DNA of 64,000 nt. Origin: Eledone cirrhosa. Its lineage: Eukaryota. The stretch lies in NCBI GenBank assembly GCA_964016885.1, contig OZ024742.1, forward strand, positions 43,524,001 through 43,588,000, written 5' to 3'. This document shows positions 1 through 64,000 of this stretch, piece after piece. The position numbers and the translations under genes were made by a program. Numbering within the stretch: position 1 is the first letter of the stretch; the number at the start of each line of letters is the position of its first letter. The notes beneath the pieces were generated by a model. It searched no databases, had not been told where the DNA came from, and saw nothing but the letters and a program-made list of their open reading frames with translations.

Positions 1-3000
1 ATAAAGAATCTTGCTAAGCAAATTCAGAAACGAAATATATATATATATATATTCGTTTTGATGGTCCTCTCAAACTGGTGAAATCGATATGGTTAATTAC
101 AACTACTGGTCGATAAGGATGAGAGACGCATATCTGTCGAGAAATTAAGGGTTGGATGACGTAATTGGCGCAGAGGCTGAGAAAGAAGACTACGTAACGA
201 AGGTGCGACATATGATCTAGGGATAGGGTGGGGGATGTTCAGCATCAGCCGTATATGAGGAAGCGAGAAGACATATTTGAGTGACATGACGATGGATGCT
301 CCATTTAATCGACCGAGAGTCCGACACGAATTAACATGCAAGTAGTTGAGTGAGTAAACCAGACACGTGTACCCATAACGTAATTTCCAAGGAAGGGAAA
401 TTCAGTGACAGTAATAAAGCTGGCTCTTTGAACTATATGAGACAATCCATCCGACGGGTTTCTTATTTCACTTTGAGGGTCTGGGTCGAACGAGGGCTAT
501 GATAAAGACACTTGCCCAAATTGCCAAGCAAAGAGATCGAGCCCGAGACCATAATGACTGCGATGCGAACTTTTTATTCATTCAGTTGTGCTTGCGTTTA
601 TACTATCTAGTGTATGGAAGTCTATGTGAGGGAGATTAGATGTTCGATCAACTGAACTACTTGCTTATTTAATTACCGAGTACGTGGCTGAATATTCCAC
701 AGACATGTATACCCTCAACACGAACCCCTTCTCGTCCTCTTTATCCTGTGGTAACTATCCAAAAGTAAATATACCCCTATTTTATTTTATTCGAAGATTT
801 GAGTTTACATCTCAACCAATAATTTTTAAAAATCCAGAATACAACAAAATACCATTTCACTTAACTTATGAACTTAATGATGAACAGATAGCTGTACTAA
901 ATACAGTCAGTCAATGGGACTCGTACAGAATAAGTTCAAAATGGGGGATAGAAAACTAATTAATATTTTAATAAACAAAATAGGCATGAAATTTTTTCAA
1001 ATCTATATAGTTTTTAATTATAAATAAAAAATATATACAAATCCCAAAACAGTAAATTTACCCCCCAACCACTGTCACAATATACGACAAAGCTAGATCT
1101 GTTTCCTAAGTTTCCGTTTATCATATTCCACAAGGCTAAGGTCGACTCGAGGTTATAAAAAAAGACACTTGTCTAAGACGCTACGCAATTGGATCGAACG
1201 CGAACTTAATCATATATTGCGACGAGAACTTAATCATATATTACATCTTAAATAAATAAAGTATATACTGAACAATGTAGTCACTGATATCCAAAAAGAA
1301 TGGCTAGCCACAGTTGGAATACCTTTTAACATAGACCTACTAATTCTGAGTTAACCTTGTGTTAAACGATGCACCACCACAACCACAAACAAAATAATAA
1401 AAAAAATGAATAAATAATAGTTAACTTTTACAGGAAAATTTTGTGGAACACGAAGAGATAACGATATCACGTATACACCCAATAACGACCTCAAATTACC
1501 AGAGGTCACCTGCAAAATACCGAGTAACCTAACATAAAATATATATTACAGCTACAAGCGTGAGACTAACCAATGTGAATGACTGCATGTTCGGAGGTGT
1601 GTTGTAGCGCTTTATATAATTTAAGTAGTAAGTCTGAATGTTGGAGGACTTTGCCCCCATGACTCTCTCAGGAATAAAAAGAGACCTTAAGTCTCCAACA
1701 TCAACCTGAACTATAGCTAAATACTGCGTGCATATAGTAACATTAGAATCATTTATATTTATAGGATCTACTGACCAGCAGGGTAGATCCTATAATATTT
1801 ACACACTACTTACCTTATGTATGGAGGACTAGGTTACATAATTAACGATAGTATTAGTAAACGAAGAACAGAAAAAGGAATGTGGTCTCAGCAGAGGACA
1901 GAATGAAGACGTTGCCCCGAATAATGGCTCGACTGGTAACCTATCAGAGAGCGATCGATACTTCGACAGTTACATAATGATATTATTGATCGTAAATAGT
2001 AACATCTCATCTATATGTGTATGTGTCTATGACATATTGAAAATTACATGAATGAGGAAATAATGCTTTCTCACACAAAGTCTATCTATATTTATTTTAA
2101 CGACTTTGATAAATAGGTTCAGACTAGCAATTTCTAATCTGGGGTCCACAAATGTAGTATTGGCGATCCGTCAACAAAGCTCAAAATTTCAAGTACTGTT
2201 AAAAACAATATGCACAAACACACTCTTGAGTATCAATTCATATTTATAAATGTTTCTCTTAATTACTTTCGTCGTATAAACAACCTGAGAGGGGAGCAAC
2301 TGTAGCATGCGAGGGGGTGGGGGGGGGGGATTATATCATGAATTTACTGGTAGTGAAAATGTTAGGAATCACTGTTCCAAACAATTATTTAGTCTGCTTT
2401 CCAACTGTTTCTGCGACTGTCTCACTACCACCACATTGAGAAAACGAATACTCTACGCAATCGCTTAAATTGCTAGAAATAGCAGTAAAAACTCCCCATA
2501 ATTACAATCTACCCTCTTTAAAAAAGAGCATTAGATAATATTTTAGGTACAGTCTACAGAATCGTGATGACTGGAATGCCTTTGGTCGTAGGTCACTTCG
2601 ACAAGAGCTGACCTGGAGCAACAAGGACAAAACTTTACACGGAACGAATATGTTACGTATTGCAATCTGTTTAAGTTTAGTATTAATTTTTTTAAATTAC
2701 CAGCCAAAAATAACAAACTGACAGATTGAATATTTTTCGATAGATCATCAATTTCAACAATTCATTTTAGACACAAAAACAAACACATTTTGTAATAAAT
2801 TATTAAAAGATAACGAAAACAAACGGCTCCTCATACTTCTGGTGGAGGGTTTTGTAGAAAATATTTCAGTTTTTCCTAATGTTTTAATACGAGGAAATAT
2901 GTAGATAGATAGAAAGGGTGAGGGGACAATTCCATTTAAGAAAATTATTGAAAAATGTAGATAGAGGACATATGAAAGACAGCTAAATGTGAGTAGTAGG

Positions 3001-4986
3001 ATTTAAAATAACATTCTGCGTTCACTTCCAGATACATACTCAAAGGGTCTCATTTAATCAGTTTTATTTTTCTACTTGACAAACAACCTTCGACTTCAAA
3101 CTCAATTCAATACATTTAAATACAATGTGTCGACAGCATGTGGGTGTATGTAGATAGAGGGGGGGGGGGTTAAACCATAGCTCAACCTTGATCGTGTACA
3201 CATCAAAGGCAATCCATCCGTGACCATCCTGCTTTCTTTGGGTTATTTAACAACAATGCAATACGTCGTTTCCTTAAGACGGTAGTGTATAAACAGCAAT
3301 TTGGTGGCTTTTTTTCTCTCATGTTAGGCCACCGCCAAATGAAATTTAATATACATTCAATAATAAAAGCATTATTTGCAATGTTTTAAAGATGAAAATG
3401 CCGTGAACACTACGGAAAAATATTTTTTTTTTAATTGCAAACTAGATTATCATTTAAGTTGATCGATTGGCAAAGTGGTGAGAGCGCGGTTATTCGTTCC
3501 AGTTCAATACATTCTGAGTTTAAATCCTACTGAGGTCAACTTTGCCTTTCATCCTTCAGAAATCGATGAAATAAAATACCAGTCAAGTACTGAGATCGAT
3601 TCGTTTCTTTTTTTTTTTCTTTGAATATATAAAAGTTATTCTTTTATAGACGACTTGAGCATTTATGAATATTTCCTTAATGAATTTATGGCGCCATATA
3701 AACAAATACATTTTAATTTTAAAATCATCATTATTCTTATTCAAAATCCTCTGTGCTTTAAGAAGGATGTTGGCCCTTCACCCTCAGGGCAACCACCCAG
3801 TTTCAACAACCACTTTCACTATCGTAGAATGTGGTTCTCGAGAGATGGCTATTGCAACATTTGAAAAACACATTTGAGAAAACGTTCTTAGACAAATACT
3901 TTTCTAAAAGTAGAAAAAACTTTTATAATAGGCAGTTGCTTTAATTAATTTATTTATTAACCTTTTAGATGAGAATACCATTTCTACATGTAAACAAAAT
4001 TATATACAAGGTCAATTTGAATTGAAAATGGTGGGAAATTGAAAGAGTACAACTTTCACTACTAGAAATTGAAAGTACTAACTACATTAATGCTTTAGTT
4101 ATCAAACACAATTTCATTTTCTTGTATTCTACAATGACCCAACTGGAGCCTAAGGAGTCCGGTTAAACCTACGAAAGTGTCAGTTGTAACAATTCTGCAA
4201 TAGAGTCAAGCAGTGTCAAATGGTATCAATTAATACGATACTTTTTAGTAGAAATTTAAGTCAAGAAAAATTTAAATATAACTATCTGTGGCAAAAAATA
4301 GCTTATTATATTTAAAGTGTTTGCAAGACCGGTCGGTACTCGAGCACATAAGTATAAAATGGCGATTTAGCGTGATTTTAACAAGACATCAACAAAAAAC
4401 GAAGTATTAATTGCTGTTTATCTCTAGCTCAATCAGGGTCTAACAGTAAAAGGTGTTCTAACCATGACCATGTCGTGTTTTTGTATAGCTAATACTATAA
4501 TCTTCTCCAGCGTGTCTTTCTTTGAAGGTAGGGTTTGATGTTAAAGAGATTTGGCTATTGCTAGCAGTTTTCAATATTAAAAGAAACGTGTGTATGTATA
4601 TTTTTTAATAGATGTAAATTAAAATGTTCGTTCATTTATAAGTATATATATATAGGGAGATAGGTAAAATATATAACCAACCTTAACCGCCCCAATGCCT
4701 GAGGATCGGTAACGAGAAACTCCTAGCAGTAATTCACGAAGACGATATTGAGTATTTATTCACAGCTTTGCTTTTTACCCCAGAGTGGCCCCTTAGTTAC
4801 ACACACACATATATATATATATATAATCTTTACTATGGCTGAGTGATGAGTCTTGGTCTAGAATTTCAGCTGCTTACGGACAGGATGATCAGATAAGACA
4901 CACTGTACTTAAAGTAGAAACAATTATTAAACTCTACTTCGGCACTGAGTACTCATTCTCGCGTCTGTCAACATCACACACACACA

Positions 4987-5017
<31 letters not shown>

Positions 5018-5069
5018 ATGCCATGACTGAATTATAACCATGAACATAGTCAAGGTATGTCAGGCATCA

Positions 5070-5130
5070 ACTTATTGATGAGGACATACTGTTGAAATAG
5101 CTCAGTACCTCTGAAATATGTATAAAATAT
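5070..5130 (+). ncRNA. Degenerate minimal type I hammerhead ribozyme (same family as 26138-26196)
   Basis: tTGATGA-ggacatac...-GAAA-tatgta-ta. It shares the flanking ggtatgtca and the core with the 26.1 kb copy, but C3 of the core is mutated to T. Confidence 0.45.
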
Positions 5131-5633
5131 ATTTGATCACATGAATGTCTATATTTATTAATATTTTGAATATATATATATATATATATATATACTAGTT
5201 TATGTGTACAAATGAGAAAGAAAAGTACGCAATAAAAAAATTGAGTATATAATTATATATTTTTATCAAGCTGAAATTATTCCTTTATCAAAAATAATGA
5301 CGTGGGTTGGAAGGCTAAAATACAACAATGCCAAACTAACGTGAGTGTTTTCACCTTGAACTGCCCTCCCGTTCTTATCAAAAGACACTTTATCATGAAA
5401 TACCTAAGTAAACTTAGAGTAATTATAAAGCGTAGAGAGAAAAAAAGAAGCCAGGACAATTTATTATTCTAAACAGACACTAAGAATAAGAGAAAAGAAA
5501 GGTTCCGTTACATAAGGACGAAAGTGAAGCAAGGTAGGTAGAGTATGCTGCAGGTGGGATTGGCGTACGAGAGCAGATGAAAGAAGAGCAGTTACTATTA
5601 ATGGAGGTAATTTTAAAGATATTTTTAACTTAC

Positions 5634-5757
5634 CAACTTTTCCCTTGTGGTGGTCAACAGCCTTGCCACCGGCTGAAGAACTTCTGGCCAAGCATAGTAA
5701 AACTGGCCGCTGTTTACTCACGATATTTGAGGCAAGCCGACATAAAGAAAGAGCCAT
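5634..5757 (-). CDS. COX4: First coding exon of a nuclear-encoded mitochondrial precursor, probably cytochrome c oxidase subunit 4 (downstream exons not found in the window)
   Basis: ATG at 5757 gives MALSLCRLASNIVSKQRPVLLCLARSSSAGGKAVDHHKGKV-G, whose N-terminal ~30 aa are Arg/Ser/Leu-rich with no acidic residues (presequence-like). It ends at a canonical phase-1 donor G|GTAAGT (plus-strand acttac at 5628-5633). The ending 'HHKGKVG' resembles the 'xxKIG(K/N)RE(I/V)VG' start of mature invertebrate COX4. The gene identity is an inference from this short motif. Confidence 0.5.
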
Positions 5758-5845
5758 GCTGTAAAACGTTCGATGAAGCTAGGAAATCTCAGCGAGACTT
5801 CGGCGAGATTTTCACGAAAGTTTCTACGGTAACTGTAGCGTATGT

Positions 5846-5870
5846 AAGTGACGTCACTTCCTGTAATTGG
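5846..5870 (-). promoter_or_regulatory. Proximal promoter: overlapping ETS (GABP/NRF-2-type) and full CRE motif plus CCAAT box
   Basis: The minus strand reads CCAAT-TA-CAGGAAGTGACGTCACTT about 90-110 bp upstream of the ATG. It contains the perfect 14-bp palindrome AAGTGACGTCACTT (5846-5859) in a locally CpG-rich patch. Confidence 0.65.
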
Positions 5871-6554
5871 CGAGCGTACGTGACTGGATCACCTTCTTTC
5901 TTCAATGACAACGGGAGTCAACTGAGGAATCCCCACATGGTCACTAAACCTACTAGAAATAGCAGCCAGATTTACCTAGACAGGGTGGTGGCTGTTGAAA
6001 TGTCTTTTATTATAGGGTTTTCCCCGACAGGGGTAAGCACAAACGAGGGAATACCCACATAGACGCTAGACCTGCTAGAAATAATAGCTAAATGTACCTG
6101 GAAGTGGTTGATCTTACGTTTTCCCCCGTCAGAGCTGATCTTGGACTGCAATCTCAACCTCACCAACAAGGAGTCTTTCATATGGTTGCCCGGCCTACTA
6201 GATATTGCAACCCAACTAGCCTAGACAGGATGGGCACGGCTGAAATGCCTTTGATTATAGATTTGCCCTGTCAGGGATGATTTGTGGTTAAACAACAACC
6301 TGAACCGCGCCAACGAGGGAACCTCTAGATGGGCGCCAGTCAGGCTTGACAAAGGTTGGATTGTTTTTGACCATGGTTTATTACAGTTTCTACGTGATTG
6401 ACAGAACTGCTAGAAATAGCAACCAAATCGACACTTATTCACTTTAGCATAGAATTTTTTTAGACTCCTCCCTCCCCCTCACCCTATCAATGATTTTCGA
6501 ATTGAATTTTTACATTTTGAACAAGTAGATTCAGAATCTGCAATTATTATTATT

Positions 6555-6672
6555 TGAGTTCAAATCCCGCCGAGGTTAACTTTGCCTTTCATCCTTACGA
6601 GGTCGATAAAATAAAGTACCAGTAATGCACTGGGTAATAGCTGGCCTTGTGCCAAAAGTAGAAACAATTATT
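6555..6672 (+). mobile_element. 5'-truncated tRNA-derived SINE
   Basis: B-box gagttcaaatc, central ctttgcctttcatccttacgaggtcgataaaataaagtaccag and tail ggccttgtgccaaaagtagaaacaattattatt. Confidence 0.85.
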
Positions 6673-6796
6673 ATTTTTTTAATCAGAAACTGATTATCAA
6701 GTGCAGTACTTAGGAAGAGGATACATTCGTTTTTAACGGATTTTTTTTTCAATCCTTTTTTATTGTTTTTTTTTTCTATAACTGTTTTTGGAGTTG

Positions 6797-7338
6797 GCAT
6801 AGGTAAATTATAACGTTCGGGAAAGTGAAAGTCATTTTTATGACAAGTGAATGTGTTTGTTTTTTAGTATTGCGTGTGTGATTATTTTTCTTTTTCTTTT
6901 TTTTTGTGTATTGTGTGTACGGAAAATTAGACGTACCTTATCAACATCCTTATTAGACCGTATAAATAGCTGAAATACAGTTGATCATCTCGCCAAATTT
7001 GTTGGCACCAACTCTCTGCCGCCAAAGAAATTCAGCTAAATACGAGGGGAATAAATCGTCGCTTGTCCCATGTTGTCGACGGAGCTTTTTCTTCGCACGG
7101 CTCCAAGTGTTCTCTATGAGTTGTGTGTGCACATTAGGTTGGCGAGATGATCAACTGTATTTCAGCTATTTATACGGTCTAATAAGGATGTTGATAAGGT
7201 ACGTCTAATTTTCCGTACACACAATACACAAAAAAAGAAAAAGAAAAATAATCACACACGCAATACTAAAAAAACAAACACATTCACTTGTCATAAAAAT
7301 TAGTTTCACTTTCTCGAACGTTATATTTTACCTATGCC
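6797..7338. mobile_element. MITE/foldback element with ~200-bp terminal inverted repeats; an extra partial terminal copy lies at ~7405-7464
   Basis: 6797-6996 (ggcataggtaaa...catctcgccaa) is the near-perfect reverse complement of 7139-7338, with a ~140-bp spacer. Confidence 0.85.
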
Positions 7339-7527
7339 CCATATCACTATAGAGACCTGTTGTAAATAAACAAACTGTATCGTAACTTTCAATGTAAAAA
7401 AAAAAACATTCACTTGTCAGAAAATTGACTTTCACTTTCCCGAACGTTATAATTAACCTATGCCTTTGGAGTTTAATATTATTAACATCGGAGATTAAAA
7501 ATCTGCATTTTTATTTAGAAATTGAAT

Positions 7528-8224
7528 TATAACGGCGGCGAAGATTCGAAACCGAATCTGAGCTTTCCCGCCTCTGGGACAAGCCGTGGTAACTTGTTTA
7601 CGCTCAAGAGACTAACCCCTTGGGAGAGGCTAAACACAGGTCAGAGGTGTTTACGCCTGACAGAAAATAGGTCAGAGGATATATCGATCTTTCTGACTTG
7701 TTTACGCTTGGCAAACTAATCCCTTGGGAGACTAACCAAAGTTCAGAGGATATATCTATCCTTCTAACTTCAACTCTTATAAATACAGGGATTGTTTACA
7801 CCTCGAATAGAAAAGAAGTGATATACAGACAAGACAAGTCGCATTTACAAGCCCTCGTCACGAAAAACCAGTCTGCCACTTATTCTCACCTTCCTAGCTG
7901 ATCGCTGACTCCTGCAATACAAATAAGTAAATATACTGATACGCCGCACACACGCATTTGTACACGCACCATTCATTTCTCTTTACACATATTATAATCT
8001 TATTCTGTGATACTTGAATTTACGTGGCTCGAAGACCCACCAAATTATTGTATGAATATTTTGTGTCATTGATTTTATCATTCAATATTCAAATTGAATA
8101 TTGTTATAATAAAATAAACTTTGTAACAACACAATCCTGGTATTTTTCTTTACATCGAAACCACCATACCAACAGTTACATCATCCATCCACTTATCGTT
8201 ACAACCACACAATATTCCGTTACA
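7528..8224 (+). mobile_element. Solo LTR of an LTR retrotransposon (Gypsy-like)
   Basis: Termini T(A)TAACGG...CCGTTACA (TG..CA with a mutated 5' G) and a 4-bp target-site duplication GAAT on both sides (7524-7527, 8225-8228). Internal TATAAATA (~7778), AATAAA (~8111) and repeated tgtttacgc/cccttgggaga motifs. Confidence 0.75.
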
Positions 8225-10654
8225 GAATTATTATTATTTTTTAATTTGAAATAAAATTTTGGGAATAAAGTTTCTGGAAAGTTCCCCTACCGACTTAAAT
8301 GACCATGACTTTATTTCGAAATGACCTTAACTTTATTTGTTTTGAACAAAGAGATTTACGATTCTGCAAAATGATAATAATGATTATTTCCACCAATCCC
8401 CAATTAACTTTTTTCATTTTGAAGCTCACTTGTGAGTTCCTGAGAAATAGCAGAAGAGAGATACTACAAGAGAGATACTACTAATTAGACTTAGAGAATT
8501 TACAACTGCAGTACTATTTTTGTGTGTATATAAATGTTGTCTTCATTTCAAATTGTCCGGCCGCTTCCTCTTCGGACCGGTCACCGTCGAGACCTCAGGC
8601 GTACTTGGACCCCATACTACCGATCTCATTCTTCTGTGACACAAGAGCCCTTGCCTTTCCCTTCTTTTCCCGTTTCCATATGCACAAAAGACACTTGCAT
8701 TTTTTACAATAAAACTTTTATTTCAAATGTATAAATACATATAATCGTAATCCATTGAAACAATCGTTTATAATCATTATATAAACACAAATTTAATAAA
8801 TATATTAAAAAAAAAATTTTTAAAGATAAAAATTAAAAAAAGAGAAAAATGTGGGAGAAAACCCTTACACTCAATCACGCGCGATAAATAGTTCCCTCTA
8901 ATAATCTTTGAAGTAAGCCAACACACTTGTAACATTGCTGCAGGTAAGATTGCCTCGAAAATAATTTGAGGGAAACTCCAGCACACCTTGTTATGGTGTA
9001 TGATTCAGTGTACTATACATGCACATTTGATTAGTTGTAGTGCACCTGAGCACTGTACACAATAATTTTCATTATTATTATTATTATTATATTATATAAT
9101 TCTTCCACTTTTTATGTCTTTTTTTAATGTTTCCTCTTATATATGTATATACCTTTTTTTTCGGAATAACCGAAAAGACCCTCCTCCTCTCCCCCATTTA
9201 AAGGGTCACATATATATTTTTATTTTTAGGACAAAGATGTCTTTAGACAAATTATGAATGGAAACTGAACTATTGTGATTAAAAGCAAATTCTAATGAGA
9301 AAAATTCGAAGCAATGGAAATTTCAAAAATATCTGAAGGCCTACTCCATAAAAACCTAAGTAAACTCTGGAGAGAAAAATGCAAACATTGAATAATTAAT
9401 AACTCTTCAGTGGTGGGAGAAAAGTGCTTTTTGGTTCACTAATTATGAAACTGATTTCAAAAACGAATATTGTAGTTTCCTGGAGAAAGTTAAAAATTAC
9501 AAACCCTATTCATAATCGACTAAACAAGCACCAAAAGGTCAAAGTTATATTCACTAAAACCATTAAGATAATTCCAGAATAATAACCTAACTAAAAAAAT
9601 CCAAGTTGGAATTTTTTTTCCAAAGTAGAAGGTTACAACATAGACAAAGGAACAAAATAACCTGAAAGACAATTAGAGACAGGAACAGCCAGAATCCAGA
9701 TCAAAGAATGCACAAAATCATCAATATGGATTAAAGGTAATAGGATTATGGTTTGAAAAATTCTGTAACGAAATTCTGTAGCCTGCAGGTCAGTTGTGGA
9801 GGACCTAAACCACATACTAAGTCCTTTCCAGCTCAGAGAGGTGGCTGCTCATGTGGCCAGACACTTAATCTCCTAGTCTAGCTGGACAAGCAAAATGCTT
9901 TTAAGAGTGTTAGGCATGGTGACATCTTAGAAACATACCTAATGTGGGCTCCAGCTGTATCCCACTTTCACATCTCTCTTATGGGACTCCTTATTGCTGT
10001 TGGGAATAAGATCACTGCTCTCTTTTGCACTGGCTGTTGATGACATTGCCTAGTCTATCCTCCAATGTCTGATACCTGGATGATGCAGCTCTGGGTGGAT
10101 CAGTTGAGTCTGTCGTTGACAACCTTCAGCAAGTCATCCCAACCCTATTATACCTCAGACTCGAGATCTACCCAACCAAGTCTGAAGTGATAAATGTGAG
10201 AAGCTGAATTCCTAGACGCTAAATTCAGTATCCAAGCTGTCTTGCCTGGAGCTTGGCTAACACAGAAAGATGAGGCCTTTATCCTTGGCTTTCCATATGA
10301 GAGTGCCTGGAGAGCAAGGATGACAGAGAGACTGTGCCTCATTGACACCCTTCCAGCACTTCCTTTTGGGGAACTGTTTTGCCCTCCCAAACTCCTCTTC
10401 ACTCTGGGGTGCATGCATCCTCTTATCTTCATCCCCCAGTCTTGTTTCTTTTCTATAATTTTCAAATAATTTTGAAAATAATCAAGAATTTGGAGGAATT
10501 TAGTAATATAATTAAATTTATCATTTATCTGGTGTTTGGAATAATTTAACATTGATTCTTACATAAAATTATCATGGAAGATTTTTAGATATATATAAAC
10601 ACTTTAAAATAAACAGTTTTGTATTGTAAAATCAAAATTGCGTAGACTTTCGAA

Positions 10655-10932
10655 AACATTTTTTCATGCTCAGAGTTGCTGAAGCATGGAACAAACTACA
10701 TGCATCAGTTGTTAGCTGCTGAGACACTGCATCCTTTAAAACCTCCATGCTTTCTGAAATTTGCCAACACTACACCTGATATCCCCACTCCATACACATG
10801 CACACATATATATCATGACTCATACACTGTTCACTTTCCTGACATTTACATTATTCTATGTACCATAAATGCACCTTTGACCAGTTGTAGTGCACCTGAG
10901 CACTGTACACAATAATTTCATTATCATTATCA
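10655..10932 (+). mobile_element. CR1-like LINE 3' end; a shorter copy of the same tail lies at ~8990-9093
   Basis: Translates to FFMLRVAEAWNKL, typical of a CR1 ORF2 C-terminus. The tail gttgtagtgcacctgagcactgtacacaataatttcattatt is shared with the 9035-9093 copy. Confidence 0.65.
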
Positions 10933-11224
10933 TTTAATGAAGTGTTTTTTGCGTATGAAGATAAATATATTTTAAATAAACTTTTTAAATAATGTATACA
11001 GAGAACAGCAAATCAATGAATATAAAAACAAAGATATATATATATATTGATTCCCTCATGAATGATCCAGATTGATCATCGAACTGCACCGATATTTGGT
11101 GAAATGTATTCATGACTTGTGAAGGATACATATGAGGAAAATATATATAATTTTTATCAGGTATCTATATTTTAAATTTTTGTTAAATTTTAATATGATA
11201 CTGTAATGAAACAAGTGTTCTTAC

Positions 11225-11520
11225 ATTCTCTTGGCAGTAGAAACTTCTGGTGTCCTTGGCCCTAGAGCTACCTCCCTACTCACCACCATAGGCGCTGAAC
11301 TGGCCAGCCGCAGGTGTGAGCCTTGCGAGTTGGAATGGCTCTTTCAGCGCATCTCCCTTACCATCCTCCAGGGAAATGCCTTCTCCATTCTGTCCGCCAG
11401 GGCTGTGGGGAGGCCAGCATGTGGGACCCCATTTGCAGAGAGATGGAGGCGATGACAGTGGGAGTTTGGCTCTTCCCCGTTTGGACCATATCCTTGTGGT
11501 TGTGTTCATTACCTATAGAG
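11225..11520 (+). mobile_element. CRE-clade non-LTR retrotransposon 3' fragment
   Basis: AVETSGVLGPRATSLL...WLFQRISLTILQGNA, the C-terminal part of the restriction-like endonuclease region of CRE elements. Confidence 0.75.
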
Positions 11521-11889
11521 TTCACACGCGTACATACAAGTACACCCGGATTAGATTAGTTAAGGGCTGGAGTATAATTAGAACTGTGCTACTGTGTAGA
11601 TAGCTTCTTCCTTCAGTGTTCCTTCCTATCATATGAACATTTTAAAGTATATTTCACTTATATATCTCTCTACTAGTTATTGCCAAAATAGATTCTATAC
11701 AGATTGTCTCCTGTTAAAGTTTGATATGTTCTATTGAATGTTTATATCATTAGATATATATATCTGTATATATGTCATTCACAATTTTGTAATAATTAAA
11801 TGCTTGGATTTATTCCTTGAATTTTTCTTTGAGCTTATTTTTGGGTGATAAGACACATGTTTGAGATCATTTCAAACATCTATAACTTT

Positions 11890-11921
<32 letters not shown>

Positions 11922-12499
11922 GTAATTCCGTCGGAAAGGTCCAGGAAAAAAGAGTGCTCTATGTAGGTTACAGAGCTTAATAGTTATGTCTTAAATCTAC
12001 ACTTATTTTTACCTTGTATATTATTAAACCAAGAAATAACAGAGGATGTATTTAACCATTGATAAGTCAGTCTTACCACAACTATATATATATATAAATA
12101 TTCATCATCATCTCCGTTTAATGTCCATTTTTCCATGCTAGTATGGGTTAGATAAGTTGTCCAGATGTGAGCCAAGCCAGAGCAGATGACTGTGTCCTGC
12201 TCACACTAGACCAATTTTGGGTTGGTTTCTATAGCTGGATGCCCTTCCTAACAGCAACCACATTTACAGTGTGTATTTGGTGCCTTTTATTGTGGCACCA
12301 ACACAACCACTTTACTGTGTTGACTGAGTTCCTTTTGTTATGACACCTACACGATCACTTTACAGTGGGGGGGGGGATTGGAGAGGTAGATCTAGGGTGG
12401 AGCACTTATCAGGTGAGGGGTGGATCAAGGAGATATTAGGCCATTGGAGTTGTATGGTAAGGGAGAGTAGTGCATACTAGATGTATGCTTCAACCTATG

Positions 12500-13720
12500 G
12501 ACATGTGAAAGTAAGTCTTATGTATACTGCACAACGCCAGAGATCACGATCCTGTGTCATCATCTTTGAGAGGTATAGTTGTGCAGGGTCAGCTTTTATC
12601 ACCTCATCCCAAGTCTTCCTACTCCATAGCTTCCATCAACTTTGAGTGCCCTGCACCTTTTTATAGTTGTTATCTGGCATACACATCACGTCCATCCCAA
12701 TGCAATCTCCTCTCATGCACAGTGCATCTGATCCCGCTTATGCCCAGTTTCTCTCTCAGTTCACTTATGCTTTGCCATTCATGTATATTACTTTTATACA
12801 TGCATCAAAGTATACCAGCTTCATTTCTTTCCAATCTTTGCAAGTCCTCTGCACAGTGCCCAGGTCTCACTACCACGTAACATTGCTGTTCGTATATAAG
12901 CATCATCCAATCTTCCCTTCATTTTGAGGGAAAAACCTTTTGTAGCTAGCAGTGATAGTAGCTCCCTGAACTTTCCCTGGCTACTGTACTTTCAGAACAC
13001 TCACCTCCATGGCGTATTTGTTTACCCAGCTAGCAGCTGTCAACTGCTTCTATGGAACCTTCTAAAAATTTGATAGAACTTGTTTCCTACACACCGACCA
13101 AGTTCATTTCCCTGAGGGGATCAGGGCTCTGTTTTCCCCTTTACTTACTAGGACTTAAGGTCATGTTGACTAAGTTCTTTTGATTCTGGGTCATGCTTCC
13201 AGGTTTGGAATTTCTTCTCTAATTCTGCCATAGATTCAGCTATAAGAGTGCGATCATCTGCATACAGTTCTCATGGGCTGCCAGTCTTAAACTCTTGTTA
13301 TAGCCTGCAGGATGATAATAAACAGGAGAGAGCTAAGAACAGAGTCCTGGTGGACGTCTACCTGCACACTAAATTCTTCACTATAGTCATTGTTAATCCT
13401 AACTTTGCTGATTATTCTCCTATATATAGCTTTTACAGACTTCACAAGCCACTCATCTACTCCTAGCTTTCTAAGAGCCCACTAGATAATGGAACAGGAG
13501 ACTCTGTCAAAAGCTTTCTCAAGATGAACAAATGCCAGGTGGAGTGGCTTACTCTTAGCTAGGTACCACTCCTGTAGTTGCTTCACATCTAGTTTAACCT
13601 GGTCCCTAATCAGCAGTGCTGTAACTCTTTCTGTTACTTTCATGACCTGGTCCATCAACTTGATGCCTCTATAGTTTTCTCTATCTAGTGCATCTCCTTT
13701 ATCCTTGTAGCGGTTGTATG
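12500..13720 (-). mobile_element. Degenerate RTE-clade LINE reverse transcriptase fragment
   Basis: YKDKGDALDRENYRGIKLMDQVMKVTERV...LQEWYLAKSKPLHLAFVHLEKAFDRV, with many disablements. Confidence 0.8.
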
Positions 13721-14369
13721 GTAGATCCAATTGAAAGAGTTGAGAACAAGCCCCTTTCTTTGGCAAATCCCTGATTGAATTTTTTAAGTTTCACTTGAAG
13801 AGGAAAAATCAGAGTAGAGGAGGAAGTGTTGCCTTCCAACCAGTTTGTGGATGGTCCGAGTGAATGGGCCTGCTCTGAGTATACACATGTAGATTGCAGG
13901 ACTTCTGTGGCCTTTCTCCAACCTTACTGGGGAATATTTTCGTTTGAATTTTTTTTACATGATACTACCTTTTTTTAAATACAAAAACCCCTGTTTGTAT
14001 CGTACTGTGCCATCTTGTATAGTCTTTGTTGTTATTTTTTATGTGAGCCGTGAGTGGCTAAGGTGATAATCACCTTAGCCACTCACGGATTCTAATAATT
14101 ATTAGAATCCGGCGAAATGCAGTGTATTGTGGAGTTACGTCCCTTTACATATTGAATTAAAATCTTGCCATGACCGGCTTCGTTTCCTCATTTTTGTTGA
14201 ATGTTCAACCGATTAATTACCATCTACCCTAGTAAAGGCTTCTAATTAAGGTACAATGCTAGTAGTTCTATGACAGGGTAAATCTGATTGTGCCGACCTC
14301 AGTGCTCGGCTGGTATTTTATTTTATCGACCCCGACTTGCACTCAATGTTTGACTGGAACGAAAATCAG

Positions 14370-15060
14370 TGCTGTGAAACTGAGACACTCGTCCTCTCAA
14401 GGAAGCCTGCACAGTGCACCTTATATGTAAATAGAGTTCAAACTGAAAAAGGTAGAGAATTTCAAGTATCTCGGGGCCGTGTTCACAAATGATGGAAGGC
14501 AGGAGGCTGCATTAAGTACAAGAATTGCAGGAGCTAGTGCAGTAATGCGTCAGCTTCAGTACCAGCCTTCAGTAAGAAGGGAGGTAGGCGTAAGAGCCAA
14601 ACTCGCTATATTCAATTCGGTATTCATGCCAACCCTTTCTTATTGTCATTAATTTTAGGTAATGACCGAAATAATACGATCGCAAATTGAGGCGGCCGAA
14701 ATGGGGTTCCTCTGAAGGGTCTTTGGAGTAACGTTACTCGACAGAGTGCATGACTCGAAGATCAGAGAGTCACTCCAGGTAAAATCTCTCTACTTCTCTG
14801 AATTGAGAGATCACAGCTCCGATACTATGGGCAGAGGTTAGAATGTCTCAGGAAAAAATCGCTGAACAGATTATACGGGCAAAACCAACAGGTAGGAGAC
14901 CCCGTGCAAGATGGTTGAATAACATACATGAACTTGGCGGATCTCGCTTGGGGATCCAGTTGGATAAATTGGAGATGGTTGCTTCTGACAGGACTCGCTG
15001 GAAGGATTGTTTGAGGGTTCTGCCCCAACGACTCTCTTAGGAATAAGTGGGCGAAGAAGA
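14370..15060 (+). mobile_element. RTE-like LINE 3' fragment
   Basis: KVENFKYLGAVFTNDGRQEAALSTRI...AAEMGFL...KPTGRRPRARW. Confidence 0.8.
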
Positions 15061-15069
15061 AGACTCTGG

Positions 15070-15890
15070 TTGGATGAAAGGCAAAGTTAAGCTCGGCGTG
15101 ATTTGAACCCCAAACATTCAGAATCAAAACATATGCCACAAAGCATTGTCTTACGCTAATGATTTTGCCAATTTCTCTATTGCTAAACAAACGTAAACAA
15201 TTAATCTAGATATTTCCGAGTTACTTCCCTTGTTTTTCACGAAATATCGTCCCCCCCCCCCATCTCTACTTTTCCCCGTACAACATAATTGTTTCTACGT
15301 TTGGCACAAGGCCAGCAATTACTCAATGCATTACTGGTACTTTATTCTATCGACCTCAGAAGGATGAAAGGCAAAGTTAACCTCGGCGGGATTTGAACTC
15401 AGATCATACAGGGAGATAACTCTATGCTTCAAAGCATGGCATCCGATCCTCTACTGATACTGCCAATCCACCGCCTTTCTCCGGACAACATAATGGTTTC
15501 TAATTTAGGCATAAGGCCAACAATTTGAAAGAGAGGAAAGTCGATTAAATCGACTCCAGTGCGTTAGTGGTACTTTTTTTTATCAACTCCGTAAGGACGA
15601 AAGGAAAAGTTAACCTCGGCGGGATTTGAATTCAAATCGTAAAGGGTCGTAACTCTATGCTGCAAAGCATGGTGTCCAACACTCTACCAATGCTGCTAAT
15701 CCACCGAAATGATTTCTGATTGCAGTTCAAAACCAGCGTTTGTTGGGAGGAGAAAGTCGATTATAACAACTGGTACTTTATTTCATCGACCTGGGAATGA
15801 TAAAAAAAACAAGAGTAACATCAGAACGTAAAAGAACCGGAATAAATATTGCAAAGTATTTTATCTGACGTTTTAACGTTTCTGTCAATT
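15070..15890 (-). mobile_element. Cluster of ~4 tRNA-derived SINE copies
   Basis: Repeated plus-strand ggatgaaaggcaaagttaacctcggcgggatttgaactc (reverse complement of the B-box and central domain). Confidence 0.85.
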
Positions 15891-16019
15891 GGAAACTATT
15901 TACTTCCTTTTATAATTAAATTTTGTATCTAAATGACATTAGAAATACTCAAAAAGAGAAAGAGAAAAAGAAGGAAAAACACACAAATAGGTAAAACATA
16001 CATCTAGGACTACATACAA

Positions 16020-16312
16020 CAAGAAGCAGGCGAAAGAGGTAGAGGGGGAAAACGAACTGCTACCAGAGTCGCGAGGAAACTGCTAACAGTATCGCGAGGA
16101 AACCTCTCTAATAATTTTTTAGGTAAGCCAGCACACTCGCAGCGTTACCTCGGCCGATGGCGAGGCTGATGTACTAGAACAACCAAGCGCCCTCACGAGC
16201 TTCACCAGTTACCTGTGTTAGGCGAACTGCCAGTGTAGATAAGAACCTCGCAGTCAGAAGCCCGACTTCACCAAACGTCTCGAACGCCACAGGCTGGAAA
16301 ATGTAGTTAGTC
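16020..16312 (-). mobile_element. CRE-clade LINE 3' fragment
   Basis: YIFQPVAFETFGEVGLLTARFLSTLAVRLTQVTGEAREGAWLF, homologous to 18440-18670. Confidence 0.8.
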
Positions 16313-16454
16313 GATTTATCGAACAATATTTGACTTGATACTGCCGGCCCACCTATCCTCGATTTCTCCCTACCACCATAGCGCAGGTCAGTTCCATTAA
16401 CATGTCGCTTTGTACAACATAATCTAAAGGAGTCTCGACGTGACAGACTTTCAG

Positions 16455-16940
16455 CCACCACCAAACTCCTCCTCCTCTCTATGTCTATCACACAAAACTC
16501 TCCTTTAATCCCCCTCTCTGTATCTACTAAAACCAAACTCTACCACTCTCTATATCTACCACGGCACCGCCTCTCTTATCCCGCTCTCTATATTTAAGAC
16601 TAATACACTCTCTCACTTTCTATAAATACCTACACATATCTCTCCCACTCCCCATCTGTATATCAATCACCCCTAAACTCTCACCCTCTCTATATCTACT
16701 ACACGACACTCGCCATTATCCTTCTCTGTATATCTACAACCACCAAATTCTCCCCCTCTCTTTATCTATCATTACCTATCTCTATCAATTCTCTCCCCTC
16801 TCTACATCAACCATACAACCCTCTCTTCCAATCCCCCTATATATCAATTAACACCCAAATCTGCCCCTCTCTATATCTACTACACGGAACTCTCTTCTAC
16901 CCCCCCCTCTCTATATCTATCTTTTCCATCTGTCTCTACA
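16455..16940. repeat. Degenerate CT-rich minisatellite (~40-bp units, ctctctatatctac...)
   Basis: Recurrent cccctctctatatctactacac-like units. Confidence 0.7.
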
Positions 16941-17031
16941 TAACATGTACACAAATTGTAGCGCATATACAAATAGATGTGTCTTTTGGTAGTTTGGGAG
17001 AACAATATATTATTTGGGATACCCCTGGACT

Positions 17032-17390
17032 ACCCAACAACTATTTTTTCCAACCTGTGGCGTTGGTAAAACTTGACCCCTGACAGCGAATTTCTTGTCA
17101 TCGTTAACAGCTCGCCCTACCGTGATGTCGGGTGATGCCCGTGAGCGTGCCTAGTTGTTTCAACACCTTAGCCTCGCCATCACCCGTAGTAATGCTGCGA
17201 GCATGTTGGCTCGCCTCAAAAATCTCCGTTGACCCTTGTGGTGTGCGGCCGATTGTGGCACTTGGTGGTTGTTTTTGTTCGTTTTTCTTTCGCTTTGATT
17301 TTATATTTTTGTGCATTATATCTGTGAGGTTCCTAGCAATAATTAATTGTACTGTGTTTATATTTTCATTTTGTAAGAATAATAATAAAC
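17032..17390 (+). mobile_element. CRE-clade LINE 3' fragment with 3' UTR; a UTR-only copy lies at ~26900-26995
   Basis: aactattttttccaacctgtggcgttg...gccatcacccgtagtaatgctgcgagcatg is homologous to the other CRE copies. The tail tgtgaggtt(c/g)ctagcaata(a/g)ttaattgta is shared with ~26960-26990. Confidence 0.7.
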
Positions 17391-17780
17391 AATTTGTAAT
17401 GCCATTTACTCCCAACATAACTCAGAAATAAAAATAATAAAATTATATAAGTACGTCAATACTCATCTTTTTCCATTTCTTAGAGGGTTCTAAACTCCAC
17501 TATCAGGCTAAAATTTATTTAGTAAAAAAATACGGCGAAAGCTTCTATTTCTAATTCCAAACTCGTTCGCTGTTTCAAAAACATATAAACTATATTTTCC
17601 TGTCTTAAAAATAAAGAATATATATATATTTGTGTGTGTATACACATATACATACATATATATATCTGGTGTAGGATGCTTAAAGCGTCCGTATACGGTA
17701 GGCCGTTTGAGCACTCGATGCTCTTACAGAGCAGAGGATAAGAAACGGAGAATCAGTGGTGAGACGAATTAAAATTTATT

Positions 17781-17865
17781 AGACATACTACAATCATTTC
17801 TCTGGCGACCAGCTCGAGGCACGATCGAACCTGACTCTGAAATCGCAAGATCCTCAGATACGTCT
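17781..17865 (-). ncRNA. Type I hammerhead ribozyme (inverted copy of 18087-18171)
   Basis: Minus strand: agacgtat-CTGAGGA-tcttgcga...tcgccaga-GAAA-tgattg-TA-gtatgtct. Confidence 0.65.
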
Positions 17866-18086
17866 TAATCTTTCGAAGCAGAGTTTCCAAAATGGAAACT
17901 TCGACGACCTAATCTTCGAAAGACTCGAGTGCCTGGTCAATGTTAGACTCTCTCCAGAGTCCCGCGATCAGGCTGCGTTGCCCAAGCGATTTGGAGGTCT
18001 TGGTCTTCGTCCCTCTCTCTCCCCTGCTTCCTTTTTTCCACCCACGCTTGGTGGGTCCAAAATGGAAACTCTGCTTCGAAAGATTA

Positions 18087-18171
18087 AGACGTATCTGAGG
18101 ATCTTGCAATTTCAGAGTCAGGTTCGATCGTGCCTCGAGCTGGTTGCCAGAGAAACGATTGTAGTATGTCT
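18087..18171 (+). ncRNA. Type I hammerhead ribozyme
   Basis: Stem I agacgtat/gtatgtct, core CTGAGGA (18095-18101), stem II tcttgcaa/ttgccaga, GAAA (18152-18155), near-palindromic stem III cgattg and cleavage triplet GTA (18161-18163). Confidence 0.7.
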
Positions 18172-18414
18172 AATAAATTTTAATTCGTCGCACCACTGAT
18201 TCTCCGTTTCTTATGTGATACATATAAAGTATATTTTTTTTATTATACAGAGCATATAAATAAATTTACGGTAGAATAACATAACAAATATGTTTTAAAT
18301 ATATACATAAATAACATTACAAATGCTTAGATAACATTATAAATTGCTCGCGATTCTTTCAGAAAAATATATTCTTTTAATGTTTCAATATTAAAGAAAA
18401 TGTAAAGGAGGGGG

Positions 18415-19790
18415 TGAACACCTGAGCCAACACCAGAGCAAAAGACAGCAACGTCGCGAGGAGTACCGAGCAACCTCTCTAATGATTTTTGAGACAAGCC
18501 AGCACACTCGCAGCGTTGCCTCGTGTGATGGCGAGGCTAATGCGCTGGAACAACCAAGCGCCCTCGTGAGATTCGCCAGTTACCTCTATTAGGCGAGTGT
18601 AGATAAGAACCTCGCAGTCAGCGTGCCGACTCCCCCAAACGTCTCGAAAGCCACAGGCAGAAAAATGTAGCTGGCCGACAGATCACAGTATTTGAGGGTC
18701 TTACTCCGCTCGGCTACGGAAGCTGTGGCTCTCGTCCTAACCGCAGCATCCAGGATGTGGGAAAGAGCAAAAGAGTCATTAACAGTGACGTCCCAGACAA
18801 GGGACCTGTCTCTCGACCAGGGGCAGAGGGTAAGGCCGTCAGGTCTTTTGTCGTCACTTCTGGACAACCCAGATAGTTCTAAGATTGAGAGGATGTTCGC
18901 CCGGGCCAAAGCTGTCCTGAGAATGAGGTTTAGCTCCGTGTGACGCGCGAAGCGGCTGGCATTCAGGCAACAAGTAAGACTGTGGAGTCGAGGAGTTTGC
19001 CGCATCGACACCTCAAATCCATGCAAACGTCAGCTCCCACTCTGAGGGCGATGGAGACACGAAGTTCGTCCAGGCTGAGTAGGCCACCAACGTTGGCCAC
19101 GGGTAGGGCATCAACCCAGTCGCCTGAGTATTTGGCGCTGGCAGATAGTAAGCGGCACCTTGCAAACTTATCTGACTGGACGAAGATGGAGTCGAAGGTG
19201 ACCTTCGAACTTATGCCGTCCCAAGTTCTCTGACTTCGACTGTCCGCCACCTTCTCATGAAGAGACAAGCCCAACTCATTCCATTGCTGGAGAGCTTCAC
19301 CCAACTCCCTGTTGGATTTAGTCCATGCTGGAGAGGAGAGGATGCTGCTCACCAGGGTGGAGCAAGTGTGGGTGGAGGAAAGGAAGCAGGGGAGAGAGAG
19401 GAACGCACACTTATGAAGACCAAGACCCCCAAATCACTTGGGCAACGCAGCCTGATTGTGGGACTCTGGGGAGAGTCTAATATTGACCAGGCACTCGAGT
19501 CTCTCAAAGATTAGGTCGTCGAAGCGTTGGAGGCAGAACGGAAATCTGTGAGAGGGGCTGACCCTGGGCAGATACAGAAGCTTAGGAATAGACAGGTAGT
19601 TCCTGAGTATGAAGAAACCTTGATGGGGTTTGATAACTTCAGCAGCTGCCCAAGGCCAACCATCTTCGATTGGAAGATTGACTCGAAGGCCAGGTCTGTG
19701 ATTGGGGCTCCTAAGGAGCACCCGCCGTGATTCAACGGAATGGTAAGATCCAGTTTTTTGAAGAATACTTTCAAGTTATCTCAGACAAAG
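18415..19790 (-). mobile_element. 5'-truncated CRE-clade non-LTR retrotransposon (end of RT, zinc knuckle and restriction-like endonuclease), frameshifted
   Basis: LPK.FGGLG; SAKYSGDWVDALP...LSLDELRVSIALRVG..C..RCRCG; RFARHTELN...RPDGLTLCPWSRDRSLVWDVTVNDSFA...AERSKTLKY...FLPVAFETFG. Confidence 0.9.
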
Positions 19791-20330
19791 CACACACTCA
19801 TGCGAAAAAAGGGAAAAGTTGAAAATGTTTACCTCGTTTGGTGTTGAAATTGTAGGTTCAGAAAATGTTTCCAATCACAAGAAAGTGCGCACACATACAT
19901 ACATATATATATGATGGCTGCCCCCTCGTTATCGAGTATGGCCATTGCACGATATACCATTATTAATAATTATTAATTAATTCTATCGTGCAATGCCTGT
20001 GTGTGAAGATATTTTTTAAAGTGAGGAAAGACTGTGCACTGAGCCAATCCCACTCTCTGAGCGACAGTAGCTATAACCCGAAAAGAAGAAAAGATCAACA
20101 TCATCGGTAACTATGAACCGCAAGTTTTATATCGGAGTTATCCTTGTTTCCTTTGTTGCCTTCTCCTAGAAGAATGCCCTGACAAAGGTTAGGAGACCTT
20201 CACTCCCAGTGGTTTAACTGCGCGATCGGGTGTCCAGTCCGATTATTTTTATGTCCCCGCGCATATACACATTAAAAAATTAAGAAAAAATTAAGAAAAT
20301 AAATACAAACCGGAATTGTGGTAACTACCA

Positions 20331-20405
20331 ATCACCCAGATAACTTGTTGTTTCGCAAAGTTAATTATGAATAGAAATACTAATCCAAGCTCATCAGTGG
20401 GTGAT
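20331..20405 (-). ncRNA. Candidate type I hammerhead ribozyme (inverted copy of 20825-20902)
   Basis: Minus strand: atcaccca-CTGATGA-gc...gc-GAAA-caacaagtta-TC-tgggtgat. Confidence 0.5.
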
Positions 20406-20824
20406 GAATTAGTATCCTAGACACATCTAAGTTTGCTTAGTTTTTTCTTAATTTTTTCTTAAATTGAGACAAGCGAACCCTATTGTCTGTAATTAGTATT
20501 CTTTTCACCTTAGCGAATCAGGTCCCTTACCATTTGAACACATATATATATGTCTGCGTTCGTTTTTCTTTTATATTCTATTAATATACGGCTCAGAAAT
20601 ATCTCTTTCTTAGAGCTATTTTATTGTAAGAGACTATTTTGAGTTCCTAACTCAATAATACCTTTGATTTTCGGCTCCGTTAATTTGTTGAGCTATTTCA
20701 AATGTCGAGTGAACCTGGCTGCTATTTTTAGTGGTGTGGGTTTATGAGACACGCTAGGATGCCATGTGCGCTATTTTATGTATTTTATATATAGCATACT
20801 TAGATGTGTCTAGAATACTACTTC

Positions 20825-20902
20825 ATCACCCACTGATGAGCTTGGATTGGTATTTCTATTCATAATTAACTTTGCGAAACAACAACAAGTTATCTGGGTG
20901 AT
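20825..20902 (+). ncRNA. Candidate type I hammerhead ribozyme
   Basis: 8-bp stem I atcaccca/tgggtgat, CTGATGA at 20833-20839 and GAAA at 20876-20879. Stem II is weak and stem III has a mismatch (ATC at the cleavage site). Confidence 0.5.
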
Positions 20903-21250
20903 TGGTAGTTACCACAATTCCGGTTTGTATTTATTTTCTTAATTTTTTCTTAAATTGAGACAAGCGAACCCTATTGTCTATAGTTAGTATTCTTTTCACC
21001 TTAGCGAATCAGGTCCCTTACGATTTGAACACATATATCTATGTCTGTGTTCGGTTTTCTTTTATACTCTATTAATATACGGCTCAGAAATATCTCTTTC
21101 TTAGAACTATTTTATTGTAAGAGACTATTTTGAGTTCCTAACTCAATATATACCTATGATATATATATATATATATATATAAAAGACGTAAAATAAGAAA
21201 ATTAAAAAAAATTTTTTTTTTTAAAATTAACTTACTTACTTAAATTTTCA

Positions 21251-21330
21251 CTCCAACTAATTAGTTTCTGCAATGGGATAAAGACAGTTACGTAATGAAC
21301 TGTTGAGAATTTCATTGCGTCATCAGGGAG
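21251..21330 (-). ncRNA. Type I hammerhead ribozyme (inverted copy of 21771-21850)
   Basis: Exact reverse complement of the 21771-21850 motif. Confidence 0.65.
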
Positions 21331-21770
21331 ATCATTCTCAGCCAAGTCTCCAGGCAATGCGCGGACACCGGGGACTCATATAAAAATAATAATAATTCGG
21401 TAAATGGAACAGCTATCGAGGACTGGATTCCAGGTACTGAAAATTCTCACTGCCACTGGTCATATGGCCGATTCTAAAGAATCAATCACGATCTCCAAAT
21501 CACTGATTTGTCGAGCAAACCTGCCAAAACCACTTCTAAATTTTTTTTGGGGGTGCTAGTAGGCGTCTGTCATCTTACCATCCCATTCCTACTGACAAGC
21601 CTCTGTGTCACGAGATTGATTCTTTAGAATCGGCCATATGACCAGTGGCAGTGAGAATTTTCAGTACCTGGAATCCAGTCCTCGATAGCTGTTCCATTTA
21701 CCGAATTATTATTATTTTTATATGAGTCCCCAGTGTCCGCGCATTGCCTGGAGACTTGGCTGAGAATGAT

Positions 21771-21850
21771 CTCCCTGATGACGCAATGAAATTCTCAACA
21801 GTTCATTACGTAACTGTCTTTATCCCATTGCAGAAACTAATTAGTTGGAG
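21771..21850 (+). ncRNA. Type I hammerhead ribozyme
   Basis: ctcc-CTGATGA-c-gcaatg...cattgc-a-GAAA-ctaattag-TT-ggag. Palindromic stem III (CTAATTAG) as in minimal PLE hammerheads; the first stem II pair is a C/A mismatch. Confidence 0.65.
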
Positions 21851-22077
21851 TGAAAATTAAGTTAATTTTTAAAAAAATTTTTTTAAAAATTTTCTTATTT
21901 TACGTCTTTTATATTATTGTTCTGCATCCTCCTGCATTGAACCACCTAGGTACTATGACATAACCTGTGTATTTGCTGGCATTAGCGTACATCTGTGCGC
22001 TTATGTTAGTAGATATATTAAATTATCTATATATATATATATATATATATACATACATACATACATATACATATACA

Positions 22078-22189
<112 letters not shown>

Positions 22190-22291
22190 TATACATACAT
22201 ATACACACACACATACATATAAATACATACACACACATGTATGTGTGTAAAACTCATTCTTAGATGTATTCATTGAACCTTGTTTAACTCT

Positions 22292-22338
<47 letters not shown>

Positions 22339-22483
22339 TTATATATATATATATATCATCATCATCATCATCACCATCATCACCGTTTTACGTCCGTTCT
22401 TCCACGCTAGCATGGGTTAGACGGGTTGTCCTGTTGTGGGCAGTGTCTGGTCGGCTGACCATGCCTTGCTCATACAGGAACTG

Positions 22484-22528
<45 letters not shown>

Positions 22529-22629
22529 TTATACACACACACATATATATAAGAAAATACATAAATATTATATATATATAAAAATAAAAAGGTGAAAGGG
22601 GTAAACAAATAGTTGGGAATACGACAAAT

Positions 22630-22815
22630 AATTGTTTCTACTTTTGGCACAAGGCCAGCAATTATCCAGTGCATTACTGGTACTTTATTTTATCGACCCC
22701 GTAAGGATGAAAGGCAAAGTCAACCTCGGCGGGATTTGAACTCAGATCGTAAAGGGACATAACTATGCTGGAAAGCATGGCGTCCGACCCTCTACCGATA
22801 CTGCCAATCCACCGA
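22630..22815 (-). mobile_element. Young full-length tRNA-derived SINE
   Basis: Nearly identical to 25160-25342 (plus) and 42253-42440 (minus). Has the A-box tggcagtatcgg and the B-box gagttcaaatc. Confidence 0.9.
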
Positions 22816-23111
22816 CAAATAATGAATAAATAAATAATTAGAAAAGGGTATAAATGTTTATAGCTGATTTAGAGCACTCAACAAGTTCCTGGAGCAAATG
22901 ATCAATGAAAATAAGCATTAAATCACTGTATGTAATTATGCATATACATACACATATACATATACACACACACACACAACCATACAAATACACACATATA
23001 TACATACATATACATACATATACATATATATATATATACATATAGGAAAAAGTATGACCCCGACGGCAGAGCTCAAGCCGTTTCTGAGGCTATTATATAT
23101 ATACACACAGC

Positions 23112-23600
23112 TTGAGATCGGTGTGGAAGTCGGACCTTCGTAGAGACCTGAAGGTCCGTCTCTTCATTGCTGTAGTGGAGTCTGTGCTGCTGTATGGGTC
23201 TGAGACTTGGACACTGACCAAGAAACTCACTCAGATGTTGGATGGGTGCTACACGAGAATGCCGAGGATGGCTCTGAACATTAATCAGTATACACTGAGG
23301 ATGAAAAACTCAGAGCTGTATGGGAGCATCCCAAAAGTCAGCTCAAAAGTGACACAGAGGAGACTGAGGTTAGCTGGACATGCTCACCGACATCCAGAGT
23401 TGACATTGCACTCAGTGCTCCTTTGGGAACCCCTACATGGATACACTAGAAGAGGAAGACCAAGGTTAACGTATGTTGATGCCCTCAGGACAGACACTGG
23501 TCTGTTGGAGACGCAGGACATGGCAGCGATAATGAGGGACAGAGACCGCTGGAGAGAACTCGTCCATGAATCTCGGGAATTTTACCCGCCTTAGAGACAC
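23112..23600 (+). mobile_element. 5'-truncated RTE/RTE-X-like LINE 3' end (C-terminal ORF segment intact)
   Basis: VWKSDLRRDLKVRLFIAVVESVLLYGSETWTLTKK...RRLRLAGH...RGRPRLTYVD. Confidence 0.85.
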
Positions 23601-23889
23601 ATAAACAATTATATAAAAATACACATATACACACACCCACACATATCTACAAAAAGTTACGTCACCACCTTAATAAAATTACACACAAATATAAAAACAT
23701 ACACACACACACACATATATATATATATACACACACAAATACAACAGAAGCATATAAAATACAATTATATACACACATACATATACATACAGATATATAT
23801 AATTATATATACACATACATATACATACATATATATATATATATACATGTATACACATATACGCAACACACACACACACACACACAGAA

Positions 23890-24656
23890 ATAAATATCTA
23901 AAAATAAAAATGGTGGGTATGTAAAGGGTAAGGTAGAAAGTAGGGGGGAATAAGGAAAATAAATGACATAGGAAAAGGGTTAAATATAAGGGGAGATAAG
24001 GGAGAAAAAGAATATAAGAGTACAGAAAGTGAGTTCAGAAGGTAAAAAAATCGTAGTGGATGTAAGGCGTAGAGAGCAGAGAAGAAGTTCAAGGTGGTTG
24101 AGTCATCGTAGGAATGTCAATCCAGTTACAGATCAGATGTGATTTCAGGTGAGGACAACATCTGAAGATCTCGGTCTTGGAGTTCAGGCAAGTTGAAGTG
24201 GCTTTCAAGATTTGTAAAATCCTAAATTTTTCAGTGGTACACAAAGAACAATTCTTTGTGCCCCTTTGGTACTCCCTCGAATGGTCTAAAATAGACCAAT
24301 CGATAGAGTACGGGATGTTTTTATCCTTGAATTCCCACACCTTATTTGCGAGAGCCGTTGCTGTTCTTTTATCGGAGTGTTTAAAAGAAGCGACATGTGC
24401 ATAAAACCTGGTTTTAAACCTGTCCTGAGTCATGCCAACATATCGTTCACTCCTGGTTGGCTGGTTGTTAATTAAAGGTGTCACTTTGGCCTCATATACA
24501 ACGGATTTGGTGTTACATTTGCCCTGTAATGGGCATTCATCCGGCTTCCTGCAACTGCATCCTGGATTTATTCTCGTACGATTAGAATTAGTGATTTTAG
24601 ACTTCATTGATGGGCAGCAAGAGTAACTGATTTAACTACATTTCTATTAAATATCT
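23890..24656 (-). mobile_element. 5'-truncated Penelope-like element, C-terminal GIY-YIG endonuclease (Nematis-like)
   Basis: ORF 24089-24607: CSCRKPDECPLQGKCNTKSVVYEAKV...YVGMTQDRFKTRFYAH...WSIL...CSLCTTEK...LNSKTEIFRCCPH. Confidence 0.9.
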
Positions 24657-24693
24657 TATAATATCTATGATTAGGAGGAAAATGTTTGTCTAT

Positions 24694-24966
24694 AGATATT
24701 TAATAGAAATGTAGTTAAAATCAGTTACTCTTGCTGCCCATCAATGAAGTCTAAAATCACTAATTCTAATCGTACGAGAATAAATCCAGGATGCAGTTGC
24801 AGGAAGCCGGATGAATGCCCATTACAGGGCAAATGTAACACCAAATCCGTTGTATATGAGGCCAAAGTGACACCTTTAATTAACAACCAGCCAACCAGGA
24901 GTGAACGATATGTTGGCATGACTCAGGACAGGTTTAAAACCAGGTTTTATGCACATGTCGCTTCTT
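24694..24966 (+). mobile_element. Inverted partial duplicate of the Penelope-like element
   Basis: Reverse complement of 24385-24656 with one indel. Reads IFNRNVVKISYSCCPSMKSKI...YVGMTQDRFKTRFYAHVAS. Confidence 0.9.
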
Positions 24967-25159
24967 ATATATGTAGAAGTTCTAAAAATTATTATAGACA
25001 TTATTTTGAACTTTATACATGCACTCATTATTCGTTTTTCTTATATGTATGTATATCTATATTTAAATGTAACACGGTGTTAAGAGTTTAACTGTTATCA
25101 TTTACCTAAAGTATACTACATTAATAATACCTAATATATATCTATATATATATACATCC

Positions 25160-25342
25160 CGGTGGATTGGCAGTATCGGTAGAGGGTCGGACGCCTTGCT
25201 TTCCAGCATAGTTACGTCCCTTTACGATCTGAGTTCAAATCCCGCCGAGGTTGACTTTGCCTTTCATCCTTACGGAGTCGATAAAATAAAGTACCAGTAA
25301 TGCACTGGGTATTTGCTGGCCTTGTGCCTAAAGTAGAAACAA
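25160..25342 (+). mobile_element. Young full-length tRNA-derived SINE with target-site duplication
   Basis: cggtggattggcagtatcggtagagggtcggacg...gagttcaaatcccgccgagg...gtagaaacaa, flanked on both sides by tatatatatacatccc. Confidence 0.9.
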
Positions 25343-26137
25343 TATATATATACATCCCTATATCTAATAATATGTTGATATCTTGGTTGAAGAATAATTA
25401 GTACATTTACACCCAATTATACATATGTATAAATTTTATCCGTAACATATTATTTTATTTTATTTTATTTTTATCTTCGTCGGTATTATTTACCTTATAC
25501 ATACTGACTCATTAATATATACCTATATACATAATAGTTATTCAAATATTTATAACAATAAGTACTTCAAAAGCTTTACATACCTAATATGTTGAGATAT
25601 TTGTTAAAGTTTAGATTTAGGTAATTAATCAACAGTATAATATTTCATTCTTTACGTGCCAGCTAAATCCTTTAAAATGTTATTCTCACAATTCAGAAGT
25701 TTAGAAATGATAACACACTTATCGAATTTATATAAATAATATATAAATAAATAGCAAATAATCCTGAAATCTGGAGTCTTCACATTAATATAAATAAAAT
25801 ATTTTCAAAGTCTAACCCTTTAACTTTCGCCCCACCCCCACACACACACATACACACTTCATCTTTCCCTCCTTATAAATCTTTTTCCAGTGGCTATCAC
25901 TGGCTGTTATGATTCATGAGACGTTTCCCTAGATATATTATATCGTAGTATCATACAATTTAAAATTTTAGAACACTTTAAGTATGCAACGTTTTTTCTT
26001 ACTCACACACTCTCTAATGAATTCATTACGTTTTCGCACTCTCACACAGATATTATATAAGTAAAATTTTCTATCGGGTAATCACTACCTTGATTAAATC
26101 TTAACCATTTAACATCTCAGGGTATGTCATGTATCAT

Positions 26138-26196
26138 TATATTTTGTCTGATGAGGACGTACTGTTGTACATCCGAAATATGTATAATAAAATGTA
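26138..26196 (+). ncRNA. Minimal type I hammerhead ribozyme
   Basis: Stem I tatattttgt/ataaaatgta, CTGATGA (26148-26154), stem II ggacgtac-tgtt-gtacatcc, GAAA (26175-26178), stem III ta-tg-ta, then TA. Confidence 0.75.
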
Positions 26197-26328
26197 ATTG
26201 ATCAAAAGAACATTTATTTTATTAATACTTATTAATAACTTCTGAAAATTATTACCGTTGAGTGCTTCCAATCTACTGAAAAACTCATTCTTTGACATAA
26301 TCATCGAATATTGTTTAACAACTTAATA

Positions 26329-26387
<59 letters not shown>

Positions 26388-26490
26388 GTGTGTGTTTGTG
26401 TATGTGTATGTATGGATATGTTGATATATATGTGTGTATGTATGTATATGTATATGTATGTGTATTTGTACGTGTATGTATGTGTATGTA

Positions 26491-26529
<39 letters not shown>

Positions 26530-26690
26530 ATATGTATGTATATATATGTGTATGTATATATGTGTGTGTATGTAATTGTGTGTGTGTGCATGTGTTTATT
26601 TTTCCTTTCCTTCTTCCTTTTCCAGCCTCACTTTCATATAGATTATATTTTTGTTTTTAAAATCCAATGTCAATAAATACACCAGGATTT

Positions 26691-26751
26691 TTTCATTCTG
26701 ATGATTGAAAGCAAAATTTGTTTGCTTTCAAGAAACCACTGGTAAATGAAA
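26691..26751 (+). ncRNA. Type I hammerhead ribozyme with intact core and perfect stems
   Basis: Stem I tttcatt/aatgaaa, CTGATGA (26698-26704), 11-bp stem II ttgaaagcaaa/tttgctttcaa, GAAA (26732-26735), stem III cc-act-gg and cleavage triplet GTA (26742-26744). Confidence 0.85.
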
Positions 26752-26850
26752 TAATTGCCTTATGTTGTTTATTACATAACTATTAAGCTCTGTAACCTAC
26801 ATAGAGCACTCTTTTTTCCTGGACCTTTCCGACGGAATTACTTCACATAC

Positions 26851-26881
<31 letters not shown>

Positions 26882-28715
26882 TTCATTGTGAATTGATGCA
26901 CGTTTTTGTTTGTTTGTTATTTTTTTTCTCGCTTTGATCATATATTTTTGTGTGTTATATTTGTGAGGTTGCTAGCAATAGTTAATTGTATTTATTAAAA
27001 TTTTTTACAAAAATATATTTAAACAGCTCAAAATTAGATATTTCAGATATTTGTTTTGTCGATATCTTGCCATCATTTTTCCTGTTCTTAACTTTGTTTT
27101 TTTTTCCAGATAACATAGTGATAACGGGCGCTTATATTGATCATGGAATGCAGCACCTTTAGGCGTTCATATGTTTACGTCTTCAGCAACGGTCGATTAC
27201 TAATCAACCGGTCAGTCACCTCGGACAAATGACGTATCCCAGCCAGCATGCAATCAATTATATCGACTAGCACCTATTTTATTAACTCCAATATTGGCTT
27301 CGGTGAGATTTGACCTTATAATTTATTAAATAGGTATATGTTCGCAAATGTTTATGGCAGACCCCAGAGTGATAATTAGCAACGTCTCGTATCGGCAGGT
27401 TTTGTCGTGTAAAACATACAGATAACAACAATAAAGTAGGTATATCTAAGTTTACTTCTATTTTCTACATACTGCCAGAAAATAAACCACTGTAGGCCTC
27501 CGTGATTGTTTAATTCAACGTGGTTAAACAGAACATGTTTTCTTTCAAACGCTCATTAAGTGCAGTTTTGACTGCAACAGAAATTCACACAGGGATAAGG
27601 TAACACTTTGCAATTGAAAAGGAAAGGAGCTGAATTTCAACTATAATCAAGGAATTAGTTTCCAATGATCTTTCCATTGCTGATACTATCTGCTGGTCGC
27701 AAATATTGGCAGAAGTGTCATTGGTTTTCTGGTGACAGAAGCTTGATTTGTACCCAGAAAGCACACACTTAGAACAGATACTGCAAAGCATCACTTCCAA
27801 CTATAATGATTCTGGCAACCCACCACAGTTAAATTACTATTTTATTTATTGACCATGAAAAGATGAAAGGCAAATTTGACCTCAGCAGAATTTGAACTTA
27901 GAACGTAAAGAACTAGATCAAATACTGCAAAGCATTTTATCTGATGTTCAACTGCTTTTAACAATTCATCAAATGTATACTCCAAAGTTGTTCTTGGTGG
28001 GATTTGAACTTTGAATGCAGAGAGCAAAAGTAAATACCTAGGCATTTAATCTGACCCTGTAAGGACTCTATCATTTTGCTGCCTTTAATTGTTGCATTCA
28101 TAAAAACCAGGATTGAGGTAAAATGTGTTGTAGGGGTAGTTTTGTGCATATGGATGTTTTTAGAAAATCAGTGGTATAATTCATATGCTCTTGAAATACG
28201 AGTTCTTTCAGTTTACAAATGAACATTGTGACAACAGGAGCAATGATAGTGCAGCAGTTAACAGAACAGAATTGTAGAAATCGTTTTAGCAGGAAACAAA
28301 AGGTTATTGAATCCTTTCTGGAAACACTGAATTACACTCCTATGTAGATATTAGCCTTCACTCCTTCCAGAAGCTGACTCAGTTTCAAAACTGGCCCGAG
28401 CATCACTGACTAACAGACTCAAAACTATCAGAGACGTGTTTTCACTTCTCAGTAAATGTACATTCCATTTTATTTTCAATCTTTGTGCAGCAGCTATGAC
28501 TTCAGGTTTCTGTAACATTATTTTCAACTGTATTTTTCTGGGTTTTGGGGGGTTTTTGTTTCACCTAACACATCAGCCCACTAGTCTTTGCCTAAATATC
28601 AATATGGTCAGTTTACTTCAGACTCTCCCTCACCTTTTACCACAAAATTTCATCTCCATACAACCTATACACTTTACACCATACCTGTACTACTTACACA
28701 ACCAAAGAACTAAAA

Positions 28716-28915
28716 TACGAGTGTCAGCTGAAAAGTTTATAGGCTGACAATGAAGGAGTGATGCTAGAGCTGCAAAATCTAGCATGCATTTATTTCAACT
28801 CTTCTTATTAATAACTGCATTGTTTCTTTCTAGGGACTATGTTGAAAAATAAACCTCATTTGGTCATTCCATGAGAGTATTTTGTTCAGCCTCTGAACTT
28901 TTCAGTTGACTCATA
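28716..28915. mobile_element. Tc1/mariner-derived MITE
   Basis: TA-cgagtgtcagctgaaaagtttataggctga...tcagcctctgaacttttcagttgactca-TA, i.e. imperfect ~30-bp TIRs with TA flanks. Confidence 0.7.
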
Positions 28916-29413
28916 CATCCATTAATGAGGTTTACAGTGAGAGTGCAAAGACACAATCATGACAACATATCAATGAAACAGTCTTATACCACACTGCCCC
29001 TTGTCATGAATAAAAGGTAAAGGAGCTGAATGTCAGACCGAACCAAAGAAATTATGTTCCCTTGGTGTTTCTATTACTGATACTATCTGCTAGTCATAAC
29101 GCCTGGCAGAAATGTCACTGCTTTTCAAGTGAAAGGAGGTGGGCTATAAACTTATAAACACCCACCCAGAACAGTCACTACAAATCATCCTAACTGATCC
29201 TTTAACAATTCTGCCAATCCACCACCTCTGAACAGGAGCTATACTAAACAGCTTGTGGCTAGAGCTGGAAATAAATAAATATGGTTTATTAAAGTGTTTG
29301 AGTGATTTGAAATTTGTATTTGGGAGATAGAGTGTATGAATCTCCATAACAAACTTTTTTTCTGTCCCTAAGGGTATTTTACCTAATTTTCTAAAGCTAT
29401 TATTTATTTAAAG

Positions 29414-29594
29414 GCTACCAAACTTTTTTGAAATGCGGAATTCTTTGTGGTTCAGAAACTGTTTGGGGAACCCCAAGGTCTAATACTGTTATATAGTCGT
29501 AATATAAATATACTCTAATACCTTTTTTCATGGAACCACAGACACTCCTTTGTGGAACCCTTGCATTACATGGAACCCACTTTTGGAACCACTG
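29414..29594. mobile_element. hAT (Charlie-like) MITE
   Basis: Ends in ...ttttggaaccactg (CAGTGGTTCC terminus) with repeated ggaaccc motifs. Imperfect 8-bp TSD atttaaag/atttatag. Confidence 0.6.
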
Positions 29595-30892
29595 ATTTAT
29601 AGCAATCAAGTGTTATTACAGTTATTTTCTGTTTGAATTCCTACATTTCAAATTTCAAATCACCTAAGTACTTGGATTAATCATAAGATTTGTTTACTTT
29701 CAGCTCCAGCCGCAACCACTGCTTAGTATAGCTCCTTAAAGTGGACCAAATTTATTGTTAGCCACCCCTTAGCATAAGTGCTGATGCATTTGGCTGGTAT
29801 TCAAGAGTTTTCATAGCAGCTCCAGACTACTTTTTGTGCTTCCCTAAATGGTAAGTTACCTGATTTTCTAAGCTATTATTCACAGTAATTACTGTTATTA
29901 CAGTTATTTTCTGTTTGGATTACCACATTTTCAAATACACACACAAACATATATATAATCATCACCGTTTAACGTCCATTTTCCATGCTAGCATGGGTTA
30001 GACGAGTTGTCCTTTTGTGAGACAAACCATGTCAGATGACCATGTCTTGCTAATACAGAACCATTATGTCTTCCTGACTTCTAAAGGCAATATTTGGTCG
30101 TAATTTTTTTGAAATATTTACTTCTGCATCTGCAGATTGATTTTTCTCAGTTTCAGATGATCTCGCTTAGGATGAAAGCAAAAATTCTTTGCTTAAACTT
30201 TTAATCTGCACTAATAATAAATATTTGCTGTACAGGTTTATATAAACTTATATATGTATATATATATATATATCATCATCGTTTAACGTCCATGTTCCAC
30301 GCTTACATGGGTTTGGACGGGAGTTTTCCCACTTGAGGCAAGAGTGGTTGTCATGCTCGCATAGGACTGTCTGGCGGGTTTTCTACAGCTGGATGCCCTT
30401 CCTAACACCAACCACATTTACAGTGTGGGGCTGGGAGGTTTTTACCGTGTTGCCTACACGGCCACATTACAGCGTGGACTGTGTGTTTTTTGTCGTGACA
30501 CCTACACAACCTCATTTGTTTCGGCACAACCCTTATTGAATCTTTGGATTTTGGTCTTTGTATTTATTATTACTATATATATTATATATAAGGAAAAAAA
30601 AATGAAATCGGAAATGCAACTGGAGTCTTTTTAGGAATATTTATTTGTTTGCTTTACTGGTTTCACAGTTCTTATGCTTTTCAAAAGTAGAATTGAGATG
30701 GAGTGTTTGTATATATATATATATGTATATATATAAAATGTAGGATGTCAGATGTAGAAATAACTGCAAATACAGTTGGTTGCTATAAATAATAGTTTAG
30801 AAAATCAGGTAAAATACTCCTATGGATGGCAAAAAGTGGCCAGCAGCTGTTACAAAGAAGCAAACATACTGGTGACTGCTCTAACTATTGAG

Positions 30893-31091
30893 TTAAACCA
30901 GCCATATCTGGCCAGAATTCTCTCACCTCCTTCTGTCCAAACTGGCTGCTCATACTTATGTTAAGTTATTGTTCTCAAAATAAATAATATCAAAATCTCA
31001 TAGATTCGATATTATGTGAGATAATTATGTAAGATAAAGCTTTTACTGTGAAAATACAATAGTAAATATAATGTAGATGCTGAAGGGTTAA
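30893..31091. mobile_element. piggyBac-type MITE (one end truncated)
   Basis: Homologous to 62457-62672 and ends in ...gaagggTTAA. Confidence 0.7.
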
Positions 31092-32004
31092 ATGACCTTT
31101 GACAATTTCTGTCAAAATTAGAAAGCTAATTCATACAGCTTTTAAATATAAACTACATTGTATGTAAAGCATCGAACTTTTGAAGTGTTGAGTCATTATG
31201 AAGTTCAGAGAAAATGTAGGAACTCAGACATAGAAATTGCCATTGAGCTAAATGTAGCTTTCTAATTCAAACACAGTATGTAAACAACTGGAACAAATAC
31301 TGCAAGGCATTTTGTCTGATAATCTGCTGATTCTGCCATCAAACCACCTTTCTTTGGACTAAATAGCAAAAAAAAAAGCAGAAAAATAAAAAAAAGGAGT
31401 TGATCAGACCAAGGATACTATATGTTCATTGATGTTCCTGTTGCTGATACAATCTGCTAGTCACAACTCCTAAGAGAAGGAATTGTGATATGAACCCAGA
31501 ACGCAGAGAGCTGGATCAGATACCACAATACATCATAATCTGGCTCTTTAACAATTCTGTCAATCTACCATGACAGAACTGTTACTTTATTTACAGTCCC
31601 AAAAAGAGGAAAGACAAAGTTGACCTCGGTGATATTTGAACTTGGAGTGCAAAGAACCAGAACAAATACTACTAAAATATCAAACAAATAAAATTAGACA
31701 ATATTAAGAAATCAATAATTGCAATAATAGAAAAGAAACTACACAAGTATTTATATAAATTTAATTAAGAAAAAAATCTTAACAATTTATTACAATCAAT
31801 TTTTGTGTCATTAAATTAAAAAAATTTCAATTTGTTTATTTTTTATTCTTTTTGCCAACAGAAATTAATTTTGAAGAAATAAAAACAATATAAAAAAACA
31901 ACAACAATAACAACAAATTATAAATAAATAAATATTAAAAAAAGAAGAAAAAAAGAACCGGGGAGGAATGGGTGGTATATTCAACAAGGTTGAAAATTTT
32001 GGGT

Positions 32005-39856
<7,852 letters not shown>

Positions 39857-40350
39857 GATGATAATGATGATGATGAAAGTACTCAATACTAGCCGTGGAG
39901 TCAAATTCATTATGCATTTTGAGTTAGGTGGATCTTCAAGAAGTTGTGAGAGAGCTCTATATTTGTTGAAGGACTCTATATTTAATTTATAGCAATATTA
40001 CAGAGCATGTTAAGATTACCTGGAGGTGTTAATAAAAACACAATGAGGGCTAAGGAAATGTGATTTTAGACACGGAGCATCAGTTAACTCCATTAAAGTT
40101 TTTTTTATATTTGAACCCAGCAGGTAACCTGAAGAAACGTAACTATATATATACGTATATATATATATCAGGATAGAATGTGTTAGACCATTATTCAACA
40201 GTGTATTCAATACTTAAGATAGTAGAATATAGCTATATTAGAAAGAGTTGTGGCCCAACGGCTAAGCTCATGCCATTTCAATGGATATTTCCAGTCTGGA
40301 ACTAGTTGTTGAAATGGCAAGATCTCAGCTGTCAGGCACTAACTCTTTAA

Positions 40351-40430
<80 letters not shown>

Positions 40431-41596
40431 AGATTCAAGTCACTTTAGAAATAAAAGGAGAGAAATACGTCTTCACTCCTATTGAGATCGAAGAAAAGAA
40501 AGTGCATGCCATGGAGTACGCTGGAGTAAAATGACGACGGTAGACACTACCAATGGGCAACTATGGTGCAAACCTCAGTCGTTATCTGGACATTGTTCTC
40601 CAAGAGAATAACTGAGTTGAGGATTGTACCTGATAGTTTAACATATGCCAAGGAAGGTGGGGTTTATAAAGTCATAAACGTTGTGACATATGAGATAGGA
40701 GCTTCGTACAAGACTTTCTGTGAGGGCTTGGGCTGGTCACAATCAACTCAAAATTCTCTCGCACAATCCATGGGAGGGTAGCTATAAAGTTAATCCAAGC
40801 AAATACATCAATAAATGGGTTAATGCTTTCAAGAGAGCTTTTTGGCACTTAGGCTGTATAGAGCCACTTGCAGATCTATTGAAAAATTCTCAACTCAATG
40901 ATGTGAAGAGTGTGATAGTTCTCTAGTAAAGATCACAGGACTAGTGTCTTTGAGGATCCAGCACCGAATTGCTCTAATGACATTCGGAATATTGTTGACA
41001 AGAACTATAAATATGGATTTCTCGGGTGCAGATTCTGTTAAACTCACTTGTTCACTATTTGATTCCTGCACATTCAAAGGCACTGCTGTAAACAAGGGCT
41101 TAGTGGCTGAAATGATGTACCATGGAACCTTTGGAACTACATACAAAGATTTTGGTATTCTCAAGGTTGTGACTAACTACAAGACATGGCACAAAAGAGA
41201 ACATTTCACTGACTTACTCAATAAATTCAAGAACAGTGATTTCAGTGGTGAATGGATGCAGACAGACTCTATAAAGAATATATAAGTGACCAAGTTAGCG
41301 AGTGCTAATTTGTCGGAACTATTGGCCATTAGTGTCAACCCTGAAAGCTGAAATGGTGTGTTCACTGGCTTCAGGCAGTGCATCATAACAAACTCTATGC
41401 TAGAGAGACAGAAAAATAATTCCAGCATCATATCAAGTACCATGGATGCACTAAGTGTTCAAAGAGCATTAGATGCAACTACAGCATGGTTGAGAAGACA
41501 CGGATGGGCACCATAAAATGGATTGAAGTTGCCACTGGAATAGAAACAGTCTTGTGCCTGGATGAAGAAAGATAGTTCTTCCATATCAGCATGTAA
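40431..41596 (+). pseudogene. Endogenous viral element: orthomyxovirus (Quaranjavirus-like) nucleoprotein, disrupted by stops and frameshifts
   Basis: Successive frames give LFSKRITELRI...YEIG...CEGLGWSQSTQNSLAQSMG / KYINKWVNAFKRAFWHL / RIQHRI...MDFSGADSV...EMMYHGTFGTTYKDFGILKVVTNYKTWHKREHF / KLASANLS...VFTGFR / GTIKW. These motifs are collinear with quaranjavirus NP as recalled; no search was run. Confidence 0.75.
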
Positions 41597-41708
41597 GGAA
41601 GCCCAACAAATCAACACCAATAACCCCGAAAACTGATCAATCATTTCTATATTCTCCCTCATGGATATGTTGTACGATTAATAAATGCATCTAGATTTTA
41701 ATATTGAG

Positions 41709-41745
<37 letters not shown>

Positions 41746-41828
41746 AATAACTAGGGTTCTTATATATTTGATATATATTTATCCTTATCAAGCCCTCTTT
41801 GGATTTTAGTCTTCGCATTTATTATTAT

Positions 41829-41863
<35 letters not shown>

Positions 41864-42019
41864 TGTGAAATAAATAACAAGTTTTTCATAACAATATTAT
41901 TTCAAACATAAAATAGAAACAATATAATTTTGGTCAGAAAAATGGAACATTCTTTTTACAATTTGGAAAAATAATTAAATCATAATAATGATCATGATCA
42001 TGATCATGATGATAATAAT

Positions 42020-42775
42020 AATAATGGTTTCTGATTTAGACACAAGGCCAACAATTTTGGAGGAAGAGAAAGTCGATTAAATCAACCTCAATGCATTACT
42101 GGTACTTTATTTTATTGACCCCAAAAGGATGAAAGGCAAACTTGACATTTGAGATATTTGAAATCAGAACATAAAGGGCCATAACTAAATACTGCCAGGT
42201 ATTTTGTCTGACACTTTAATGATTCTGTTAATCTTCCAGCAATTGTAATAATAATTGTTTCTACTTTAGGCACAAGGCCAGCAATTACCCAGTGCATTAC
42301 TGGTACTTTATTTTATCGACCCCGTAAGGATGAAAGGCAAAGTCAACCTCGGCGGGATTTGAACTCAGATCGTAAAGGGACGTAACTATGCTGGAAAGCA
42401 TGGCATCCGACCCTCTACCGATACTGCCAATCCACCGCCTATTGTAATAATAATGGTTTCTGATTTAGGGACAAGGTCAACAATTTGTTGGGAAGAGAAA
42501 TCGATTAATCGACCCCAGTGCATTACTGGTGCTTTATTTTATTGACTCCGTAAGGATGGAAGGCAAAGCTAACCTTGGCTGGATAAAGAACATAAAGCAC
42601 TGTAACTCTATGCCGCAAAGCATGTTATCTGATGCTCTACCGATACTGCCAATAATTTGGGCAGTGTTAATTTATATAGACCTGGTACTATATTTTATTG
42701 ATACTTTCAGAAGAATGAAAGACTAAGTTTAACTCGGTGGGATTTGAACTCAGAATGTAAAGGGACATAATTAAG
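42020..42775 (-). mobile_element. Head-to-tail cluster of ~4 SINE copies
   Basis: Repeated SINE bodies separated by (aat)n. The copy at 42253-42440 is young. Confidence 0.85.
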
Positions 42776-43239
42776 TAATATAATAATGATAAAAATAAAA
42801 ACAATTATTTTTTTAATTATTCAAAAGAAAATGTATCCATTTGTTGTTGTTTTTTTTTATCCAAAATACAAAATACTGTGATTGAAATGTTAGAATTCAT
42901 GGTTAAAGTGTTTGTAACAATTTAAAAAAAAATTGTTTATTAATTATTATTATTACATCAATAGTTTCTTGTGACTCACATAGTCCATCTCTGAGATTCT
43001 GTGTATAGCATAGTACATTCTAATGGGGGAGTATAAACTCCTTCTGTTAATGTACTATATCAATTTTGTTTTGTTATGTGAGCTATATATAATGTGAGTT
43101 ATGATATTGTATTGGATATTAATCTTATAGAGTATATTTTATATGAGATGTGTTGTTTTATTTTATTAGATATTTATTGTATATGGTGTGTGTTGTATGT
43201 GAAGATTGTTCTATTAGAGTGGTGCTACTGAATTGATAA

Positions 43240-43930
43240 TATCTCATGCAGGATGTGAGCTGTTCCTAGCAGAGTTATTTTTGGGACAGTCTGTAACATT
43301 GTAGATGCTGGTAGGGTTTCTATTTTTCTTTTATCATACCTGATACTCCATTTATAATATTTTGGTCAGAAGGGAGTGGAATGTCTATCAGTATGCATTT
43401 TTTTTTCCATCCTAGTCTTGATTGTTTTCCTTTATCTCTTTGCCAGCTTGCATAGATATATCTTAGATAAGTGTGGTCAAGTTGTTTGCAAGTACCATGT
43501 TTGGTACATGTTTATACCATTTCTCGTCTGTTCCACATCAAAGTTCTGACATATTGCCCAGTAGATATAGCTGTCAACATGATTATGTCTATATATTCTA
43601 ACTTGACAAGGACTTGGCAGCTGTTTCACGGTGCTGGCTGTACATCCTACAATTGGTGTTAGGATCCATTTTAATTATTTGGTTCTTTTAGTCCTTTCTA
43701 CTTTTAGTCCAAAGATTTTGAGCCATTGTTGACTTTCACTTTGGCTTCTTTCTTTTCTTTCAAGACTTGCAAGGTAATGTTTGTGGAGTGGTTTTTCTCT
43801 CCTTTTCTTCTTTGGTACATATTGTAATTCAATTTTCATGTTGATGTTTCTCTTTTTAACTATTTTTGTTGTGTTGTTACTGCAATTTGTTGTTTCAATG
43901 TAACTTGTTTCTGTTTTGTATTTTATCATT
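43240..43930 (-). mobile_element. Degenerate Dong/R4-like LINE 3' fragment
   Basis: KPLH...SQQWLKIFGLK and a degenerate ILIDI.(T)P / LLGTAHIL-type C-terminus. Confidence 0.6.
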
Positions 43931-44849
43931 TCTTTAACTTTATTATTATTATCATCATCATTTACACATGTGGATAATTCTGCTGGTTTTGTTAACTGAA
44001 CATCAAATCACATCATTAGCTTTCTGGAGGCTCCAGGGTCTTATGTCACCAATAGAGTAATCTCCCCTTAATATATAATGCAGTATCAGGGGAAGCAATT
44101 CATACAAATTTCAAGTGTGCTAAAGGCTGGATATTCACTCCACATCTTAAGGTTCTAGCTTTTCATAGTGTCACAGAATTTATTGTTCTGTTCATTATTA
44201 TTAATACTTGTGAATTCACACCTGTTTATGGATGATTAACCCAAAATGTTTTACATGTTTTATATTATATCTTGCATTAATCATTGTGTATTATAATTTT
44301 TATACTTATTTCATGTTTTGATCAAATTAAATATACTTTTTGTATAACAACCTTGCCCCTTCCCTTATTCTTATATAGGTTTGTTTGTCATGCTCACATG
44401 TATTGTAACTCCTATGTTTATTGTATTGTATATGCAAGCCCAATAGCTAATTAAAAAATCATTATTGATGGTTTGCACAGTAAATATGATAATTAATGGA
44501 TCTCAACAAGGACCTTATAGGGTCTTTTCTGAGTGCAGTGCCCAACAGAGCAGCAATTTGTCTTTCCAAGTCTATATGTTCAATATGGTCTCTCAGTTTT
44601 AATGGTACTGCACCCAAAGCTTTGATGTCAACTTGAATTATTAATATTATTATTTATTGTGTATTGTCACTGCATTATTGAACACAACTCTGTGTGCCTT
44701 GTTCTTTATGGTGTGGCTTTTATTGCATTATTATTTGACTATTTATCATGACTAACTTTGATGTTGTTTTAGGCCAATTATTTTAGGGAATACCAGACTA
44801 CAACTAGTAACCTAGGGTAACTCTAACATTTTCATATCATTCCTTGCCA

Positions 44850-46030
44850 TTTTAATATTGCTGGTAGTCTAGAACCTTTCTCAATATTTGGGCTGTTCCT
44901 AGTGGGCATGACTTCTGAAGTGATTCAATTCTTTGTGCAAAGTCTATTTTTGACAAGTAATTTTCAATGTTCTTTGTCACCATACCAAGAGCACCAATTA
45001 CCACTGGGAAAATGGTGACTGTCTTCACTTCATTACTCCAGTATTTCAAGATCTCATATTGTCAAAAGGACATGCTACATCTATGAGGATACAATTTATT
45101 TCCTTCTTCTCAATTACAATAATATCTGATCTATTGTGTTCAATCTTCATTTTGGTCTGAATTAGGAAGTCCCATAAGAGCTTTAACTTATCATTCTCTA
45201 GTATTCTCATCTCATTTGTGATGTCCATAGCTATTTTCTGCACATGGAAATCCTTACTTTTTACACAAACTCCAGTGCAACATGGGAGCCACCTTATCAT
45301 GTCTTCCTTTTTATAATCAGTCTGGGCTAACTGCTTACACTCTGAAATGATATATGCAAATTTCTCTGCTTTCTCCCCACAAATTCTTCATTCAGATTGA
45401 ACATCTTTCTTGTCTATGTTTCTCATTACTTACATTGTTCTTATGACTTGATCTTGTGCTGCTAATATCAGTCAATCTGTTTCTTTCTTAATCAAGCCTT
45501 TCTGTAATAATAACCAAGTATTTTCGTTATCACATACATTTCTTATTTCCTTAAGGAATGCTAAATGCAGGGGCTTTTCATCAAATGCTTTTTTACGCTC
45601 TTCAGCAATCACAGTCTTTGTTTTCTGGGACTCCATTTTTCTCAAATATGCCTTCCCTGACAACCTCTAATATAAGCTTTTCTTTCTTATTTCTTATGTA
45701 TGCTCAGCACCCCCTACCTCCCTCCTTTATTTTCCAATACAGCCTGTCTGCATCACCTGGTGGGTCCACACTTCAATAGATAGTAAACATTTTCCTTGTT
45801 TTATGATCAATTTCCTTCAACTCTACTTTTGACCATTCTGCTCCATACCTAATTAATGAAACAGGCCTGGTGTTTATTGCTTGTCCAGTGTTTCCACCAT
45901 TCAAGCTGGACTTGAGGATTGCCATCAATCTTCGAAAGTACTCTTTTCTGACAATTTCTTTCATTTTTTGGCTTTTTAATTTATGGCTTTGTAGCACACC
46001 TAGCTATGTATATGCCTCATCCATTTACAG
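44850..46030 (-). mobile_element. Dong/R4-clade LINE (end of RT and restriction-like endonuclease), degenerate; a further 3' fragment lies at ~46100-46360
   Basis: KEYFRRLMAILKSSLNGGN..AINT; KPLH; LLWDFLIQT..IEHNRSDIIVIEKK...ILIDVACPFD; PVVIGALG...LQKSCPLGTAQILRKVL. Confidence 0.85.
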
Positions 46031-49000
46031 TGTCTTCATTCTTCTTCTTATTGTTGTTGGAATTATTTTTATTATCATTAGTTATATTTCCATTGTGTGC
46101 TGTCACTACATTACTCAGTGCAGCTCTTGGGTATGTGCAATATTGTTTTTGCTGTTATTTTCATTGTATTGAAAGTACTCTTCATAATCTATGTGCAGTG
46201 CCTAGTAGTACTATTTTCTGTATGCTGTATATATTTGCAAGTCCTGGGGTTTTGGTTATGTATCTGTCTGTGTGTTGTTTCATCATTCTCAGAGTGCCTA
46301 TTATTATAAGGATGGTCTCTGATTTCATCATCCACATTTGGGTTATTTCTATTTCCAGATTATTATTTTATTATTATTGTTGTTTTTATGTGCTGTTTTT
46401 GTTTTCTTAATGTGAGCTCAGTGTGGTTAACAAAGAAACCATTATTATTATTATTGTTGTTGTCATCATCATCATCATCATTGTTAGATTTAAAATGAAA
46501 ATAAAAAAAAATTATGATGATTGCGATGCAAGAATTTATTGTTTTAAAAATTAGTATTTTTTTAACAATTGTTAATTAATTCGTAATAAAATTGCACACA
46601 CACACACCCATACGCCTCACACACAAAAAAAAGACCAAAAATAAAACTGCAAAAAAAAAAAAAACAATTCTACAAAAATAGTGACTCTATTTTAAAATTA
46701 TCATTATTAAATATCTTTTTTTTTTTTTGTTTTTTGCAAAAAAGTGGGTGAAATTCTTAAAACATTTTTAGTGAATGAATCAAAATAATGTACATATAAT
46801 TTTCTTTTGTAAAAATGATAGCAATTAAATACGTGATGATATAGGAACTGATCAGTGCAGACCAAGGAAACACTCTTCCTGTTGGTATTTCCATTGCTGA
46901 TACTATCTGCTGGTTACAACACCTGGCAGAAGGAGGTGCTATTGGAACCCAGAACATACAGAGATGAATTAGATACCTCTAAGCATCCCATCCGACTCCT
47001 TAACAATTCTGTAAATCCATTGCAACTGAACTTGTATTTTATTTATCAACTCTGAAAGGATGAAAGGTAAATTTGTCCTCAGTGGGATTGGGATTTGAAC
47101 TCAGAGTGCAATGAGCCAGACAAATACCAAGGCATTTAATTGCATACATATAAATGCGATGATATGAAGAAGTTTTAAATACTATGACAATTCAGAGGAA
47201 GGAGTGAGGAAAAGGTTAACACTGATTTTCTAAAGTGGTGATTTACAAAGAAAACAAATTTGAAATGTAATTAAAATATGTGTAAGATTGATGGGGATCT
47301 CTGAGTTTGAACATTTTTGTGACATATTTTTAATTTTTAATTTGTCAAAAAAAAACAAAAACAAACAAAAAAAAATATAAAAAAAAAGTTTTTAGATTTT
47401 TTCAAATCTTTTGTGTGCTGTTTAAAGTCATCAATGGGTTAAAGTCATGGGTGGCCAGGATAGGGTGGGGGTGGGGCATTTAAAATTCTGAAATTCTAAG
47501 AACCAAAAACCAAATTAAACAAAAATGTCAAATATGTGTGTTTGTATTTATGAATATATATATATATAAATATACATATATATATATTTTTTTAAAAACA
47601 TATATATAAATATATATGTATTTATATATTAAACAAATATATAAATGTATGGGTGTGTGTGTTGGAATTATGAAATGGTTTTTAAATTGGATTATCACTA
47701 CAAATATAATTTTATTACAGATTCTCTTAAATAATAGTCATAATAATAATATCATTGATGAACTGCTAGATACATGAATAGAAATTTTGATTAAAAACAC
47801 AAAAACGTTTTAATTTAAAAAAAAACTAGTAAAAATTGAAAAGAAGCAAATTTTTAAAACTAGAGAGACTAAGATTTGAAATAGACGAAATGGAATTTGA
47901 AATCTAATTGTAATTCAATTTAAACATTCCAAATCTGATTTTAAATTGATTAAATAATAAAATTGTATTTCCAACTATATGAAATCGGAAATTTCAGTTT
48001 TCGATTTCACATCAAACCTTTATTAACCCTTTTGATACCAACTCACCTAAAGCTACTTCTGATTTTCTGTAGCAATTTTGTCAATTTTAAAGGTCTCCTA
48101 CATAAAATAAAATCTTCCAGCATAATTCGATATAAGAAACATTTGTTCAGTCTTGTTAAAAAGGTAAAGAAAATATTCAATCATCAGATCAGACCAAGGA
48201 AACTACATTTCCATTAGTCTTATTAATGCAGATACTACCCACCAGTCACAATTCCTGACGGAAGAGCACCAATTTTGTGGTGACAGGTGACAGAATTTGT
48301 ACTCAGAATATTAAGTGTCAGAACATATACCACAAGGCATTTTATCAAATGCTTTAACATTTCTGCTAATCCCCTGCCCTTGAACTGGAACTTTATTTAC
48401 TGAACACCAAAAGGACAAAAGGCAAAGGTGTCCTCAGCAAGATTTGAAGTGAGTGCAAGGAGCCAGAATAAAAGCTGCAATGCATTTAACCCAATGCTCT
48501 AATGATTTGCTGCCTTATGTCCTAAATACCATCCTTTTTAATGAAATATGTAATAATTTTAGTAAATCCCTCAAATTTTTTATTAACTAATTCAAAGTTA
48601 GTTTGTTCTATGAAAATACCATAAGGAAATTGAAAATTTCAAACCGATAACAAAGAAAAAGAAAAGAAAAATCAAAATTTCTATTCTTGTATTGATCATC
48701 ACCATCTTATTATTATCAATTATATTAAGTATTTTCATGATTGAATAAAAAATTTAGTAACTAGCTATTAATATTCAAAATTTTCAAGAAATAATGTTAT
48801 AGTCATTTTTCAAAACTTATGGTTTGTACACAACTTCAAATATTCATAAAAGCAATTACTAAAAAGATGGAGCAAATTTCTATAAAACAATTTGTGGCTG
48901 TGAGGCTCTTCTTCTTTTCCCCCTCCTTCTTATGTCTACTTATATTGGACACAGTGACACATATTGTTACTTATCAGCAAAATTTCCTCTGATTCTTTCC

Positions 49001-49059
49001 AATCACTGAGTGGAACATCTGATACTTTGAGCAAATATATTATAAGTTGAAAGCTACTG

Positions 49060-49680
49060 CAACAAAAGTTTGAAATGCACGGCAACATTTTAAAGCACAT
49101 AACATCATTTTGATGCATATGGCAACATTTTAATGAGCATGGCAAAATGCTGATGTGCACAGCAACATTTTGAAGTGCACAACAACATTTTAATGTGCAC
49201 GGAAACATTTTGAAGTGCATGGCAAATATTTTATGTGCACAGCAACATTTTGATGCATATGGTAACATTTTGATGTGCATGGCAAAAGTTTTATGTGCAC
49301 AGCAACATTTTAATGTGCATGGCAACATTTTGATGCATGTGTTAACATTGTTATGTATATGGCAACAATTTGATGTGTATGGCAAAATTTTATGTGCACA
49401 GCAACATTTTGAAGTGCATGGCAATACTTTGATGCATATGGCAAAATGTTGATGTGTACAGTAACATTTTATTAACTGCAGCAACATTTGATGTGCATGG
49501 CTCCATTTTTATAACTGCAGTGACATTTTTTTGTCCACTGAAACATTTTGATGTGCACAACAATGTTTTCTTATGTGCAATAAAATTTTGATGCATGCTG
49601 TAATGTTTTTATGTATGTGGAAACATTTCAAAGCTACAGAGTAACAACATTTTCGTGTGTGTGGCAACATTTTGTTGTTT
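49060..49680. repeat. Minisatellite, ~20-bp unit gcaacattttgatgtgcatg
   Basis: Roughly 30 degenerate tandem copies. Confidence 0.9.
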
Positions 49681-50978
49681 GTGGCACCAATACAGTGACT
49701 GCATGGCTACACATCTGCACAATTTAGAAAAAACATTGCTTATAGGATTTGTGATATTCCATCATTGGCTTTCAAAACTAATAATACCTGGATGATATCA
49801 CTGCTATTCACAGGATCACTATGGTTGTTCAAATTTACACCCTCATTTACTCTTAAACTGCAAGTAGCTCTCAGAAAATTTATTTGACGTTCTCAACTGT
49901 AGTCCTTTGCTTGGAGAAGCCTAGGAGACACCAGTGCCAGTCAATTAAATTGACTGAGTACTAGACTGGTACTTTATTTTATCAACCTCAGAAGGATGAA
50001 AAACAAAGTTAACTTTGGAAAGACTTGAATTCAAAATGTAAAGTGCTGGAACAAAATACCTCAAACAGTTTGTCCAAATGTTGTAATGATTTTGTCAATC
50101 CACCACCTATTTTGAGATTAAAGGTGCTAAAATTCTTCAGCTGAAAACTACAAGTTCAGAGCCTACTTTAGTACAACAGCCATTATTGTTTGTGCATCTG
50201 AGGAAGGCATAACTCTGTTGCAGTCAGTTTGTTTAACTGAGACTGACTGGTTGACCAACAGATACATACCCCACCTCTCCTCCTACATCACAGTTAAATG
50301 CTTTAACCATAGAAAGAGAAAGAGATATTCTTTGCTGTAACATAAAAAAAACAAATAAATAATACAGATGCTCCAGGTATATGTCAATGCCTAAATTTGT
50401 CCAAAAAAAGTTGAAAAAGAAATTTCATCCATCTTTAAAAAAAAAAAGACAGTTGTAAAACAGCCAATATATATACATATATATATATTGCAAGTCATTA
50501 GTTTTTTAAAAGGCTATTTCTAATGAAAGGGATTTAAAAATCTAATACTAACAAACATTATTTTAAAAAAAAAGCTCTTTAACTCCGAGATTCTAATCTA
50601 TATAGATTATTCAATTCGCTAGAATGTTTTAATCTATGAATAAGGAATTGAAAATGTTTGGTTTTTTTTTTTTCATTTATGTGAGAGATATGTGGGAAAA
50701 AAACAAAAAACACCCTCATTTCAAATATATTTTGGTTGCCAAGGAGTGTATTTTCTGATGTCAATTTAACATTTAGCTCTTTAACAAATTCCCTAGTCTT
50801 TTGAATAATGGACCACACAAAGCAAGCAAAGGATCTGTAATGTTTATTAATCTGTTCAGTATATTCCTCAATAAACTCTCACTACTTTACGTTTCGGTGG
50901 GGATAGGGTCACAGGAGCCAGCTGTGTAGAAGAATATTTGTGCAGTTGCTCGAACCAATTAATATATAGCAGCCAACT

Positions 50979-51184
50979 TTAACCCTTTAGCATTCACATT
51001 ATTCTATATATACTATTATTATATTTTCATGGTAAAGGCTTTACCTCACATAATATCGAATCTGAGATTTTGAAAGTATTTATTTTGAGAACAATACCTT
51101 AACATCAGTTTGAGTGACCAGTTACAGCCAGTTTCAACAGAAAAAGGTAGGGAATTCTGGCCGGTTTGAACATTAAAGGGTTAA
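50979..51184. mobile_element. piggyBac-type MITE
   Basis: TTAA-ccctttagcatt...cattaaaggg-TTAA; reverse orientation relative to 62457-62672. Confidence 0.85.
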
Positions 51185-51469
51185 CATACCCCACCACCAC
51201 CACCACCACCAACAACAACAACACTACTAAACAAATTTTTTCCACTACCATCTGAAAAATGAACCACCGAGAAAGAATCTATTTCTTCTAGATGCTACAC
51301 CAACTCATATAAAGTTTCAAAATAAGGATTGATATACAATTGTAAATAAGGAAGGCAAAAATCAACCCTGTTAGATTTTGAACTTTGAATGCAAAGAGAT
51401 GTGATAAAATACCACAAGGTATTTTGTCTGGTATTCAACTAATTCTGCAAACCTATCATCATTATCATA

Positions 51470-52560
51470 AGAATAATTTGTACTTTAGGCACAAGGCCAG
51501 CAATTTGAGGAGAGGGGAAAGTTGATTAAATGAACCCTAGTGCATTACTGGTGCTTTATTTTATCGACCCCGTAAGGATGAAAAGCAAAGTTAACCTCGG
51601 CGGAATTTGAACTCAGAATGTAAAGGGCCATAACTATATATCACGAAACATTTTATCTGATGCTCTTCAGATACTGCCAATCCACTGCACTTATAATAAT
51701 AATAATGTTTCTATTTTTGGCACAAGGCCAGCAATTACCCAGTGCATTACTGGTACTTTATTTTAATAATAATTGTTTCTACTTTAGGCACAAGGCCAGC
51801 AATTATCCAGTACATTACTGGTACTTTATTTTAATAATAATTGTTTCTACTTTAGGCACAAGGCCAGCAATTATCCAGTACATTACTGGTACTTTATTTT
51901 ATCGACCCCGTAAGGATGAAAGGCAAAGTTAACCTTGGCAGGATTTGAACTCAGACCGTAAAGGGACGTAACTATGCTAGAAAGCATGGCGTCCAACCCT
52001 CTACCGATACTGCCAATTCACCGCCTTCTTTATTTTAATAATAATGTTTCTATTTTTGGCACAAGGCCAGCAATTACCCCCCCCCCCCCCCCCCGTGCAT
52101 TATTTTGTTGACCCCTAATAATAATAGTTTCTGATTAAGGCGCAAGGCCAACAATTTTGGGGAGAGGGGAAAGTCGATTAAATCGATCACAGTTCATTAC
52201 TGATACTTTATTTTATCGACCCTGTAAGGATGAATAGCAAAGCTAACCTCAGCAGAATTTGAACTCAGAACGTAAAGGGCCATAACTCAACGCTACAAAG
52301 CATGTCCGACGCTCTACCGATACTGCCAATCAATCTACCACCCTAATAATGATTTCTTATATAGGCACAAGGCCAGCAATTTTGGGGGAGGGGAAAGTCG
52401 ATTAAATTGACCCCAGTGCGTGACTGGTATTTTATTTTATCGACCCTGTAAGGATGAAAGGCAAAGTTAACCTCGGCGGTATTTGAACTCAGAACGCAAA
52501 GGGCCATAACTGTATGCCTTAAAGCATGTCCGACGCTCTACCGATACTGTCAATCCACCA
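51470..52560 (-). mobile_element. Dense head-to-tail SINE array including tandem duplicated 3' ends
   Basis: About 4 near-complete SINE bodies plus short 3'-end copies, including a triplicated ~60-bp end at 51700-51900. Confidence 0.9.
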
Positions 52561-52619
52561 CCCTAATAGTAATGATAACTGTTTCTACTTTTATTATAAT
52601 AATGATAATAATAAAAATA

Positions 52620-53110
52620 ACACTTGACCATATAATATCAGGATGTCCCACACTAGCACCAACTGAATATAAGATTAGACATGTTAGGGTAGGGTAATAT
52701 ATCCACTGGATAATATGCAAAAAATACAATGCAGAACATGCAGAAAACTGGTATGAGCACAAACCACAATCAGAAACTGAGACTGAAGGAGCAACAATTA
52801 ATGCAAACTGACCTGATATTATTATTAAAGATTTAAAAAACAAGACCTGCTTACTCATTGACATGACTGTACCTCCTGATAGAAATGCATCAGCAAAAGA
52901 GTATGAGAAACTTGATAAATATAAAGATCTAGAAATTGAGATAAACAGAATGCGGTATCTCAAAACATAAACTATTCTGATAGCCATAGGAGCTCTAGAT
53001 GTCATAAAGAAAGGTGTTCTCTAGAAAATATACCTGGTAAACCTAGCATATATGAAATCCAAAAGATAGTTCTAACAAGTACCAACCACATACTTTGTAA
53101 ATTTTTGTCT
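52620..53110 (+). mobile_element. Dong/R4-like LINE 3' fragment
   Basis: HIISGCPTLAPTEYKIRH..VG.YIHW..C; PDIIIKDLKNKTCLLIDMTVP.D....KE.EKL.KYKDLEIE. Confidence 0.85.
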
Positions 53111-53519
53111 TTATAATATATCTCAACACAATCTTTTCTGCTTAATTTTCATGGTAAATTTAATTAATATTTAATAGCATTCAAAAATCCTTAATGCAAA
53201 ATTAATCCATATTTTTTACTCCTTAATACTTCTTTCTATTTCCTACCTTTTATATTGTCTCATTTAAAAAAAAAAAATTATTTATTTATCAACTTTTGTG
53301 ATGTGACTTGTTAGGTGAATGTGAGGACAGAACAAAACAGAAAAAAAAAAGCTACTGAAAACTGTCAAAACCAACAATGCCTGCCCTAAGTATCTAGTTG
53401 ATACTCCATAGTATTGCACATAAAGCGAAATCAAAGGAAAATACAACAACAACAACAGTAATAATAAACAAACTTTCCAATTAAATAACATCAATGACTG
53501 AGTCTCCAAGAATAATAAT

Positions 53520-54625
53520 AATAATTGTTTCTACTTTTGGCACAAGGCCAGCAATTACCCCAGTACATTACTGGTACTTTATTTTATCGACCCCGTAAGG
53601 ATGGAAGGCAAAGTTAACCTCGGCGGAATTTGAACTCAGAATGGCAAGGGCCGTAACTCTATGCGTTAAAGCATGGTGTCCGATCCTCTACCGATACTGC
53701 CAATAATGTTTTTAATTTAGGCACAAAAGCCAACAATTTGAGGAGAAAAGAAAGTTGATTAGATTGACACCAGTATTTCACTGGTACTTTATTTTATCAA
53801 CCTTAGAAGGATGAAAGGCAAAGTTGACTTTGCTGGTGGGATTTGAACTCAGAACAAAGAGCTGAAACAATTATCATAATGGATTTGTTCAACATTCTAA
53901 GGATTCTGTGAAGATTTCTAAGTGAGGCATGAGGCCACAGGTTTTGTGCGATGAGGACAATCGATTAACTCGATCTGGAAGGATGAACGGTATAGTTGTC
54001 AATCTTGGAGAATTTGAACTTGGAACATAATGAAACACCACAGGGCCTTTAATCAATTGATCTAGCACTTCACCAATATAATGCCATAATATGTATGTAT
54101 GGACCCATAACTCCAGATGGATTTGTAGGGACGCCATAGTAACATACAGCATGCATTTTTAAGCCTGGTGGAGCCCATCCCCTCTCCAGGTCTCAACACA
54201 GCCGATATTTTCCAGAAAAAGAGAAAGAAAGAGTGATAAAGAGGAAGTGAGAACAAAAGATATAAAGGAAGAATTGACCCCAGCACTGGATTGGTACTTT
54301 TTTTATTCACCTTGAAAGTATAAAAGGCAAAGCTGACCTTGACAGGTTTTGAACTTAGAGAGCAGAGAGCTGGAATGAATACCACAAAGCATTCTATCTG
54401 ATGCTCAAATGACTGCCAATTTGCCACCTATACTGCCATAATAATAGTATTAATAATAATTGTTTCTGATTTAGGCACAAGACCAACAATTTTGGCGGGA
54501 GGGGAAAGTCGATTAATCGACTCCAGTGCATTACTGGTGCTTTATTTATCGACCCCATAAGGAAGAAGGGCAAAGCTAACCATAACAGGGTTTGAACTCA
54601 GAACGTAAAGGGACATAACTATATG
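53520..54625 (-). mobile_element. SINE cluster
   Basis: Several copies of the same SINE central domain and B-box. Confidence 0.8.
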
Positions 54626-54744
54626 CTACCAAGCATGACTGATACTATTTTAGCAATCCCAGAAAGATGAAAGGATTGTGGTATGTGTAATCGAGTTGAT
54701 CTGGTGGTATGTGTGCCAGATGAACTAGTGGTATGTGAAAAACC

Positions 54745-55440
54745 AGAAATAGACTGAGAAACATCAGGTGATATAATCCTCCATTCAAATTAGCTGGGTT
54801 TAATATAAAAGCCAGATGATTTTTACACCTACTTACAAAATACTTTCACCCACAACATAGATATTATAGAATGTTTTATCAGTGTACCATAAAACTATCT
54901 TATTCTACTATACTTAATTTTGCACAAACCCTAGCTTCTTCTAACCCATACAAAACATATTCTACTAACAATGGTAAATTCACCAGTAATACCTACAGTA
55001 ATTGTATAAATTCTACTCTGCTTTTTAGACTCAAAATACTTAGGTAATGATATAGTTTACCAATACAATCTTACCTCTAACAACTCAAAACACAAATATA
55101 TAGGATTAACTTCCACTCCATTCAGATTATGCTATAATAATCTCCACACAAACACACATTCAGGAATCCTAATAAGAAAAAATGAAACTTAACTCTCTAA
55201 ATTATTAACTACACACTAAAATGAAACAGTATCTAGGGGCAAGTTTTATACCGGTAACAAGAGACCATACAATTTATGCACTATGGAGAGCATAGCTATT
55301 CTATTTGTTAAAACCAATATCATAAACACAATGAAAAGATTTCATTTTGTACATATATGCTTCGAAAATCTATCTTTACAACAAACCCGGAACACAACCT
55401 TATATATAACAAGGCTTATACTTGCTTGGGAATAAACAAA
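54745..55440 (+). mobile_element. Degenerate Penelope-like element C-terminal region (GIY-YIG)
   Basis: Broken frames read YNPPF...FLHLLTKYF, NDIVYQ, KYIGLTSTPF, and YNLCTME..IL...IN. Confidence 0.6.
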
Positions 55441-55554
55441 ATCACACACACACACACACATATATATGTAAAAAGTAAGCAGAAATAACAAAGCAAATGA
55501 TACAGTACAATGAAGAAATATATTAATTTAACGCTTGAAATAATAGGAAAAGAG

Positions 55555-55590
55555 TCTTAACGTTTCGGACACTAGTCTTTCATCAGAAGA
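55555..55590 (-). ncRNA. Minimal type I hammerhead ribozyme
   Basis: Minus strand: tctt-CTGATGA-aagac-tagt-gtcc-GAAA-cg-TT-aaga, the classic PLE minimal hammerhead pattern. Confidence 0.65.
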
Positions 55591-56349
55591 TAGAATGAGA
55601 AATAAATGATGGAATAGAAAGATAAAGAGTGAGAAAAAAAACGGACAAAAAACAACAACCCACATGTGTATTCAATCAGCCATATAATACAAATGCACAG
55701 TTTATATTGGTTGCTAATAAAAGAGTGTAGGATATACACTTCAAATTAGATGATTTGATTGATGACTTCTAGTCATTCCTGAGAATCTGGTTCAATATTT
55801 ACTCCAGTACTAGTGAGTGGTAGTACATGGAGACAAGGGAAATGCATAGAAGATTATGGTCCCAAATATGGAATGTATTAGGGCAGTGGTTCTCATGGAT
55901 GGGGGGGGGGGGGCTGCGGGGACTGTGAAGGGGAAAACAAAATGCCATATTTGATAAAATTAAGATGGTATTTATAGCCATAATTCCATTATAATATAGT
56001 GATGGATTCTCTGTCAGTTTCGAAGATGAGCTCTCTGTCAGTTTTGAAGAAGAGCTATCTGTCATTCAATCAATTGCACAAGTAGCTCATGAATTAATGT
56101 GTAAGTGGCTGAGTATTCCACAGACTCATGTACCTTTAATGTAAATTCCCAAGCTGAATCAGTATGAAACAATATGAGACAAGGTTGAATTTTTGAATTA
56201 CAGGTACAGTCAATCCATTAGGCTTCCACAGTTTCCAGCTACCTAATTTCATTCACAGGACTTTGGTCGAGCCGAGACTACAGTAAAGTCACTTGCTGGA
56301 GAAGCAACATTGTGGGATCAGAACTAAAGTGCTAATTAATACACACACA

Positions 56350-57650
56350 CATACAGATGCCCTCTTCTTAGTGAGGCAACTACAAGAGAAGTTCCTAGCC
56401 AAGAATAAGCCACTATATTTAGCTATTGTTGATCTAGAAAAGGCCTTTGGCAGAGTACCTTGATTTATTATCTGGTGGGCCGTAAGGAAATTAGGTGTAG
56501 AAGAATGGCTTGTGAGGGCAGTGCAAGCCATGTACAGAGGAGCTGTCAGTAAAGTGAAAGTACGAAATGAGTTTAGTGAGGAATTCAAGGTACAGGTAGG
56601 AGTTCATCAAAGTTTGGTTCTTTGCCTACTGCTGATCATCATAGTTCTCCAGGCCATAACAGAAAAGTTTAAAACTGACCATCCATGCAAACTTCTCCAT
56701 GTAGATGATCTGGTCCTTATAGCCAAATCCATAAAAGAACTAGAAAATAAGTTCTGACTATGAACACAGAATTTGGAGTCAGAGTAACCTTAGTCAAGGG
56801 TCTCAGAGTAAACTTAGTCAAAACTAAAGAGTTAGTGAGTAGAAGATAGGACAGGACCCAGATTCCTTCAGGTAAGTGGTCCTACTCCATATGTAGAAAA
56901 GGAATAGGCATAAACTCCATACAGTGTACACAATATAAATACTGAGTGGTATAATGGGTAGACTAACAGGAAAGGAAGACTTTGTATGTAGAAGATACAC
57001 AGGGGTAATCAAGGGTAGAGTGTCAGTGATATAAACCTCTTCAAGTCACTGGAAAGGTCCATAGAAGTAGTTTATAGCTTCTACTATCTAGGTAACTTGA
57101 TTAACAGCAGAGGAGAGTGCTCTGAGAGCATAATAGCTAAAATAGGGATAGGATGGAATAAATTTAGAGAGCTACCCCCACTGTTGACAACAAAAGGTTT
57201 CTTTCTGTATGCAAAGTGCAATGCTGCATGGTAGTGAAACATTGGCAGTGACTGCAGAAGACATGTGTAGACTGGAGAGAAATGAAACAGCCATGCTTTG
57301 TTGGATGTGCAATGTAAATATAAGAGAGGCAGAGCTTGGATGAACTGAGGGAAAACCTGGATTTAAGAGGAATCCAAGATGGTGCACAGGAAAGAAGACT
57401 GCATTGGTATGGACATGTGATGTGCATGGATGATGATCGATGGGTGAAGAAGTGCCAGGAAATGACTGGAAGAAATCCACAGTTGAGGTAGACCAAGAAA
57501 GACCTGGACAGAGGTGGTAAGAGCTGAACTCAAATTGCTGAGACTCACAGAGAAGATGATGAAGAAACACAGCAAATAAAGAGATGCTGTACTGAGAAGG
57601 ACCCATGCAAGCATGGAAATATGGATGTAAAAATGATGATAATGATGAGG
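56350..57650 (+). mobile_element. RTE-clade LINE fragment (RT to 3' end) with (gat)n tail; a second 3' end lies at 57660-57910
   Basis: FLVRQLQEKFLAKNKPLYLAIVDLEKAFGRVP...VQVGVHQ...LLHVDDLVLIA...RPRKTW. Confidence 0.85.
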
Positions 57651-58249
57651 ATGATATATGCTAGGAATTCCCTGTGGAAAGAAACTGCTGTAGAGGACGA
57701 CCAAGAAAAGTCTGGGCAGAATTGGTAAGAGTGGATTTCAAAACACAGAACCTCAGAAAAGAGATGAGAAAAGAACACAAGTAGAGGGAAGCTGTGCTCG
57801 AAAAGACCTGTCCAACCCAAGAAAGCGGAAAAAATCCCCAGATGTAAAAGGATGTTGATGATGATGAGGAGGAGGATGATGAATATGATGATGATAATGA
57901 TGATGATGGCAATGATATAAACTGCTTTGTGATCAGGGACAATATAGGGTAGAAAGGACTCTTCAATTTGGCCAAGTATATAAGAACCATTAAATGGTCG
58001 GCATTAGGAAGGATATCCAAGCATAGAAACCATGCCAAAATATGAAACATGAACAAGATATGGTTCCCTGATAGTATCAGATCATGACAACCCATCTAGC
58101 CTGTTCTAGCATGGAAAGTGGCCATAAAATGATGATAATGGTAATGATGATGTTGATGAGGATGATTAAGGGAGTAATTTAACTCCAAAGAGATCATTTC
58201 TATTTTTGAACAATAATAAATATTCCTTACAATGGTACAAGACCTCAAA

Positions 58250-59170
58250 GTTTAAGGAAAATAGGGGGTATAAATAGTTAATTGCATTGATACCAACCAG
58301 TATAATACTGGTAGTTATGCCTCCCAGATGCTGGAGGTATGAAAGACAAAATTGCCTTTGGTAGAATTTGAACCCCTGAAGTCATAACAGACTGCGAGGA
58401 GGATGGCAGTGAATACTGAAAATAATTTAGTCTGACCTTCTACTATTTAGCCTACCACTACACAGTTAACATTTTAAAAAAATCTTTCTGACTTTGGTGA
58501 AAGGCCAGCAATTTGGGAGAAGAGGAAGGTTGATTATATTGGCCCTAGTTCTTTACTGGTTCTTTATTTTATTGATCTCCAAAAGTATGAAAGGCAAAAC
58601 TGACCACAGTGAGATTTAAAATCAAAATATAAAGAGCCATAATTAAATGCAGCAAGGAATAATTTTGTCCAATGCCATATCAATTTTGCCAATCCACAAT
58701 GATGATGATGAAGATAATAATAATGATTTCTGATTTAGGCACAAAGCCAACAATTTGAAGGGAGGAGAAAGTCGATTAAATCAACCCCAGTACTTACTGG
58801 TACTTTATTTTATCGACTCAGTAAGGATGAAAGGCAAAGCTAACAATTGCGAGATTTGAACTCAGAACGTAAAGGGTCATAACTCTCTGCCGCGAAGCAG
58901 GGTGTCCGGCACTCTACCAATACTGTCAATCCACTGCAATAATAATAATAAGAAGAAGAAGAATGATTTCTGGTTTAGGCACAAGGCCAACAATTTTTGG
59001 GAGTCAAATTAACTCCAGTACTTCACTGGTACTTCATTTTATTGAACTTGGGAGGATGAATGGCAAAGTTGACCTCTGCATGATTTGAACACATGAAGTA
59101 AAAGGATACAACTAAATACAGTGTAATAGTTTATATAGTAGCACTCTTGAAATTCTGCTATCCACCATCC
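58250..59170 (-). mobile_element. SINE cluster
   Basis: About 4 diverged copies of the SINE, all in minus orientation. Confidence 0.75.
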
Positions 59171-60058
59171 TAAATATGATTTCTAATAGAGGCAGTGGAC
59201 CAAAAATGTTGATGAAGGGAGACAATCAACCCTAGTAGCTAATGAAAATAGTGATAATTAGTTAATGATGGTGATTGAGGGGGTGGGTGCCAATGTGATT
59301 GTTTCATTGATGATATATATATATGCATGTAAGTATATATATATATATATATGTTTAGATTTGAATGTATATATCTATTATATATATATGAGTATATATG
59401 TTTATATATATGTGTGTATATATATATATATATGTATTTATATATTTACATATATATATATCATCATCATCATCATCGTTTAACGTCCATCTTCCATGCT
59501 TGCATGGGTTATATATATATATATACAGTCCTATACGAGCGAGACACGGTCACCCGACCAATCTTGCCTCAAGTGGGACAATTCCCATCTAAACCCATGC
59601 TAGCGTGGAAGGTAGACGTTAGATGATGATATACATATACACACGTGTATATATATATAACATTTTTTCCCTAATAATTACAATTATTGATTTTGATTCA
59701 ATATTTGATGAATTAATGATATGAAAAGTGGGTCTATGCATTGGTTGGGTCAGTCATTTAGTAGACGTCCTTGCTTGGGCTGTAGCAAAGTGGTGGTGGT
59801 GGTTTGAAGTAGGAGATATCAAGGAGTTTAGATAGGAAGCAGAACCTTTCCTTTTAAAGAGCTAACCTGATTGCTGCCACACCACAAAGTGTGAGCTATA
59901 TTGACAGTCAGGACCTAGTTTGGCATCATTACATGTTTTGTGTGGACCCTATAATGACAGATTTTACCAGAGGGGCATGAATAAGGAGTTGTGGGGTTGG
60001 TTGGTGGTCGATTGTATTGCTGTGATGCAATCATGTTTATTTGTTATGACTGTATGTG

Positions 60059-60089
<31 letters not shown>

Positions 60090-60275
60090 GCATACACATA
60101 CACATATGTGTGTGTGCGCATGGGCTTGTGCGTGTCTGTGCATATGCATGTGTTTGTGCATATGTGTGTGTGTGCGTGTGGTATTGTCCAAAGATTTTCT
60201 GTTTTACCTTCTTCCTCTTATCACAACTGCATATATTTCATATATATTAAATATTTAGTAAATTTCTACTACAAG

Positions 60276-61295
60276 TTATTTTCCTTTCTTTACCAAGACA
60301 TCATTAGTTTTTCTCATAGACCTCTCACTCTCATTGATGTATTGTTTCGCACTCTCCGTGAAAACAGCAACAACGATTAAATTTATGAAGATTGTCATGA
60401 ATATTGCCCCGAATGTGTTGTAGAATGTCGGAGGATCTTTCTCGTACAGCATTGCCTTCCATGCTATTATATCTTCGTATATACCATCCAGCTGTTTCCA
60501 CGACACCATCATGATGCAAATATGAAACAATTGGTGACTGTGTCCGAAAAAATCAAATTTTCCGGGGAAGAATCGCTGTGGAATGTCAGAACCAAAGAAA
60601 AACCCGGCCATTATGAACCAGATCATTTGTTCCATGTGATGTGGAAGGCCTTTGTCCCACTTGGATGACATAAACATTAGAAACACCCGATGTGCGATGG
60701 GTAAAATGAGCAATGCATAGATTCCACCAACGGAACCAAGTTGCCAGACCTTTCGAACAAACGGGTACGGTCGTTGGTACCGCACTTTGGATATACTGCA
60801 ACAGAGACACACACCAGCGCCTAGCAACACTCCAACAGGAATGATCCAGCTCTGCACAAAACCAATGTCAAAAGACGGAAGCATGCAGTAGTTGTAATGG
60901 AGAATGATGCTGCCAATTCCATAGAGACCAATTCCAGCGTAATCAAACATGAAACACGTGTAATGGGCAAGTTCGGAACGGGATTGCAGACAGTGAGCCA
61001 AGCTACTGCACAGATATAAAATGACAATACTTAGAATACCTGAAGTCAAAGGCCACATGTAAGGGTCAGTGAAGAGGCAGAATTCTTCAGAGAAGGTCAT
61101 CATCTTCTTTATGACAAGGAACATTGCGATGAGATGGGTCCAAGAGTTGAGGCATTCATTATGGATTTGAAATAAACTGAGAAAGTAGTAAGTCCATGGC
61201 TGGTTGATGTGCCGGAAACCAGAGAGAACATGTGGTTCGTGAAAGAGGAGGGGAACGTGCTCTTTTGAAACGGTTGGCTTCATTATTTGTATCAT
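60276..61295 (-). CDS. PAQR (HlyIII) family membrane progestin receptor-like protein (mPR alpha/beta, PAQR7/8-like), with the conserved region in one exon
   Basis: 339-aa ORF with PAQR motifs VPLLFHEPHVLSGFR, HNECLNSWTH, SSLAH, FDYAGI, PQRFFPGKFDFFGHSHQLFH and multiple hydrophobic segments. A splice acceptor ttttttag lies ~20 nt upstream of the ATG. Confidence 0.95.
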   Translation of the reverse strand: MIQIMKPTVSKEHVPLLFHEPHVLSGFRHINQPWTYYFLSLFQIHNECLNSWTHLIAMFLVIKKMMTFSEEFCLFTDPYMWPLTSGILSIVILYLCSSLAHCLQSRSELAHYTCFMFDYAGIGLYGIGSIILHYNYCMLPSFDIGFVQSWIIPVGVLLGAGVCLCCSISKVRYQRPYPFVRKVWQLGSVGGIYALLILPIAHRVFLMFMSSKWDKGLPHHMEQMIWFIMAGFFFGSDIPQRFFPGKFDFFGHSHQLFHICIMMVSWKQLDGIYEDIIAWKAMLYEKDPPTFYNTFGAIFMTIFINLIVVAVFTESAKQYINESERSMRKTNDVLVKKGK

Positions 61296-62054
61296 TTCTT
61301 CAGCTGAAATATTTCCTAAAAAATGAACAAAAATGAGAGAAAGTTAGCAAATATATTTAATGTATTAACAAAAGCTATATCAAGTTTAACCCTTTTAATA
61401 GTAAACTACAAGAAACTACCATTGGTTATTAAATACAAAGCTGTTTATTCTAAAGTATTTATCATCATCATCATTTTATGTCTGCTCTCCATGCTGTCAT
61501 GAGTTCAGCAGGTGGTCATGGTCTAAGACTAGACAGGTTGGAAAGACCTCATATTTGGCATGGCTTCTTTGGCTTAATGCCCTTCCTAATGACAACTACC
61601 TTACAAAATGTACTGGGTGCATTTTATCGTGGCATTAGCACTAACGCTTCACAGATATTTTAAGATATTTATTTAGCAGCTTGCCATCATATATTTATCT
61701 AAGAAACTTTATTAAATTATGTTAAGTCATAAGAACCTCCCTAGTGTTGATAACCTACACAATAAACACACTCAGTACACTTTGTAAAGTAGTTGGTAAT
61801 TGGAAGAGAATCCAGCTGGAGGAAACATGCCAAAACAAAGGAGGACTCTTCAGCAGTTTCAAAGACATGACAACCTCCCTAATGCTGGTGCTCTAATAAA
61901 ATACTATACTTGGTAGAGTATGGGAATGTTTTATGATCAAGATGTGTGCCACCAGACCACTCAAGCAGCTGTTCAGTACGGGAACATAAATAAGTGAGAT
62001 GCAAACTTCCAGCCCATCTGAGATGTCAGTAGCTCCATTTGAGTGCTGTTCCCC

Positions 62055-62270
62055 ATATATATATATATGAATATATATAAGGAAGAGCACTTCTTTTATA
62101 CATGTGTTGTTGAAGACATGATAACTTTCCAGTTTCAATTTCTTTATTAGAATCTTCTCATATTTTCTAATAAGGCTTCTATAGTTCATTTGGAACAACA
62201 AAATGCCTAAGTCCATAATTTTGTCATTTGCCAAACCCTTAAAGTCTCATCACCAGAAGTATTGTTGGTT
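62055..62270 (-). mobile_element. Probable Penelope-like element 5' fragment truncated at (TA)n
   Basis: LIRKYEKILIKKLKLESYHVFNNTCIKEVL resembles the N-terminal FN..C..E.L.P motif of PLE ORFs. Confidence 0.4.
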
Positions 62271-62456
62271 TATATTTACTGCCTTTTTTGTTATAGGCAT
62301 ATCTATTTTATGATGTTATTATTAATTATAATTATGTTTGAATGGAAGAGTTTTAGATAAATTTAAACACTTTAAAATAAAGTTTTCAACCACAGAATCA
62401 AGGGTGGTTTTAAGCAGTTTTTGGTATTGATAGGGTTAAATGGAACAAAAATTGTT

Positions 62457-62672
62457 TTAACCCTTTAACATTTAAACCGGCCGTATCCAGCCAGAATTTT
62501 CTCACCTCTTTCTGTTCAAATCGGCTGTTACCAGCCACTCATACTGATGTTAAGGTATTGTTCTCAAAATAAATAATATCAAAATCTCATAGATTCGATA
62601 TTATGTGAGGTAAAGCTTTTACCATGAAAATACAATAGTATATATAGAGTAATGTAAATGCTAAAGGGTTAA
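62457..62672. mobile_element. piggyBac-type MITE
   Basis: TTAA-ccctttaacattt...aaatgctaaaggg-TTAA. Confidence 0.85.
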
Positions 62673-63585
62673 AGAAAGAATTTATTTATATGAAAAAAAT
62701 ATATACATGTTAAAATAAATTTGATTAAAATACTTTTGTGGAAAACCAGAATTTTTTCATAGAAACCACTACGAGAAATAAGGTTCTAGACAATATTTTG
62801 GTATGTAATATATTTCTAAATCACACTTGTAGGAAAACATCTGATAATAAATGATATGTGTCCTTGTGACATAAGAAAAGATAAATCAGATGTGTCTAAT
62901 TATATCTTTGATCTGTTACAATAGACAACTTCAGAATAACAGGTCAATAGTATAAATATTAACTTCCTAGATTGTTTATACTAGTTCAATCAATGTATAT
63001 GTGGTGAGGAGAAACAAGCTGTAAATTTAGTCACCTTATGTTTTTGTAAATTATCTATTATATTAAAGTGCTAACAATAGATTCTGTGTAGTGTAAATTG
63101 TTATTCATGGTGTGGAAAGGGGATGGTAAGAGTGTGTGTGTATGTGTGTGTGCAATATAGTGAGATGAAGAGAATGGTGATGCTGGCAGAAGCAGCAATA
63201 AACACCAAAATTTTTTTATTTTATTAACTTATGTCTTTCTGAAAAAGGGATGGTAAGAGTGTGTGTATGAATATGTGTGTGTGAGAAAGGAGAGAGAGGG
63301 AACTAAATGAAGAATTATTTTTTTAAAACTTCAGTCATATTATGGAAAGGAGATGGTGAGTGTGTATGTGTATGCAAGAGAGAGAAAGAGAAAGAACAAA
63401 TTTATCAAAATGTAAATTTCCCGATGGTATACCAATCCTGAAAAAAGGCGGCAAATTGGCAGAGTCATTACAACATCAGATAGAATGTTTTGTTCTATTC
63501 GTTTTGGCTCTCTGAACTCCCAGAGTTCAAATCCTGCTGAAGTCAACTTCACCTTTCATCCATTGAAGGTCAATAAAAAAAAGTA

Positions 63586-63799
63586 TTAACTTATTAGCAT
63601 TTAAACTGGCCTTATCCGGCCAGAATTCTCACTTCTTTCTATTCAAACCAGCTGTAACTGGCCAGTCATACTGACGTTAAGGTATTGTTCTCAAATTGAA
63701 TAATATCAAAATCTCATAGATTTGATATTATGTGAGGTAAAGCCTTTACCGCAAAAATACAATAGTTAATATAGAACAATGTGAATGCTAAAGGGTTAA
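63586..63799. mobile_element. piggyBac-type MITE (same family)
   Basis: High similarity to 62457-62672; ends in aatgctaaagggTTAA. Confidence 0.8.
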
Positions 63800-64000
63800 T
63801 CAAGTAGAGGAATTGATTCTTCCTCTATATCTCTTTCTCACTTCCATTCTCTCACTCTCTATCCTCCTCCGGAGGAAATCTGCTGTATTCAAACATGGAG
63901 AGGAGATGGGTTCTGCAAGGTTTTTTAAAAAATGCCCTAGAAATGCTGTGTGTCAGTACGGCACCCCTACGATTCCACCAGGAGTTATGGGATCATACAT

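Follow-up and report, generated by a model that had tools for sequence, protein, structure and literature searches.

How did a gene resembling the nucleoprotein (NP) of an influenza-related RNA virus come to lie between two microsatellites in octopod DNA, and in which host did the virus live? The locus that raises this question, hereafter the NP island, occupies positions 40431–41710 of the window (the whole stretch of 64,000 nucleotides analysed here, contig C3 43524001–43588000 of the genome assembly). A sequence-only reading had proposed that it derives from the NP gene of a Quaranja-group orthomyxovirus. The features of the island and its surroundings are listed below, where profile positions refer to an NP profile built from 35 relatives.

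40182..40360, no strand: high-copy host repeat containing an internal inverted repeat, mostly found beside TA runs; flank, not viral
40351..40427, no strand: (TA)n(GA)n microsatellite at the 5' junction
40431..41710, plus strand: EVE, a 5'-truncated, broken quaranjavirus-like NP gene with ~135 nt 3' of its last stop, identified by phmmer and profile alignment
40439..40525, plus strand: first NP-like piece, frame 3, profile 100–128; weak alone (2.7 bits) but in collinear order, with a counterpart in the C2 copy described below
40548..40778, plus strand: NP piece, frame 1, profile 136–212, 63.5 bits
40795..40917, plus strand: NP piece, frame 2, profile 224–264, 29.9 bits
40920..41000, plus strand: poorly aligned stretch, shorter than the profile and scoring in no frame
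41001..41492, plus strand: NP core, frame 1, profile 307–467, with two stops inside
41483..41575, plus strand: last NP piece, ending at a stop, frame 3, profile 472–490 scored, 4.6 bits
41711..41743, no strand: (TA)n microsatellite at the 3' junction
60276..61343, minus strand: membrane progestin receptor beta-like gene (PF03006), an uninterrupted ORF identified by homology; host gene outside the element

The longest stop-free frame of the island spans 127 residues. By reading through the stops of frame 1, we recovered 57 matches at E ≤ 0.001 among 1.84 billion proteins (phmmer), the top one being the nucleocapsid protein of Beihai orthomyxo-like virus 1 (APG77869.1, E 1.2e-23, 26% identity) and the third the NP of Wellfleet Bay virus (YP_009110683.1, E 3.8e-15). 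The names of 30 of the 57 matches were looked up: 11 were NPs of quaranja- or orthomyxo-like viruses, 2 came from mite or tick genomes, 2 were labelled 'hypothetical' and 15 were unnamed, with no host enzyme or TE name among the 30. A profile of 35 full-length relatives gave seven PDB matches, all of them nucleoproteins (best E 1.1e-11), and the predicted structure of the top match (pLDDT 85; the modelled protein is the viral relative, not the island itself) resembled the NPs of influenza D (E 1.3e-10) and Thogoto virus (E 4.3e-9). All eight NP-like motifs that the sequence-only reading had named were present on the plus strand in the order it gave, six of them in frame 1 and one each in frames 2 (40813) and 3 (41507), and 9 of the 11 aligned near-invariant NP positions (12 listed) were kept.

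Several other searches returned little. The Pfam Flu_NP model (PF00506) gave no match over its cut-off with the NP island, a failure that is uninformative because the model is blind to the quaranja group: 0 of 36 relatives passed the cut-off and only 2 of 36 gave weak matches. A PDB sequence search with the island had no match at E ≤ 10, Thogoto and influenza entries included, and Pfam and PDB searches with its natural pieces or its frame-1 read-through likewise returned none. A word-index protein search yielded 1115 candidates, none at E ≤ 1, and only two proteins when repeated with alignment; the Atlas search gave no match and the viral-contig search 0 loci. Judged by homology, the island is best classed as an orthomyxovirus-type NP, with significant similarity to named NPs over the conserved core, and as a quaranja-group one, its similarity to the NPs of that group exceeding that to the NPs of Thogoto virus and influenza. 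The identity originally proposed is therefore upheld by the phmmer matches, the profile links and the tree placement given below, and we regard it as virtually certain that the island is a genuine fossil of a quaranja-type NP.

A frameshift-aware alignment of the NP island to the 35-relative profile scored 228.7 bits, compared with at most 26.3 bits for 26 controls (reverse complement 16.3; reversed sequence 20.0; 12 triplet shuffles up to 26.3; 12 other stretches of the window 14.3–22.9). This score is partly circular because the profile was built from matches found with the island, so it serves to map the gene rather than as independent proof, for which the phmmer E value of the top match is the non-circular figure. 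Both the frameshift-aware and the profile comparisons, which had been put forward as checks of the original reading, came out in its favour. The island aligns to profile positions 99–490 of 514, and its first ~100 codons are therefore missing. Two in-frame stops (41283–41285 and 41349–41351) and at least four frame breaks (near 40530, 40780, 40920 and 41485) interrupt it, and the last NP frame ends at 41575, after which ~135 bases of the island remain. It encodes no intact protein.

The NP island was found in contigs of all four read runs (two samples from one study, which is possibly the source of the assembly itself), with a depth of 2.5–4.6 compared with 2.0–5.6 for single-copy flank. Two C>T variants within it occurred in runs X3 and X4, the latter from the second sample, but in neither X1 nor X2, which means that the island has at least two alleles. 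None of the contigs listed reaches unique flank beyond the microsatellites, and the segment at 41735–42100, which has no contig cover, carries no weight. The decayed endogenous state that had been proposed is borne out by the two stops, the four or more frame breaks and the host-like depth: the island is a non-retroviral EVE (endogenous viral element), a gene of an RNA virus that lies in the host DNA, is covered to the same depth as host sequence and bears inactivating changes. The host had been described only as mollusc-like or cephalopod, and the ORF at 60276–61343 agrees with this, sharing 88% identity with a progestin receptor of Octopus vulgaris, followed by an unnamed protein at 78% and, as the best named non-cephalopod match, one at 56%. 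This places the host among the octopods, probably in a species other than O. vulgaris.

The mode of insertion is where the sequence-only reading fared less well. It had invoked a reverse-transcribed viral mRNA, integrated by a local microsatellite-targeting retroelement. The island contains no run of six or more A and, TA runs aside, no flanking direct repeat of seven or more bases, so the usual LINE footprint is absent and an mRNA template is not borne out. A LINE-made retrocopy of a viral mRNA finds neither its poly(A) nor its target-site duplication here; the 5' truncation fits such a copy. Expansion of the TA tracts may have erased both marks. As for the integrator, the 5' neighbour (40182..40360) is a palindromic high-copy repeat with no recognisable LINE end, which gives no backing to the proposed retroelement, and the idea that this flank is the 3' end of a LINE was rejected given its palindromic structure. 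The repeat has 2125 candidates in the genome, with 73 matches among the 40 scored and a depth above 1000 in runs X1–X3.

Other repeats mark this part of the window. A (TA)-rich microsatellite array of ~7.8 kb (window ~32000–39854) ends 580 bases 5' of the island, and a short repeat at 42000–42780, abundant in tandem and dispersed form at many other places, resembles octopus SINEs. Decayed retroelement-like ORFs were seen by eye at ~18600–19800, 23090–23590, 24090–25090 and 45050–45390, none of which gave a Pfam match over the cut-off.

At the DNA level the NP island is single, its one match in the genome assembly being itself, and no part of it has a DNA match in the rest of the window. Six protein searches of the assembly, which included pieces of each copy, led to the C3 window and to two further places only:

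C2, ~66.3465–66.3482 Mb (L013:780–2493), minus strand: second broken quaranja-like NP copy, profile 58–494, 171.6 bits
C23, ~11.934 Mb (L005:900–1750), plus strand: third broken NP copy, profile 209–463, 103.5 bits

The C2 copy apparently reaches back to a start codon and has four stops and five frame breaks; the C23 copy has three stops and two frame breaks. Their reverse complements score 15–16 bits on the NP profile, and the genome thus holds at least three copies, a lower bound. Two weak Flu_NP matches elsewhere in the assembly were rejected as NP, having no score on the NP profile. Neither polymerase nor glycoprotein copies emerged from searches of the genome for PB1 and the gp64 family (0 matches), and these nulls carry no weight because they had no positive control.

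Pairwise, the three copies share only 33–44% protein identity (116–215 shared codons). Codon positions 1 and 2 are 53–65% identical and position 3 is near random at 32–36%, with pS of 0.80–0.85 and pN of 0.34–0.43. Because synonymous sites are saturated and pN lies well below pS, the copies diverged as working genes, and they were therefore most likely integrated into the germline separately; neutral duplication within the host is excluded by the codon-position pattern. Flanks and covered spans also differ among the three.

The surroundings of the two new copies have features of their own. Truncated copies of a ~550-nt dispersed host repeat, inverted relative to each other, adjoin the C2 copy directly on either side (L013:373–779 and 2494–2741); this repeat has 175 candidates in the genome, and its other copies stand alone, without NP. 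We rejected the C2 copy as cargo of a terminal-inverted-repeat transposon, given that the repeat lacked an inverted second arm in all eight 9.9-kb regions and NP was present in 0 of 32 and 0 of 8 family loci, and a candidate conserved viral segment end at L013:758 was discarded as it aligns with the host repeat. The same repeat recurs eight times at C3 337.08–337.15 Mb with a spacing of ~8.7–11 kb, which suggests a large tandem array. A short TA-associated repeat was noted by eye beside both the window copy (41744–41830) and the C2 copy (L013:2930–3020), on opposite sides of the gene; this is probably a coincidence because part of it recurs at window 30541–30590. On either side of the C23 copy stand the arms of a 21-nt inverted repeat (81%; L005 881–901 and 1819–1839), possibly by chance.

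To place the copies, we built a tree of 28 rows, namely the three copies and 25 of the 44 NPs used in an earlier tree with the island; the 25 were picked by hand to keep named and nearest relatives, and short fragments and one 1923-aa match to the out-of-frame start of the island were excluded. The three copies formed one branch (100/99) that appeared in all 200 bootstrap trees. This octopod branch lies with Wellfleet Bay, Araguari, Mason Creek, Longchuan and Beihai 1 viruses on one side of the deepest split (100/100), and the insect-virus rows lie on the other. The branch joining it to its neighbours is weak (82/70), and since the tree is unrooted, without a Thogoto or influenza outgroup, the octopod branch may be the sister of the entire quaranja group.

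These results allow the competing explanations to be weighed. On one alternative, which we consider unlikely, the insertions are real but octopods were not a maintenance host: the donors would have been viruses carried by crustacean prey or by parasites, entering octopod cells only through spill-over. Octopods do feed on crustaceans. Moreover, the known quaranja-like viruses are almost all associated with arthropods, those of crustaceans falling near the tick-borne group (PMC10636315), and the top match, Beihai orthomyxo-like virus 1, is a woodlouse virus (PMC6832935). Sampling of quaranjaviruses from marine crustaceans is sparse, and the ones in PMC10636315 are perhaps absent from the set, so the octopod branch could itself be a prey or parasite lineage. 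However, spill-over would have to explain how three viruses only 33–44% identical in NP all reached the germline, and why their copies group apart from all 25 other NPs of the tree, the woodlouse virus included; germline insertion would also seem to require infection of germ cells.

We consider it more improbable still that a single old insertion became a host gene whose duplicates diverged under selection before every copy died. Any lengthy purifying selection is compatible with the saturated synonymous sites and with a pN far lower than pS, and the copies do share one branch, but the protein searches of the assembly found no intact copy, the flanks differ (the repeat bracketing C2 is not in the window), the spans differ (profile 99–490, 58–494 and 209–463), and the similarly light decay of all three would require that they were lost almost simultaneously. 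Least credible, and very improbable, is that the assembly is chimeric here or includes contaminant DNA, such as a parasite element joined in at the microsatellites. Such sequences do stand at both junctions and are spanned by none among the contigs listed; against this, the depth of the island equals that of host single-copy flank, a second sample has it, two alleles are seen, the three copies lie on three contigs, and the C2 copy abuts host repeat directly, without a microsatellite. A live virus is excluded because of the stops and frame breaks in the NP copies.

The explanation that we consider likely is that the NP island is a broken quaranjavirus-group NP gene that became fixed in the octopod genome. 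With the C2 and C23 copies it makes three, which probably entered the germline separately from three viruses of one undescribed, likely octopod-infecting lineage. The original reading had seen in the island fossil evidence of an influenza-related lineage infecting cephalopods, and this case is now stronger because two further, separately derived copies (C2 and C23) exist and fall on the same branch, with octopods as the presumed true host. Orthomyxoviruses replicate in the nucleus. A quaranja-like segmented virus replicating there would have infected octopod germ cells, where the reverse transcriptase of a host retroelement may have copied NP RNA into DNA, LINEs being abundant and active in Octopus. 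The DNA copy would then have joined a TA-microsatellite tract, with its first ~100 codons lost or never gained, and decayed neutrally. Integration would have happened three times, from three viruses, each copy decaying afterwards. The involvement of a retroelement is suggested by precedent and by LINE abundance in Octopus; LINEs rank first in abundance among the TE orders of O. vulgaris (PMC13282606).

To estimate age, we took the two stops in 1005 coding bases of the NP island to indicate a divergence of ~0.04–0.05 substitutions per site (95% 0.005–0.18). With a rate of 0.0036 per Myr (PMC13282606), this stop count would make the island roughly 12 Myr old (1–50), a crude figure. When the same stop chance was applied by hand, equally crude values of ~20 Myr for the C2 copy and ~26 Myr for the C23 copy were obtained.

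Compared with known systems, the copies are closest to the NPs of Beihai orthomyxo-like virus 1 and Wellfleet Bay virus, the best matches of the NP island (26–27% over ~300 residues, collinear), which fall on the same side of the deepest split (100/100). The octopod copies differ in forming a long branch of their own, with path lengths of at least 3.5 to these viruses, and in being broken DNA in a mollusc. The NPs of Thogoto virus and influenza B and D (PDB 8cjw, 8ryt, 3tj0, 5n2u and 9bjl) belong to the same family by the profile and by the fold of the top match, but they gave no direct match from the island at E ≤ 10 and are far more distant than quaranja-group NPs.

Endogenous elements derived from quaranjavirus-like NP and PB1 are known from ixodid ticks (PMC10675110), and an NP-derived viral fossil is, as an object, ordinary in ticks. 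The tick elements are also quaranja-like and NP-derived, sit in an invertebrate genome and are only distantly similar to known viruses; the octopod copies, unlike them, lie in a cephalopod mollusc and group together, not with the mite or tick sequences. Articulavirales have been described from molluscs, including one from a squid, so the order does infect molluscs. In the portion of the record available, however, these are transcriptome viruses outside the quaranja group where placed, none of the three tabulated comes from octopus, and none is described as endogenous. Quaranja-like viruses are otherwise treated as an arthropod group, nearly all being associated with arthropods ('Quaranjaviridae', PMC10636315). 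Virus-derived 26–30 nt RNAs in dog whelk (PMC6085071) provide a mollusc precedent for the antiviral piRNAs of which the sequence-only reading saw a possible source in the island. Our literature search, outside which most subscription journals lay, found no report of an orthomyxo-like element in a cephalopod genome. The NP island therefore adds to a known class, the non-retroviral EVEs; what distinguishes it is that no report of a quaranja-like virus from the host phylum was found and that it has two sister insertions.

Diet confounds the assignment of hosts from marine transcriptomes. Germline copies are evidence of the host that diet by itself could not provide, and three separately derived copies on one branch point to a lineage in a different phylum. 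We think it probable, if a little less firmly than the origin of the copies, that octopods hosted their own diverse quaranjavirus-like lineage for tens of Myr, the first outside arthropods and their vertebrate and parasitic contacts, that this lineage entered the germline on at least three occasions, and that it may still circulate. The NP copies can be used as sensitive queries for living relatives in cephalopod RNA data and, if orthologues are found, as dated calibration points. Such an octopod lineage bears on the question of an aquatic origin of influenza-related viruses and on how frequently these viruses have crossed between phyla.
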